Part shown: one piece after another, positions 1 through 64,000 of the stretch
Layout of the letters: every line of letters begins with the position of its first letter
How positions within the stretch are numbered: position 1 is the first letter of the stretch
Origin: Podarcis liolepis
Taxonomy: Eukaryota
Assembly: GCA_965112155.1 (NCBI GenBank)
Contig: OZ218099.1
DNA: 64,000 nt
Direction: 5' to 3' (one strand)
Notes under the pieces: generated by a model
Database searches by the model: none
Told to the model about the DNA's origin: nothing
The model's input: only the letters and a program-made list of their open reading frames with translations
Made by a program: the position numbers and the translations under genes

Positions 1-1524
1 AATAATAATATTTAAAAGTGAAATGAACTCAGATAGGTATAGCATAAATAAGTATGCACTGTAATTATTTTATTTAGCTGAGTCTTAAGCAACTGTGTGA
101 AGTAGGCCAATATGATTTCCACTTTAAGTTTTGGAACTGATGTTTAGAGAGTGTTGGCAATGCCTGAAGCCACTCAGAGGACTACGTTGCACTTCTTTAA
201 ACATGTCTTAAACTAGATAAGTTAATTATACACCAGGGTTTAAATATTCTCTCATATCTTTACATGTTAGTAAGGGACTTCTCTCTCCCCCTTTCAGAAT
301 TGTGCACACAAGTTTTTAAAATATATTCAGGTCTTCTCTAAAAACTTCTTTTTTTAAAAAACAACAACACAAAACTATAATTCTATAATTTGGAATTAGT
401 TGGTTGTTTCCCTCTGGGCATAGATGAATATGGTTTTAATAAATTCAGATTTCAGACCTGAATTAGTCAAACTCATCAACCTTAAACTTCACTGCCATTC
501 AAAATTGAACTTTAATGAAGCATAAATTCACATGCATATTCAAAATTGATTAAGAAATATTTAAAGTCCCCATCAATGGAAAATAAGGTTCACATTTGAT
601 TTACAAATTAGAAAAGTGCAATTTGGTTTTTCTTTGGAAGCCAGTTTTGTACATTTATTTCTATTAGGCCAGTTTCTTTTAATATCTACACAACTTCCTT
701 TCTTATCAACGATAAAAACTGGACACAAACTACTAAGGACCAATAATATTTCCTTAAACCAACTATCTTCAACTCATTTGTATATAATGAGTTTATTGCT
801 TAGACCCACATCCACACCATATATTTAAAGCAATATTATGCCTCTTCAGTCACGGATTCCCTCAAAGAATCCTGATAACTGAAGAGTATTTGCTAGGAGT
901 GCAGAGAATCGTTTGGCGACTCCTGTTTCCCTTCCAGAGCTCCATGGGAAGGTTTGATTGTTGAACCACTCTGGAGTGAATGAGGGTCCCTTAACAACCC
1001 TCAGCACTCTTAACAAACTATAGTTTATCAGCTAGTAGGACAAAACCTCACATTAGAGTTGTGCAAGGCTCCCAATTGGGTTTGGGGGATGGGTCAGGCT
1101 CAAGATCAGTTCAGTCCAGATTAGGTCCAATCAGGATACCAAATTGGGCCCAGACTGAATAAGGAGTCCCTTGCGCAGCCTTAGTACAATGCACTCACAA
1201 TTTATGTGCAATTAAGTTGTGTGCATTCAGCTTTACATGCTTGGCAAAATAAAATAAAAATAAACTAAGGGGGGCCAGCATCCAGGAAAATACTTTGGCA
1301 ATGCCACCCACCATTAAACCCAAAGTGCTTTGGTTATATGTGATTTTGACTTTAGGTGCTATCCCCAGAACATAACCCCCACGTAAGTTATGGGCTTACT
1401 GTAGCCCACATAACTGTTCTGGATGCCACAGATACCCTGTCAATTGATTTATGGAAACGTGACTCTCATATGGTTAAGGTAACTTTTGTATAGCCCAATC
1501 TTACAGGGAAATCTTTGAGACTAA

Positions 1525-1574
1525 AACAACAACAACAACAACAACAACAACTACTACTACTACTACTACTACTA
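1525..1574. repeat. Compound (AAC)n(TAC)n microsatellite
   Basis: Directly visible. Confidence 0.95.
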
Positions 1575-3682
1575 CAGTAATGAAGAATAGGGCTGGATTT
1601 AGCTGTGGATGAATCTGATCATGGCTGCCCAGGGAAGTTTCATGTGTTTTATCTATAATTCCATTCAGGATTTGCAATGAACTGTGAATATTTTTAATTC
1701 CTCTCAAGAAATGTATTTAAATATTATTTTAACACATATGTAAATATGTACCATCTTTCAAAATATGTCTTTACAATTTAAATGTGGAATGCCTCTCAAA
1801 ATACACACTTTGATATAGTTATACTGCTGAAAACTGTATGAAATCTGGTTATTTAGGAGGCAGAGCCTTCCAACCTCCCCCTTACATTAGACTGGGAAGG
1901 GCTTCTATCTGCTGAGCTCTCCCATTGGTCACCACAAGTGTCAATCTGTTAGTAATGACCTCCCTTTCCTGCCCACTGAACATGTTGGGCAGGTGGGAGT
2001 CCCGTTGGCAGAATCACTGCCAGCAGGAGCCAGCACTAACACCCACAAACAAGATGTTCCAAGGGTGAGGAGGAGGCAGGGCTGAACTGACCAGGAATCC
2101 ACTGGGTCCAGAGCTGGTTTCACTGCCATCATGCAATGGTACTGGGCCCACTGAGCTAGTTTGGAAACAGAATGGGACCAATCCCTTCCACTGTGGCTGC
2201 CACAGGCAGCAGGGCTGTGGCCCTCCCACTTTGAAAAACCCTTCCAGCTAGGGGTATGGGAGGTTAGAATTGCATCCAAAGTTCTGATCCGCACATTAAC
2301 CTGAAAGGTGCAGATCAAGTCTTTTTATACAGGAATTTGAATATAATATACAGAATGAATTCCTCATGGCTGCCTAGCTGTTAAATCAATGGGGATATAG
2401 GATTATGCTGAAAAGGTTCCAAAATGCAATAAGAACCCCAATTCCTATTACCAAAGGTACAAAGCTGCACTCTGGCTGCCTGTTTCCTAATGCTTAACTT
2501 CAGGGCTGCCTCTTTATATCTCACTGCTCAGCAGAGTGGAATAGACTGGGGTTCTTTAATTAATCTACAACTGTGATTTTCAATTTTAATTCTTTGGTTT
2601 ATTTTTAAAATTTAGTCAAACACATGTTTGGGTCCAAGCTTTGGTGACGAAAATCTTGGTGGGATGTGGGTGTGTAAACAATATTTATATCTGGCTATTA
2701 TTAACATCCAATTCTTCCATATTATTAAGCTATTTCCTTGAAAAAAACAACAAATGTTAATAAAATGTGGGTCTTTGCTGGATCCTCGGATATTAAATCC
2801 TCCCATTTCCTATGGATGAAGGGACAATTTCTTACATCCAATCTACATCAATATCCTTGGCTAAAATATGCCCAGCTTAGTTTTACTCCTGGGGAAGCTT
2901 TTTGAGTTGGGAGCAAAGCTTTTTCTGATGGCAAAGTCACTTTCAGCTATTAAAGTTAGATCAAAGGATATAAGCTTACAGCCTGTCTTAGTGTGTGATA
3001 ACAAAATGCACCCTTGGTATTCCTTTTTATAGGTAGCGCATGAGAACATCTTGCTGTATTCACTCACATGAACCTAAGGGTAGCACTGCCTAGTTAACAG
3101 ATTCAGACTTAGTTCAGATTCAACTGAACAATTTTAAAGTATATTATGGAGATATGTTAATGAAAATAGAAAAGATCTCAAAACTGTAACAGCTGCAACT
3201 GGAGGAAAACCAGTGCAGTAATCATGCTGAAGTTTGGTTTGGCTTATACCCCCAAAAGGGGCGAACTAGTCTGCAAATTTCAGTCAGTTCTGTCCGATAA
3301 ATTATGAAGTTGCGATAATTTTGGAAACAGAAAAATATGCACGCATTTTGTGGAAGCCGTATTGAACAGCTTCCAAATTAGTCTGAGCAAATCGGTCTGC
3401 TTTATGAAGCATGGCGTCGGGACCCGAATCAAATCTTGTGATCAGTTGCCTGCATGCACTATCCCCTTGAGAGAACCAAGAACAACTTCAACTTGGGTAA
3501 GTTAGATTAGGAAGAGGGCATGAGGAAGAAGAGGCCATAAACACTCTATCTCCCTGTGCTGCTGCTTTCATCAAAATAGGGAGGAAAACACAAGAAATAG
3601 TAAAGAAAAGAAAACACCAGTTTTTTAATGGCCAGGAGATCACACAGATCACATCTGATTTTGTTCTCCCTAAACCTCATGA

Positions 3683-3820
3683 CAGAGGTGGGAAACCAGA
3701 TGCCCTCCAGATGTTGTTGGACTACAACTCCTGTGATGCTTGTCCATTAGCCACGCTGCCTGGAGATGATGGAAGGTGGAGTTTAAAAACATCTGGAGGG
3801 TCACTGCTTCCCCAACACTG
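3683..3820. mobile_element. Older hAT (Charlie-like) MITE
   Basis: CAGAGGTGGGAAAC...CCCTCCAGATGTT/AACATCTGGAGGG...TTCCCCAACACTG palindrome. Confidence 0.7.
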
Positions 3821-5111
3821 CCTTACAACAATCCTACCAGGCAAATATTACTACTTTTGTATGGCTGAGAGAAGGTTGAGAGATAATGACTTGCCTATTG
3901 TAATTTTTTGGCTGAACAGTGATTTGAAATGAGCACTTTGCATGCTAAATTTACAGATACTACAACAGTTGTAGTATCTAGAATATTTTTGGGGGGGACA
4001 CCCTATATTTTGCTTATTTTGTTACATATAGGATGTGACTGTCGCCTGAATTATTCCTCTATATATAGGCTTGACTTGTACGGTTGACTTGTATATGCCG
4101 GATTGCACCAAAGCTGAACCAGTTAACCTTTGTCTTCCAAGGCTGTGAGTGTCTTGGAATGCTGTACTTACGTTCATAATCATTCATATCTTTGTATCTT
4201 CAATGATTTTCAATTAATCCCCTGGGACAGATTTTCTCTCATCAGCGCAAAGGGAGCTGATAAAGGACCACAGTGAGTTATTGTGAACACCTGCACGTCA
4301 CATCATCTTTCTGTCAGTCCTGACTGTTTGTAGAATATCAATAGCTAAAACGGATTGGGCAAATGACCCTGGCACTGATGAATTGCTCACTTCAAAGGTT
4401 CCTGTGTTTTCAATCTGTCAGTTTCAGATGGAATAAAAAAGCACAAATACTCATACTTTCTCTAAAAGGGCCATTTATAAACATATGTTAAATATGACTT
4501 GTTTCATAATGAACGACTGGTAGTGCACTGCAGCAGAACTATGTACTTTATTAATTTAGGAGTATTAAGGTGTAATTTTGTAGCCAAGCCCAAAGTGGAC
4601 TTAACGCAATCCATTATATTATGATGATAATATATAAAGTATTTTCTATTGAAATTAATGTAATCAACCTTTTTTCCTTTTCAAGTGTTCCAATCATATT
4701 GTAGCATGAATAATATATTCCATAAAAAGTACTACATAAAAAAGTGGAATTGTTACTATTCGTGCTCACTCACATGAAAGGAAGCTAAGGGGTATTCTTA
4801 CATTATGCTGGACGGGGGCACAAGTAACCTTTACCTGCATCCAGCTACTCCTGAGAAAGATCCTACACATTGTGATTTCAAAAGTCACCATGAAGAAAGG
4901 AGTATTCTGCTCCTGTGTTGATCTCAGAGGGGTAGTGAAGAGAAACAGAGAAGGAGGGAAAGAGAAAGAGGAAGAGGGGAGGAATAAGAGTGAAGCCAGC
5001 TCCTGTGGGCTCAGACAAATGAGACGTGTCATCTTGAGGCAATGCAGAAAGTGGGGAGTGGGGGAATGCAGACAGCAGGACTATGAAGTACAGCATTTGA
5101 GGACTCTTGAG

Positions 5112-5935
5112 TGCAATCCCGACCATGTCGGCTCTGCAGTAAGCCCCACTCAGTTCAATGGGACTTGCTTCCAAATAAGTGGGGTTAGGATTCAGCTCTG
5201 CCAGTTTGATGGGGAGGGATGGCAACTGGAGGGAGAGAAGCAGCAGGGAAAGTGTGCATCTGTTGGCTCACTGTGTAATCTTACATAAAGGGACCCCTGA
5301 CCATTAGGTCCAGTCGTGGCCGACTCTGGGGTTGCGGCGCTCATCTCGCTTTATTGGCCAAGGGAGCTGGCGTACAGCTTCCGGGTCATGTGGCCAGCAT
5401 GACTAAGCCACTTCTGGCGAACCAGAGCAGCGCATGAAAATGCCGTTTACCTTCCCGCCGGAGCGGTACCTATTTATCTACTTGCACTTTGACATGCTTT
5501 CGAACTACTAGGTTGGCAGGAGCAGGGACCGAGCAACGGGAGCTCATCCCGTCATGGGGATTTGAACCGCCGACCTTCTGATTGGCAAGTCCTAGGCTCT
5601 GTGGTTTAACCCACAGCGCCACCCGCGTCCCACACAATCCTACATAGTACAATCATAAACATTCCTACTCAGAAATAAACCGCCTCAGTTCAGTGGGGTT
5701 TATTCTCAAGCAGGGTGGGGTTAGGGTATGATTGCAGCCTCACTTTGAGTGGAACCTTAGAAGAAAGAGGATAAAGGTGGTGTCCAAAAGTCTAAAGCAG
5801 AACAGAGGTGCAGAAGGAATGATAAAGCGAATGAAAGGGAGGGAGACCATGCAATGCTAACCACGTCTACTCAGAAGTAAGCCCCACCAATTTCACTTGA
5901 ACTTATTCCTAGGTAAATATGCAAAAGATTGCAGA
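5112..5935. repeat. Cluster of three ~85-bp palindromic repeats (GCAATCC...AGTAAGCCCC..GGGACTT...GGATTGC)
   Basis: Copies at ~5112-5196, ~5647-5740 and ~5851-5935, with more fragments at ~18600-18705. Ancient hairpin/MITE-like family. Confidence 0.6.
5287..5631 (-). mobile_element. Sauria (Squam1-type) SINE, full length
   Basis: Reverse complement starts GGGACGCGGGTGGCGCTGTGG (tRNA-like head with B-box), has the conserved core AAGTGCAAGTAGATAAATAGGTACC and ends GGTCAGGGGTCCCTTT. Decayed TSD-like AATC(T/C)TACAT on both sides. Confidence 0.9.
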
Positions 5936-6889
5936 CTTGGGGCTTTGCCATGGATGCAACAAGTGACGAAGATGATGTGCTGGAAATGGGGCTAGGATTT
6001 GGCATGATGGAAGAAGGATGAAAGTTGGTGTACAAAGTGGGAGGGCGGAGATGTTGGGAAGGAACTGAATAACAGGAGGCTTTGGGAACAGAACCTAAAA
6101 AACTGTCAGGCCATTGGTCCTGACTGGCAACAATGCTCCCGGAGTGCAGACTCTCCCAGTCCTATTTGGAGATGCTGGGAATTCAACCTGGGGTCTCCTA
6201 CATAAAATGCAGATCCTTGATACTGACCTGGAGCCCTTTACCCCATAAGATAAGGGCAATAGTAGGGAAATCTCTGCTCCAACAATGGAATCTTCCAGGC
6301 TTTTAAAAGCTGCTTAATATCTGCTTTTAAGAAAACATTGAAATGAGAGGCTGGTAGGTCCTTCCTTTAATGCAATTAATGCTCTCAAGATCCCATTCAA
6401 ATAAATAGTAGTTAAGAACAATCAGTAAAACAGAGAATCTAATTGCCACAGGAGTTTGGGGGAAAGCTTTCCTACTTCAGCTGCAACACTGCACCAGAAC
6501 CCTGTTTCTCAAAAAGCCCTTTAGCAAATGTGTTAGTCCCTTTCTAATTAAAATAGCACTTTCCTAATTTCCAGCATGTGACTTAAGCACTGAACTGAGC
6601 ACTCATGTATTCCCCCACCCTCTTTTGAACTTCTCTTAAATTGAGACTCCGCTGAACAGAATGAACGCTATTAACTCAGTATGTTTGAATGGAACAGCTA
6701 TTATTTCCTCTCATACGAACTATCTTTAGATGAGGTGTGTAGCTCATTCTGGCCAAAATTATATACAAGCAGTGTTAAGTTGTGGCAAATTAAAAGGATA
6801 GCTAAATTGTTTCAGCTAAACCAGGAAGTTGACTGGTCTTGGATGGGGTTGTGCTTATATCTTGAGATGTTTAACATGTAACATCTAAT

Positions 6890-7135
6890 TCCTTAAAAAT
6901 CAGCACTGGCACACCACAGGGATGTGTGCTAAGTCCCTACCTGTATTCATTGTATACATACGATTGTGTATCATCTGACCTGTCTACTGCAATTATTAAG
7001 TTTGCAGATGACACCCCCATAATGGGTTTAATAACAGGTGGAGATGAATCAGCGTATAGAGGGGAGGTCCAAAAAATATCTACATGGTGCCTAGGGAACA
7101 ACTTGCACCTTAATATCAGCAAGACAAAGGAGATT
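6890..7135 (+). mobile_element. Rex1/Babar-like LINE reverse transcriptase fragment
   Basis: STGTPQGCVLSPYLYSLYTYDC...IIKFADDT...WCLGNNLHLNISKTKEI in one open frame. Confidence 0.85.
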
Positions 7136-8691
7136 ACAAACCAGTATGACTAACAGAGACCATGGGTGGAATTACTGCTTGCTGAATGGAATGAACTTCA
7201 GTCACCGCCTCCATTTGTGCTGTTCCTAGGGGTTCTCCTGACCTCTGTAGAGCCAACTTGGAGGGCACGGAGGGAGTGGGGAGGCCCATTGTGCTAGTGG
7301 AAGTCCTTCTGGTAGCAGGGCAGGTTAGCTGAATCTGCACCCATATCTTGTCAGTACTTAAAGTGTGCAGGCTAACAATGTTTCTGATTCAAAGTGCTGG
7401 CTGTGGTTTTTCCTTCCCTAAACGGTCCTGTCTTGAAGCGCTTGAAGAAGTACAAGTCTTTGAAGGAGAGGCAGGATAGAAATATTTCAATAAACAAACT
7501 TAGTCCCAATATCCTAATATACAAGATGCTGATACCTGACATGACTGGAACAGTGCATACTTTACCAAAGCAGATCAAATATGAAGCAAGCTCATACTAA
7601 TTAATTATTTGATCGCCAAACAAATGAGTTAATAATAGGTCACCCTGAGCTACCCTATGACTGAAGCTGTCATCATCTAAGGCAGAACTAGTGAAGTGGG
7701 GAATTGTTAGCAATGTTGCATTTCGGGGAACTAATTATTTGAGAGTTGTAAAGGCTTTTGGTGCAAACGATTTCCATTCCACAATCAGACTTTAGACAAA
7801 CTTCAAGCAGGCATTAATGGCACCATCTTATCTGACTTTAGCAGGCATTTGTCTTAGAAATAAAAGTAATTACTTGCTTCCTCCTTGCCTGTTCCCACTG
7901 TAACACTCCTCTGATGTATACAAATTCTCCAGTTGAACAAGAATGCCAAAAGACAGTAGTACCACCTGCCAAATTATCCCTAATCATGACACTTGTGTTT
8001 AGTCTGGCTCCATACCAGATATTTTCAGGCATCTAAACAATGTTCTCAGCATTAGCACTGAGGCAATTTTTCCACGGCTGCAAAGTTCAGTTTTCATAAC
8101 CTGTGCCAGGCTACATATTTTCAGTATAAAACATGTTATTGTCATGAGATAGGAGTCATTTATTTTTTTGTCAATATGAAAAACCACTAGAAGGCCCAAG
8201 ACCCACAGAGAACCAGATGTGAATTTGAACCGCTTGTTTAATTTTATCTACATCATATTCAAGGACTTGGCATGTGGATTTCTTCAGTCGACCCACTTTA
8301 AATATATTTTGAGCATGGAAAAATTTGTACTTCGAAGCATTAAAAAATGTAAAAAACAAAACCCACCCTAAGATGTATCAAGGTGTGCGAAAGGACAGTG
8401 AACTGCATTGAATGCTTTATTGGCCATCTGCCATCTGCTGAGTGGTCGTCAATAATGATCCATCAAACAATTAACACAGCTAATAAATTAGTCACAAAGT
8501 AACCTAATTTGCCAGCCACTAGTAGGCACCAGTTGGAAATTAATGTACTGCAGCTATTCAGGATCACACCTGACACAAAACCAGATGGAAAAGTAGCATG
8601 ACATAACAGATGATGATTAATGATAAGGGTGACATATGACACTAATTGGTATTAAGATTCTGTAAAAATCAGTACTCTCCCTACTACTGCA

Positions 8692-8696
<5 letters not shown>

Positions 8697-8728
<32 letters not shown>

Positions 8729-8730
8729 AG

Positions 8731-8772
<42 letters not shown>
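8697..8772. repeat. (GT)15-GGAGAT-(AC)20 inverted microsatellite
   Basis: Directly visible. Confidence 0.95.
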
Positions 8773-8774
<2 letters not shown>

Positions 8775-9304
8775 CCATTGCCTTCTGTAGGGAACAATAC
8801 TGCATGTACTGTTAGAATCCCTCATAAACTATATTACTCACCATCTGTCTCTTCTGTACTAGGTAGAATCTGCAAACTTTTCTTTCTTTTTCTGGGAGTT
8901 TCACTTAGCCGGTTAGCAGACTGTTGCTAGAATACTAATGAATTGCCAATACATTTCCATACCTACTATTAAAACAGTGCATATTCCTGGTCACGTTGGA
9001 AGCATATTCTGTGACCAGCACCCTGCAAGTTCTATGTCTTCAAACCAGCAGGAGTTAAATGAGATCATAAATCTGGTCTCCTTTTGAATATGAAAAAGTA
9101 TAGCTTGGGCCTAGTTCATATAAGCTCTTCCACAGCACTGGAGTTTGGCAAGGGTTATGTCACTATTTTATTTTATTTTTTAAATTATTCAAAGCATACA
9201 GTACTAGTGGGAAGTACCCAGTATTGCCCAGGCATTCTAAGAAACATCTTCCTCCCTTACAAATTTATAAATGAATAATGTTATTTGTTAGTTTCTAGTG
9301 CTGT

Positions 9305-9306
<2 letters not shown>

Positions 9307-9340
<34 letters not shown>
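9307..9340. repeat. (AC)n microsatellite
   Basis: Directly visible. Confidence 0.95.
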
Positions 9341-9342
<2 letters not shown>

Positions 9343-10668
9343 CCTGGATAAAACACAAGCAGAATCCTGGTCCGAAACAATTTTGAGCTGGGGCTAATGT
9401 TCAATTAGGGCTTTTAAAATCATATCCAGTTGGATGCTGGGGTCAGGGGAAAATGCTGTATCCCTTCCTCACCTTCTAATCACACTGCAGAGCAGAGGAA
9501 GGTTCAGTCCTGGATGATGCTTCATTCATTTGGTTCGCAGCAGGGAACATGAGAGTAATGCAGATCCCTCTTTGCACTCTTGGTGGGTGGTACTGCTGCC
9601 GCACATTCTTGTCTGCTGTGCCAGGCCCAGTTGCCCACATCTCGTGGCTGTCCACACTCTCACATTGTTTTCCTCAATGTGTCCCATTTTTGCCCCAGCC
9701 GTCCCCACTGACACAGACACCTTCTCTCATTCCATGGCCATCATTTACCCGATTGCTGCTACATTTTGAGAAGTGGCCACCTGAGCCAGATCCACATCAA
9801 ACATTGCCTCCCTCAACCAACTCCAATGTGACCATAACCAGTGCTATTTTTTCTAGAGAAAGAGGTGCTGGAATTCACCATGAACACCTCCCTTGTTTTC
9901 TTCTAATGGCAATGGAGCCCACCTTAGAGGTGCCAGAACTGAGTTCTGGTGGGCCTGACCCAACACAGGGGCAGTAGCTGGTTCTTTTCTGCTCTCAATC
10001 CTTCTGAGGTCTGCTTCCCCAGTGTATTCCCTGCGGGTAACACACTGGCAAAGCAGACCTCTGCAACCAGGATTGCAGTGGAGGGTTAAATCCTGCTCAC
10101 ACTGATCATGTTTGTGGGTTCCCCTGCCGGGAGCAGACACACACAGTCAAAGCACAATATCAGGTCCCACACTACTTTTTGCAGAAGCTGCCTGTCTCTC
10201 CTTCCCACCCAAAACCTGAGTCCATGACAGGACCAAATCACTCAAGGTGATCTGCAGTTGTTTCAACCAATTCAGTTGAAATATGGATCAGCCTAGATCT
10301 GCCTGATTTGGTACAGGATTTTGGCTTTGGTTGAATTCCATACATAGACATATTATTTTGGTTGGTTGAAACCAGTGCAGTTTGGAACAGCTCAGTCTGC
10401 CATCTTGATTCAAAATGGTGTACAAAGGCATACAGGCAAAGGTCATAACCCGCTTCTTTATGATACCAAAGTGGACAATAGTATCTTCAGAGGCATCCAA
10501 ATCAGTGTAGTTTGGAACCATCACGCCAAATTGGATGACAGTAGTTTGGAACAGTGCAAAACCCTATTGCTTTCCTGCTCAATTTGGTTAAAATCAGTCC
10601 AGTTTGTGAAGCAGTTCTCCCACCAAATAGTGTATATAAAACACCTATATCAGGGTGGGATATGCATA

Positions 10669-10820
10669 AAAAAGGTAATGGTACCCCTGACCGTTAGGTC
10701 CAGTAGTGGACGACTCTGAGGCTGCGCACTCATCTCGCTCTATAGGCCAAGAGAGCCGGCGTTTGTCCGCAGACAGCTTCCCGGTCATGTGGCCAGCATG
10801 ACTAAGCCGCTTCTGGCGAA
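10669..10820 (-). mobile_element. Sauria SINE 3' half
   Basis: Matches the tail half of the copy at 5287-5631 (ACCCCTGACC.TTAGGTCCAG...CATGTGGCCAGCATGACTAAGCC). Confidence 0.85.
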
Positions 10821-12469
10821 ATGCACTGTATTGGGGAAACATACAAAAATGTATTACACTAGCAAAAATTGCTTTGCAAAAATGTACATATTAGGCAAAA
10901 TTGCTTCCAAAATCTGTATATTGGAAGAAATTGGCACTGAAATGCTGATAAATGTTCATGACGACTTCATTTTTTAGATTGCAAACTCAGACAGAAATGT
11001 GGAGAATGGACCTTATGATGGGGGTGAAATGAGGAACAGAGAGAAACCGAAATTGACTGATTGGTCCACTCCTACATGTGACACAGCAAATGAAGAGAAC
11101 AGCTCTTTCCGTTCCTGGCATGTGGAGCAGAACTAGCTGTGTGGACCTGGCTGATAAGTCTTAGTGGCAACTGACTTTAGTTGGGGTTAGACCTGAGTCT
11201 CAGAACATGAAGGTATTATCCCCTCACTGCATCAGATCACTTCTGGGGCAGGGCGGGGGAAAGTTAAATGGAAAACAAGAAACCCAAAGGCATTAGAAAA
11301 GGATGATAAAAGAACAGCAGGGTTGATCTTCAGTTGCCATCACATCTGTTAACCATGAATGAAAAACAGTCAGATTCGTGTGCATTAGATTTGCAGTCCT
11401 TGAGAATATAAATAAGACTGTCTAGTGATAATATACAGCTTATTGTTATAAAGGTCAGAATGGGTTGGATTTGATAATACGCCTAATTGTAGGCAATCCA
11501 CAACACACAGAACATGCAATCCATGAAGAGGGAGCCCTCTCACAATACCAATAACCTTTTAAAAATAGCCTTAAGAATAGACAAGAAAGAGAATATGTGT
11601 ATGCATTCATAAAGCTGTATCTCTTTCCAATTACCCCTTTAGCAAAAGAGATCAGAAAGCTGAACAGCATTTAGAGGTAAAAATCTAATGAATTTTCTTA
11701 AGACATCAAACAGGAAGCATAAGAAAAGAAGCACAGAATTAAATACAGTCAATATGGTTTTGGGAAGAGAAGGTCACGACTCCCAAACTTTTGTAAATTC
11801 TTCAAAAGCGTGAATTTCAGAGGAGCCCTGGGGGATAGAGGGACCAAATGTTCTGTGATATTGTTTAAAAAAATTCTTCCCATAAAGACATTACCAAAGA
11901 CATACCTTGGGAGTTCCTGTCTAAACTGCAAAATCAGAGCACAAGGCAAAAATTAAACAGCTGCCATTTTATAGTGATCTGGATGGGGTAGAAATAGGCA
12001 AGCTAGAATAGGCAATGAATACAAAAGCTGTCTCAGCCATGATGATAACTATGGGGAACAGGAAGCACACTGCTCTTTCGTTGCCAAAGGGAAATTTTTG
12101 TGCCTTTCTATGCCCAGGGAAGTTCAAGGACTCCTTAAGCGGGAACAGCTTGTACACACCTCCCTCAGGAGGAAGCACAGATGTAAGAGAGAGGTGTGGA
12201 AAACAATTGCTCTTTGTGTCCCTGCATCAGATCTGAAACAATTATAGAGTTGTCATGACAAAAGGCTGCACAAGGGTCTAAGACACTGTATGTGGGTGCT
12301 AATAATACATTCAGTTCATTCTATAATGAATTATTGACCCATCAAACAACAACAACAACAATTTATTATTTGAACCCCGCCTATCTGACTAGATTGCCCC
12401 AGCACTCTGGGTGGCTTCCAGCATATATAAAACTGTAGTAAAACATTAACCTGAAAAAGCTTCCCTATA

Positions 12470-12730
12470 GAGTCATACCTCGGGTTACAGACGCTTTGAG
12501 TTGTGCGATTTCGGGTTGCGCACTGCGCCGAACCCGGAAGTACCAAAACAGGTTACTTCCGGGTTTCGGCGCTTGTGCATGTGCAGAAGCGCTAAATCGT
12601 GCTTTGCGCATGTGCAGAAGCGCCGAATCATGACCTGCACATGTGCAGACACGGCGCTGTGGGTTGCAAATGCTGTGGGTTGCGAACATGCTTCCCGCAC
12701 AGATCATCTTCGCAACCGGAGCGTCCACTG
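12470..12730. mobile_element. Tigger/pogo-like MITE
   Basis: TA-flanked; left end GAGTCATACCTCGGGTT, right end AACCGGAGCGTCCACTG; sits inside a LINE-tail repeat. Confidence 0.75.
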
Positions 12731-12834
12731 TACAGGGCTGATGTCATCTGATGTTTCCTAAATGTTATATAAAGAATGTTATATAAAGAAGATAAAATAT
12801 GCACCACTTTCCCAGTTTTTATAGAGAACTTCAG

Positions 12835-13106
12835 CTGGTCCTTGGGTGTTCCACAGGGCAGGACCCGAACCAATGGATTCAAATTACAATGAAAGAGATT
12901 CTGAATAAACATTAGGGAGAACTTTTCAATGGTAGGAGCTGTTCAACAGTGGGATGGACTACCTTCAAAAGGTGATGGGCTCTCCTTCATGGAAGGTTTT
13001 TCAAAGAGGTTGAATGGCCATCTGCCAAAGGATTCTTTAGCTGCAGGGCATTGGACTTGGTGACCCTTGGGGTCCCTTCCGGCTCTTAAATTCTTTGGTT
13101 CTATGA
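12835..13106 (+). mobile_element. CR1 LINE 3' end
   Basis: AATGGATTCAAATTACA...AAACATTAGG...GGGGTCCCTTCC...TTCTATGA, the typical CR1 ORF2 end, 3' hairpin and tail. Confidence 0.85.
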
Positions 13107-14560
13107 GCTCCCACAGGGAACGCACATGTTCTCGCCTTTCTGATATGCACATGTTGTTCTGCTTTGTAAGCAGTGCCTCTGCCATGCTGTATCACCTTTC
13201 TCTGTGGTTTCTGTTTCCTCACACAGTAGTTAAAAAAATTGCTTTCATGTAAGAACTGGAGGAACAACGGCTTTAATAGCTGTGTTCGAGAGATGTGTTT
13301 CATTAATTCGCCTCATGCTGCCATGAACATAACCCAGTCAATATAGGGGGTTTATGTTCTCTGCTTCTTTACTATGAGGATTTTATCTCTCTGACCGGTT
13401 CCCCATAGATGTTAATTTCCCTTCCATATAAAGGCTGCAGTATCTCTTCTGCAGTGGTGATGGCGTGTCTGGCATCTGCATCGTTAGAACAAGGGCTGGC
13501 TACTGTGTGACTGAAAATGACTTCTGGCAGGAGTCCTGCCTTCATGTTGCTTGTTGGCCTGGCTCTCCACATTATCCTTGCCCTTGTTTAGGGATGTTCT
13601 TCGTCTTGTAATTGCACCAGCTGAACACATTTCCCTGAGAGTGTGCCATGGAGAAAGAGAAAGGGAACAAACCACTGAAGAGACAGAACCGAAAGTGTTA
13701 TTCCAACATTACAGACGAAATAAAGATTTAAAAACAAACAAACAATAAACCCTAAATCAGTTGATTTAGGCTTTGTTGTGCCTTTTAAAATCTTTTTGAA
13801 AATCTTTTTAAAAAAACTATTATGATTCAGACTAGGTACATGCTAGAGTCGGGATTGGTTTGTTACTGTTGTTTTCAGGATTACCAGAGGAATCCTGTTA
13901 TGGCAGGTAAAGAAGAACTGACTTGAATGTGGATGCATCACCAAACAAATGACAGATAAACAGATGAATGTGACTGTGCGGCAGGAATGGGAAAGAAATT
14001 GGATTTCATTTGCACTGAAAGGCAAAGCTCCCTAATTTGCACATCCTGCAAAGGGAAACCCTGCCATCCTTCATACTTTTCTGATTTTGCAATGAACTTC
14101 TTCAAGCCAAGTAATGTGTACCAAAATGTATATTCTAGGGGAAAGGATTGCTTTGCAAAAATATGCATATTGGGGGAAATTGCATACCAACATTAGGAAA
14201 AATTCACCCTAAAATGCTAAGGAATTTTCATGAGAATATGTTCACAAAATTCACAAACTGGAGAACTGAATTTAAGATTTGAACATGAGAGATGAAGATA
14301 AACTGAAATCAAAGGATTTGCCTGTCCGTACGATGTGGTGTGTGTTCTTTTTTCCTCTTCAGTTGGAATTTCTTCCTTTCTCTTTTAAAAAAGATCTCCC
14401 CACCCATTAGTCCCAATGGGAGAGAAGATAAGAATACCAGCCCTAGCCCAGTTGTCAGGAGAATGAGCTTGATGGATCTTTCTGATCTCTCTTACAAGCA
14501 GGTCAAGCGGGGAAAAAGGCTACCAATATGGGGGTTAAAGCAAGAGAAATGAACTATAAG

Positions 14561-14562
<2 letters not shown>

Positions 14563-14624
<62 letters not shown>

Positions 14625-14630
14625 CTGTGT
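14563..14630. repeat. (CT)n(GT)n microsatellite
   Basis: Directly visible. Confidence 0.95.
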
Positions 14631-16210
14631 GACTTGTTTATGGGAGACCAAAACAATCTTCTGCTACATGTAACTTCTGTTTTCTATGCAAATAGCATGA
14701 ATGTTTCAAACATCCTACTATTCCTTCAAGGCAGGAGACCTGCCAAAACTTGAACAGATAGAATTTGTGTGGTGGTTATCCTAACCGCTCGCTCTTACGC
14801 TCTCTTCACCTCTCTGTAACTTTTCTGTGACCTGTGTATAAGCTGTTCCAGACTTTCAGTTTTACATCACAACAAAATCAAATGTAAAATTAATGGGGGA
14901 GGGAGGGATGAGGTATACATGGGTTTTTCGTCCAGAACTTGTGTTTTACAAACCTTCCATTCATTTATTTACAATGGGGCTCAATTGATTCATCCTCCCT
15001 TCATTTTGAAAGCAAGAGTGCATTCTAAATTTAGACCTCTGGACCTTGCACCTTGAGCATTTTGTCTACTGATAGTGGTTAGATGTCTCAGTGAGGTCCA
15101 TGATATTCCTACTTAAAAGATTTCCAGAATAGATATGTATCCTGCCTTGCAATTAAGGGTGGGAAAATCTGTCAATTTTCGTTTCTCTTAAATTCTGTTT
15201 CTCCCCCACACTCAGTTTATGATTAGTGATGTGTATTTTTTTAAGTCCTCATGAAGAATTGACAACATTTTAGTGTGAATTACTCCTAATATACACATTT
15301 TGGTAGCTATTATATATGTACTTTAATGCTAATTTTACCCTAGGAAACACATTTTTGTATACATTACTTTGATTTAAAAAAAAAAGGGGGGGGGGAATAA
15401 CCAGGGACGTTTGTCTGCCACCTTCATCTTTAGGCTCCAGGCAAAAACATTCCTCTTCAACCAGGCTTTTGGTTGATTAATATTCCGTGGCCTTTTAAAT
15501 GTGTTTGTGGGAGGGAGGTTGTTGTTTTGTTTTGTGCTGCTATCCTGTATTTTTATCTTGTGAACTGTCCTGAGATTTTCGGATGAAGGTCGGTATATAA
15601 ATTAAATAATAAAACCAGAGAGGCACAGATTTGAAAGGATTGCTGTGTTTTGGTTCACATACTGTTTCAGGAAGTGTGAATTAAGTTAGTTCACTTTTAA
15701 TGCAGATAAAGTTGACTATTAGGTGCTTAATACTTCTGTAGCTGTTTATGATAACAGCAAATGCACTATTGGATTGGTTTTCTCAAAAAATGATTCAACT
15801 ATCTATTTCAGTGGCTGGACCCAATTTTTCATGTTGTCAAATTGAATCATAGTCACCTATTCCCTCACGATGCACGCCTCATGATTTCATAAGCTGCTGT
15901 AACTTTCTTCCACAGCTGTTTCTGAACTGTTGTATTAGTTTTAAGACAAAAGGCATATTATTATTTGACCACATTGGTTTCCTCTTCTTCTTTGCTTCTT
16001 CTTCATAACATCCTTTCTCAAGCGGGACATGTAACTATATGGCATTGTTCTCACTTTTCTTATAGCTCCTAAAACAGCCTTCAAATGTTGCACATGAAAT
16101 CAACATTTCAGTAAGTAGTAAGTGTTCCCTCTAGATCCTGTTTCCCGACTTCCAGTGGTACCATTCTGCAATAATAACAGTTTGACACAATTGGTTAGGG
16201 ACCGCAGTAA

Positions 16211-17040
16211 TAGAATCATTGAATTGTAGAATTGGAAGGGACCCAAGGGTCTTCTAGTCCAACCCCCCTGCAATGAAGGAATGTCAAGTGGATCATCCAT
16301 GACAGATGGCCATCCAACCTCTGCTTAAAAATATCCGATGAAGGAGAGTTCATCACTTTCCAAAGGAGTCTGCTTCACTGTTGAACAGCTCTTACCATCA
16401 AAAAGTTCTTTCTGATATTTATTCAGATTCTCCTTTATTGTAACTTGAAGCCATTAGTTTGGATTCTACCCTCCATCTTCCATGTGACAACCCTTTAGAT
16501 ATTTCAGGATAGCTATAGTTTCTTCACCCAGTCTCCACTTTTCAAGGCTAAACATACCCAGTTCCCTCAACCATTCCTCAGATAGCTTGGTTTCCAAACA
16601 CTTGATCAGGTTGGTTGATCTCCTCTGCACACATTCCAGCTTGCCAATATCTTTCTTAAATTGTGGCATCCAGAACTGGACACAGTATTCCTGGTGTGGT
16701 CTGACCAAGATAGAATAGAGTGGTACTATTAATTCCCTTGATAGGGACACTATACGTCTGTTGATCCATAAGCTTCTTTTGCTGTTGTATCACACTGTTG
16801 ACTCACTGTGAAGCTCGTAGTCTACTAAGATCCCTAGATATTTTTCAGTAGATGTACTACTGGCAAGCCATGTGTCTCCCATTTTGTATTTGTGCAGCTG
16901 TTTCTTCCTGCCTAAGTTTAGAACCTTACATTTGTCCCTGCTGAAATTCATTTTGCTAGTTTGGGCACATTTTCCATTCTGTTAGGGTCATATTGAATCC
17001 AGATTCTGTCTTCAGCAGCATTAGCTACCCCTCCCAACTG
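16211..17040 (-). mobile_element. CR1 LINE 3' fragment
   Basis: Minus strand peptide [32 protein letters not shown] and ATTCTAT-type tail at ~16211-16235. Confidence 0.9.
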
Positions 17041-19464
17041 TACTGTTAATTTTTATCAAAAGTTTTCAACATAAAATACAATAAAAGTCAAACTTATCTA
17101 AAGACAAAGAATAACAAAAACAAAACAAAACAGGAAGAAATAAAAATCAAGAAATGGAGAGACAGAAAAGATAAAGAACCCCTTCAGCTTAATTGGAAAG
17201 TGGATCACCAATTTTGAGCACTGCTGGATGGCAAGGGTGGGGAGGAACATTGATTTTGATCCATCTATTTTTGTTGCAATAATGGGACCAATTCATTGCT
17301 CAGTTAAAGTTATGGAAACAAACACAAATAATTATATTTAACAATCCTCAGTTTTACGCGAAGGTCTTTTATATTCTGTTTGTTTATCTTCAGTGTTGTG
17401 AGAGGGACATCTGAAAAAACACATGTGTCCACCACATGTACAGACACCACTGTACACCATTGAGAGAAACTGAGAGTTTTGCATGGAGTCTGGAGGTGCG
17501 TCTGTTTAAAATGTGTGTATACCTTTAACTCATATGCCTAACAGAGAGCTTGCCCCACCAGGAAGTAGGGGGAAATTGTTTATTGCACAGAAAAGAAAGA
17601 CAGAGAGTAGACACATGCAGCTTTAGACAGCAGGGTTACCAATATGCAGGGAACAAATGATCACCAAAAGCAGAGTATTTGCTCTGTTGATCCTGGAGAT
17701 GGACCTGAACAGCAGCAAAATGGGTTTGGTTGAGTTTTCCTCTCTATCCCACTCCCCTGAAAAGATAGCCTAAATGATTACCTTTGTCTACATTTAGCAC
17801 TATGCGTTGATATTGACGGTGCTATGCATGCACATTCTTTGTAACCCAACACAGCAGCCAAACATTAAAGTTCCACAGTCCTTTTGCAAGATTTTATATT
17901 ACAGTAAACAACAAGCAACATACACTGAGAACTTCCCAGCTTTTCTTATTTATTTTATGCTTAAAATCTTATAGGTGTTTTTTCCTTAGGTTTAATAAAA
18001 TATCCTAAATGCAAAATGCATGTGGCATAGTAAAGAGAAAAAACAAAACAAAAACCTTTAAGTTACTAGCTTCCGGAAATACTTTATTTTGTATTTGAAG
18101 AATAAATGCAGATACAGTATTTTATTTTATTTTAAAAACCAGGAGCACACGCTTGAGGCATTTAATATAAAAATAAAATAAAGATACTAGTTGTGAATAA
18201 TTTACCACCACTACTAGACTAAAAAACTCAGTCTAGACATACATTGTCTCTATATATCCAGTTATTAGAAGTTTAAACATTTCCTACAGTAACAATTTAA
18301 GGTTGTAAGAGGCCTACTAGATCAGACTATAGGTCCATCTAGTCTAGCAGATGCCCATGGGAAGTGGAAAATACACACTAACCAAGTAAAACACTAAAAA
18401 ATATTGCACCATTTGCCTGTCCTGGTGCTAATTCAGCGGGATAGATGAATGGCAATGGATGTGGAGAGAGAATAAGGATGGAAGAGAGGAATGGAATGTG
18501 TTGTTGGAACAATGGAAGGAGGGGGAAATGTAGGATTACATGGGGGTCAGCTCTCTTAGGCAAAAATTAGACAAATAACATTGGTTTAATTAGGCTGAAA
18601 GTCTAGACATGCTTACATGGTGAACTCAATACGGCTTACTCATGTGTACACATGTAAAGGATTGCGTTCTTAGGGTGTAATCCTAACCACATCTACTCAG
18701 AAGCAGTAGATGTTAGGTCCTGTTAGGTTAAGTGTAGCTTACTGACAGATACGTGAGGTTAGCACTGCCACCTTAGTTTCCTTTTTAATATACTTAAAAT
18801 AAGCAAGTGTCTCTATCCCGTGAGAAGACGAGGCAGGCAGCATAGATGTGTGGATTATGCTTCCTCTGTCTACTGATCTGAAATAAATTGTTCCTAAAAA
18901 ACTGAGAAAGAAATATCTTTCTGCCACCTCACCTCAAGAGTATTCATTTTCCTCATGCTTAGTATCACCACAGAACACATCCGCATAATGAGCGCCATAC
19001 AACAGTGGCATCACATTAGAAAGCACTCGTAGCTATTTATTTATTATGTTTCTAATTATCCCAAAACTAGAGGCATCAAAAATGACATCATAAAAGAATG
19101 TCCCATACAGGTACAGACTGAGGCAGAGCAGGCCCAAGCCACACACTGTGTATGATATTATGCCCAGAAAATTATGTTGGCAACACTAATGTTGATTTAG
19201 CATTATGTTTAAAGCGGGCCTCTTTCTGCCTTCTTTTATTTTATTTTCTCTTTGTGTGTAGGAAGTTATTTTGTCAGGGTTGTGATAAGAAATGTTTGTA
19301 GTACAGGCAGTTGTAGTTCACACACATTCAGTATGTGTGCGTCTGTGTATACACACATCGCGCCAAACCTGGAAGTGACCTCGAAATTTCATAAAGACAT
19401 AACTTAAACATCACTAAAAGGGCAGAACAGGGTGTTTGCAGGCTTATTCAATGGGTTCTAATTA

Positions 19465-19810
19465 CAGTGGTGCCTCGCAAGACGAAAAGAATCTGTTCTG
19501 TGATTCTCTTCGTCTAGCGGTTTTTTCGTCTTGCGAAGCAAGCCAATTGACGGATTACCGGATTAGCGCTATTAGTGGCTTTTAGCGGCTTTTAGCGGCT
19601 TATCTGCTGATCGGATCAGCTGATAAGCGGCTTAGCGGCTTAGAAAAAGGGGGGCAAAGGGAAAAACCCCCACAGGAACTCGCAAGGCATTGTCGTCTTG
19701 CGAAGCAAGCCCATAGGAAATTCGTTTTGCGAAGCACCTCCAAAACGGAAAACCCTTTCGTCTAGCGGGTTTTCCGTCTTGCGAGGCATTCGTCTTGCAG
19801 GGCACCACTG
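19465..19810. mobile_element. Tigger/pogo-like MITE
   Basis: TA-CAGTGGTGCCTCGCAAGACG...CGTCTTGCAGGGCACCACTG-TA TIRs; internal TTAGCGGC microrepeats. Confidence 0.9.
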
Positions 19811-20879
19811 TATATGTGGTTTTACTGACGTGCATGGTGCCTCAGAATGTGCATCTAGTTGGAGCCAAAAAGACGAAAGAAAGAAAGACAGAATGTTGTG
19901 ACAAACGGTTGAAATATTTATTAGCATTCCGTTGCTGACAATAGCCTTTTGTTCACATTGATAAACACACTTTTTCTGCACCTTTGTATTATTCTGAAAC
20001 AAATTGCGTTCTGTTTCTTTGAAAGAATATATCACATTAACAGTTTGTGACTTACAGGCTTCAACATGCGAAGGTGTGAAATTGTGCTCTGAGCAAAGAC
20101 ATGACAGAAACTTTTATATTTTCCAAGATATGCCTGGTACTTGAGCCAAGCTACTCTAAATAAACTCATTAGAGATGCATGCCTAAAATCCTACTTCCAG
20201 CTTTTGAAAAATGATGCGTGTTGCTCCAAGTCAATTTTGTTTTCCCCTAAAAATATCAAATAATTATAAGCCTTTTTTCCTGCACCCTTTAAATAAAAAT
20301 AAAATGAAAACACTGCCAAAGTTCCTAGAACACAAACATGACCTACCTTTCTTTTAATTTTTTTTTATTCAGTTCTCTTTGTGAAGTCCATTTAGTGGTC
20401 ACCAGGGTTATTTTTCAAAACAAATTCTCAGTGCTGCCAGGAAAAAAAAAATCAATGCCAGCAGTCCAGAATTCATGAGCAACCATGCAATAACAAACCT
20501 GTCCGCTCATATGATGGAGGAGGGAGAATTGCTGTAAAAAATAGATTTCAATCTAAAGCCTCTAAGGGGTTGTTAGAAATGCAGAAAAATACGCTTTGAA
20601 GAATTAAGGCAAAATATTGCTCTTATTGCGAACTATGCATCTAAGGGTATTGGAGTATCAATTTCACCGTTTCAGTTTGCAAGCTACACAGAGCAAGTCA
20701 AATTCTTAGAAGCCTTTGGCCTCACAAAAGAAGAAACAAAGACTAAGTGGGACAATATGCCTCCTGCTTCAATCAGCTGAGGTGCCCAGGGTGCTGCTGA
20801 AACACTGCTGTCTCGCTCCATCCCATCTAAATCAGGAGACACCATTGAAGTTCTGAACAGGTGCCTGGAAGCAGGAATG

Positions 20880-21165
20880 GAGGAGATAAGGGCCCTGGAG
20901 CTGAAATTAAATCAAGGCAAGATGGAGGTATGTATGCAGGCTGGGTGTACAAATCTGGGACATGGTGAGACAGCCTGTTCTGGATGGGGTTGTACTCCCC
21001 TGGAAAGAGCGGGTTCATAGCCTGAGAAAGCTCCTGGATCTAATTTTGTCACTTGAGGCACATATGGATTTGGTAACTAGGAGCACCTACACCCAGTTTC
21101 AGCTGGTGTGCCAGATATGACTCTTAACAGTGATCCATGCTTTGGTAAGCTCCAGATTTTAAATC
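20880..21165 (+). mobile_element. L2-like LINE internal fragment
   Basis: Degenerate LKLN..KMEV / LDGV.LP.KERVHSL peptide; homologous to the minus-strand copy at ~28500-28650. Confidence 0.65.
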
Positions 21166-21254
21166 TACAAGTAGTGCACCCTGCAGCAGCCAGGCTATTG
21201 ATCAGAACATAAATGAATTCCAAAGGCTTGCATGCATACCCATTTGTTGCCATA

Positions 21255-21852
21255 TACCTTGGTTCTCAAACTTAATCTGTTCCGGAAGTCCGTTCCAAAA
21301 CCAAACCATTCCAAAAGCAAGGCGTGCTTTCCCACAGAAAGTAATGTAAAATGGATTAATCCATTCCAGACATTTAAGAACAACATGAATTTTACTATCT
21401 AATGAAAGCAATAATCAATGTACTGTACTATAAAATAAATATGACAGTATTGTAGATGATAAAATTAAAAAAATGATTTTTTATTTACCTGTACTGATGA
21501 TAGTCATTGTTTGGATGGGGGGCTTTTATCCATTTCCACAGTCACTCAATCGATCAATCAATCAATCAGTAGCTGAACTTTGTCCACACAGTCACAAAAA
21601 CAAATTGACTGAAAAAGCCTCAAAAACAAAAACGCAAAATAAATAGCAAAAACAAAAGTGCCAAACTTAATACGTTCTGGAAGTCCATTTTACTTCCGAA
21701 ATGTTCAAAAACCAAGGCGCAGCTTCTGATTGATGCAGGTGCCCCAGAAACAACAGCTGACAGCTGCATCGGACGTTCAGCTTCTGAAAAACGTTCAAAA
21801 ATTGGAACACTTACTTCCAGGTTTTCGGCGTTTGAGAACCAAGGTACCACCG
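21255..21852. mobile_element. Tigger-like non-autonomous DNA transposon
   Basis: TACCTTGGTTCTCAAAC ... GTTTGAGAACCAAGGTACCACCG-TA inverted ends; the left tip is missing. Confidence 0.8.
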
Positions 21853-24800
21853 TACTATAAGTTGCTTTTTGCAACAAGAGTTGACAAATCTTCATAACAC
21901 CAGGGTTGTGTTTGTGTGTACGTGTACTCTTTCTCCATTTGCTGTAACACTGGTCTCGTGACCACTTATCCTCTTGATTTTTGCATTCATTCCCATCATT
22001 GTACAGTATGTCAAGTCTCCTACCACAATAAACTATTTAATTTGCTTCAGTTATGACACCTTTTATAGCATTCCTTTTTGCCCATTGGAGGGTGGTAGGG
22101 AACCAGTTTAACACCAAGCGCTCAAGGTTGTGATCAGACCAAATTCTATAGCTAGTTTCGGAATTATACTTTATCACCGGCTGTTCTAGAACATAGCACT
22201 CTTTTGTAGGAATGTCAACAGTTTTCCCCAGACAAATCATTTGATGATAAAGGATGATTAAGGATTGGTAGACCCTGTCTCGCTTGCTACTGGATCATTT
22301 TCAAGGGCCCCCAGGTGAATTAAAGTAGAGTAGTGAAACAGGAAGAACTTCCAGTGATAAATGTCATGTTCTTGGAACACAAGTGGCACACCATACCACA
22401 GCAAAGCATCTCGTAGTTGACTTTATGTAAGTGCTGACTGGATGATAGTGAAGATTAATAATCCTGAAAGAAATACATATGAAGAGGTTTAAAGAACATG
22501 ATGTCAGATGATGATTGCTAGATACACTGATAGCTTTGAAAAGAAGGAACTTGAACTCAGATTATCATTTCTAATGTACACAAGTGATGCTAAGAGACAT
22601 CTGGCTAGATGATAAATAAATGAAGAAGAATGATTTCAGGCAGCAATTGCCAAGCAGAAATGGAGAGAACAAAACTATGTCAGGCAACTGCTATTCAGTG
22701 AACACCAGCTAAAATAAGATGAAGAGTGTCGGAAGAAAATTGCTGGGGAAATAAGAGTCCAAATAAAATAAATCATATTCACTGGAACATCAGTGAGACT
22801 ACTTAGGTGAGTGAAGCTGAAGAAGATCAAACAATAAATCAGAAACATATATACATATGTCTGAATATGGAGAGATATGGGGGGAATTAACCTGATACAA
22901 ATGCAATAGATTTATTTTGCAGAAGACCATATACAGGTGTAAATAAAGATGAACCTCCCAGTCACCTGTCAAGGTGTGTCATTTTTTTACACTTACTTAT
23001 TGCTTCTGTTGTCACTAAACTGCATAAGTGCTTTTGTGATAATTTAAGAAAACAGGGGACATACTAGAATCACAGTGCACTGATTTGAATAATTAGAATG
23101 ACTAAGCACTGTCTGGGTGTTTAGCTCAAGATCCTGTTCTGCGTTTCACCTACTGCTTGAGGCGTGGCAGGTGAGCTCAAGACTTTCTGGTCATGGCATT
23201 CAGCTCTAGAACACTGTAGTGAAAACGGTTGTAATTAGCAACTGCTGATTTCTAAAGGAAATTGCAGGTGCAGATTTCCAACCCATACCGGGCCCTGGAA
23301 TGGAGGATCACGTAAAGTATAATTGTTTAATTGACACTGGAATGGCTAATGCCTGGGTGTGTATTGCTAATTTTGGGGCATGGCAGCATACAAAGAGCTT
23401 TCTGAACTCTAACTGAGTTATTGATTAACTGAGAATGTTCTCTCCTCTAACCCCGAGTGTTTAACCTTAGACCACATGATTAAAGTATTTGACTGCAAAT
23501 TGCCATTTTGAAGGGAGTTGCCTATTAGTCTTTCTCTGGGCACCACAGAGACAGCAAAGGGTGTGATAATGGCTCTCCCAGAGCTGCATAGCCTTAGGCA
23601 GGTGCAAGCTAATGCAGGCTGGAATGGGAGAGAGAGACAGTTTTGATTTCTGGAAGAAGTGAAGTTATATCTTAGAATATGCTGGGCCTGTGCTGGACAT
23701 GCAGGAGGTATTGTGTGAAACTATTTTGGATGTACTACTATTGTTTCTGTTCTGTTCTGAAGAAAGTTCTGAACATGAAGTTTTGTATCAAACATGGATC
23801 TGGACAATATTTTATTCCAAAAGGAGTTGGTTTTTATGCACCCAGTTGCTTCAGGTTGCACAATATTAATATCTGTAATAGATCAGGACATGGGACTCTT
23901 TGTCTCAGGCTGCAATCTTGATCTGTATCAGACACTATGCACCTTGGTTTGCATTTGGGGTTGAAGTGGAAGTTCCCATTTGTTCAATGGGAGCTTTTGT
24001 TCTGATACCTATAGCAGGGGTGGGGCATGATTCAGATTAGGACTGCAGCAGAACAAAGAATTAATGTCCCTGAAATCAATGCCAGGGACCTGATATGGAT
24101 TGTGGATGTCCAGCTGCCCTTTACTTTAGAAAAACATCAACACAATTGCTAAGTTCACAAATAGTGTGTTGTGTAGTCTAACCCTCGGCTGGCAGGATCT
24201 GGTAGGCAGGAATCAATCAATCCTCTTTCTCCCTTTTCCTGGTATTTCTCCAGTGTCTGAACAGCTCTGATGAGAGAGCAAGAGAAGTAACTGGGATCAT
24301 AACTGAATGTCTGGCCTCAGAAATACACCACTGCCCTTTCGGTGTCTCTGCTAGCCTGTATTTCTCTACATTACAATGCACAAACTAGCTAACTGGTGCT
24401 TTAAGCAGAGAGTATATTTAGTCCCCTGTGTCTTGATTCTTAAAATGAATCATGAAAAGGATGCATTTTCATGTCCACACCACAGGGAGTCGGAAGCAAA
24501 GATTTCAGTATACCATAACTGAAAGGTAGCAACCCAGTCAAGGTTTGCTTTTGGATTCCCAGTGCTCTGCAATTTATCTCCTGAAGACCTTCCTCTCCAC
24601 ATCACCATGACTGAAATCTTAAAATAAAATAAAAATGAACTTTTGAACTTTAGTTTCATAAAATATAAAAGAGCCGAAGCCACTCTCAACTCCATGACGG
24701 GAAGGGAAGATTTTTGTTTTGTAACATGACTTAAGCAAAGATGACATTGGCTGTGCTTGGTGTCTGAAGAGCAAGTAGCACTGGCCTTTATTTTAGACTT

Positions 24801-25091
24801 GGGTCTCTTTCTTTCTTAGTGTGCAGGCTTTTGGTTTTCTATCTTCCACCTCCTGCTTGTTATGAAGAAACTCCATCAGTATATTTATCTACGTGGATGG
24901 CAGAAGTAGGGAACCATTAGCACTACAGATAGACCCTCCAAGTGTTCCTATTTTCCAAGGACAGTCACGGATTTACAGAAGCCGGCCCGGTTTTTTATTT
25001 GACCCTAGAATGTCCCGCTTTTCGTTAGGATGTCCCTATTTTCAATGAGGAAATGTTGGAGGGTATGGAGTTATGTGACTCCCTAAACCAA

Positions 25092-25455
25092 GGAGACGCG
25101 GGTGGCGCTGTGGGTAAAACCTCAGCGCCTAGGGCTTGCCAATCGCATCGTCGGCGGTTCGAATCCCCGCGGCAGGGTGAGCTCCCGTCGTTTGGTGCCA
25201 GCTCCTGCCCACCTAGCAGTTCGAAAGCACCCCTAAGTGCAAGTAGATAAATAGGTACCGCTTTATAGCGGGAAGGTAAACGGCGTTTCCGTGTGCGGCA
25301 CTGGTGCTGGCTCACCAGTGCAGCTTCGTCACGCTGGCCACGTGACCCGGAAGTGTCTCCGGACAGCGCTGGCTCCCGGCCTCTTAAGTGAGATGGGCGC
25401 ACAACCCTAGAGTCGGACACGACTGGCCCGTACGGGCAGGGGTACCTTTACCTTT
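25092..25455 (+). mobile_element. Sauria SINE, full length, with TSD
   Basis: tRNA-like head with GGTTCGAATCC, (ACCTTT)n tail, direct repeat TAAACCAAGGAGA at 25084-25096 and 25455-25467. Confidence 0.92.
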
Positions 25456-25561
25456 AAACCAAGGAGATAGGTAACTATGCAACCTTTAGAAGAAATCTGA
25501 AGGCAGTCCTGCATAGCTAAGTTTTTTAAGAATGTTTAATGTTTTATTATGTTTTTATATA

Positions 25562-25787
25562 CAGTGGTACCTCGGGTTAAGTACTTAATTCGTTCTGGAG
25601 GTCCGTTCTTAACCTGAAACTGTTCTTAATCTGGAGCACCACTTTAGCTAATGGAGCCTCCCGCTGCCGCTGCGCTGCCGGAGCACAATTTCTGTTCTCA
25701 TTCTGAAGCAAAGTTCTTAATCCGAGGTACTATTTCTGGGTTAGTGGAGTCTGTAACCTGAAGCGTATGTAACCCAAGGTACCACTG
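25562..25787. mobile_element. Tigger-like MITE
   Basis: TA-CAGTGGTACCTCGGGTTA...TAACCCAAGGTACCACTG-TA. Confidence 0.92.
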
Positions 25788-26288
25788 TATATTGGAAGCC
25801 GCCCAGAGTGACTGGGGTAACCCAGTCAGTTGAGCGGGGTATAAATAATAAAATTATTATTGTTATTATTATTGAATTTGATGTCCCTATTTTCATCGGA
25901 GAAATGTTGGAGAGTATGCAGATGTTTTTCAACTACAGCTCCCATCAGCAAGCATGGTAAATGGCCAGTGATAATGAGAAGACCCAAAAGTTCCCTTGCA
26001 TACAGGTGCATGCAAACATAAAATCTTTTTCTTTCTTTGCTTAGCAGCAATGGAGACTTGTACATGATGACAAAGGAGGCACTGCCCCACCAACTGCAGT
26101 CTGCCCTCAGACAGCCCAGGTGTCTGCCCCCCTTAAAATAATACAAGATGGGCCTGTCTCAAACCTGGTAGGCTTAATCCACTCAGGGGAGGGGGGGACT
26201 CCCTTGCCTGCAAAATTAATGTATTTATATGAAAGGGGGGAGCTATAAATCTCTTCTTATAATCAGTGGGGAAAACAGAGGTTTAGAC

Positions 26289-26424
26289 CACGTTCCCTCA
26301 ACCTCGGCCCTCCAGATGTTTTTGGCCCAGAACTCCCATGATCCCTAGCTAGAAGGACCAGTGGTCAGGGATGCTGGGAATTGTAGTCTCAAAACATCTG
26401 GAGGGCCAAGATTGAGGAAGCCTG
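26289..26424. mobile_element. hAT MITE (136 bp)
   Basis: Palindromic CA..TG element with a perfect 8-bp TSD GTTTAGAC. Confidence 0.9.
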
Positions 26425-27172
26425 GTTTAGACTTAACCGTTGAAACTTGGATCTGAATAATCAATCAAACCAGGAAAACACAGATCAGATCCAAAAGATA
26501 CTGAACTGATTCCAAACGCTACAGATATAAGCTGATTCTTATAGTTGCTACACACCCCTTACAAATGTATCTGCAGTCGTTAATGGACTCACAAAAATGG
26601 GTAGGCTTTCATCTGGAGTTTCCCTTTAACTACAAAGCTAGGCAATTAGAATGTGGCTAATGTTTTAGTTCCTATGAATGGACCTTCTCATCTGAAACGT
26701 AAGGTTAGCATTGCTTATTCAGTTTTACCCTTCAACTCAGTGTGAAAGTTTTGGATTTCTTATATGTACGTGAAAGTAGAGACTAAGCCAAATAAAATAA
26801 TATATTGCTTGCTTTTCATCTGCTATGTGTACACACTGATGTGAGAAATATGGTGGATGTACTGCAAACTGATCTGAATTGTTGCTTTCAGAAAGGCAGG
26901 GTAAAATATTTTAAGAAATTCATAAATAATAAGTCCTGACCTTCAATCTAACATGTAGAGTAGCAGTTAAGAAAATGTTTTGCATATGCATTAGTTCATA
27001 AACTACATGATTATTATGCTTAACATGATCATAACCTATGATTAAGTTTAAGTACGTGCTTAAGTATAAAGTGTCAAACCTTGAGTAGTTTGAATAAGCA
27101 TTCAGCCAAACTTACTCCGTTCTGATGGATGACAGTTCCATAGATCCATAGTTACCTGATACCAGAAGAGTA

Positions 27173-27414
27173 CAGTGGTACCTCGGGTTAAGAACTTAAT
27201 TCATTCCGGAGGTCCATTCTTAACCTGAAACTGTTCTTAATCTGAGGTATCACTTTAGCTAATGGGGCCTCCCGTTGCCGCCGCGCCGCTGCTGCACAAT
27301 TTCTGTTCTCATCCTGAAGCAAAGTTCCTAACCCGAGGTACTATTTCTGGGTTAGCGGGGTCTGTAACCTGAAGCGTTTGTAACCTGAAGCATCTGTAAC
27401 CCGAGGTACCACTG
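27173..27414. mobile_element. Tigger-like MITE, same family as 25562-25787
   Basis: Same TIRs and TA TSD; one extra 16-bp TGTAACCTGAAGCGTC-type subterminal unit. Confidence 0.92.
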
Positions 27415-27819
27415 TAATATGATTCTAAGGGACAGTCTCACTCCTGTTGCCAGACACACCACTTATAGTAATAGCCAGCACAGAGAAAACCGGGTCACAC
27501 AGGGACAAAATGCAGGGAAGTAAAAGTTCCTCCCTCACTCTGACCCAGAATCCCCTTCAGTCTTCCCAATGTCCTGCCTTGCTCCTTGGCAGCATTGCAG
27601 ACACCCCGTTCCATCCCACCCACTGCCAACTTTTTTCCCTTAGTTCCTCATCCTTTCCAGCTGTCACACCTAACCACCTCTCCCTCCATTCCACATTCCC
27701 TCTTAGTCCTTCAGATGTCCTCTTTACTCCCAATCCATTCCATGTTCCCCAGTCTGTAACCTGAAGCGTCTGTAACCCAATGCACCACTGTAGTCTATGA
27801 GTCTGTGGCAGCCAAAATA

Positions 27820-28650
27820 TTTTGTTTGTTTGTTTGTTTGTTTCTTAAATTTATCAGTCACTTTATCTTGCCCAGGGATACCCAAAGTGACTTACAACCA
27901 AAAAACAAGCAAACAATAAACCCCCACATAGATACATTAACACCAGGAGGAAAGAGAAATACATTAAAAACATCTCACCAACTTATAAAAGACCACAGAT
28001 GCTTAAAGGCTAAATGCCTGGTTATAGAGGAAAGTTTTTGCCTGGCACCTAAAGATATATAATGATGGAGCCAGGGAAACCTGCCTGAGAGAACATTCCC
28101 CAAACAGGGAGCCACCACAGAGAAGACTTGTTCTTGTGTTGCCACCATCAGGACCTCTCATAGAGGGGACAAACTAAGGGCATCAGATGATGATTGCAGT
28201 GTCCAGATCAACTCTTATGGGGAAAGGCAGTCCTTGAAGTATTGTGACCCTGAACCATTTAAGGCTTTATAGGTCAAAACCAGCACTTTGAATTAGGCCT
28301 GGAAACTATTTGGCAGCTGGGCCAAGATTGGAGTAATACGCTCAAACCGCCTTGCCCTGGTGAGCAACTTGGCCAATCAATTCTGCGTCAGCTGAAGTTT
28401 CTGAACTTTCTTCAGAGGCAGCGCTACATCTAACATGTTGCAGAAATCTAACCTAGAGGCTACCAGAGCATACAAAACAGAATATAGGCTATCCCTGTCC
28501 AGATAGGGGCACAGCTGGGTCACCAGCTGAAGCCGGTAGAAGGCACTCCATGCCACTGAGGCCACCTGAATCTCGAGTGACAGCAATGGATCCAGAGGTA
28601 TCCCTAAGCTATGTACCAACTCCTTCAGAGGGAGTGTAACTCCATCAAGA
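27820..28650 (-). mobile_element. L2-like LINE 3' fragment
   Basis: Peptide LDGVTLPLKELVHSLG...ALVASRLDFCN...KLQLTQN and an (AAAC)n/AAAT tail near 27820-27850. Confidence 0.8.
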
Positions 28651-30063
28651 GCAGACAACACCCAATCCATAAAGATAAAGTGTAGAATGAAACGTTGGAG
28701 ATTATTTGAGCCCTTCGCCCCACCCCAGAATGAATTTTCTGTAGGCAAGCAGCCTACTGCCTTAGTTTCATGAGCAAGAAGCTATTGTAGTCTAGGCATC
28801 TCAATTAGATTAGCTAATAAAATTACAATTCTTCAGCCTCATGCTCTAATAGCCCTTTCTATCAAAGCCAAGCAATCCTAAAGCCAAGATGCCAACTCAT
28901 AACTTGAAAGGTGCTTGGATTTTTTCTTCTAACACAGATATTCCCAACAACATTCTATTACTCCTTTCCTTGGCTGGCGGAATCAAAACTAGGCTTTGAT
29001 AGTATTTCCCTAGTGGCTACAATGCTTTTAACTTTCACTTTTTATTAAAAATATCTACATCAGACACAAGATTCCCCTGCTGTCCATCAGACTGCAATGC
29101 AGCAGTGCTGACTGGAGTCTAAATAAAGACTGAACACTTCAGCAAACATTATTAAAACAGTTCCATAGGAGCCAAGGTGCTGAGCAGAAATGGAAAACAC
29201 CCAAGTAAAGGTCAGAACTGGTGACTGAAGGGGAGCGTTGAAAAAAGTGCTTTATGAGAAAGGTATTACAACAATCGCTGCTGCTGCTGCTGCTGCTGCT
29301 ACTACAGTTTTTGGGTGAAAAACGAGGATTACATCCCAGTTGTGCTAGCTAACAACGTTCATAAAAAGATACATAATATGGCTGGCTCTCAAGAGTAAAG
29401 CAAACTGATAGGGTAGCACTGCAGAATTTGACAAGTGAAAACCCACATTCTTGCAAAGAGTGAAACATCAGGGTATTCTTAATATGTGTGATAAACCATT
29501 TTCAGGTTGGTTTTTTTAAGGAAAGAATATAAATGTGTAAGCATGGAAATGTTATAATACAACGTGAGCACATGGTGTATTCAGTTCTGCACTAGCTGAA
29601 CTGGCTGTAATCTGTTTCTGGCTCCAATTCAATAGCCTGGGTCCGTGCACAACCTGAGACCCTCATACCTGCAACTCCCAACATTATCCACCATTGGCAA
29701 TGCTTTTGAAACATCTTGTTGGCTGCTGCTGCCGCCTTAAAGACTGTCTCTCTCCATGTGAGCCTACTCACAAACTGATTAGGTCTTATTGCCTACGATT
29801 TCTTTATGGAACTATCTGTAAGTGAGAAAGAAGCCCATAGAGAGAGAACTGCAGAAATGAAACCTCAAACTGGGTTAAAATGATGCAACTGAAAGCCTTG
29901 TGCAATCAAGATTTCAATGGAAAGAATATCGGCAGGATAATCTTTATTTATTTAATCAACTAAACAAAACTTATATGCCACTTAAATGTAAATAAATCCT
30001 CTAAGGTGTTTGCAGGGAAGGGCAATGTTGTGCAGGATCTTTTCTTGACTCATGACTTCAAAT

Positions 30064-30406
30064 CAGAGGTGGGGAAACTCAGTTTCAGGCATTAAATTCG
30101 GCCCTATAGGCCTCACTAGCTAGATTTTCACCCAGGCTACACTTTCTCCCCAGGCCCTTTTTCTAGCCACCTCCCTTCCTCCCCCTGCTCCATGTCCTCA
30201 AGTATACTGAACTGTGATAATACACGTGCCTGCCTGCCTGGAGCTCTGGAGTTTTCTTACTGGAATGTAGCTCATAATTTGATGTTGCACCCATTGCCCC
30301 ACCCATTTTTTGTTCCTGGCCCCACCTACTATTAGCACGCAGCCACCAGACGCATATTCAGCAGGGAAAGTGGCCGTCAGGCTGAAAAGACTCTCTCTAC
30401 CCTTGC
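30064..30406. mobile_element. Decayed hAT-like element
   Basis: CAGAGGTGGGGAAAC left end and a degenerate ...CTCTCTACCCTTG right end; a similar remnant lies at ~42890-43165. Confidence 0.5.
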
Positions 30407-30543
30407 TTCAGATGGACTGTCCTCAAAATATATTTTTCTAAGGTGTGTGAGGGAATTTTCATAGCCTCCAAGAGGAACAGCCCAATCTCAGACTACGAGT
30501 TGGAATTTATAGCCAAGGTAATACCATGGATAGGCTATGGCTA

Positions 30544-31168
30544 TGTGATGGCCTGGGACTCGGACTCAGACTCGGAACCAGAGGAGACTCAGTCTGCACC
30601 AGATCCTTTGCCTCAGGCACCACCTGAACCAAGTCTGGGGCCGGATCCTGAAGAGTCCCAGTCTGCACAGATTCCCCTGCAACAAACACCAGCTGGGCCG
30701 AGTCAGGGGCCTGAGCCTACCCTGGCTCCAGATGCGGGGATTACCTCATTGCCTTCAGCTAGGCCATCACTTACAGCTGCTCCACTACCGGTTGGGTCAG
30801 GGGAGGCTGAGGCTGAGGCGGCCCCTGGGTCTAGTAACCCACCAACGTCTCCTGAGCTGCAGAGACTAAGGTCGGAGAGAAGGAGAGACCTGAGTACCCG
30901 CAGGAGGAATGCTCGCCTTTGGGCAAAACAGGGAGGTGAGTTGCCAGGGGATCAGGACCAGCCGCTACCCTGACAAAGATAGAAGGCTATCGGACCGCGC
31001 CTCAGGTTGCGGGAGCAACATTGCTGCATGCTAGATCATGCACCTGTCCTTGCCTGGTTTTCTGCCTCGTGTCTTGCCTTGGCCCTGTCGGACTGACTCC
31101 TAGCAGAGCCTTCGGATTCTGGACCAGTCCTGGACCACGTTTCATGGGTTACCCCCGGGCCCAGCACA
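30544..31168 (+). mobile_element. Solo LTR, probably Gypsy-type (625 bp)
   Basis: Begins TGTGATGG and ends CCAGCACA (imperfect inverted termini, TG..CA). Perfect 5-bp TSD GGCTA at 30539-30543 and 31169-31173. GC-rich relative to the flanks. The superfamily assignment is inferred. Confidence 0.85.
30548..30973 (+). CDS. LTR-internal ORF, 141 aa, acidic/Pro-rich with Arg-rich C-terminal motif; function unknown
   Basis: ATG at LTR position 5 (GTGATGG), open to TGA 30971-30973: MAWDSDSDSEPEETQ...LQRLRSERRRDLSTRRRNARLW...PLP. The internal 23-codon repeat has 7 synonymous differences among 14 conserved residues. Confidence 0.55.
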   Translation: MAWDSDSDSEPEETQSAPDPLPQAPPEPSLGPDPEESQSAQIPLQQTPAGPSQGPEPTLAPDAGITSLPSARPSLTAAPLPVGSGEAEAEAAPGSSNPPTSPELQRLRSERRRDLSTRRRNARLWAKQGGELPGDQDQPLP

Positions 31169-33041
31169 GGCTATTCCTACCTCTGGCTAGGAATTCTCTG
31201 GGTCCAAGATCTGTATCCCCAGCCTGCTGACAACAGGCGTGTTGCATCCAAACCATCTCCACCTTTGGATGGTGGCACAAATATAAGGTGTGTGCCTTGA
31301 GGTGGAGAAAGCAATCTTACTTTTACCTTGTTCCCCACCATTGGAGTCAATGGGATTAGAATAACTTCTGCCAAGTTCTGCCCTGGTGTAGATTCCTGCT
31401 CTATATATGGGTGTGTCCCTGCAAGGAGGGGAGTTAAGCATTTCTATAGGTGTGTTGGTGCAGGAATCAACCCCCCACTCCATCCATGCCCCAGTTTCAT
31501 ATACTTCACCACTGGGACATGGTGGAGCCTTCAAGGCAGAATAAGCTTATGATAGCATTGCGGCTTGTGTATCCTAGTAGCAGATATCTTGTTCTGCTGT
31601 TGGCATGGCAGCCCTGCCATTTCCAAGTTCCACTCGGCCAGCAGATATCAGGGCCAGGATTGCACCCTTAGTAATTCCCCTCCCCCTGCTCCACTGCAAA
31701 TGTTCATCACAACAAAATGTTCACCCGGATGCTTACCGTTAAGGTCTGTAAGAAAAAAGAAAATTAGAAAGCTCTCCGGTTAACGCAAAATCCCTGCTGC
31801 TTGTTAAATAGCAATTAGCATGTTTTGTGAAGCTCTCTTGGGAACAGTGGAGGGGAAAACCCACAGATTATTATTATCAGGTCAATGCTCAGAAGCACCA
31901 AGACATATGCTGAAGAAGTCAGATGTTGTGCCACTTGTAAGTACAAACTGACCTCTGTGAGTTTGCCAAACTTTTAGTCTTGCAATGATATAGACATTTA
32001 TTAAATGGAAAAAAGTATTAGTGGATCAATGAAAGAAGGGCAGCATGTGTCAAAGCAAAAAACCTCCATGACCTTTGCGGTTCTTTACTGCAGAGTTTTG
32101 AAATGTGTTTTTTTTTAAGAGAGAAAAAGCTGTGTGCAAATCTTTAGTGAACAAGCATTTCTGAAGGTATCTATGGGCAGCATTTTTTTTTTTAAAATAG
32201 AAAGCCTAGAAACTACATGAGCTGTTTTTACCCTGGATCCAGCTGTACTTACAGATCTATGCTGGCTTTAAAACGCTCACAGCACAATTATCTTTCTTCT
32301 CAGAGACTAATACCAAAAAAATTATTATTGTTGTCACTAAAACTTGTACTAATTGCTTATTTGTCCCTTCTTGGCAAGGACTGAGTTTTATACCTCTTTG
32401 ACTAGGGATAAAAGCTCTTTAAGTGATGTCCACTCTCAAGCCTAGTAAATGCTGGATTAAAGCTTAAGTACCTCATGCTGTGTATGAATCATGCCACATT
32501 TCCCCATCCCAATAGCATGCTTTCAACTAGCACTGTGCTGAAAATTTCTTCTGCAACTCCCCCCAACCATGCTCCCTCAATCAATGGGGAAAGAAATTGC
32601 ATTTGAAAATTATCAGAGGGGGAGAGAACACTTTGCTGATGTTCTCATGAGTGTGGTATGGTTTTTGTTTTCTTTTTTAAATGTGCTTACTTTATAATTG
32701 TGGTGGCTATGGAGTCACGAGTGTCCTTACTGTACTTTCATTCTACAATTATCTCAGCAGTGTCCTGCACTCTGCAGTCTTCCTTGGTGCCCACACTTCA
32801 ACCAAAGCCTGAGGATGATAACAGTGAGATAACTCCGTCCATGGGACTTTTTCTGATCAGAAAGTCCATGCTGATGGGGAGGCTGGAGAGTGCTAGAGAA
32901 ATCTTCACAGGATATAAAAAAGCACATACATTATACTTGGCTACTGGAATAAGTTTCAGTTCAATATACGTACCGAGAGAAACATGGTGGCTTTTTTAAA
33001 CAACAATATACAACGAACACTAGTTTGCAACCACCTGGCAG

Positions 33042-33043
<2 letters not shown>

Positions 33044-33087
<44 letters not shown>
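33044..33087. repeat. (TA)n microsatellite
   Basis: Directly visible. Confidence 0.95.
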
Positions 33088-33090
<3 letters not shown>

Positions 33091-35250
33091 GTCAAGTGCC
33101 TTGAAAATGAGGCAGAATGAAAAGGAAAACAACTTGGAGAAGCTGGAGGAGGGATTTTGAGAGACAGCACCACTTTCAGCTGTTCAGCATTTTCTCTCTC
33201 TTTTCACCCTTGTTATGTACTCACATAAGTCCTAGCATGGGTGTAGAATAAGAATAAAAATACAATAATAGCCTTTCTAAAACTTGTTCAGCAACAGCTT
33301 TCGCTGTGGGGACCATGTGAGTGAGACTTTGCTTTTTTAAGAATTGTAGTGAAATATACTGTCAATACCCCCCATTTGTTAATAAATGTTACCCTCTTCC
33401 CTTTAAAAAAACCAACAACTGTCAATATCTGCCCCATTTCTCATTTATCCAATCTTAAATTCAGTTTGCATCATTTCTGTAGCAGTTCATGATTTTAAAA
33501 AAACTGTATGGAAGCTTGTAAGCATTTTCATCCATATTTTTCCTAATACATAATATGCTAACACCAGTGGGTGGACTGCATTACAAAATTCAGAAAAGTC
33601 TGAATTTTGAAAGCTAACTGTCCCCTTCCCACCCCTAGTTCATGTATGGGTTCAGGAAATGTGAATTAAGCTGCAACCCAACATTATTTTGTCACCCATC
33701 CCTGGTCAGAGCATTCACAAATCTGCTTCCCTGTGGCAAAATCACTGAAAAGTTATCTTGTTTGGGTATGGCATTCTTTGTAAAGAAACTGATCACATTA
33801 ATCATCTGAGGCTTATTGAGAACAACTTTGGCTGCTCCCCCCCACCACTTCATGCCTTCCCAACCAATTATTCTCCTACCTCTTCTCTTGAGCTAATCCT
33901 GCCACATAGTCAAGAAATTCCCTCCAGATCTTGCTCCCCTGCCATTCTTCATTCAGGTGATTCGTCACATAGTAAACATAGATTCTTCCATCCAAATCTC
34001 GACAAATATTTCATCACCTGCAACCAAAATATTATGCTTTCTAGTGTCTCACTATCTCCAAGGGACCATGACTTGGAAATGTTTGATAACACCATTAAGC
34101 ATCTGTATAGCACTCAAAAGTGAAACCCAACAACTCCTGTTGATATAGTGGGATGAAGTGAGGAGAATACAAATTAGCTAACAGATTTATTTCTTGCACT
34201 GACATAATAAGCAAATATTGATGATGTTCCCTTAGTCACTACTTTGCAGCTCTTCTGGAGTTTCGTCCTTTTCTCTTCGCTGCCTCTGAAAGGTGTGATT
34301 CATTCTATCATTCCTGGAGCATAAGAGATTTCGCACCACTAACATACTATGCATCGTAAAAGTAGCAATGCAAGAGGACGGAAGGTGATGACATTTTTCT
34401 CACCTTTACCTGCTTATTTTTAACTTGCCAAGATATTATTTAAAGAACAAGATAAAAGGGAAAGAGGTTCATTTTGCTTTTCAGCAATAATATTTTGCCT
34501 TTGTATTTTTTATAACCTCTCTCCCATCACTCCATATTTTTTTTTAACTCAAGAGCTCCTCTGTGCTGATAATAATGACTTGTTGGAGGGCAGTGATCGA
34601 CATCAAAAGCTCAGTGGTCTTGTCTGCATACGTAATGATGTAGGCTGGCCCTGAGTGAAAACCTTTCATTAGACACAAAGTGCCCTGAGCTGAATTGAAT
34701 GAGCAGATACAATAATGATGACATTAAGATTTGTATTGGGGGTGGGGAATGCTGGAAATGGACTAAATATTGGTCTGGATCAGATGAAACTGCTTCCTCC
34801 ATCCTGTCCAATGCACAGCAGGGAATGACTGCACAATTGCCCTCCCCAACACCCCTGACATCTATGTATGCCCACATAAGGGGAGGGATATTGCCCATGT
34901 ATGTAAAATTCAATCAGTATAAGCCAGCAGTTTAGAGATCTCCATACCCACCCCCCTGGAATTATCTGCAGGATGATGGTCTATGTGCAATGGAGTTAAT
35001 ACACATGGATATTCCTATCTGCATGGATGTGTGGGGCATCTGTGGTGGGGGTCAATACCCCGGATAATGAATCTGGAGGCAAGTATTATGCCATACATCC
35101 CATTCACATGAGTGTTTATGCTTTATGGAGGAATGATGTTCAAACAATAATTTCTTACCAGTCAAGACACCCACCCACTCTCCCACCCAGTGACTAATTT
35201 GATTAAACTCCAATTGAGGTGAGACGTCTTCCATTTCTGTTGGTTTTTGC

Positions 35251-35368
35251 CGCCGCCGCCTTTGGCGATCATTGGTAGCCATGTAAGATTATCTTTCATA
35301 AACACGGTTTTAAAAGTGAGTCTGTAGGTGACCGTGGAGGCCAATTCTGGATCCACGCGTCCTTCCTG
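35251..35368 (-). mobile_element. RTE-clade LINE extreme 3' fragment with 37-bp TSD
   Basis: Minus strand encodes GRTRGSRIGLHGHLQTHF* (RTE ORF2 C-terminal RIGLxSH motif), followed by a short UTR and a (GGC)n tail. Direct repeats at 35214-35250 and 35369-35405 with 1 mismatch. Confidence 0.8.
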
Positions 35369-36989
35369 TTGAGGTGAGACTTCTTCCATTTCTGTTGGTT
35401 TTTGCAGTCTCTGTTGGAAGGCTGTAACAATGAAGAGTTTATAAATTATTTTTCAATGCACCCTTAGAAAAGACTTGAAAATTAACCTTGTGACATACAG
35501 TGAGTAGGAACTTACCCCAAACAAGTCAGGAAAATGCCTGAAAACTGGAAATGGTGGTTATCTTCTTTGTTGCTGTTGACATTCCACCAACCACTAAATT
35601 GACTATAGTAGGTATGTATGGCCAGCTGGACTGGTATTTAATATCCCATCCTCAAACCCATAAAACCATAAATATAAACACCAATGGGTCAAAAGCAAAG
35701 AGACAAACATGTTTAATTTAACTTTTTAAAAAGTAATTTCTGAGATATATTTGCAGGGTTTCATTAGTAAATACTTGCCAAAATACTTATTTTCTCTCTC
35801 TTTTTTGTTTTAGTTTTTTCTTATCATTTTAGCATTGACTGGCAGGTAAAATGGACTGTGTTATTGTTTAGGAGACTATACAAGTGTGCTCATTGAAAGG
35901 AAGCAGCAGCACATAAATCTCCACCAGAGTGCCTCCTTTCTAAGCTCCAATGTTAATTTCAAAACATGTCTCCCTCACTTCCCCAGCTCAACAATAACAG
36001 CAATGATGGGAAATGCAAAAGGACTCTGAACATTCTCTTGCTATGACATGATTTTGTTCACTGAACTATGTGCTCTTCTTTGGATCGAGATTGCTAGACC
36101 CAGATGCCAAGCTTCAGAAAATATTTCTGCAACAGCAGCATCTGATTCCCTGGCAGACATTTCTGACAAGTGCATTGGCAGCTTTCGAATTGCCTCCAGG
36201 CTTGCCTGATGGGTTTTGTGACTGGGCAAGCATTGCTCTCCTATATGCTTTCAAACGAAAACAACATTCACTATCTGTAGGTAACTCTGTATGGGTATCT
36301 TTGGTGATAGTGTTGATCTTGCAGGAACTTTTGTCATCATAATCCCACATATTCATGTATAGACAGTGGGAAATCTGTTCTGAATTTTTTTTTTAATCAA
36401 TGTTGCATGGATTCCCTTTTAAATGGGTCCTCCAACCCTTTGGTTGGCAGCTGGCCTTGAAACCATACAGCTTGTTTTTTCTGTGTGTTGTGAGTATCTT
36501 TCTAAATATCCAGGCTTTGCACTAAATAAATCACATTTCATGTGGTATTCATATGATCAGTCTCCTAGAGAATGAAGCACTGGCAAATACATTTGCATAT
36601 GAAAAGCAAGCTGTTTCCTAAGAAAAATACAATATAGGTGGAATAAAATAAACAATTAAAACAAATGTCAAGTCACCTCTTATTTTCAGTGATGCATAAT
36701 TAGTGGTCACTAATTTATTTTGGGGAACCATTGTATCTATTAATATGCTAGACTATTGCTTTTATTTATTTTTGGAGCAATTAAAGAACAACATGCAAAA
36801 GGATATTATACTGATAATATTACTCTATCATGTTTCACCCCACTGCATGTTGGGCATGGCAGTGAAAGTCAGCTGGACCTGACTTTCTGAAAGTATTATG
36901 TAGGGGAAGACTGAAATCATTGTAAAGAAAAATGAAATAGAGAATGCAACATTCAGTTAGCAGAAAACAAATTAAATGAGCAGCATATG

Positions 36990-37612
36990 TGTTGTTGGCA
37001 TCCACCTGTCTCAAGAAACCATGAAGTGAGCCTCCGGTGGTGAAATCAAACTGCTATATTAGCAGCACCGAAGTGACGTTCCCGGGGTGCAAGGCTGGGC
37101 AATGTTTATGGGAGTTCTCTGCTGCCCAGATGACAAGACCCCTCTCTCGGCCTCACTGATGTGGTCCAAAGGAAAGCAGAGCAATGCGTTGGGCACCAGC
37201 TTAGCTGCAGGAGTTGCTGGAAAGAGGCTTATAAGGCAGCATCCAACCGTCTTAAGGATTCCACTCCGGATTTGTGTACGGTTTTACTCCTTAGTTTTTT
37301 CTTCTCCCAAATATTTCCTGTAACTGGAGGTTTAGGATCAGAGTTTTCCTTCTCCTACGTAGGCTACCTTCCTAGGTGGATGAGCCCCATCTGCCCCTCA
37401 CTTCCCTCTATAGCACATGCAGAAACCACTTTCCTGACCATTGGGTCCACTATTGGTCTAGTCCACTCTATCCGCCAGAGTTTGTCTTTGCATGTAGGGG
37501 AAGTCCTTAACTCACTGAGCTGCCCAGTCAAAACTGTTTCCTGGGATGTGGCTGCTGTTGCATGCCGACAGCTTCTAGGAGTCACAGGTGAGAGTTAAGG
37601 CATGGGTGGGGA
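36990..37612. mobile_element. Interspersed repeat, possibly RTE 5'UTR-derived
   Basis: GC-richer block with GAGTTTTCCTTCTCCTA..GGCTACCTTCC..GGATGAGCCCCATCTGCCC, which resembles RTE-clade 5' regions from memory. No ORF support. Confidence 0.4.
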
Positions 37613-40600
37613 ATCTCAGACTTGGAGACTGACAACAGCCCTCCAGACCTCTATATCTGTCTCTTGAAACTTATGAAATACTGCATTTAAAAAATAATAA
37701 TATTTTTTTCTTTGTGTACAACAAAACAAAAAGAAAGAAAGAAACTCTCCCAGGGGGCCCATACCCCTTACCAGTCCTGTTTCATATCCTCATAGCTTCC
37801 TATGTTCCTAGTTTTGGATGGAGGGCAGGTGTGTCAGTGACAAAAGACCCTATAGCAGATAACCACATTCCTTTCTTCACACGTTCTTGAAATAAACTCC
37901 TGAATAGAGTTCTTAAGTATGGATTTAGAGAATTTCTGACCCCAGGCACTATACAAAAGAAGCGTATTCATGAAGCTCAGCTTCACTTTTTCTGGCTTTG
38001 CCATCCATCTGTGGATTTCTAAGACGTTACTATGCTTTTGATGCAGACTCCTTCTCTTCCTGTCCCATTGTTAATGAGCAAAGTCGATGGAAAAGACGAA
38101 CACTACGAACTGTTCTTGGAGGCTTGACGCTCTAGGGTCAGTTTGCTGTACCCTTTTTGATATGTCCTCTTGGGAGAGTTGGATGCTGACTGGCAGTATC
38201 CTTTCTAGCCTGGATAAGTGTTTTGGAAAGCTAAGCTCAGGTTACGCCCTTTCCTCTTCTGACTGGTAATCACATTTCCTTATTTGGTTGTTGCAAAAGG
38301 CAGCAGAAAGACACCGCTGCAGGTCTCTCCATGACACTTATCAAATTGCAGTAGATACATCCGCACAATTGTCATGTGTCTCTGGAAGAACAGAAGCCAG
38401 CTCGGTTTGTATTTTGACCCAACCAATCAATAAGAGCTTTAGTTCAGGCTTTTAAAACCTGGTGTACTCCAAGGTACCATTTGCTGTGCTCTCTGACCCT
38501 GGTTCAATAGTTGGCAAAACATCCTGGGAGGCTGAGTGAGGTTCTGTAAATTGGATGCGAAAGTAATGTGAATGAACTACAGAAATACTTCCCTAATATT
38601 AGTTATATCAGTTGTACCTTGATGGAAAGCATGCCATTTTTTAAAAAAATAGCCTGCCCATATTGACACGAAACATTAGCATTGTTGTAATAAAAACTCT
38701 GCCTTTCAAACCTTTGAAGAACTAACTTTGTGCAGTCTTGGGTATAGGAGCAAGGGTGAAATATATTTGGGATGGCACTACTATTAAGTCTTGATATTTA
38801 TTTATTTTTAAATTTGTTTAATCATTTTTTCAATACAAACATCAACCGCAAAAGACACATACAACAAAAACCATAATAACAATAATAACACAATTTGACA
38901 ATTCAGATTTGAATATACTGATATACCTACAACTGCACCTTTTTAAACAATATTTTCCCACCTCTCTCTCCTCCCCCTTGATACTTGTCATGCCATGGGG
39001 TCTCTAGGTCAGTGATGCCTCCATCTGCACCAACCTGGTTTCTAGGGCTCCCAGTGTTGAAATTAAGATGAACCACGAGTAAACAGTCTCAGTGTAGGAA
39101 GATGGGGCTTCAGTTAGGACACACAGGAAAGGCTGGAATGGGTGGGCAACTGGTGAGGCTCATGGCCTAGCAGAAGGTTTTCTGATCTTGCTGCTGCTGC
39201 TCCTCATGCCCACTGTCACTGTTTATTTGCTTGTCTTTCTTTTCCTTCTAAAGCAGGGCCAGTGTTGACTGCTAGCATGGTTGGCTTCAGGCATTGGCCA
39301 AGGAAGGGGCCCACTGAGAAGAGCCTCCTGGACTCACTGCCATGAGGAGGCAGTAACTGAGAAATGGGGAGGGGGTATGGAGTGTGTGTTACTTAAGGAA
39401 CCTTCAAAACTTGGAGCCAACACTGTTCTGGAGCACAGGGGGTGAACCACCAAGCAGGCAACAAGCAAGAAGAGCAGGAGCAACATCAAGTATCACCTGG
39501 TACTTGTCCACAGCATTTCTTCCTGGCAAATGAGTGGGTGGAAGCCACAGCAATGTAAGCAGAAGAAGGCAGGCAGGCAGGCAGTGACTGCAACAGTGGG
39601 GAGGAGAAGGTGGCCTCACTGAAAGAGGGGACCGATATTGAGACGGGAGCTACTGAGGGCAGCTTGCCCAAAGGAGCTTCATAACCCATCATAGGCATTG
39701 TAGCCAAGTGCAACAAAGAAAAGGAAGGGAAAAGCATATATAATTAACACAGAAAATGATAGATTAAAAATATAAAGAAGCGTTGCACTCTTGAATATAA
39801 AACAACTGGTTAAATGATTGCATTAGTCCCACTGTTTTAGCTTGCAAAATAGCAAAGGGAGCAAAAGATCCACCTTGAAAAGCTTATGATTGCCACAGTC
39901 CTTTTAAAGATGGAAAGAAGAAAAAACAGGAGAAAAGTCCCATTGTAGGTAAGGTGCAATAGTGCTCCCCCACCATTTATAGGGAGAAAATCATGGGAAA
40001 TATTGCACAAAAGCACCCAATGTGGTTGTTTTGTGTTTAGGAATAACCAATTCATATTAAGTATTCTTGAAAAATGATCTTCTTAACTTGGGAAGCAGAT
40101 ACAAGTTCAGACATAAGCCTCTTTTTGCCAAATTTTCCATGGGCTGTATTGATCTACACTAGCTACCAATGAGCATTCAAAGAAATCTTAAATGATTTCA
40201 TAGTCAATTGGATTTCTGGTGGGAGCTGCTGTCCTCAGAGAAATTTCATTTCAATATGACAGTTTTCACAGCACTCTTTCATAAAAATCTGAGCGTGATA
40301 AAACAGGGTGAAAGCTGTATACCTACAGCTCTGTATTTTCCTTAGATGTGCATCAGTACCCAAATGCAATCACTAATTTTACTAGGGAATAACCCATCCA
40401 GATATGGGCCTTGAACGTATTTAAATAGTGTCTAAGTGGACTGCCTTGAGTGATGTAAACAGAATTTGAGTACATCTATTTGAATGCCATATGCCTGTTC
40501 AGTTTTGTTTGCTTTTTCCAAATGGTCTTGTATTTGCATGAATATCGGTTCAAATGAGAGAGAGAGTTCAAATTTTCTAACATGAAAATTATATTTTTAA

Positions 40601-41129
40601 TTGTCATTTCTGTATATGAAATGCAAACAAACAACCACTCACAGAAAAGAAAATGTGAATTTGTATGAACTTGGTCTTTTTGAAAGAACAAACAAAATAA
40701 AAAACAAAAAGTTAGATTGCAGCCAATAAGAGAATATAACCTTTGACTTCAGCGAGTTTATGATCAACTGAAGGGGTTGCAAAGCAAATCACCAAAAGAA
40801 TCCTTATCAAAATTATTCATTGAATAGTTATGAATAATGGATATATTTGCAAGAATGAGGATCAGGTCACAATAACTGATGCAGAGTGGAAAGGGTTCAG
40901 TGAGCTGGATAATTTATTTGCAATGATTCATTGTGTAAGCTATGGCAAGGAATTAATGGCATTGACTGAAAAGTGAAATTAAGGGGCTCTGTATAGGTTC
41001 GGTCCTTTGGTTGGTGGTGAGAAGAGGACCCTATACTAAGGCTAGCTATTTGTGATCAGATGGGTGTCTGGCTGATCTTCTTCCATGGCAGGAAGTGATG
41101 GGAGAAGCAACTTCTGTGGTTGGGAAGGA

Positions 41130-41210
41130 ATCATTGAATCGTAGAATTGTAGAGTTGGAAGGGTCACCCACAGGTCCTCAAGTCCAACCCCCTGCAATAC
41201 AGGAATCTCA
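41130..41210 (-). mobile_element. CR1 3' terminal fragment
   Basis: GAATCGTAGAATTGTAGAGTTGGAAGGG...GTCCAACCCCCTGC. Confidence 0.75.
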
Positions 41211-41338
41211 GCTAAGGAACTATGAGGGAGGCATATATTGGGCTTTGAATGTGGAAGGTTCCAAGATCAACCCCTAATATTACCCAGTAGAACATGTTGG
41301 GGCATACTGAAATGTCAGAGACCCTAGAGTGTGTAGGT

Positions 41339-41524
41339 CAGGGGTAGTCAACCCTTTTATACCTATCGCCCACTAATCCATCTTTCTGGATGGTAAAATT
41401 CCCTTATTGCCCACCAGCGCTCAATGGAAGGAGGATTCAGCTTGTACCATAGAACCCCCTACTGCCCACCTAGAATCTTGAAACGCCCACTAGTGGGTGG
41501 TAGGGACCAGGTTGACAACCCCTG
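41339..41524. mobile_element. hAT MITE (186 bp)
   Basis: CAGGGGTAGTCAACC...GGTTGACAACCCCTG; perfect 8-bp TSD GTGTAGGT; inserted into an older SINE. Confidence 0.92.
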
Positions 41525-44392
41525 GTGTAGGTAATACTGAGCTAGAAGTACAAATGGTCTGTCTCAGTGTAAAGCAGTTTCCTACATTCCTACGAGTAGG
41601 AGAACCCATGTCTTTCTTGCAGAGGGTCTTCGGTTCAATCCCTACTGCAACCATTGTAAAAAGCATAAGGTAGTAAGTGATGAAAAAGATCTCTGCCTTA
41701 GACTCTGGAGACAGTCTGAGTAGACAATCCTAAACTAGATGCACAAATAGCTTACCGTGACATAAGGCAGCTGTGTATGTTCTACAATGGACTCTTAATT
41801 CGGCCCATGAGGCTGTGTCCCCTAACTTTTCGGAATAAAGCACTGTGTGTGATTGTAGGTTTTCTGTTAGCAGCAAACCAAGGCTCCTGTGGTTAGCAAG
41901 GAACAATTTATTTGCTTACCAAAAAAAAAAAAAAAAAGTACAGAAGGCTCCAGGCGAAATCTCAAATACGTGCTATCTAACTTAAATGTCTGTCTCAAAC
42001 TTCTACTTGGGTATAACTCGAGTCCTCCACATTCAGTGTTCAAATTGGACAATAGAGTGCTGGCAAAAAAAGAAGATTGTATATGGACAAGTGATGAAAA
42101 CCTGTAGTATATTATTAAGCAGAATGATACCTTCTCCACCAACCAGTAAGCTTGTAAAAGGCTGCACTATACAGTGCAAAATGTGTGTATCAGTGGAAAA
42201 ACAGAAATTAAGCACTGTGATGCAAATGTTTCAATTTATGACAGTGGTTAAAACAACAGAAGTTTGAGGATATGGGGAAAACCAGTAAAAGTCTCTTGGT
42301 GATCACAGTAAATGGAGAGTGATTTGAGAAGCCCTTTCTGGAGCTGGGGAAATGGACCTCATCTTTTTGTTTGCCTGTTTTCTTTTTAGTCTGTTTCAAT
42401 GTGCAGAGGATTAAGCTGTGAGGCTAGATAATGTCCTGTGCATAATAATTACTAGGACACAAGACATGTTGAAATCAATGGGGTGTAGGCCAGGTCTAGA
42501 CATTATGCTCATCTGGTGGTGCTTGAAGTTGTCGAGCAATGTCTTTGGTCATTTGTGATGTGTATAACATGCAGTTGGCATACTGAGTCTCTTACTCCCC
42601 AACCATAAAAGTCACCTCAGAAATTCTGTCACAATTTGGCAGGCTGGCCTGCCCACGTGGTAAGTGTAATATTTACATGAAGTTCACATGGGATAGTGCT
42701 TGGGCTGAAGGTGGTTTGTCCACGAAAGCTATTTGTATGTCAGAGGATCTGATGGGGAATACGCAGCCCTCTTTTTCCATAGTTATTTGTCAAAGTACTG
42801 ACACAAAAGGAGTCATTAGACAGCTTGAGTCCTAATAATGAATTCAAAATAATGTGTGAGGGCTTAAACTTGGGGTGGGAAACCTTTTTCAGCCTGAGGC
42901 CAGTGACCAGAGGCAAAAGCAGACAGAGCAATGAATGTAAAAATAGCCCTTGTAGGTTAGGGCTCTTTCTGCAGACACTTGCACACCCCTCTCTATTCTC
43001 ATCCTGGGAACAAAATACATTATCAGAATTCAAGGGCCCATTTCACGCAAGGAAATTACCAAGAAGAGCAGCAGAGGGAAATGGCTTGGGGGGAAAGGGA
43101 TGCATGATTTGGAAGGGGATGTGGTGTGCAGAGAGTCCCAGTGGTATGAGGTTCCCCAGCCCTGAGGTATAGGCAGTGGCCATGCCTGGGAAGAGGCAAT
43201 GCCCTCCTCTAAACTGGGTTCCTGCTTTTCCCCAGCCTTCTTGCATTGAGTGGAAAGGTCAGACGAGGGCTTTTAAGCACATTTGACTAAACTTGCTTAC
43301 AAGCCTGCTTGCAGTCAGCAACCCCAGTGATGCAGGATTCTCAACAGCAGGGCAGTTTAAAAGTGTGTTCACCAAACACATTTACAAGACTCCTTCAGGC
43401 TTTCCCACTCAGTTCAGGGAGGTCAGGGATGAAGCAAGCTTGCTTCTTCACCCTATTTTTAAGCCCTCACACATTATTTTGAATGCTTGGATAGCGATAG
43501 AGAGGGGGAAAAGATGTGGCTGTTTCTTTAAAAGGAAGAATGAAGGGGGTGGTTTTCCTGGGACATGGCTCCGAAAACCATGGCTGGCCCTAGTAGATCA
43601 GGACAGTTGTGCATAACAAGCTATGTGGGGTGTTGTAAAACTGCAGATCCGATCATCGCTCTGAGCTATTTCTCCTAGGACTAATGTGTTAATGAAACTT
43701 CTTTTTAAAAGATAAAATAAAAGGTTACTATTCAAAGATGTTTATGAAAGATGCTCCTTCGACTTTGTGCATAATTAATGGTTTGTGTGAATAAACACAA
43801 CTGTTCAGACTTGAGTTTAGCTGTCTTTCTGTCTTTGTAGAAAAGTAACCTTTAAAGTAGATGCCTGCCATTATAATGGCATAAATGTGTTCCCTGGAAT
43901 CATAATTGTTGCCTATCGCCCCTCTCTGTGGGAACAACACCCACCAACGGTAAGGCTTTTCACCTTGTTACACTGAAATCTGTTTTCAGTTCTCTGCATC
44001 TTGAATCCAGTGCTGTGACATCAGCTACCTAGACTGTACTAGACTGATAAGAGACTAGTTTTGAAAGTGATGTTGGTGAGGGAGATAGCGGAACAGCAGC
44101 TGTCTTCACCTTTTTCTGTATCACCAAAACAATCCCTCTGCATCTCCTCCTCACTGGTGGGGACTATGGACATGAGAAACAGGTAAAGCATTTAACTCAG
44201 GAATAGGGAACCTGTGGCCCTCCAGATGTTTTAAAGCTCCAGTTCTCATCAGCTTCAGCCTTCAAGGCCAATGGTCATTCAGCAACATCTGGAGGATATT
44301 ATACTTTCTGATCTCATGAAATGAATGTGAGGATGGCCCTGCCTTCCTCCATCACATTCCTGAACAGATACTTAATATTCCCTTTCCAGTTT

Positions 44393-44582
44393 GAGGAAGA
44401 GCCACAGCTCAGAGACAGAGCATCTGCTTTGGGTGAAAACTCAGGTTCAATCCCAAGCATCTCCAGGTAGGCCCAGCAAAACCCCCAGTCTGAAACCCCA
44501 GAGAGCCCCGGCCAGTCAGTGTTGACAATACGAAGCTAGGCAGACGAATGGTCTCAGTATAAGGCAGCTTCCTCTGCTCCTA
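44393..44582 (+). mobile_element. tRNA-derived SINE (Squam2-like)
   Basis: AGCTCAG..AGAGCATCTGCTTTG..CAGGTTCAATCCC head and GACAATAC.AGCTAG..ATGGTCT..AGTATAAGGCAGCTTCCT tail. Decayed relatives at ~41230-41592, ~41600-41785 and (minus) ~6110-6240. Confidence 0.7.
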
Positions 44583-45958
44583 GGTTACCAGTGCCATCAC
44601 CTTCTGTGTGTTGGGAAGGGAACGTCTATAGCGAGGAACCTTCTCAGCTGATGCAGGCTCCTCATGCAGTTCAGGTCCCTGGAAGATCATGTTTCAATAC
44701 ACTACTAAAAACCACAAGTATAGCAGGAATCTTGCTGTAGTTGCTTCCTTTCCCACACATGAAAGGCGATGAAGTTAGAAACATGGTAGAGATGGAGTGT
44801 GTGTATCCAATGGCCTAGTCTCTACCCCCCCCCAAAAAAAACCCCCACCAACCACTGGCAGAGAGTGGAGCAACTTGCAAATCCTACCCTGCCTCTCTGC
44901 CTTCAGTTACCTCCTCCTTATCCCTGAGGATGCTTACTTGCCAGGGCAGTTCTCCAGCAATGGTCCTGCTTTGTTGCCACTTACTTTCTCCTTGGCCTCT
45001 GATGTTGCTGAGGTCCAAAAGGTGGGCAGATGCAGAGTAGTTGCTGGGGAGCTGCCCTGGCCCATCCTAGATGTTCACCTGCAGCTCGTCTGGGCCTGCC
45101 ACCCACTACTTAGTACCTGCCCCCCAGTTCTGCTTGCTCATTCACCTGCCTGTTCTTCTGTCATTCTGCAGTTCCCATGGCCACCTACTGGCAGCCACAC
45201 AAACTGCAGTATGATAACATTTGTTTTTTTCTTACAAAAATATGGTAGAGATATAGAAATACATTTTTTTTGCACCTCCTGCTTTTTCATATTCATTCCT
45301 GCATCTGCAAAACCTGGAAAAAGTAATCTGTAACTTAGCCCTGAGTATCAGAGTTCAGAAAGAGATATGATGAATCAGGACTATCAGCATTATCCAGACA
45401 AGAGTGAGATAATGTTTAGTAGAGATAAGAAAGTAAAAGTGCCCTACATAGGATATTACTTACTAAAGTATCATGGCCAGATGGTGATAGAGTTGACTTT
45501 CACATAACATTCAGATGGAAATTAATCCTGATTTGAGATGAGATTCATAAATATTCTTTAGAGACAGAAGAAATGCTTTCTTTTAATTAATCTACATTTC
45601 TTCTTTCTTGAAACAAGGTGCAGCATCAAAAGACTGTATCTACAAACTGTATGATTAACTTTATTCTTCCTCAAAAATTACAGCTATTAGTTTGAGGGGA
45701 GAGTGTCTGTTCTACCTTTTATAAATTTCATTTACACATAATTTTTTTCCAAGCTCAGACACAGCCTTGACAGATGGCATCCACTATTTAATGAATATGA
45801 TAGACTATTACAAATGGAACACAAGTGCAAAAGGGGAACTGACAAAAAAGAAAAAAATGCCTTTAAAAACAGGACGTAAGAGTATGATTAAGCTAAAGAC
45901 AGCCACTTTTGTGGAAATTATTCAGAGCAGCCATTTAACATATTTTTGAACCCACTGT

Positions 45959-46036
45959 TAGAATCATAGAATCATAGAATCATAGAGTTGGAAGAGACCA
46001 CAAGGGCCATCGAGTCCAACCCCCTGCCAAGCAAGG
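45959..46036 (-). mobile_element. CR1 3' terminal fragment
   Basis: (TAGAATCA)3 tail followed by GAGTTGGAAGAGACC...GTCCAACCCCCTGCC. Confidence 0.85.
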
Positions 46037-48802
46037 GTTGTGCAGAAATTCTATTGGATTCACTAAACTTTTTTTTAACCAGAAAATGAACTTCATACCT
46101 GCCTTGAGTTTTGCTTCAGATGAAATCCAATTTTGTATGAAACTCCTCACTCCCAAACTAAAACCAAGCAAGCAAGCAAAAACCTCAGGTATTCTTTTTC
46201 TGAATAGAACCACCAAATTTGGGTTGATTTTTAAATGATTGTTATTTAGGCCCATTTAATCCCTCACATTTCCTATATCTAAATCTGCCTGGCAACAGTA
46301 TCTGCCACTGGCCTTCTCTATGCTGAGCCATTCATTTCCATGGAAACACAGTCTGGATAGAAAGGCCATAGAAGTAACCTCTGGCTTGAGGCATGGATGA
46401 TTTGGCCACCATCTCCTGTCATGATATTCGAAATGCTGTCTAGTCTGTTATCCGTCTACCCCAGTGTTGTTGAGGTTGGCTGCTTGTGCCATGGATAACT
46501 GTGGGGAAAAGATCCTGGATGAGAGAAAGGATGGGTGAATGGGTGAAGCTAGCAGCTTTGTTTCTACATCTGCCTCCCACACTTCTTCTTCATACAGTAC
46601 ATCTGTTGCTGAGAGATATATAGGGGGTAGGCTTGTACATTCCTTTTGTTACTTTGGCAACTAGCCGGTGGGTGGATAGGATTTGCAGCACTGATTATGT
46701 TCCTCTTGTCTTACTTTGTGGGTATAGTAGACAGTGGTGGGGGTTTGTTGGGGTACAGTTCAGTTCTCCTCTGTGCCCAGTTATTTACCTCCTTATTGAG
46801 TTGCCTGTGTATTTGGGCTTAGAGATATATGGCACACTGACCCCTGAAAGAGAGTCCACTGTGTTAATTCCACCAATCAGTGTTACTTGCTTGCTCCAAA
46901 ATACCTTAATACAATGAGTAACACATTCTATAAATCCATGCAAACAAATGTAAATATTTTCTAATTGTCTTTGTATAATTTAAATCGACTGATGAATGCT
47001 CAATTAGATAGTTTGTTCTGAACTAAAAGAACCCCAATGAGATTGAATATGATGAACTGTTGACTATCCTAATTTTATAATATTAATAAAATATGACTAA
47101 AAATGTAGGAAGGTTAGTGTTTCTGATTTGAAGAACACAAAAGCATGAGGGGGAAAAACGTCCAACGCTGAACATACATATTTAAATTTGTCTGGAGGGT
47201 TTTTGTCAAATTGCCCTGCTGTTCTGTGTAAAAAGCTGTGAATCACCATGGAAACCAATTATTAGTTCCTCATACCATCTCCATATTCAATGAACACCAG
47301 ACCCATCCTATTCTCCATTTTAATTATTGTATGACAAAGTCTACATAATTATTTTCAAAATTTTATTTAACAAGATTTGAAATTACTGTATATAAAGATC
47401 CAATTACTTTCCTAATACATTATTGTTGCTTCTGGTATCTGGGAGATAGCTAAAACATGTCAGGTGGGGGGGGGGGGGGAGAAGTCTCAGGCCAATTACA
47501 TTAGCCACTTTTTATAGCTTGCAATAGCCCAAGGTGGTACAGAAGTTTGACAAACATTCTCATCGATTTCCCCACACACATCTGTTTCCTAAGTAACTTT
47601 TAAAAGTTGAGACATTGTTACTAGAGTTTGTCACATCCCTGCCCTTCTAGATTTTGTCTTTTTTCTAGATAGAAATACAAAATATCATCTTCAACCCTGT
47701 AGATCTTCTTGAGGCCTGGCAGTAGGTAACCAATGGAGGAAGGTTTCCATTGCCCCAATCTTGAAAAACTGTATATTGAGCTAGGTATGAAGAGTGGGGG
47801 AAAGAGATCATATTCCTTAAGAGCCACACTAAAAGTCTCATAGCAACTGCAGGTGTTGGGATGGATCTAATTAGCACCAGAACATTTGAAAGGGGAACAA
47901 GTTCACGCTTTTCCACTGTGCTGTTTTTTTTTTTTTGATTAAAATTGTACACAGAGCCTGCCAAAGCTGCTATTTTCACTAAATGGTAAAACAGACGAGT
48001 ACCCATATGGAACCAGTATGTCTGTTCCTGTGGGACAAACTGTAGCTTCCTAAGGGGGAAGATTCAGTTGAGCATGGGAAGAGTTCATTTCCTTTGGGGC
48101 TCTCTGCAGCTCCTATTAAACTTAAAAAATAAAACAAAATAGTAGCAAGATCCAGTCATGGATCTCCCAGTGCCCTGCCTAGCAATTTTGTGAATGTTTA
48201 GTTAGAAGTAAAAGCCTCTCTATTGAAAGCATTAAACAGTAAAGATAAGCATGCATAGGATTTTAGGCTAAAAAACAAAAAAAGTATTGTAGTCCACTTA
48301 CATTGGCCATGGTGGAAAGTAGGAACAATCTGGTTTTATTTTAAACCTGGTTGCTGCACTAGTTCCAGGCACTGAAACCAGGAGAAGATTAAGCCCAGTG
48401 CTGAGACTGGCTAGGAATCCAATTAATCTGGGCTAGCGGACAGCTCTCCCATGACCTTTCCATCCACCTAGACATTTGGTGGCAGCAGAAAGCCAGCTCA
48501 CTTGGAGAAGATAGGTAGAGGGACCCCTGTTCCTAATCTAACCCCACATTATCTGGGAACTCCCTGTGGGTGGATTTCTCATCTGATCATGCATTTATCC
48601 ATCTTTTGATCTGGTTTGCCTTTAAAACACTGTGGGGGAAATATTGGGGTTCAAATCTGGGCCGCCTGGAACAGATGGTAGAAATCCACACACCAATTGT
48701 CAGTCAAACAGGACATTTATTTAGGCCATTGCAACACAACCTCAGCCAGCAAGTAGTCGAGGGCTGGCCCACCGAATATGAAAGCAGCACAAGCATTTAT
48801 AC

Positions 48803-48938
48803 CAGGCATAGGCAAACTCGGCCCTCCTGATGTTTTGAGACTACAACACCCATCATCCCTGACCACTGGTCCTGTTAGCTAGGGGTGATGGGAGCTGTAG
48901 TCCCAAAACATCTGGAGGGACAAGTTGGCCTATGCCTG
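48803..48938. mobile_element. hAT MITE (136 bp)
   Basis: CAGGCATAGGC...GCCTATGCCTG; 8-bp TSD ATTTATA(C/G). Confidence 0.9.
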
Positions 48939-49211
48939 ATTTATAGACTTACAAGCAAAGGGGCAGTTATGTCCATATACGGCAGTACTTCCTTCTACTA
49001 GCTTGATCACATGGCACAACAACTTCCTAGCTTTCCCTCCCTCCTTTGTCCTCAATGGTTATAGCTCCTGATCATGTGTCCTTGTGTCCATCTCTCATTG
49101 TTCTCTTGCAAACACAATGGGAGAACGGGCCATTTCCAGGGTGGCTCCCCGCTTGTGGAATGTTCTCCCCAGGGAGGCTCAATGGGTGCCTTCATTACAT
49201 ATCTTTAGGCA

Positions 49212-49414
49212 CAATGTTCATAATTTCTCCAATAACGCCACAGATGGCTTTACAGTGTGTTTATTCCATATAGTTACATTATTTTTACTTTTATATACAA
49301 CCCTTCGATATATTCCCAGGGCTGTATACAAATTGTATACAAATTGTAAAACAATTTAAATGTAAATACAAAATTAATTAATTATTTCTAGAGAGCCACA
49401 AAATCATAAAAGCA

Positions 49415-49448
<34 letters not shown>

Positions 49449-49468
49449 ACCTTTCAGCAGGACTGAAA
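49212..49468 (+). repeat. Copy 1 of ~257-bp flank duplication (left of copia)
   Basis: CAATGTTCATAATTTC...(GT)15...CAGGACTGAAA matches 54704-54962 except for the GT repeat count. Confidence 0.95.
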
Positions 49469-49854
49469 TGTTAGGATATTTCCGTTCCACCTTAACAGGG
49501 AGCAGGCTTTGGGAGACACAGAGTCTGCGCATGTCCTGATTCACAGGATGTTTATGTTTCTGCTTGTTGTTTCCTTTCGTTTTCAGTCGGCTCAGACACG
49601 CTGACAGAATGGACGTGTTTTCTTTTGTTCTGTTAAACGCTAAATAAAGTCTGTAAATTATGTTCTTCTGTGATGCAAGCTTTTGGCTGTATTTCTGCTG
49701 AAAGAGGGTGCACCAGCCTAGGAATGTGGCTAGGAATTTCTAAGGCTTTGTGCCCCTAACTGTTGGATCTGCGTGACTACGGGAGGCCGATGGAATCTCC
49801 GAGCTCCGGCTTGGGGGCCATGATGGACGTTATCTCCCTGGCAGTTTCCCAACA
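49469..49854 (+). repeat. Copia 5' LTR (~386 bp)
   Basis: Starts TGTTAGG and ends CCCAACA (imperfect terminal inverted repeat); AATAAA at 49643-49648. The end could alternatively be 49857 because of AACAACA. Confidence 0.95.
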
Positions 49855-49858
49855 ACAA

Positions 49859-49872
49859 GGTTTCGGGCCCAG
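49859..49872 (+). promoter_or_regulatory. Primer-binding site, half-tRNA-iMet (Drosophila copia/hemivirus) type, 2 mismatches
   Basis: GGTTTCGGGCCCAG just after the 5' LTR, versus the canonical copia PBS GGTTATGGGCCCAG, which pairs with the anticodon arm of initiator tRNA-Met. Confidence 0.75.
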
Positions 49873-50125
49873 ATTCACGGCACCTACAGGAGAGTAAAGC
49901 TGCAACAGACTGCGTTTAAGAGGTACGGTGGGAAAAGCGAAAGAAATGAGGGAGGCTTTTGGCTTTTCTGTTTACCTCTCCGGCAAGGCTTAATTGGCCT
50001 GGGAGCTGAGCCAAAAAGGCTTCGTGATTAATGAGCTGCCAAGATAAGGAGTCTTTGAAGGCATAGGGCTCAGGGCTCAAGTAAAAAGCTGAGATGGATC
50101 TTTTACAGACCTCAGAAACTGCTCC

Positions 50126-53100
50126 GTGTCCACTAAAGCTGAATGCCCTAAGTTGGATGGGCAGAATTATGAACCCTGGGCAAAATGGTGTGAGAGTTTA
50201 CTGCGTCAGTTTGGGGTGTGGCATGTTGTTTATGAAGCCCCCCCAGTTCCTCTGACAGAGAGATGGAAATCAGCTGATTCGAGAGCGATGGACATAATAG
50301 TCCTATCCGTATCTCTTGAGGAAATTAAGACGCTGGCTGGCAACACCACTGCACGTGCAATGTGGAATGCTTTAAAAAAAGCTCATTTGCCAATAATCCC
50401 AGCCCAGAGTTTGACTGCATCGGAGGTCCTAGCTGTTTCCCAGAATGCGTATGAGTGCAGGGATGCTGAGGGCACCGGTTGCAAGCTGCAGGGGGAGCTG
50501 ACCGTCACGTCATCCCAGGCAGCATTCCAGCCTCCAGGGGGAGCCAAGGAGTCGGCAGCTGAGAGCTCTGGTTCTCGTGAGAACCAAGGTCATCGCCTTT
50601 GCAGAGGCCGGAAAAGCAAAGGTAAACAGATGTCTACAGATGGCCAGGAGCAGAGGGAGGGTGAAGAGCCCGCGGCGCCAGGGAAAAACAAAGCATTGTT
50701 TGCTGGCACAGCTTCACCAAAGGCTAAAGGCACGTCTGCTGGCCAGGAGCAGCAGGGGGGCAAGCTGCAAAAGCCCAAACCGCTGCAAAACAAGGGTTTG
50801 CTTGCTGTAAGGACTGCTCCAACAGCCAAAGGCAGGTTTATTGTGGACTCAGGTGCCAGCCGCCACGTTTCCAAGGACAGGCATCTCTTTATCTCCTTCA
50901 AGCCTCAGGAAGGTGAGATCCACCTGGCTGATGGAAGGACGTTGCAAATTGCAGGAGAAGGGACTGTGAAACTTGCAAGTTTGCACACAACCATCAGTGG
51001 TGTACTATATGTTCCAGGCGCTGCAAGCAACTTGTTGAGTGTCCCACAGCTTACTGGGCGTGGTTTTCAGATTTCCTTCAAGAGGAGCGTCTGTGTCATC
51101 AGTAAAGGCAAAGAGGACTATTTGCATGCAAAGTTTATGGATGGTTTGTTCCATATAACTTATGATGACACTGTTGTTGTATCTAATGCTGATTCTTGTT
51201 GTGTTGCACAAACTAACAAAGTTCTTCATGCAGGTTGCATTCATGATGCACATCGAAGATTTTGTCACCTCTCTTGGAAGGCACTGGCCAAGATGCCAGA
51301 GGTGGTTGAGGGTTTGAACATCAAACCTTGTAAATTTCACATGAAATGTGTATCTTGTGCAGAGAACAAGGTGAAGGTTGCTCCAAAAGGCAAGGAGTCT
51401 AGCAGGCAGGCTTCCAAACCCTACCAGCTAGTGCATGCGGACCTGGTTGGTCCACTTGCGCCCTCTATAGGAGGAGCAAGGTACTTCATGATTCTGATTG
51501 ATTCTTTTTCCAGGTACATTCATGTGTATTTGCTCGAACAGAAATCGCAAGCGTTTCCGAAGTTTAAGGAATTCTGTGCTTGGTTGGAGAATGTGCACGG
51601 TAAACGTATTTCTTGTTTTTTTACTGATCGGGGCGGGGAGTTTACTTCTCAGCAGTTTGAAGCTTTCCTGACTGAGAAGGGAATCCAGCATGACATGTCA
51701 ACGCCCAGATCGCCATGGATGAATGGGCTTGCGGAGAGAACAAATCAAACATTGCTGCAAGGAATCAAGACCTTGTTGCATGATGCCAATCTCCCTGATA
51801 AGTTTTGGGGGGAGGCTTTGGGGAATTTTGTTTACAGCTTTAATCGCAGATTGTCATCACCCATTGGTTGTACCCCCTATGAGAAGATGTTTGGCAAGAA
51901 ACCCAACACCAAACACATGAGAATTTTTGGTTCAGACATGTGGGTACGCACACAACAAACCAACAAGCTTGGGAAGCGTGGGGCACATGGTTTGTTCATG
52001 GGGTACGAAAAAGGTGCATACAGGGTATGGATGACTGACTCTAAGTCCATTAAGTTCACAAGGAGTGTTGAGTACAATCCTAAGTGGGGGGAAAATGTGG
52101 GAATTTTCCAGAGTTACCCAGAGGAGGATGAAGGTGATGTCAAGCAAGCAGCTAAAGATGAGAAAGCTGCTGCTGAAGATGATGAGGATGAGGATGAGGA
52201 TGATGAGGATGATGATGATGATCAGAGTTCGGATTCCAGTTCAGTGGGCGGCGCTGCTGCTGCTGCTGGTATCAGTGACAGTGATGACACAGCAGACTAC
52301 AAGAGCGCACAGGCCTCAGTCAGACCATCTGATGCGTCTGACAATGAACTGGAAGAACCACTGTTCACCATTGGTCAATTTTCTCCTAAGAAAGAGGAGA
52401 TGAGTCCAGAAGACTTGCGTCTAGTACGCAGATCTGAAAGGGCGACCAAAGGCAGACCTCCAAAGAGGTATGCTGATGAGTTTGCTAAGACAGCAACTGC
52501 TGTTCTTGGTAGCTCAGAGAAGGTATGGGAACCTTCAAGCTTCAAAGAGGTTCAGGAGTTAACCTCTAAAGATGCTGAGCCTTGGCTTAATGCCATGAAG
52601 GCTGAAGTTGATTCCTTGAACAGGAACCAAACTTGGGAATTGGTACCGGTAGTCCCAGGAATGAGACTGGTTGGCAGCAAATGGGTCTTCAAGGCCAAGA
52701 CAGACCAGAATGGCAAGGTAGTCAGACACAAAGCCAGATTAGTTGCCAGAGGTTTTTCACAGGTACCAGGACAGGATTACCACGAGACCTACTCTCCCAC
52801 AGTCAAATATGAGAGCATTCGGCTGATGCTCAAGATCGCTGCGGAGGAGAAACTGCATGTTTCCCACCACGACATTAATACAGCTTTTTTGTACGGGATT
52901 TTGAATGAACAGCTGTTCATGCTTCCACCTGATGGGATGGAGATACAGAAGGGTATGGTCTGTAAACTGCGGAAATCCTTATATGGTCTTAAGCAGAGTG
53001 CCAGGTGTTGGAACACAAAACTCACTGAGACATTGCTTTCTCTAGGTTTTCACCAGGGCAAAGCTGATCCATGTGTGTTTGTCAAGGAGGAGGGGCAAAA

Positions 53101-54103
53101 CAAACTGTATTGTTTATGTTTTGTTGATGATCTTCTGATGTTTTGGAAGAATCAGGCTTTTTACCAAAGCACCCTAGCTCAACTGAAGGAGCACTTTGAC
53201 ATGAAGGATCTTGGTGAGGTATCCAACTATCTTTCTCTGCAGGTGGAGAAGGACCAAGCAGGTAATTTTCTGGTACACCAAACACAGAAAATTGCTGATG
53301 TATTAACCAGGTTGAATTTGGTTGATGCAAACCCAGCAGACACACCGATGGTGACAGGTTACCAGGTAGACAGTACTGCTGAAGCGTTTTCTGACACAAC
53401 GCTATACAGATGCATTCTAGGCAAGCTGAATTTCATTGCCAGATGTTCAAGACCTGACATAGCTGTAAGCTGTAATCTGCTTAGCAGACATGCCAACAAT
53501 CCTACGGTTCAGGATTGGAAAGCTCTGAAGCGCATAGCCCGCTATTTGAAAGGAACTATGCACTACAGGCTGAGGTTCACCAGTCAGAAGACTGGAGGTC
53601 TTGAAATCTTTGCAGATGCAAGTTTTGGAAGTGACACCACGGATGGTACAAGCACTTCTGGAGTATGCTACATGTACAACCACTGCCTGTTTGACTGGTT
53701 GTGCAAGAAGCAAACAACAGTGAGCCTAAGTTCCTGTGAAGCAGAACTCAATGCTCTGTCATTTTCACTCATGGATTGTGAATGGTTGATGCAACTGTTT
53801 AAGGACATCAGGGTGTCTGTGAAATGTCCTGTACAAGTGTATCAAGACAATAGATCGTGTTTGGCTTTGCTGAACTCCGAGAGTTGCAAGCAGAGAACCA
53901 AGTACTTGCAGATTAAGTTACATCGTGCAAGAGAGTGTATCCAGAAAGGACTGATTCAGGTGTCCTACATGCCAGGAAATGAAATTCCTGCTGATCTGTT
54001 GTCTAAGGTTGTTAACAAAGAACAACTAAAGGTTTATGTACAAAAGTTGCAATTGGGTGAACCACAGGTACTACAGGTTACACGGAAAGGGGGAGGATGT
54101 TAG
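50126..54103 (+). CDS. Copia gag-pol polyprotein (1325 codons, no internal stops)
   Basis: Gag N-terminus KLDGQNYEPW and TARAMWNALKK; protease FIVDSGASRH (Asp codon 50846); integrase HHCC (HRRFCH...CVSC) and DDE (VHADLVGP, TDRGGEF, NGLAER); RT (GSKWVFK, DINTAFL, SLYGLKQS, FVDD at 53120-53131); RNase H (FADASF, CEAEL, QDNRS, ADLLSK). The start is a GTG; the first in-frame ATG is at 50288. The stop TAG lies inside the 3' LTR. Confidence 0.95.
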   Translation: MSTKAECPKLDGQNYEPWAKWCESLLRQFGVWHVVYEAPPVPLTERWKSADSRAMDIIVLSVSLEEIKTLAGNTTARAMWNALKKAHLPIIPAQSLTASEVLAVSQNAYECRDAEGTGCKLQGELTVTSSQAAFQPPGGAKESAAESSGSRENQGHRLCRGRKSKGKQMSTDGQEQREGEEPAAPGKNKALFAGTASPKAKGTSAGQEQQGGKLQKPKPLQNKGLLAVRTAPTAKGRFIVDSGASRHVSKDRHLFISFKPQEGEIHLADGRTLQIAGEGTVKLASLHTTISGVLYVPGAASNLLSVPQLTGRGFQISFKRSVCVISKGKEDYLHAKFMDGLFHITYDDTVVVSNADSCCVAQTNKVLHAGCIHDAHRRFCHLSWKALAKMPEVVEGLNIKPCKFHMKCVSCAENKVKVAPKGKESSRQASKPYQLVHADLVGPLAPSIGGARYFMILIDSFSRYIHVYLLEQKSQAFPKFKEFCAWLENVHGKRISCFFTDRGGEFTSQQFEAFLTEKGIQHDMSTPRSPWMNGLAERTNQTLLQGIKTLLHDANLPDKFWGEALGNFVYSFNRRLSSPIGCTPYEKMFGKKPNTKHMRIFGSDMWVRTQQTNKLGKRGAHGLFMGYEKGAYRVWMTDSKSIKFTRSVEYNPKWGENVGIFQSYPEEDEGDVKQAAKDEKAAAEDDEDEDEDDEDDDDDQSSDSSSVGGAAAAAGISDSDDTADYKSAQASVRPSDASDNELEEPLFTIGQFSPKKEEMSPEDLRLVRRSERATKGRPPKRYADEFAKTATAVLGSSEKVWEPSSFKEVQELTSKDAEPWLNAMKAEVDSLNRNQTWELVPVVPGMRLVGSKWVFKAKTDQNGKVVRHKARLVARGFSQVPGQDYHETYSPTVKYESIRLMLKIAAEEKLHVSHHDINTAFLYGILNEQLFMLPPDGMEIQKGMVCKLRKSLYGLKQSARCWNTKLTETLLSLGFHQGKADPCVFVKEEGQNKLYCLCFVDDLLMFWKNQAFYQSTLAQLKEHFDMKDLGEVSNYLSLQVEKDQAGNFLVHQTQKIADVLTRLNLVDANPADTPMVTGYQVDSTAEAFSDTTLYRCILGKLNFIARCSRPDIAVSCNLLSRHANNPTVQDWKALKRIARYLKGTMHYRLRFTSQKTGGLEIFADASFGSDTTDGTSTSGVCYMYNHCLFDWLCKKQTTVSLSSCEAELNALSFSLMDCEWLMQLFKDIRVSVKCPVQVYQDNRSCLALLNSESCKQRTKYLQIKLHRARECIQKGLIQVSYMPGNEIPADLLSKVVNKEQLKVYVQKLQLGEPQVLQVTRKGGGC
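54084..54097 (+). promoter_or_regulatory. Polypurine tract
   Basis: GGAAAGGGGGAGGA directly abuts the TG of the 3' LTR. Confidence 0.9.
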
Positions 54104-54480
54104 GATATTTCCGTTCCACCTTAACAGGGAGCAGGCTTTGGGAGACACAGAGTCTGCGCATGTCCTGATTCACAGGATGTTTATGTTTCTGCTTGTTGTT
54201 TCCTTTCGTTTTCAGTCGGCTCAGACACGCTGACAGAATGGACGTGTTTTCTTTTGTTCTGTTAAACGCTAAATAAAGTCTGTAAATTATGCTCTTCTGT
54301 GATGCAAGCTTTTGGCTGTATTTCTGCTGAAAGAGGGTGCACCAGCCTAGGAATGTGGCTAGGAATTTCTAAGGCTTTGTGCCCCTAACTGTTGGATCTG
54401 CGTGACTACGGGAGGCCGATGGAATCTCCGAGCTCCGGCTTGGGGGCCATGATGGACGTTATCTCCCTGGCAGTTTCCCA
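54098..54480 (+). repeat. Copia 3' LTR (383 bp, terminal bases missing)
   Basis: Identical to the 5' LTR except T49663/C54292. Similarity stops at ...CAGTTTCCCA, without the final ACA. Confidence 0.95.
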
Positions 54481-54703
54481 GGGAGATATTTGCTTAACAA
54501 CTTGACCATTCTCAGGCTGGCCTTGCGATTTTGACACTGCTAAATTCAGCTAAGCATTGATTAAATTCTAGCACTGACTAAATCCAAGCATCCACAAACT
54601 CTGATACTCTAAAAATTAATAATAATAATAGTAATCATAATAGTAATAAGCAATAGCATCCACCCTTCCATTGCACAGCCCTTCTCTCACACATTTCAGT
54701 TTT

Positions 54704-54906
54704 CAATGTTCATAATTTCTCCAATAACGCCACAGATGGCTTTACAGTGTGTTTATTCCATATAGTTACATTATTTTTACTTTTATATACAACCCTTCGA
54801 TATATTCCCAGGGCTGTATACAAATTGTATACAAATTGTAAAACAATTTAAATGTAAATACAAAATTAATTAATTATTTCTAGAGAGCCACAAAATCATA
54901 AAAGCA

Positions 54907-54942
<36 letters not shown>

Positions 54943-54962
54943 ACCTTTCAGCAGGACTGAAA
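54704..54962 (+). repeat. Copy 2 of flank duplication (right of copia)
   Basis: Same sequence as 49212-49468 but with (GT)16. Confidence 0.95.
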
Positions 54963-56985
54963 TACATTTGGGAGCTCTTTGCCACTGATGAAAATTTTCC
55001 CCAATTCGGTGCACTGAAATCTTCACAAGCTACTGCGATGCAGGAAGAACAACTGAGAGGGCACCAGTGCTTCCCAAAGGACAAGCATAGATACTGCTCA
55101 TTAGTCAAGGCAACTTCGCTATCATTAGAAACACTGCGAGCTCAAAGAAACCCCACAGTATGTTGCTGTACAATCTAAGGTCACCGTACATAAAGAAATG
55201 CCATCCCAAATTGGCACGGTGCTTGAGAGCCTTATAGAAAAGCATATTGACAGTGAAACTGTTCTAATCAGGTAAATTATCACTTTGCACACACAAAAAG
55301 ACAGATTTCCTTAATAACATCACAGCTCTGGGGAAGTTGGAGGAGAGGTCATCAATAAAAGCAATTACACGTTCAATGGGAGCAGCAAAGTATGCTATAG
55401 CACGTTTCTCGATCTTTTTGGTAATTTCAAATGGGTTGTCCTTGTATGAAACAAGCCCATTTTAAAAGTCATGCAACACATCAATACTACCAATAAGCAT
55501 TAGGTTAGATTTCATTTTATGGAACGGCTGTCCTTCTGTTATAGGTCCTAAACCAAAAGGACATCCTGCCATGTCAAACCCTACGCTGTGGTGTCCCATT
55601 TCTGGGGGGACGGGGGACGGGACATGATCTGGCACAGAGTCAGTATAGGGGAACAACTTATCTCTTTCTTTGGATGCTAGGAAAAATGTATCTGCCTTTT
55701 ATGGTGTTGTGCTGGACTTCTGACCCACATTCTTGTAACTCACAGACGTGCTGCAAGGGGGCACTTGCGCCGATCACTCGGAATGGGAATGCAGTCACGG
55801 AATATTATGGGCTATTTCAGTAAAAGTTAATATTTATTTCCGCATCATGGAGTGGGGATGCCATTTTAAGTTTGTTTCTTTATTAAAAATGAGGACCATC
55901 CCATCATATAAAATATCAAGGCGGAATACAATAAATATGAAACGCACAGTAAAACATAAAATGCCATAGATGCAAATTAAAATAATTCTTAATGGTCAGT
56001 CACTTTAAGCCAACTGTCTTCAGTTGGTGGGTTGGGGGCCTGATCCAAAGCAAGATGCAACTGGAGCACCACCACCATGCAAATATGTGGTAAAAAAGAA
56101 AAGAAAAAAAGAAATGGGTCATCAAATGCATGTTTGTGTTAAAAGTGGTCCTGGAACAGGTTTGGGTGGAGCAATTTCATTACATTTATTTAAAGTGTAG
56201 TTAAAATTGACATTGGACATCTACTGGACATTGTGGTGATCACATCTTTTTAGAAGGTTAGTATATTAATTGTATCATCCTGGAAGTAATCGTGGTGCAA
56301 TCTAAAAGCTTCAGACATAGATCTCTCTAGAGCACGCATGAATTGCATTAACAGAAGCAGCAGCAACCCATGAAATTTCCATTGCCCGCCCAGCTGTTGA
56401 AATTCAGTGGGAGATACTGCTGCTGTTTGTGACACGACATCTGATTTAATATTTATATCGCACATTTAATATTTATATAGCACAATGATGTGCTAGATGC
56501 TGTACAGAATACAAAGGCAATGCCAAATGCATAAATTAGGCGTATCACAACCTGATGCTTCTCAGAGGGCTTGCTAGCCATATTGAAGATCTAGCTGCAT
56601 GCAGAAAATCAACGTCCCTGATTTTAACAACTGCAACATGCAATTGTTTCAATATATACCTCTCCAGAAGGGATTAAGCCTGTCAAAATCTGATCCGTTC
56701 AGGAGTATCCAAGCAGAGAATCTTGGAAAGTTTTTTTGTTTTTTTCTAAGGAAAGTCTCTAGCAATTTTTATTTTTTACCAGAATCAATTGCAAATGTGC
56801 CCAGTGGGCACATTTCAGAAAGATGGGTACAGCAGTTCTTCCACGAGGAAGGCCTTTCTGGTTGAGGATGAGATGGTAGAAAATATGTTCCCTCCCCTGA
56901 TTTGATTTTTTGGGGTGATCAGGTTGAAAATTGGGTTATGGCAGAGGTTCCCCGGGTCAAAAACCTGACAAATGTTAGATAAATG

Positions 56986-57121
56986 CAGGCATAGGTTTAC
57001 TCGACCCTTCAGATGTTTTGGGACTACAACTCCCATCATCCCTAGCTAACAGGACCAGTGGTCAGGAATGATGGGAGTTGTAGTCCCAAAACATCTGGAG
57101 GGCTGAGTTTGCCTGTACCTG
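56986..57121. mobile_element. hAT MITE (136 bp)
   Basis: Same family as 48803-48938; perfect 8-bp TSD GATAAATG. Confidence 0.9.
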
Positions 57122-59063
57122 GATAAATGGTTCCAGAGGCTATTGTGCTATGTAATGTTGTCTTTTTTTTTAAAAAAGTTACTTTTTCTCACTACCATTG
57201 CCACTACTCTCTGGAATCACCCTCCATTAAGAAGAGAGAGAGAGAACTACGTTTTTGAATTGTTTAATTAACGGAAGGAATGTTTGGGAAAGAAGAAAGC
57301 CACTCCAACAAGTCTGACTCCACCGCTTGGTGCAGTGCTCTTACTGTCAAAACACCGAGAATGAGCCACAGGTTTCCTTCACCATCCCTCCCTCCAATCC
57401 CTATGATTGAAGGGCCCTCAGAAAACAAGTAACTGTGATTAAAAACTCCTGATTACACCTTGGCAAGTGGGTGCAGTCTTTGACTCTACCGCTCACCAGC
57501 TGATTGGGTGCACCCAGTCACCTGACATCATTGTCATGTCAGGGCACCTGGGCAGCCCACCTTTCAAATTTGGACTGGAGAGCCAAAAAAATAAATAAAT
57601 GTATTTTTGCAAGAGGGAGGCTGTAGAGGGAAGTTTATTGCTTTTTTGGGTGGTGGGTGGTGTACTGCATTGTATTGTGTGGTTCACTTTTTCAGTTTCA
57701 TTCTGTTTTACACAACACATACATGCACATTGCTCTTTTGTAAACCACTTATAGACTGTTTTAGTATTAAGCCATCTTGAATAAAACATGGGAGGGGACA
57801 CAGGTAAGTTTGGCCCCACATAATCCATCACAAGACATGTCACACAGACACCTATCAACTTGGGGGTCTAAAATGTTTCATGGGGGGGGGGGACCTCAGC
57901 CCCTGGGAGTTGGCTTCTATGGTATTAAGAAATACATAAATATATGAAATAAATAAATGTGTTCTCTTAGCAGCCTTACCATTTCTCAGTAGTTTCAACA
58001 AACAAAAGATGAACCTTCTAAACGTGGGTGAAAGCAAGTGTAGCACCGTGATAATGAGTGGACAGTAGCGGATCTCAACAAGAATTCTTTCCTCAGAAGC
58101 AAACGCAAAGAACTGACAGGAGCTTGCTGTGACTTGTTTGGAAAGCTTTTTGAGGACAAAACTGCTTGCATCCACTGGGGTCTTGACTCTGCTGTTATAG
58201 CCGATGAATCTGTGTCTTAGCTGGTCATGTCTACAGGCACACGGAGGCTTCAGTTTATTTGATAGATCACAGAACAGCTAGCATCTAAACTGGTGCTTAC
58301 CCACCTTTGGGGCAGTTTACATCCTCCCTACTCACTTTGTATATTTTCTGTTTCAGCATTAAAATAAAATATGAAAATAACTTCACAGTTTTAATCAAAC
58401 TTGAGATGGAGTTGCTAAGCAGGGAAACAAAAACAACTCCAAAAAGAGAATTCCCACATAAGGGAAGGTAGGAGTCAAACAATAAAAAAGAACTACCATT
58501 GTGATAGAAAGTAATGAAAACAAAGAATGTATGCTTCCAAGCACATGATGACAGAATGTGATTTCTTCAAGACCTAGTTAAGGCGATACCCTGTTGAGAC
58601 TCACTATGCGTTTCCTGGCTTTCATTCTTTCTCATAATGTTAATACGCTTTCAAACAGAGTGTGCTGGGAATAATACTTTGGACGGGGGGGAGGGATGAA
58701 GAAAATTAAATTTAATGACTGGTCTTCAACGGCATCCAAACTGAGAATCCCATTTATTGTATAAACAGCACTGTGGCTTTCCCAGGGGTTTAGCTTCATC
58801 ACAGAGAGGTATTAATTTAAAGCAGAGTTCCCCAAGCTGTGTCATGGTGAGCTTCCATAAGATGAAAAGTGCTCAAGCCTTCCAAATAGGAACTGAAATG
58901 AAGTTTAGTCCATAATGGCTCTCCTTTTCTTCAACACCCCCCCCAAATATTTATTTCTTAGTGATTTATTTCTTAGTGTGGATTCTTGCTGTGCACATAC
59001 ATGCAACGTGCTTCAGTAGTGCATTTCCCCCTGTCATCTATGTGCCCCCTCAACTAACTTTTA

Positions 59064-59422
59064 GGGACGCGGGCGGCACTGTAGTCTAAACCACTGAGCC
59101 TAGGGCTTGCTGATCGGAAGGTCAGCGGTTCGAATCCCCGCAATGGGGTGAGCTCCCGTTGCTCGGTCCCAGCTCCTGCCAACCTAGCAGTTCAAAAGCA
59201 CGTCAAAGTGCAAGTAAATAAATAGGTACTGCTGCAGTGGGAAGGTAAACAGCGTTTCCGTGCGCTGCACTGGTTCGCCAGAAGCGGCTTAGTCATGCTG
59301 GTCACATGACCCGGAAAAACTGTCCGCAGACAAACGTCGGCTCCCTCAGCCAATTTAGCAAGATGAGCACCGCAATCCCAGAGTCGTTCGTGACTGGACT
59401 TAACTGTCAGGGGTCCTTTGCC
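59064..59422 (+). mobile_element. Sauria SINE, full length
   Basis: GGGACGCGGGCGGC...GGTTCGAATCCCC...GTCAGGGGTCCTTT; colinear with the other copies in the window. Confidence 0.9.
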
Positions 59423-60229
59423 ATTTTCTGCATGCTGAAAACAGATCTTTAATGGGTGATAACTGCTCTGAACAGTTGAGCAATTACGTCTAGGGTCTAG
59501 AAACACCAGGAATAAAATTCAACCCTTTCAAGGGACTTTAGGCTATATTTCTGACTTCGTGTCTGGAAAAAAAAGTCAAATTAAAAAAAAAATGGGGGGG
59601 GGGGGAACTACAGTTTAATTAAAGTTTTTGAACTGATTTTTGTCCACAGTGGCATAATACTGCTAAAGATGTTCATTGTTATTGTTATAAGATCAATAAT
59701 TCAAGTCTGGAATGAATGCTGCACAGAATGGGGTATGTTTCATTATAGAAGAAACAATTTGGACCAGAGATGATTTTGTCACAATGTGTTCATTTCAGTT
59801 GTATATGTCAGACAAAACTAGAGCACTTTTGGCAAGGTAGATTAATGTTTCAACACACATGAACCATGTGGATTAATGTTTCAACACATATGGTTTTTCA
59901 TCTTTCAACTGATAATTGGTACTGCCAGGTTACTTGGCTTTTCCATATTTTCAGAATCAGGCAGCCCTTGTAATCTTTTGCTTGTTTCATGTGTACTACA
60001 AAGGTGCAAGCATAGATTGGCTGTATTTGTATGTAGCGATAAACCATGGTAATTATTGGAACAAAGCCTAGAGCCTGTTCAAGTCTTGCACAGATAGCTG
60101 GGTTTTCGCAGGATGTAGAAAGCCCAAAATATCTTTGTGTTGTAGATAGGTAGCCGTGTTGGTCTGCCATAGTCAAAATAAAAAAATTCCTTCCAGTAGC
60201 ACCTTAAAGACCAACTAAGTTAGTTCTTG

Positions 60230-60267
60230 GTATGAGCTTTCGTGTGCATGCACACTTCTTCAGATAC
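60230..60267 (-). ncRNA. Minimal type I hammerhead ribozyme in the Penelope pseudo-LTR
   Basis: Minus strand reads GUAU-CUGAAGA-A-GUGUGCAUGCACAC-GAAA-GCUC-AUAC: core boxes CUGANGA and GAAA, stem II hairpin, palindromic AGCU at stem III, UC cleavage site, stem I GUAU/AUAC. Confidence 0.85.
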
Positions 60268-60446
60268 ACTGAAACAGAAGTTGCCAGATCCTTCTATATA
60301 GTGAGAAGGTGGGGAGGGGTGTTACTCAGAAGGGTGGTGGGAATGGGAGATAGGCAGATAGCTGAGAGAGCCTGTTGACGACTCTTAACGACTGTAATAG
60401 GTCTTACAGGAAAAGGCAAGGGGTGAGAAGGTGAGAAATGGTTTAG

Positions 60447-61769
60447 TCATGTATAGTGAGATAAGAATCCAATGTCTTTGTTCAGCCCAGGTCTCTCCAT
60501 TGTTTTAAGTTTGGTAATGAGTTGTAATTCAGCAGCTTCTCTTTCCAGTCTATTTCTGAAATTCCTTTGTAGTAAAACAGCTACTTTGAGATCTTGTATA
60601 GAATGTCCTGGGAGATTGAAGTGTTCTCCTACTGGTTTCTCTGTTTTGTGATTCTTGATGTCAGATTTATGTCCGTTTATTCTTTGGCGTAAGGTTTGGC
60701 CTGTTTGTCCAATATAGAGAGCTGAAGGACACTGTTGGCATTTGATGGCATACACAATGTTAGACGATGAGCAATTAAATAGTCCCGAGATGGTATGTGT
60801 GATGTTGTTGGGGCCAGTAATGGTGTTGTCCGGGTGTATGTGGCAGCAAAGTTGGCATCTGGGTTTATTGCAGGCTCTGGTGCCAGTGTCCGTGTTAAGT
60901 CTGGTTGTAGTATTATTGTGGGTTAGGAGTTGTTTAAGATTGGGTGGCTGTCTGTAGGCAATGAAAGGTCTTCCTCCCAGAGCTTGAGAAAGAGAACTGT
61001 CATTGTCCAGGGGAGGTTGTAGATCTCTGATGATGCGTTGTACTGTTTTAACTTGGGAGCTGTATGTGATGACTAGAGGTGTTCTGTTATTTTCTTTTTT
61101 GGGTCTGTCTTGCAGCAAGTTCTCTCTGGGTATCAGTCTGGCTCTGTTGATCTGTTGTCTAACTTCATCTGCTGGGTATTTTAGTTCTGAGAAGGTTTGC
61201 TGTAGATCTCTTAGGTGAGAGTCTCTGTCTGTAGAATTGGAACAGATGCGGCTGTAACGTAGTGCCTGGCTATATACAATGGACTGTTTGGTATGTTTGG
61301 GATGGTAGCTAGAGGCATGTAGATATGTTTATCGGTCAGTTGGTTTGCGGTATAAGGTGGTGTCTATGCGCCCATCCTGTATTTTTATAGTAGTGTCCAA
61401 AAAATGTATTTCTTGCATAGATTGATTCATTGTAAGGTTGATTGTGGGGTGAAAATCATTAAATTTCTGGTGAAAGGTGTCCAGGGTCTGTTGACCATGT
61501 GTCCAGATGATAAAAATATCGTCAATGTATCGCAGGTACAAGAGAGGTTTGAGTGGGTAGGAGTTCAGGAAACGTTGTTCTAAATCTGCCATGAAGATGT
61601 TGGCATACTGTGGGGCCATGCGGGTGCCCATTGCTGTGCCGCTGATCTGAAGGAACAGGTCATCACCGAATTTGAAGTTGTTGTGGGTAAGGACAAATTG
61701 GCAGAGTTTGGTGGCAAGGTCCGCTGTGGTTTTATCTGAAATGGTGTTCCTTATAGCTTGTAAACCATC
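60447..61769 (-). pseudogene. Penelope RT/GIY-YIG ORF remnant with one premature stop
   Basis: ORFs 61329-61631 and 60447-61118 are in the same frame and separated only by TAA at 61329-61331. The N-terminal part is missing through truncation. Confidence 0.9.
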
Positions 61770-62372
61770 GACAAAATATCTTTGTCAGCTTTGTGCATGG
61801 CCAGCTCACCCGTGAGGCAAGGTGAGGCGACTGCCTCAGGCAGCAGGAGCCACAGGTGCAGCATATCCTGATGTAGACTATTTATTTATTTATTTGATTT
61901 CTATACTGCCCTTCGTCAAAAGATCTCACGGCGGTTCGCAAGATAAGCACACAAGAGATAAGCACAAATAAGTAGTTAAAGCGGAAACAACAAAACAATA
62001 CCCCCCAAATACATCTAAAAGGCTGTAGAATACTAATCAGTCAAAGATCTTAAACCCATCCTTGTTGCTGATGTAGCTCTTTATGCACCCCTTCTTCTCT
62101 AGCGGGGAGGGGAGCTGCCATTTTGTGGTTCGTCCCTGGCTGTGTGGAGTTTCTACACAGAAAGTGTTCTCTATGGAAATTGCACATATCACTGTGTAGC
62201 CCTTTCCACCGGCAATTGCTGAATTGCATTTCTGCTAAGAAGGGGCAGAGCAATCCAAACTCCTATTGTGTTGGGCTGGAAGTGGTGGTGGATTGGGTCC
62301 ACCCAGCCCTGCCAACCTCCTTTGGCCTCCTACCAGCCCAGAAATCTGTGGGAGGGTAGAAATACCACACCA

Positions 62373-63182
62373 GCTAGGTGTGGTGTAGTGGTTAAGAGCG
62401 GTGGACTCGTAATCTGGGGAACCGGGTTCGCATCTCCGCTCCTCCACATGCAGCTGCTGGGTGACCTTGGGCCAGTCACACTTCTCTGAAGTCTCTCAGC
62501 CTCACTCACCTCACAGAGTGTTTTTTTCTTCCAAAAGATATTTATTAAAGTTTTTAAAATATAACAATGAAAAAAAATAAAAAATAAAAATAAACAAAAT
62601 ACAACATAAAAACAGTTAAAAAACAAATAATTTTCCATAACATATCTTCCTTACGCTTATTTCCCCAGACCTCCTCATACCTCCCTTCTTTGTATTCCAC
62701 ATCAATTTGTTAGTTCAGCAAATCCTTACCATTAAGCTTTTACCCATTTATAAACCTTTTTTTTCATATCTCCTAAAGCATTACAGCTGGAAACCCCTAA
62801 GTTTCTATCCAACATCCTTCTAACATTCATTAATTTTACAATATTTCTGTAAATAGTCTTTAAATTTCTTCCAGTCTTCTTTCACCAACTCTTCTCCCTG
62901 GTCTCGGATTCTGCCAGTCATTTCTGCCAATTCCATGTAGTCGATCACCTTCATCTGCCATTCTTCCAGAGTGGGTAAATCTTGTGTCTTCCAATACTTT
63001 GCAATGAGTATTCTTGCTGCTCTTACAGAGTGTTTGTTGTGGGGGAGGAAGGGAAAGGAGAATGTTAGCCGCTTTGAGACTCCTTCGGGTAGAGATAAAG
63101 CGGGATATCAAATCCAAACTACTACTATTCTTCTTCTTCTTCTTCTTCTTCTTCTTCTTCTTCTTCTTCTTCTTCTTCTTCT
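62373..63182 (+). mobile_element. Squam3-like tRNA-derived SINE, interrupted by an L1 fragment, with (TTC)n tail
   Basis: A-box TGGTGTAGTGG, B-box GGTTCGCATCT, CORE-like GGGTGACCTTGGGCCAGTCAC. The body resumes after 63035 and ends in a TAC/TTC microsatellite. Confidence 0.8.
62524..63021 (-). mobile_element. L1-clade LINE 3' fragment
   Basis: Minus strand encodes AARILIAKYWKTQDLPTLEEWQMKVIDYMELAEMT...DWKKFKDYL (ORF2 C-terminus), then a 3' UTR with AATAAA and a short A tail. TSD CT(C/T)ACAGAGTGTTT at 62510-62523 and 63022-63035. Confidence 0.85.
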
Positions 63183-64000
63183 AGCGGTGGGCAATAAGCC
63201 AGTGTGGAGTTTCTTTGGATCCTGAGCTGGCCCTGTTGTTGTAACAGCATTTGGCCCAGTTCCAGGCTGGATTGCTGCATCAGCCTTAGGCTGGTGAAGG
63301 AATCAGTCCTGCAAATGAGGTGGTGATCCTGTTTGTTCTGGGGTGTGTGCATGCTAAAATTGTTGTCTAACTCTCTCTTTTGAAAGTGCTTGCTCCAATA
63401 ACTTGAGAAAAATAGGAATGTGCTTGATGCTGGCTTGTCAAGGGGAGCAAATGGAGCAGAGGGCACAGGGATATTTTTCCTCATGGGGTGCGTGATAGCA
63501 TGGCAATTGTATGACTGCTTAATTTTGGCTTCCATAGAATCTCACTTCCCCCTCCCACACTGAACAAATATTTTGACACAAGAGATACAATTTTGCTGCC
63601 ATTGCTCAGGTTAAAACTTTATTAGATAAGGTCAGGAATTTCTTTGACAAGAGAGCGTAAGTGGAATAACAATACAGTTGTATATCTGACTGAAAGGCTA
63701 ATGGGAAAGATCTTGGCACTCCAGAGTGAAGTAAATGTCATATCCCAACAGTTTACTCCATGTACCATTTAGGTCATGTTGTGCTTTTTAATATCTCTCT
63801 TTAATTATATTTAGCATTGTAAGCAGCTTTTAGGAGGGATTATTTTCTTGCCTTGGTGGTCCCAACCCAAGCAGAACATTTTATGATTGTTGAACAATTA
63901 CACAATTAATTGCTTGATGCGATTAGAAATTGTGCTGCTAGGGAGATGGGCAAATGATTTTGTTTTGTTTTTTGTTTCGCTATGAAGCTTAATTGAAGGT

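Follow-up and report, generated by a model that had tools for sequence, protein, structure and literature searches.

The window analyzed here is a 64,000-nt stretch of Podarcis liolepis DNA (contig OZ218099.1). It carries, at 30544..31168, a 625-nt long terminal repeat (LTR) that begins TGTGATG, ends CAGCACA and is bounded by GGCTA on both sides. With its TG..CA ends, its target-site duplication and no internal sequence on either side, it is a solo LTR. The first-pass annotation had read it in this way and had placed an ATG at the fifth base of the LTR, opening a frame of 141 codons. We confirmed the two GGCTA copies at 30539-30543 and 31169-31173 and the uninterrupted frame at 30548-30973. 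Its 141-aa product has an acidic start, a Pro-rich linker and a basic block. The features of the locus are the following, in order of position.

30539..30543, no strand: 5' target-site duplication GGCTA, seen in the sequence; the duplication is likewise exact in 20 of 30 copies.
30544..31168, plus strand: solo LTR, TG...CA, of a chromovirus family (family A), probably of Tf1/sushi type, linked to gag and integrase remnants.
30548..30973, plus strand: U3 frame, almost certainly the integrase C-terminal tail of full-length elements; in frame with pol in remnant L145 and in 34 of 40 family B elements.
30848..30928, plus strand: conserved basic block, codons 101-127, with Ser-Pro, a predicted short helix and the motif; highest amino-acid identity between families.
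30902..30919, plus strand: HMGN-like motif, RRNARL in the window copy and RRSAR in most relatives.
30936..30941, plus strand: splice-donor-like GTGAGT just past the motif, seen in the sequence.
30978..30986, plus strand: decayed TATA box GATAGAAGG, downstream of the stop of the frame.
31009..31019, plus strand: complement of the primer-binding site, with which the 12 nt after the 5' LTR pair; predicted transcript 5' end and self-primer.
31169..31173, no strand: 3' copy of the target-site duplication, seen in the sequence.

The LTR is a high-copy repeat. Searching the 1.57-Gb genome of P. liolepis itself gave 1901 first-look candidates, and the 40 of these that were scored are 88-90% identical to the window LTR. 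The 30 best-scoring of the 40 were fetched as the family A sample. Their mean pairwise identity is 91.8% (15 of the 30 compared), and the 5-bp duplication is exact in 20 and has at most one mismatch in 27. No common internal sequence was found at the LTR edges in the flanks of these 30 best copies. Contigs from three public DNA runs have the repeat's loose ends at 30544 and 31168-31170, and they show two other organisms with the insertion at this site as well. We found no intact family A element; the internal remnants are few and broken. One contig, G000:C20, carries most internal remnants of families A and C (L146, L148, L272, L273, L279, L156 and L157), often broken up by other insertions, and may be a low-recombination region or a sex chromosome.

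Other elements lie further along the window. A Ty1/Copia element at 49468-54480 has one 1336-codon frame (50093-54103), 384-nt LTRs that are 99.7% identical, and an integrase tail that also holds an RRSER stretch. Unusually, 258 nt of its 5' flank (49212-49469) recur at 54704-54963, 223 nt past the 3' LTR. On the minus strand at 60447-61784 there are two adjacent open stretches of 151 and 293 codons, which we take to read like the reverse transcriptase and GIY-YIG nuclease of one Penelope-like element.

The LTR ATG is present in 27 of the 30 family A copies, and the frame is open from ATG to motif in 22, once L014, with a frameshift just before the motif, is dropped. Nonsense changes alone would leave a fraction of 0.56-0.70 open, a little less than is observed in this sample, which is weighted toward the best-scoring copies. 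Tail length varies by lineage with the frame intact, at 108, 114, 116, 129 and 139-142 codons. Pfam gave only a sub-threshold match of the 141-aa product to LacZ_4 and no match to HMG14/17 at E values up to 10, and an ESM Atlas search with the LTR product returned no usable match.

The identity of the frame is shown by a young sister family, family B, which we found by the pattern of a purine tract before the LTR start. Forty elements were fetched, and the median identity between 5' and 3' LTRs is 99.85% (39 measured). In Pfam terms, their order is Gag, protease, reverse transcriptase, RNase H, integrase, SH3 and chromodomain. The pol frame crosses the chromodomain and the polypurine tract into the LTR ATG in 34 of the 40 elements and stops 108-116 codons past that ATG, after RRSARL; in 28 of the 40, at least 1100 codons upstream of that ATG are free of stops. 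The remaining six have 9 or 10 G rather than 8 in a run of G some 20 nt upstream of the 3' LTR; with the extra G, Pol ends shortly past the chromodomain. This variation could be a slippage hot spot, an assembly error or a switch between short and long integrase. Family B also shows subfamily differences (L068 versus L062), with gag and pol either in one frame of 1558-1564 codons or in two overlapping frames of 307 and 1270 codons, and at G000:C2:104475365-104485403 three tract-LTR junctions spaced 5005 nt apart form a tandem array of elements. A generic pattern of tract plus LTR start, applied in search of other families, gave 41 matches against 37 in the control, which is chance level, and none of the 30 matches inspected had a chromodomain.

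The family B tail is homologous to the window frame at 47% identity. Two family A remnants bear the junction: L145 is in frame, and L146 lacks 11 nt and is out of frame. A third family, family C, has a 129-codon tail, and its sole junction (L279) is out of frame. Family A remnants match the gag, protease, reverse transcriptase, RNase H, integrase and chromodomain of family B at 53-83% identity. Protease, reverse transcriptase, RNase H and integrase followed by a chromodomain at the integrase C-terminus is the arrangement of chromoviruses (Ty3/Gypsy), and the LTR belongs to a chromovirus of wall lizards, probably of Tf1/sushi type.

We conclude with near certainty that the frame encodes the C-terminal tail of integrase, which extends into the 3' LTR. 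The claim that the LTR holds a coding frame is borne out, with the frame being the end of pol. Its companion claim, a separate accessory gene in U3 of the sag or nef type, is not supported: the frame is continuous with pol in L145 and in 34 of 40 family B elements, it stops short of the TATA box, its ATG belongs to the LTR terminus and is missing from two snake elements, and solo copies lose the motif. The coding sequences of MMTV sag and HIV nef overlap U3 and give separate proteins from their own mRNAs. The lizard frame overlaps U3 in the same way but is continuous with pol. The first-pass annotation had itself allowed for an integrase tail extending into the LTR and had looked to full-length elements for the answer; they give a continuation of pol rather than an independent frame, and a Podarcis muralis Pol model (UniRef100_A0A670IJD3) already ends in the tail. 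Podarcis also supplies the nearest named proteins.

The arrangement of the promoter bears on where the frame could be transcribed. A TATA box stands after the stop codon (consensus GATAAAAG) in 21 of 27 locatable family A copies, where it reads GATAAAAGG, and in 37 of 39 family B copies, where it reads GATAAAAGC. Since most family A copies carry GATAAAAGG, the GATAGAAGG of the window at 30978-30986 is a decayed version, as had been suspected. About 30 nt past the TATA box, the stretch at 31009..31019 is complementary to the 12 nt that follow the 5' LTR, as seen in 39 of 39 family B elements and also in L273, a remnant of family A. Tf1/sushi elements prime themselves by pairing the primer site with the 5' end of the transcript, according to the accessible text of two reports (PMC4600332, PMC6317226). 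By this complementarity, and with a transcript start placed from the TATA box, the lizard elements would self-prime as Tf1/sushi elements do, and their transcript would start near 31009. If so, the whole frame lies in U3 and is present on the element RNA only at its 3' end, where it closes pol. In a solo LTR the frame precedes the TATA box and would not be transcribed from the LTR's promoter, and the solo copy in the window likely makes no protein.

The ATG itself is part of the terminal sequence of the LTR, and Val takes its place in two snake models; the 5' end motif of Sushi is given as TGTYANR in the available part of one source (PMC3601003). The GTGAGT at 30936..30941 would serve as a splice donor. 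At another locus, the RefSeq P. muralis model LOC114604991 begins with the LTR ATG and departs from the frame at GTGAGT. It is matched by a family A solo LTR at L239:8298-9447 (G000:C11, near 69.11 Mb), and we considered an exapted host gene there. The matching locus has one stop at codon 15 of the LTR frame and a second in the downstream part, and we rejected that candidate. The origin as an integrase tail explains the long open frames in lizard solo LTRs that gene predictors call proteins.

Selection on the tail was estimated from pairs of real copies (22 of family A, 39 of family B and 16 of family C, leaving out L014 and the duplicate L231) by a counting method with a transition weight of 4, a codon bootstrap and at most 200 pairs per comparison. 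Net dN/dS between families in the pol frame is 0.43 (0.27-0.66), 0.49 (0.31-0.76) and 0.65 (0.40-1.01), and the two other sense frames give 1.3-2.5. The antisense frame that has its third positions in common with pol mirrors the pol-frame values, as expected. Judged from these sequence comparisons, the tail frame is under purifying selection between element lineages; the selection that the first-pass annotation had left to dN/dS is thus found between families, at 0.43-0.65, and in the pol frame only. In the basic block, dN/dS is 0.16 (0.04-0.39) for A versus C, with intervals that include 1 for A-B and B-C. Mean identity per ten columns is 0.59-0.88 in the basic block against 0.0-0.4 in the mid-linker. 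Solo copies of family C have a dN/dS of 1.01; those of family A have 0.70 (0.51-0.98), which is below neutral, possibly from subfamily structure. Solo copies lose the motif by ordinary decay.

The motif at the end of the tail reads RRSAR in 14 of 22 family A, 10 of 17 family C and 38 of 39 family B copies. With 14 of the 22 open family A copies reading RRSAR, the Asn of the window (codon AAT, 30908-30910) is a private variant of this copy, and the RRSARL that had been supposed to lie behind RRNARL is indeed the family motif. The last Arg is lost in 6 of the 22 family A copies. The motif alone is not rare: translated in six frames, the window holds another match to RRSARL with at most one mismatch. 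It is conservation across families, not occurrence, that exceeds chance. Around it, the basic block has 10 Lys/Arg in 27 residues. In eight lizard tails the Ser, the Pro and four Arg are invariant, as is the R-R-x-x-R spacing; the HMGN residues past the core (Ser-Ala) are matched only in part. A PDB sequence search with the motif alignment gave no matches. At the DNA level, neighboring codons differ synonymously among families A, B and C but the RRSAR codons do not, and in eight printed copies of the three families the latter are identical apart from the Asn codon of the window and one CpG change. Because of this lack of synonymous change, a DNA-level element in U3 may overlap the RRSAR constraint.

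Three Anolis Pol clusters (366, 94 and 17 members) have the chromodomain, the tract, Val-Met, an acidic linker and RRSARI, and three related Anolis clusters read RRSLRI, RQSLRI and RRNLRI. The Podarcis and Anolis linkers do not align. In Rhineura, Vipera and Crotalus, one model each shows an acidic tail whose basic end lacks RRSAR, and a single Salvator model has the acidic start of a tail; these may be decayed copies or other solutions. The LTR ATG is at the same place in the Anolis, Salvator and Rhineura models. Pol models of fish and frogs are without the motif: they stop shortly past the tract or have no RRSAR. Of 142 matches in a 90% collection, 128 bear a chromodomain, and RRSAR follows it in four, all from lizards. 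The looser RR[SN]xR occurs past the chromodomain in 1 of 138 representatives of 50% clusters against 1.3 in shuffles, so the motif is not general to chromoviruses. Fish and frog tails have features of their own. GRP lies within 60 residues past the chromodomain in 64 of the 128, mostly fish elements; many fish and frog Pol models, such as P0012, P0020 and P0021, have an AT-hook-like RGRGRP after the chromodomain and before the tract; and a short Ser-Pro-Asp/Glu-Tyr within the LTR closes the tail of many fish elements.

In an integrase tree that left out P0012, the Podarcis and Anolis integrases form one clade with support of 100/97. This lizard clade falls among frog, fish and unnamed rows, in a tree with deeper forks open and without a named Tf1 or Sushi-ichi reference. 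The seven tail-bearing rows as a clade by themselves were rejected (p-AU 4e-6), with the tail-less Anolis P0008 placed among them. The split between Podarcis and Anolis is well over 100 million years old, and elements may have passed between the two lineages by horizontal transfer.

In a model of the family B chromodomain and tail, the chromodomain is predicted with confidence, the linker is disordered and a weak helix immediately precedes the motif. With cage positions that we assume to correspond to those of HP1, the chromodomain has three aromatic cage residues (Tyr, Trp and Tyr). Three such residues define a type I chromodomain in the excerpted source (PMC3605345), and methyl-lysine reading is predicted from the residues present. 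In earlier work, the MAGGY chromodomain has been joined to the yeast Tf1 integrase (PMC4600332). For HMGN2, the accessible text describes RRSAR as the part resolved on the acidic patch, with the last Arg (R26) as the anchor (PMC12487698). Foamy virus Gag, LANA and IE1 are likewise described as using arginine anchors, and that of foamy virus as shaping integration sites (PMC9040877, in part). Because HMGN2 RRSAR and the viral anchors bind the acidic patch, we read the tail as a likely nucleosome tether: by analogy, its RRSAR probably docks on the H2A-H2B acidic patch. An integration tether, one of the functions suggested at the outset, is a plausible role.

The steps are as follows. In full-length elements, the pol frame takes in the integrase core, chromodomain, polypurine tract and U3 frame as one polypeptide, and the tail would stay on mature integrase. 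The long disordered linker would let the motif reach the nucleosome face, where the last Arg of RRSAR would act as an arginine anchor like R26 in HMGN2. The aromatic-cage chromodomain would read a methylated H3 tail, which would make two contacts per nucleosome. Recombination between LTRs yields solo copies, in which the frame, now without upstream pol, decays. Taken whole, a reading in which the U3 frame is an integrase tail whose RRSAR docks the integration complex on the acidic patch has, in our judgment, somewhat better than an even chance. A bolder version is tentative, and we put it a little short of even: squamate chromoviruses would have evolved an HMGN mimic in the LTR, making integrase a two-handed nucleosome reader with a methyl-lysine chromodomain and, on a long tether, an acidic-patch anchor. 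If it holds, thousands of solo LTRs spread the motif across lizard genomes, along with a start codon and a splice-donor-like site.

The main rival to acidic-patch docking is that the basic block acts in nuclear import or in plain, non-specific DNA or RNA binding, or as a kinase-regulated switch. The density of 10 Lys/Arg in 27 residues would suit such roles, as would the snake and amphisbaenian tails that keep a basic end without RRSAR, the basic, AT-hook-like GRP past the chromodomain in 64 of 128 elements and the invariant Ser-Pro ahead of the block. Charge alone, however, is not what is kept between Podarcis and Anolis. The exact spacing R-R-S/N-A/L-R-L/I persists while the rest of the tail diverges, and it equals that of the HMGN core. 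We therefore regard this rival as unlikely, though still deserving weight. That the conserved stretch is mainly a U3 promoter element, with the protein motif riding along, is the least probable of the readings. The absence of synonymous change in the RRSAR codons among families A, B and C, at about 60-75 nt upstream of the TATA box, speaks for it, but the Arg codons just upstream switch among AGG, CGG and CGA with Arg kept, dN/dS is low in the pol frame only, and the peptide motif is common to Anolis.

A small chromatin protein might instead be made from the LTR's own ATG, through 3' LTRs or host-promoter read-through of solo copies. Such a protein would fit with the presence of the ATG in 27 of 30 family A copies and with its matching position in Anolis, Salvator and Rhineura models; the start of LOC114604991 at this ATG and the dN/dS of 0.70 among family A solos would fit as well. 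Yet both the TATA box and the predicted transcript start come after the end of the frame; the ATG falls within the LTR terminus and is Val in two snake models; the locus matching LOC114604991 has stops, including one at codon 15; and solo copies have lost the anchor Arg. A stand-alone protein is accordingly very improbable, and docking of an integrase tail remains our preferred reading.

Little is known about the way in which LTR retrotransposons of vertebrates interact with chromatin and select the sites where they insert. Tf1/sushi chromoviruses such as Sushi-ichi and Amn-ichi, the V-clade in GyDB, are known from vertebrates and fungi in the accessible text (PMC6317226). Compared with the Tf1/sushi elements of fish and frogs, the lizard elements add 100-140 U3 codons that end in an HMGN-like motif. 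The core is found in most copies of the three Podarcis families and in three Anolis clusters. It resembles HMGN RRSARLSA and, in the excerpts available, tardigrade Dsup in having RRSAR followed by Leu/Ile in a disordered region (PMC12487698). The lizard motif differs from HMGN in its flanking residues and in sitting in a transposon enzyme rather than a free protein; with the RRSAR core present and no HMG14/17 Pfam match, the tail is not an HMGN protein, and its likeness to the HMGN core is likely convergent. The foamy virus Gag chromatin-binding sequence (CBS), KSHV LANA and CMV IE1 also tether a parasite to nucleosomes by a short arginine motif, but these viral tethers sit in Gag or in proteins of DNA viruses, whereas the lizard motif is on integrase itself; transposons do not appear in the accessible part of the review of such tethers (PMC9040877). 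Among the matches listed in a search of mostly non-subscription literature, without Repbase, Dfam or GyDB, no report of a retrotransposon integrase bearing an HMGN-like motif turned up.

The closest precedent for the arrangement comes from plants. In CRM group A and in some Tekay elements, Pol is described as extending into the 3' LTR and carrying a targeting module there (PMC3059260, PMC3605345, both in part). In the same excerpts, the polyprotein frame of CRM group A also enters the 3' LTR, the LTR-encoded part is a presumed targeting module and the LTRs likewise start TGATG; a CR motif replaces the chromodomain and the primer is tRNA-Met, whereas the lizard elements keep an aromatic-cage chromodomain (PMC3059260, PMC3605345). 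With a chromodomain present and a primer site complementary to the LTR, the lizard elements are not members of CRM group A, and what their LTR adds is a short linear motif. Pol reaching the 3' LTR is thus already known in plant chromoviruses, and an HMGN-like motif there is apparently new, as far as the reports found extend. If the motif binds the acidic patch, it would be a short, testable nucleosome tether on an integrase and a convergent copy of the HMGN core, and vertebrates would have a counterpart to the targeting module that plant centromeric elements encode in their LTRs.

Follow-up and report, generated by a model that had tools for sequence, protein, structure and literature searches.

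In the parts of the literature available here, one-ended joining by ASLV and HIV is described as leaving the other 3' end often trimmed and able to prime on nearby DNA, and host repair may then copy several templates, with a duplication or a deletion as the outcome (PMC5041404). In the XMRV clone C-3, one of 15 sites, 5 bp of one LTR end were lost and a 273-bp host duplication was formed (PMC2857682). For HERV-K (HML-2), the accessible text reports that 8 of 451 putative TSDs were longer than 10 bp (13-450 bp), presents a 250-bp long TSD that was validated by its empty allele and discusses the pseudo-TSD as a rival explanation (PMC5488345). HML-2 insertions without a TSD and with target deletions have also been described (PMC10742618). 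Copia elements were reported in 23 of 24 squamates, where they belong mostly to the Mtanga clade (PMC11889832). We searched by title and start of abstract for a copia or squamate precedent of aberrant integration and found none; most subscription papers lay outside this search.

In the window (the whole 64,000-nt stretch of DNA that was analysed), a copia element of 5,012 bp (49469-54480) lies between two copies of a host segment, A and A' (Table 1). A preliminary description of the locus had proposed the order A, copia element, 54481-54703, A', and our analysis recovered this layout with all its coordinates. A global alignment of A and A' presented a single 2-nt gap and no substitution over 227 non-repeat bases, in agreement with the earlier statement that the two copies differ only in the length of a GT run, which is (GT)15 at 49417-49446 in A and (GT)16 at 54909-54940 in A'. 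The left LTR starts with an exact TG at 49469. The right LTR ends at 54480. Measured against the left LTR, whose end at 49854 mirrors the 5' terminus, it lacks 3 nt, or 6 nt should the true LTR end be 49857. One exact and one aberrant end are the combination expected of one-ended integration. No TSD of 4-6 bp was found at offsets of -3 to +7 around the element, and this copy thus departs from the short (~5-bp) TSD that is general for Ty1/copia elements. The clean left junction, the damaged right LTR end and the missing 5-bp TSD noted previously were all borne out.

Table 1. Coordinates of the features at the locus, from left to right (strand given as + or, where not assigned, as a dot).
Feature	Position	Strand	Remarks
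LINE-like 3' fragment	49118..49211	+	Breaks off at 49211, where the rearrangement has its left breakpoint
A, left copy of the host segment	49212..49468 (257 nt)	.	(GT)15; left joint derived
5' LTR	49469..49854	+	TG...CA; imperfect 7-nt inverted ends; possible end at 49857
PBS-like motif	49859..49872	+	Putative; read from the sequence
gag-pol open frame, 1336 codons	50093..54103	+	Order gag-PR-IN-RT-RNase H; stop-free
Polypurine tract	54084..54097	+	Adjoins the 3' LTR; read from the sequence
3' LTR	54098..54480	+	Without the last 3 (or 6) nt; stops at an internal CA
Junction bases (8), possibly non-native	54481..54488	+	Sole candidate for true filler
F, native upstream flank of A'	54489..54703	.	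Judged from relatives' contigs
A', right copy of the host segment	54704..54962 (259 nt)	.	(GT)16; flanked as ancestrally by F to the left and by downstream DNA to the right

The 223 nt between the element and A' (54481-54703) had been considered filler DNA without a match elsewhere in the window. The absence of a match was confirmed by blastn with word size 7, which returned only AT-rich scraps from the rest of the window, and an exact-pattern scan for F in metagenomes yielded 0 loci. The interpretation as filler did not survive the comparison with other genomes. A search of sequencing runs with 54482-56500 listed 24 runs, 20 of them with the stretch, from 7 studies, and the contigs of four of these 24 were compared over 53900-56400: X15 and X1 (organism A), X17 (organism B) and X5 (organism E). 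Record 21 of X17 (927 nt, depth 31) spans 54651-55561, that is, the tail of F, the whole of A' and the downstream DNA, D. Segment A is present once in organism B, in one unbroken contig whose depth is like that of D, and 3 sites are listed at which it departs from A'. Record 29 of X5 spans 54651-54899 and likewise crosses from F into A', record 13 of X15 covers 54546-54698 and position 54526 is covered at low depth in all four runs. A half-depth allele in X15 also carries at least 30 letters on the F side of A.

Because contigs of B and E run from the tail of F into A', we deduced that F-A-D is the ancestral order and that the joint between the LINE-like fragment and A is derived. These contigs indicate that F is the native flank upstream of A. 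The check on sister organisms proposed earlier, which asked whether LINE plus A or the supposed filler plus A' is ancestral, thus points to the latter in B and E. A captured filler would be absent from empty alleles, and F is contiguous with A' in X17 and X5; the picture is that of a host rearrangement relative to an empty allele, with F-A-D single in B and the joint of F and A crossed in E. Nor does the locus carry a true long TSD of the HERV-K 7p21.2 type, since A' stands 223 nt away from the LTR and relatives carry F before A. A 351-nt contig of X1, at depth 8.2, agrees with 54489-54557 and continues with 282 nt unlike the compared span; if this contig represents the orthologous empty allele, only 54481-54488 would be foreign. 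Provided that the LINE precedes F in the native order, the derived joint of LINE and A, where F is missing, points to a concealed loss on the left of at least the roughly 215 bp of F together with a further stretch.

The depth of the X15 contigs bears on the reality of the allele. This was the best-matching of the runs, with 0 other letters over 1140+333+150 nt, and its depths were 34.3 for D, 49 for the shared part of A, 29.6 for F and 15.5 for a second allele, or 2.0, 2.9, 1.7 and 0.9 when expressed as haploid copies. These copy numbers suggest one haplotype with two copies of A and another with a single, altered A. The second allele shows a loss of 43 nt and 7 added letters at 54707-54749, which neither copy in the window presents; its break lies 3 nt away from that of the rearrangement. 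If X15 is the source of the window or a carrier of the allele, these values favour a real heterozygous duplication rather than a merge artefact, and we have fair confidence that the observation is real. An A/D ratio of the size seen in X15 could nevertheless be noise at low depth, because a single contig of X5 over the tail of F and A has a depth of 12 vs 8.3 for D. In X1, 11 of 30 bins were covered and A and D were without cover, a hole that carries no weight. No contig crossed from the LTR into F or from A into the LTR among the 32 of 2344 contigs and 24 of 256 loose ends listed, and the compared span started downstream of the LINE/A joint. Every loose end listed mapped to the LTR and internal region or next to them, and no TSD could be read from these ends. 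Exact-pattern scans with the LTR end gave 0 loci in metagenomes and viral contigs.

On the left, the preliminary description had A begin where a LINE-like fragment breaks off at 49211, and this was supported by two other copies in the window that continue with a common stretch, which is missing past 49211. The fragment, putatively L2-like, is 80% identical over 71 nt to the copy at 28048-28116; Pfam found no family in the frame beside that copy. When the head of A was compared in register with the expected LINE continuation, 21 of 40 and 29 of 60 positions were identical, values reached by 45 of 127,922 (0.035%) and 39 of 127,882 (0.03%) window positions, respectively. Against the second LINE copy, just 16 of 40 positions matched, and local alignments of the head of A with the LINE continuation were not significant (p 0.4-0.7); the identity ahead of the break was 19 of 24. 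This likeness is probably due to chance; otherwise, it would favour an older LINE-A allele. We rejected homeologous recombination of F with the LINE fragment, as the tail of F matches at 11-13 of 40 positions, which is the level of chance.

The element presents the features of Ty1/copia: a domain order with a copia-type RT, two direct TG...CA LTRs, a polypurine tract and a putative PBS, the motif of which resembles the primer-binding site of animal copia elements. The gag-pol frame matched the Pfam families Retrotran_gag_2 (33-111), Pol_BBD (249-325), rve (441-541), SH3_retrovirus and RVT_2 (845-1087, E 2.6e-68) and contains HHCC, D450-D512-E548 (D-D-35-E), DSGAS and FVDD motifs. Because no CCHC knuckle was found in this frame and its first in-frame ATG is codon 66, the autonomy of the element is only putative. 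The two LTRs are identical at 382 of 383 positions, a divergence of 0.26% (95% range 0.007-1.5%). Among the 100 homologues listed, 91 ranked above the first match bearing RVT_1, and the closest protein found reached 62% over residues 380-680 (the integrase region) and 59% over 1100 columns; a protein-seeded scan for the element gave 0 loci. The summed contig depth over the element end was in the thousands in all four runs, which gives no copy number and points to a large, high-copy family in the runs compared. The domain order and the RVT_2 class are shared with the Ty1/copia elements of squamates, as far as these are described in the available text, and, copia elements being common in squamates, the element itself is ordinary (PMC11889832). 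Rfam and ARAGORN returned 0 matches, and a stop-broken frame at 54982-55641 (minus strand) had no match in Pfam or among PDB sequences.

Our results suggest that the locus probably goes back to a single insertion, with one copia cDNA end joined by integrase and the other completed by host repair. The empty allele would have been U-LINE-X-F-A-D, with X a stretch of unspecified length, and the product U-LINE, then A, the copia element short of 3 nt, F, A' and D. A random break in a 5-kb element has a chance of about 0.08% of falling within 3 nt of the LTR end; a right join at this distance is expected of a free cDNA end. Duplication and insertion both appear young because the LTRs differ at one of 383 positions, A and A' present no substitutions and B differs at 3 listed sites. 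We infer the integrase-joined end, the simultaneous formation of the three junctions and the native position of the LINE upstream of F.

Two paths would lead to this product. It is a substantial possibility, somewhat short of an even chance, that integrase joined the exact left end between A and D. The free right 3' end would then have been trimmed and have primed on the host at the start of F, some 475-480 bp upstream, and F and A would thereby be duplicated; end joining over the second join site would have removed X and F from the left copy, and the remaining 257 bp would mimic a long TSD. Alternatively, with a modest chance, integrase may have joined the right end at the internal CA, between X and F. 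The left end would in this case have been extended over A and then end-joined to the LINE with deletion of X, and A itself would be templated filler. The former path is the likelier one. It requires a deletion beyond the simple model in the available text of PMC5041404; the latter has one step fewer, yet conflicts with the tentative 8-nt insert. The lesions are linked under either path because the deleted stretch must include the right-join site. Junction-spanning 9-mers recur, one at 49168 within the LINE fragment, its sole recurrence in the window, and one within A at 49313. These matches were found post hoc and receive little weight, since 7 of 580 control windows reach at least 9, which is near chance.

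Half-site integration or repair linked to the insertion, as first proposed for this locus, thus holds as the best reading given the exact left end, the right join 3 nt off, the near-identical LTRs and the lack of substitutions between A and A'. Of the duplication and foreign DNA that had been placed on the right, the local duplication stands; the foreign DNA does not, and a deletion on the left takes its place. More tentatively, and with some doubt on our part, a segregating germline allele may here record one multi-template repair, with the 257-bp "long TSD" hiding a larger duplication and a deletion.

Several other histories can be weighed against one-ended integration. A rearrangement could have preceded an aberrant insertion and created a "pseudo-TSD": one option is that a deletion haplotype with LINE joined to A-D existed already, and repair of the free right end used the homologue as its template at F; the other is that repair first placed a copy of A in the LINE, and that the element then inserted into this copy with loss of the DNA on its right side. 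This would explain the LINE/A joint without a second lesion in one event and would turn (GT)15 and (GT)16 into an allelic difference. The X15 allele with the 43-nt loss, which starts 3 nt from the breakpoint, indicates that the spot does rearrange, the in-register LINE likeness in the head of A would be accounted for, and both repair-mediated duplications into repeats (PMC2671141) and pseudo-TSDs (PMC5488345) appear in the parts of the literature at hand. We nevertheless regard such a history as unlikely: A and A' present no substitution in 227 non-repeat bases, no allele joining LINE to A appears in X17 or X5, whose contigs cross F/A' unbroken (X1 has no cover of A), and an aberrant right end would still be required. 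It is quite unlikely that a normal insertion with a 5-bp TSD later lost this TSD in an unrelated rearrangement, whether by template switching or by a non-homologous exchange involving the empty homologue. Such a sequence of events would accommodate three junctions and a deletion, which exceed the simple half-site model, and the one LTR mismatch leaves some time for it; however, the break would have to fall within 3 nt of the LTR end (~0.08% if random) and a second rare event would have to strike a very young, apparently heterozygous allele.

An assembly artefact in which two haplotypes were merged across the element appears very unlikely. In its favour, no read was seen across the new junctions, and reads from a single locus could produce differences that are confined to a microsatellite. 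A merge predicts, however, copy numbers of 2 for A and 1 for F, whereas X15, if it is the source or a carrier, has about 2.9 and 1.7 (with D at 2), and the 43-nt loss places its other A apart from either window copy. Most improbable is an ancestral order LINE-A-D with F as filler from elsewhere: F has no match in the window and the head of A bears a weak in-register LINE likeness, but single contigs of B and E cross F/A', the depth of F in X15 is close to diploid and 54526 is covered in all four runs.

The mechanism of one-ended integration has been described for crippled retroviruses in cultured cells and is suspected at a few HERV-K loci; this locus would extend it to a natural copia element in a reptile-like germline. 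The locus also illustrates how events of this kind are misread when the empty allele is missing, for the "filler" proved to be native and the deletion was hidden. A single locus alters little, and a family-wide count of such ends would provide a natural error rate for LTR integration. If this reading is true and such alleles form a measurable fraction of this high-copy squamate family, structural variants in wild vertebrates would arise directly from integrase misfires, and catalogues of long TSDs would understate the damage.

Since the same signature was made experimentally, in XMRV C-3 (PMC2857682) and with ASLV and HIV (PMC5041404), we counted it in favour of one-ended integration. As far as the available text of these and the following sources shows, C-3 is similar in that a few bases, including the CA, were lost from one LTR end, the other end was normal and a duplication replaced the short TSD. 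C-3 is however a somatic event of a gammaretrovirus in cell culture, and its duplication adjoins the provirus on both sides, whereas the natural copia insertion has its right copy about 220 bp off, behind native flank, and a deletion on the left. The ASLV and HIV events share one normal and one often truncated end, duplications of hundreds of bases and deletions; they were provoked by mutated ends, by inhibitors or by a weak integrase, unlike this natural germline case, and their basic model yields a duplication or a deletion, whereas both occur here on one allele (PMC5041404). The HERV-K cases are natural germline LTR insertions with long host repeats (250-450 bp) on either side, but they concern betaretrovirus-like ERVs whose repeats adjoin the LTRs, whereas A' stands apart from its LTR (PMC5488345). 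In non-classical HML-2 insertions, those with target deletions are missing both ends (PMC10742618), unlike the present element, which is whole save 3 nt. Repair-mediated duplications resemble the locus in placing a short, closely linked copy of nearby DNA in a broken repeat; here, in contrast, the copy meets the LTR end exactly and the remainder of the repeat does not resume (PMC2671141). The locus is neither a true long TSD nor a capture of distant filler, and it works like the one-ended events of XMRV and HERV-K.

In the contigs of run X15 (organism A), an allele at half depth lacks 43 nt (54707-54749) at the start of A', the right-hand copy of the host segment, and presents 7 other letters in their place. 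This loss begins 3 nt away from the left-copy breakpoint, the joint between the LINE-like fragment and the left-hand copy A. Window position 54746 is covered by run contigs of the related organisms B and E, and the loss accordingly looks derived. It is possible that this spot is fragile.

The sequence of A was compared with the other copies of the LINE-like fragment, found at ~28 kb and ~15.5 kb of the window. In register with the expected continuation of the 28-kb copy, the head of A (49213-49272) was identical at 21 of 40 and 29 of 60 positions, a likeness that is probably due to chance. The local alignment assigning an old LINE-like tail to A was equalled by 2 of 1000 shuffles.

Repeats and reading frames in the window
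Feature	Position	Strand	Remarks
Microsatellite pair, (GT)n then directly (CA)n	8692-8775		near-perfect, hairpin-forming
215-nt repeat, two copies	25560-25774 and 27171-27385		90% identity, 1.6 kb apart
Solo-LTR-like stretch, ~490 bp	48631-49116		TG...CA bounds
Palindromic MITE	~48802-48938		inside solo-LTR-like stretch; relatives at 3.7, 26.3, 57.0 kb
Old LINE-like 3' tail, within A	49270-49350	-	local alignment to tail of 15.5-kb copy
220-codon frame	54982-55641	-	only 4 stops; just 3' of A'
RT (RVT_1) and GIY-YIG frames	60447-61784	-	5'-truncated; domain pair

The stretch with TG...CA bounds looks like a solo LTR, and no TSD was seen at it. The 220-codon frame reads like decayed coding sequence; Pfam and PDB-sequence searches with it returned no match. 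Shorter units related to the 215-nt repeat are also present. The pairing of RVT_1 with GIY-YIG points to a Penelope-like element. Finally, most of the copia-family depth in runs X15, X1 (both organism A), X17 (organism B), and X5 (organism E) carries other letters at positions 53941, 54141, and 54145. The copia copy of the window is thus a minority variant within a large family.
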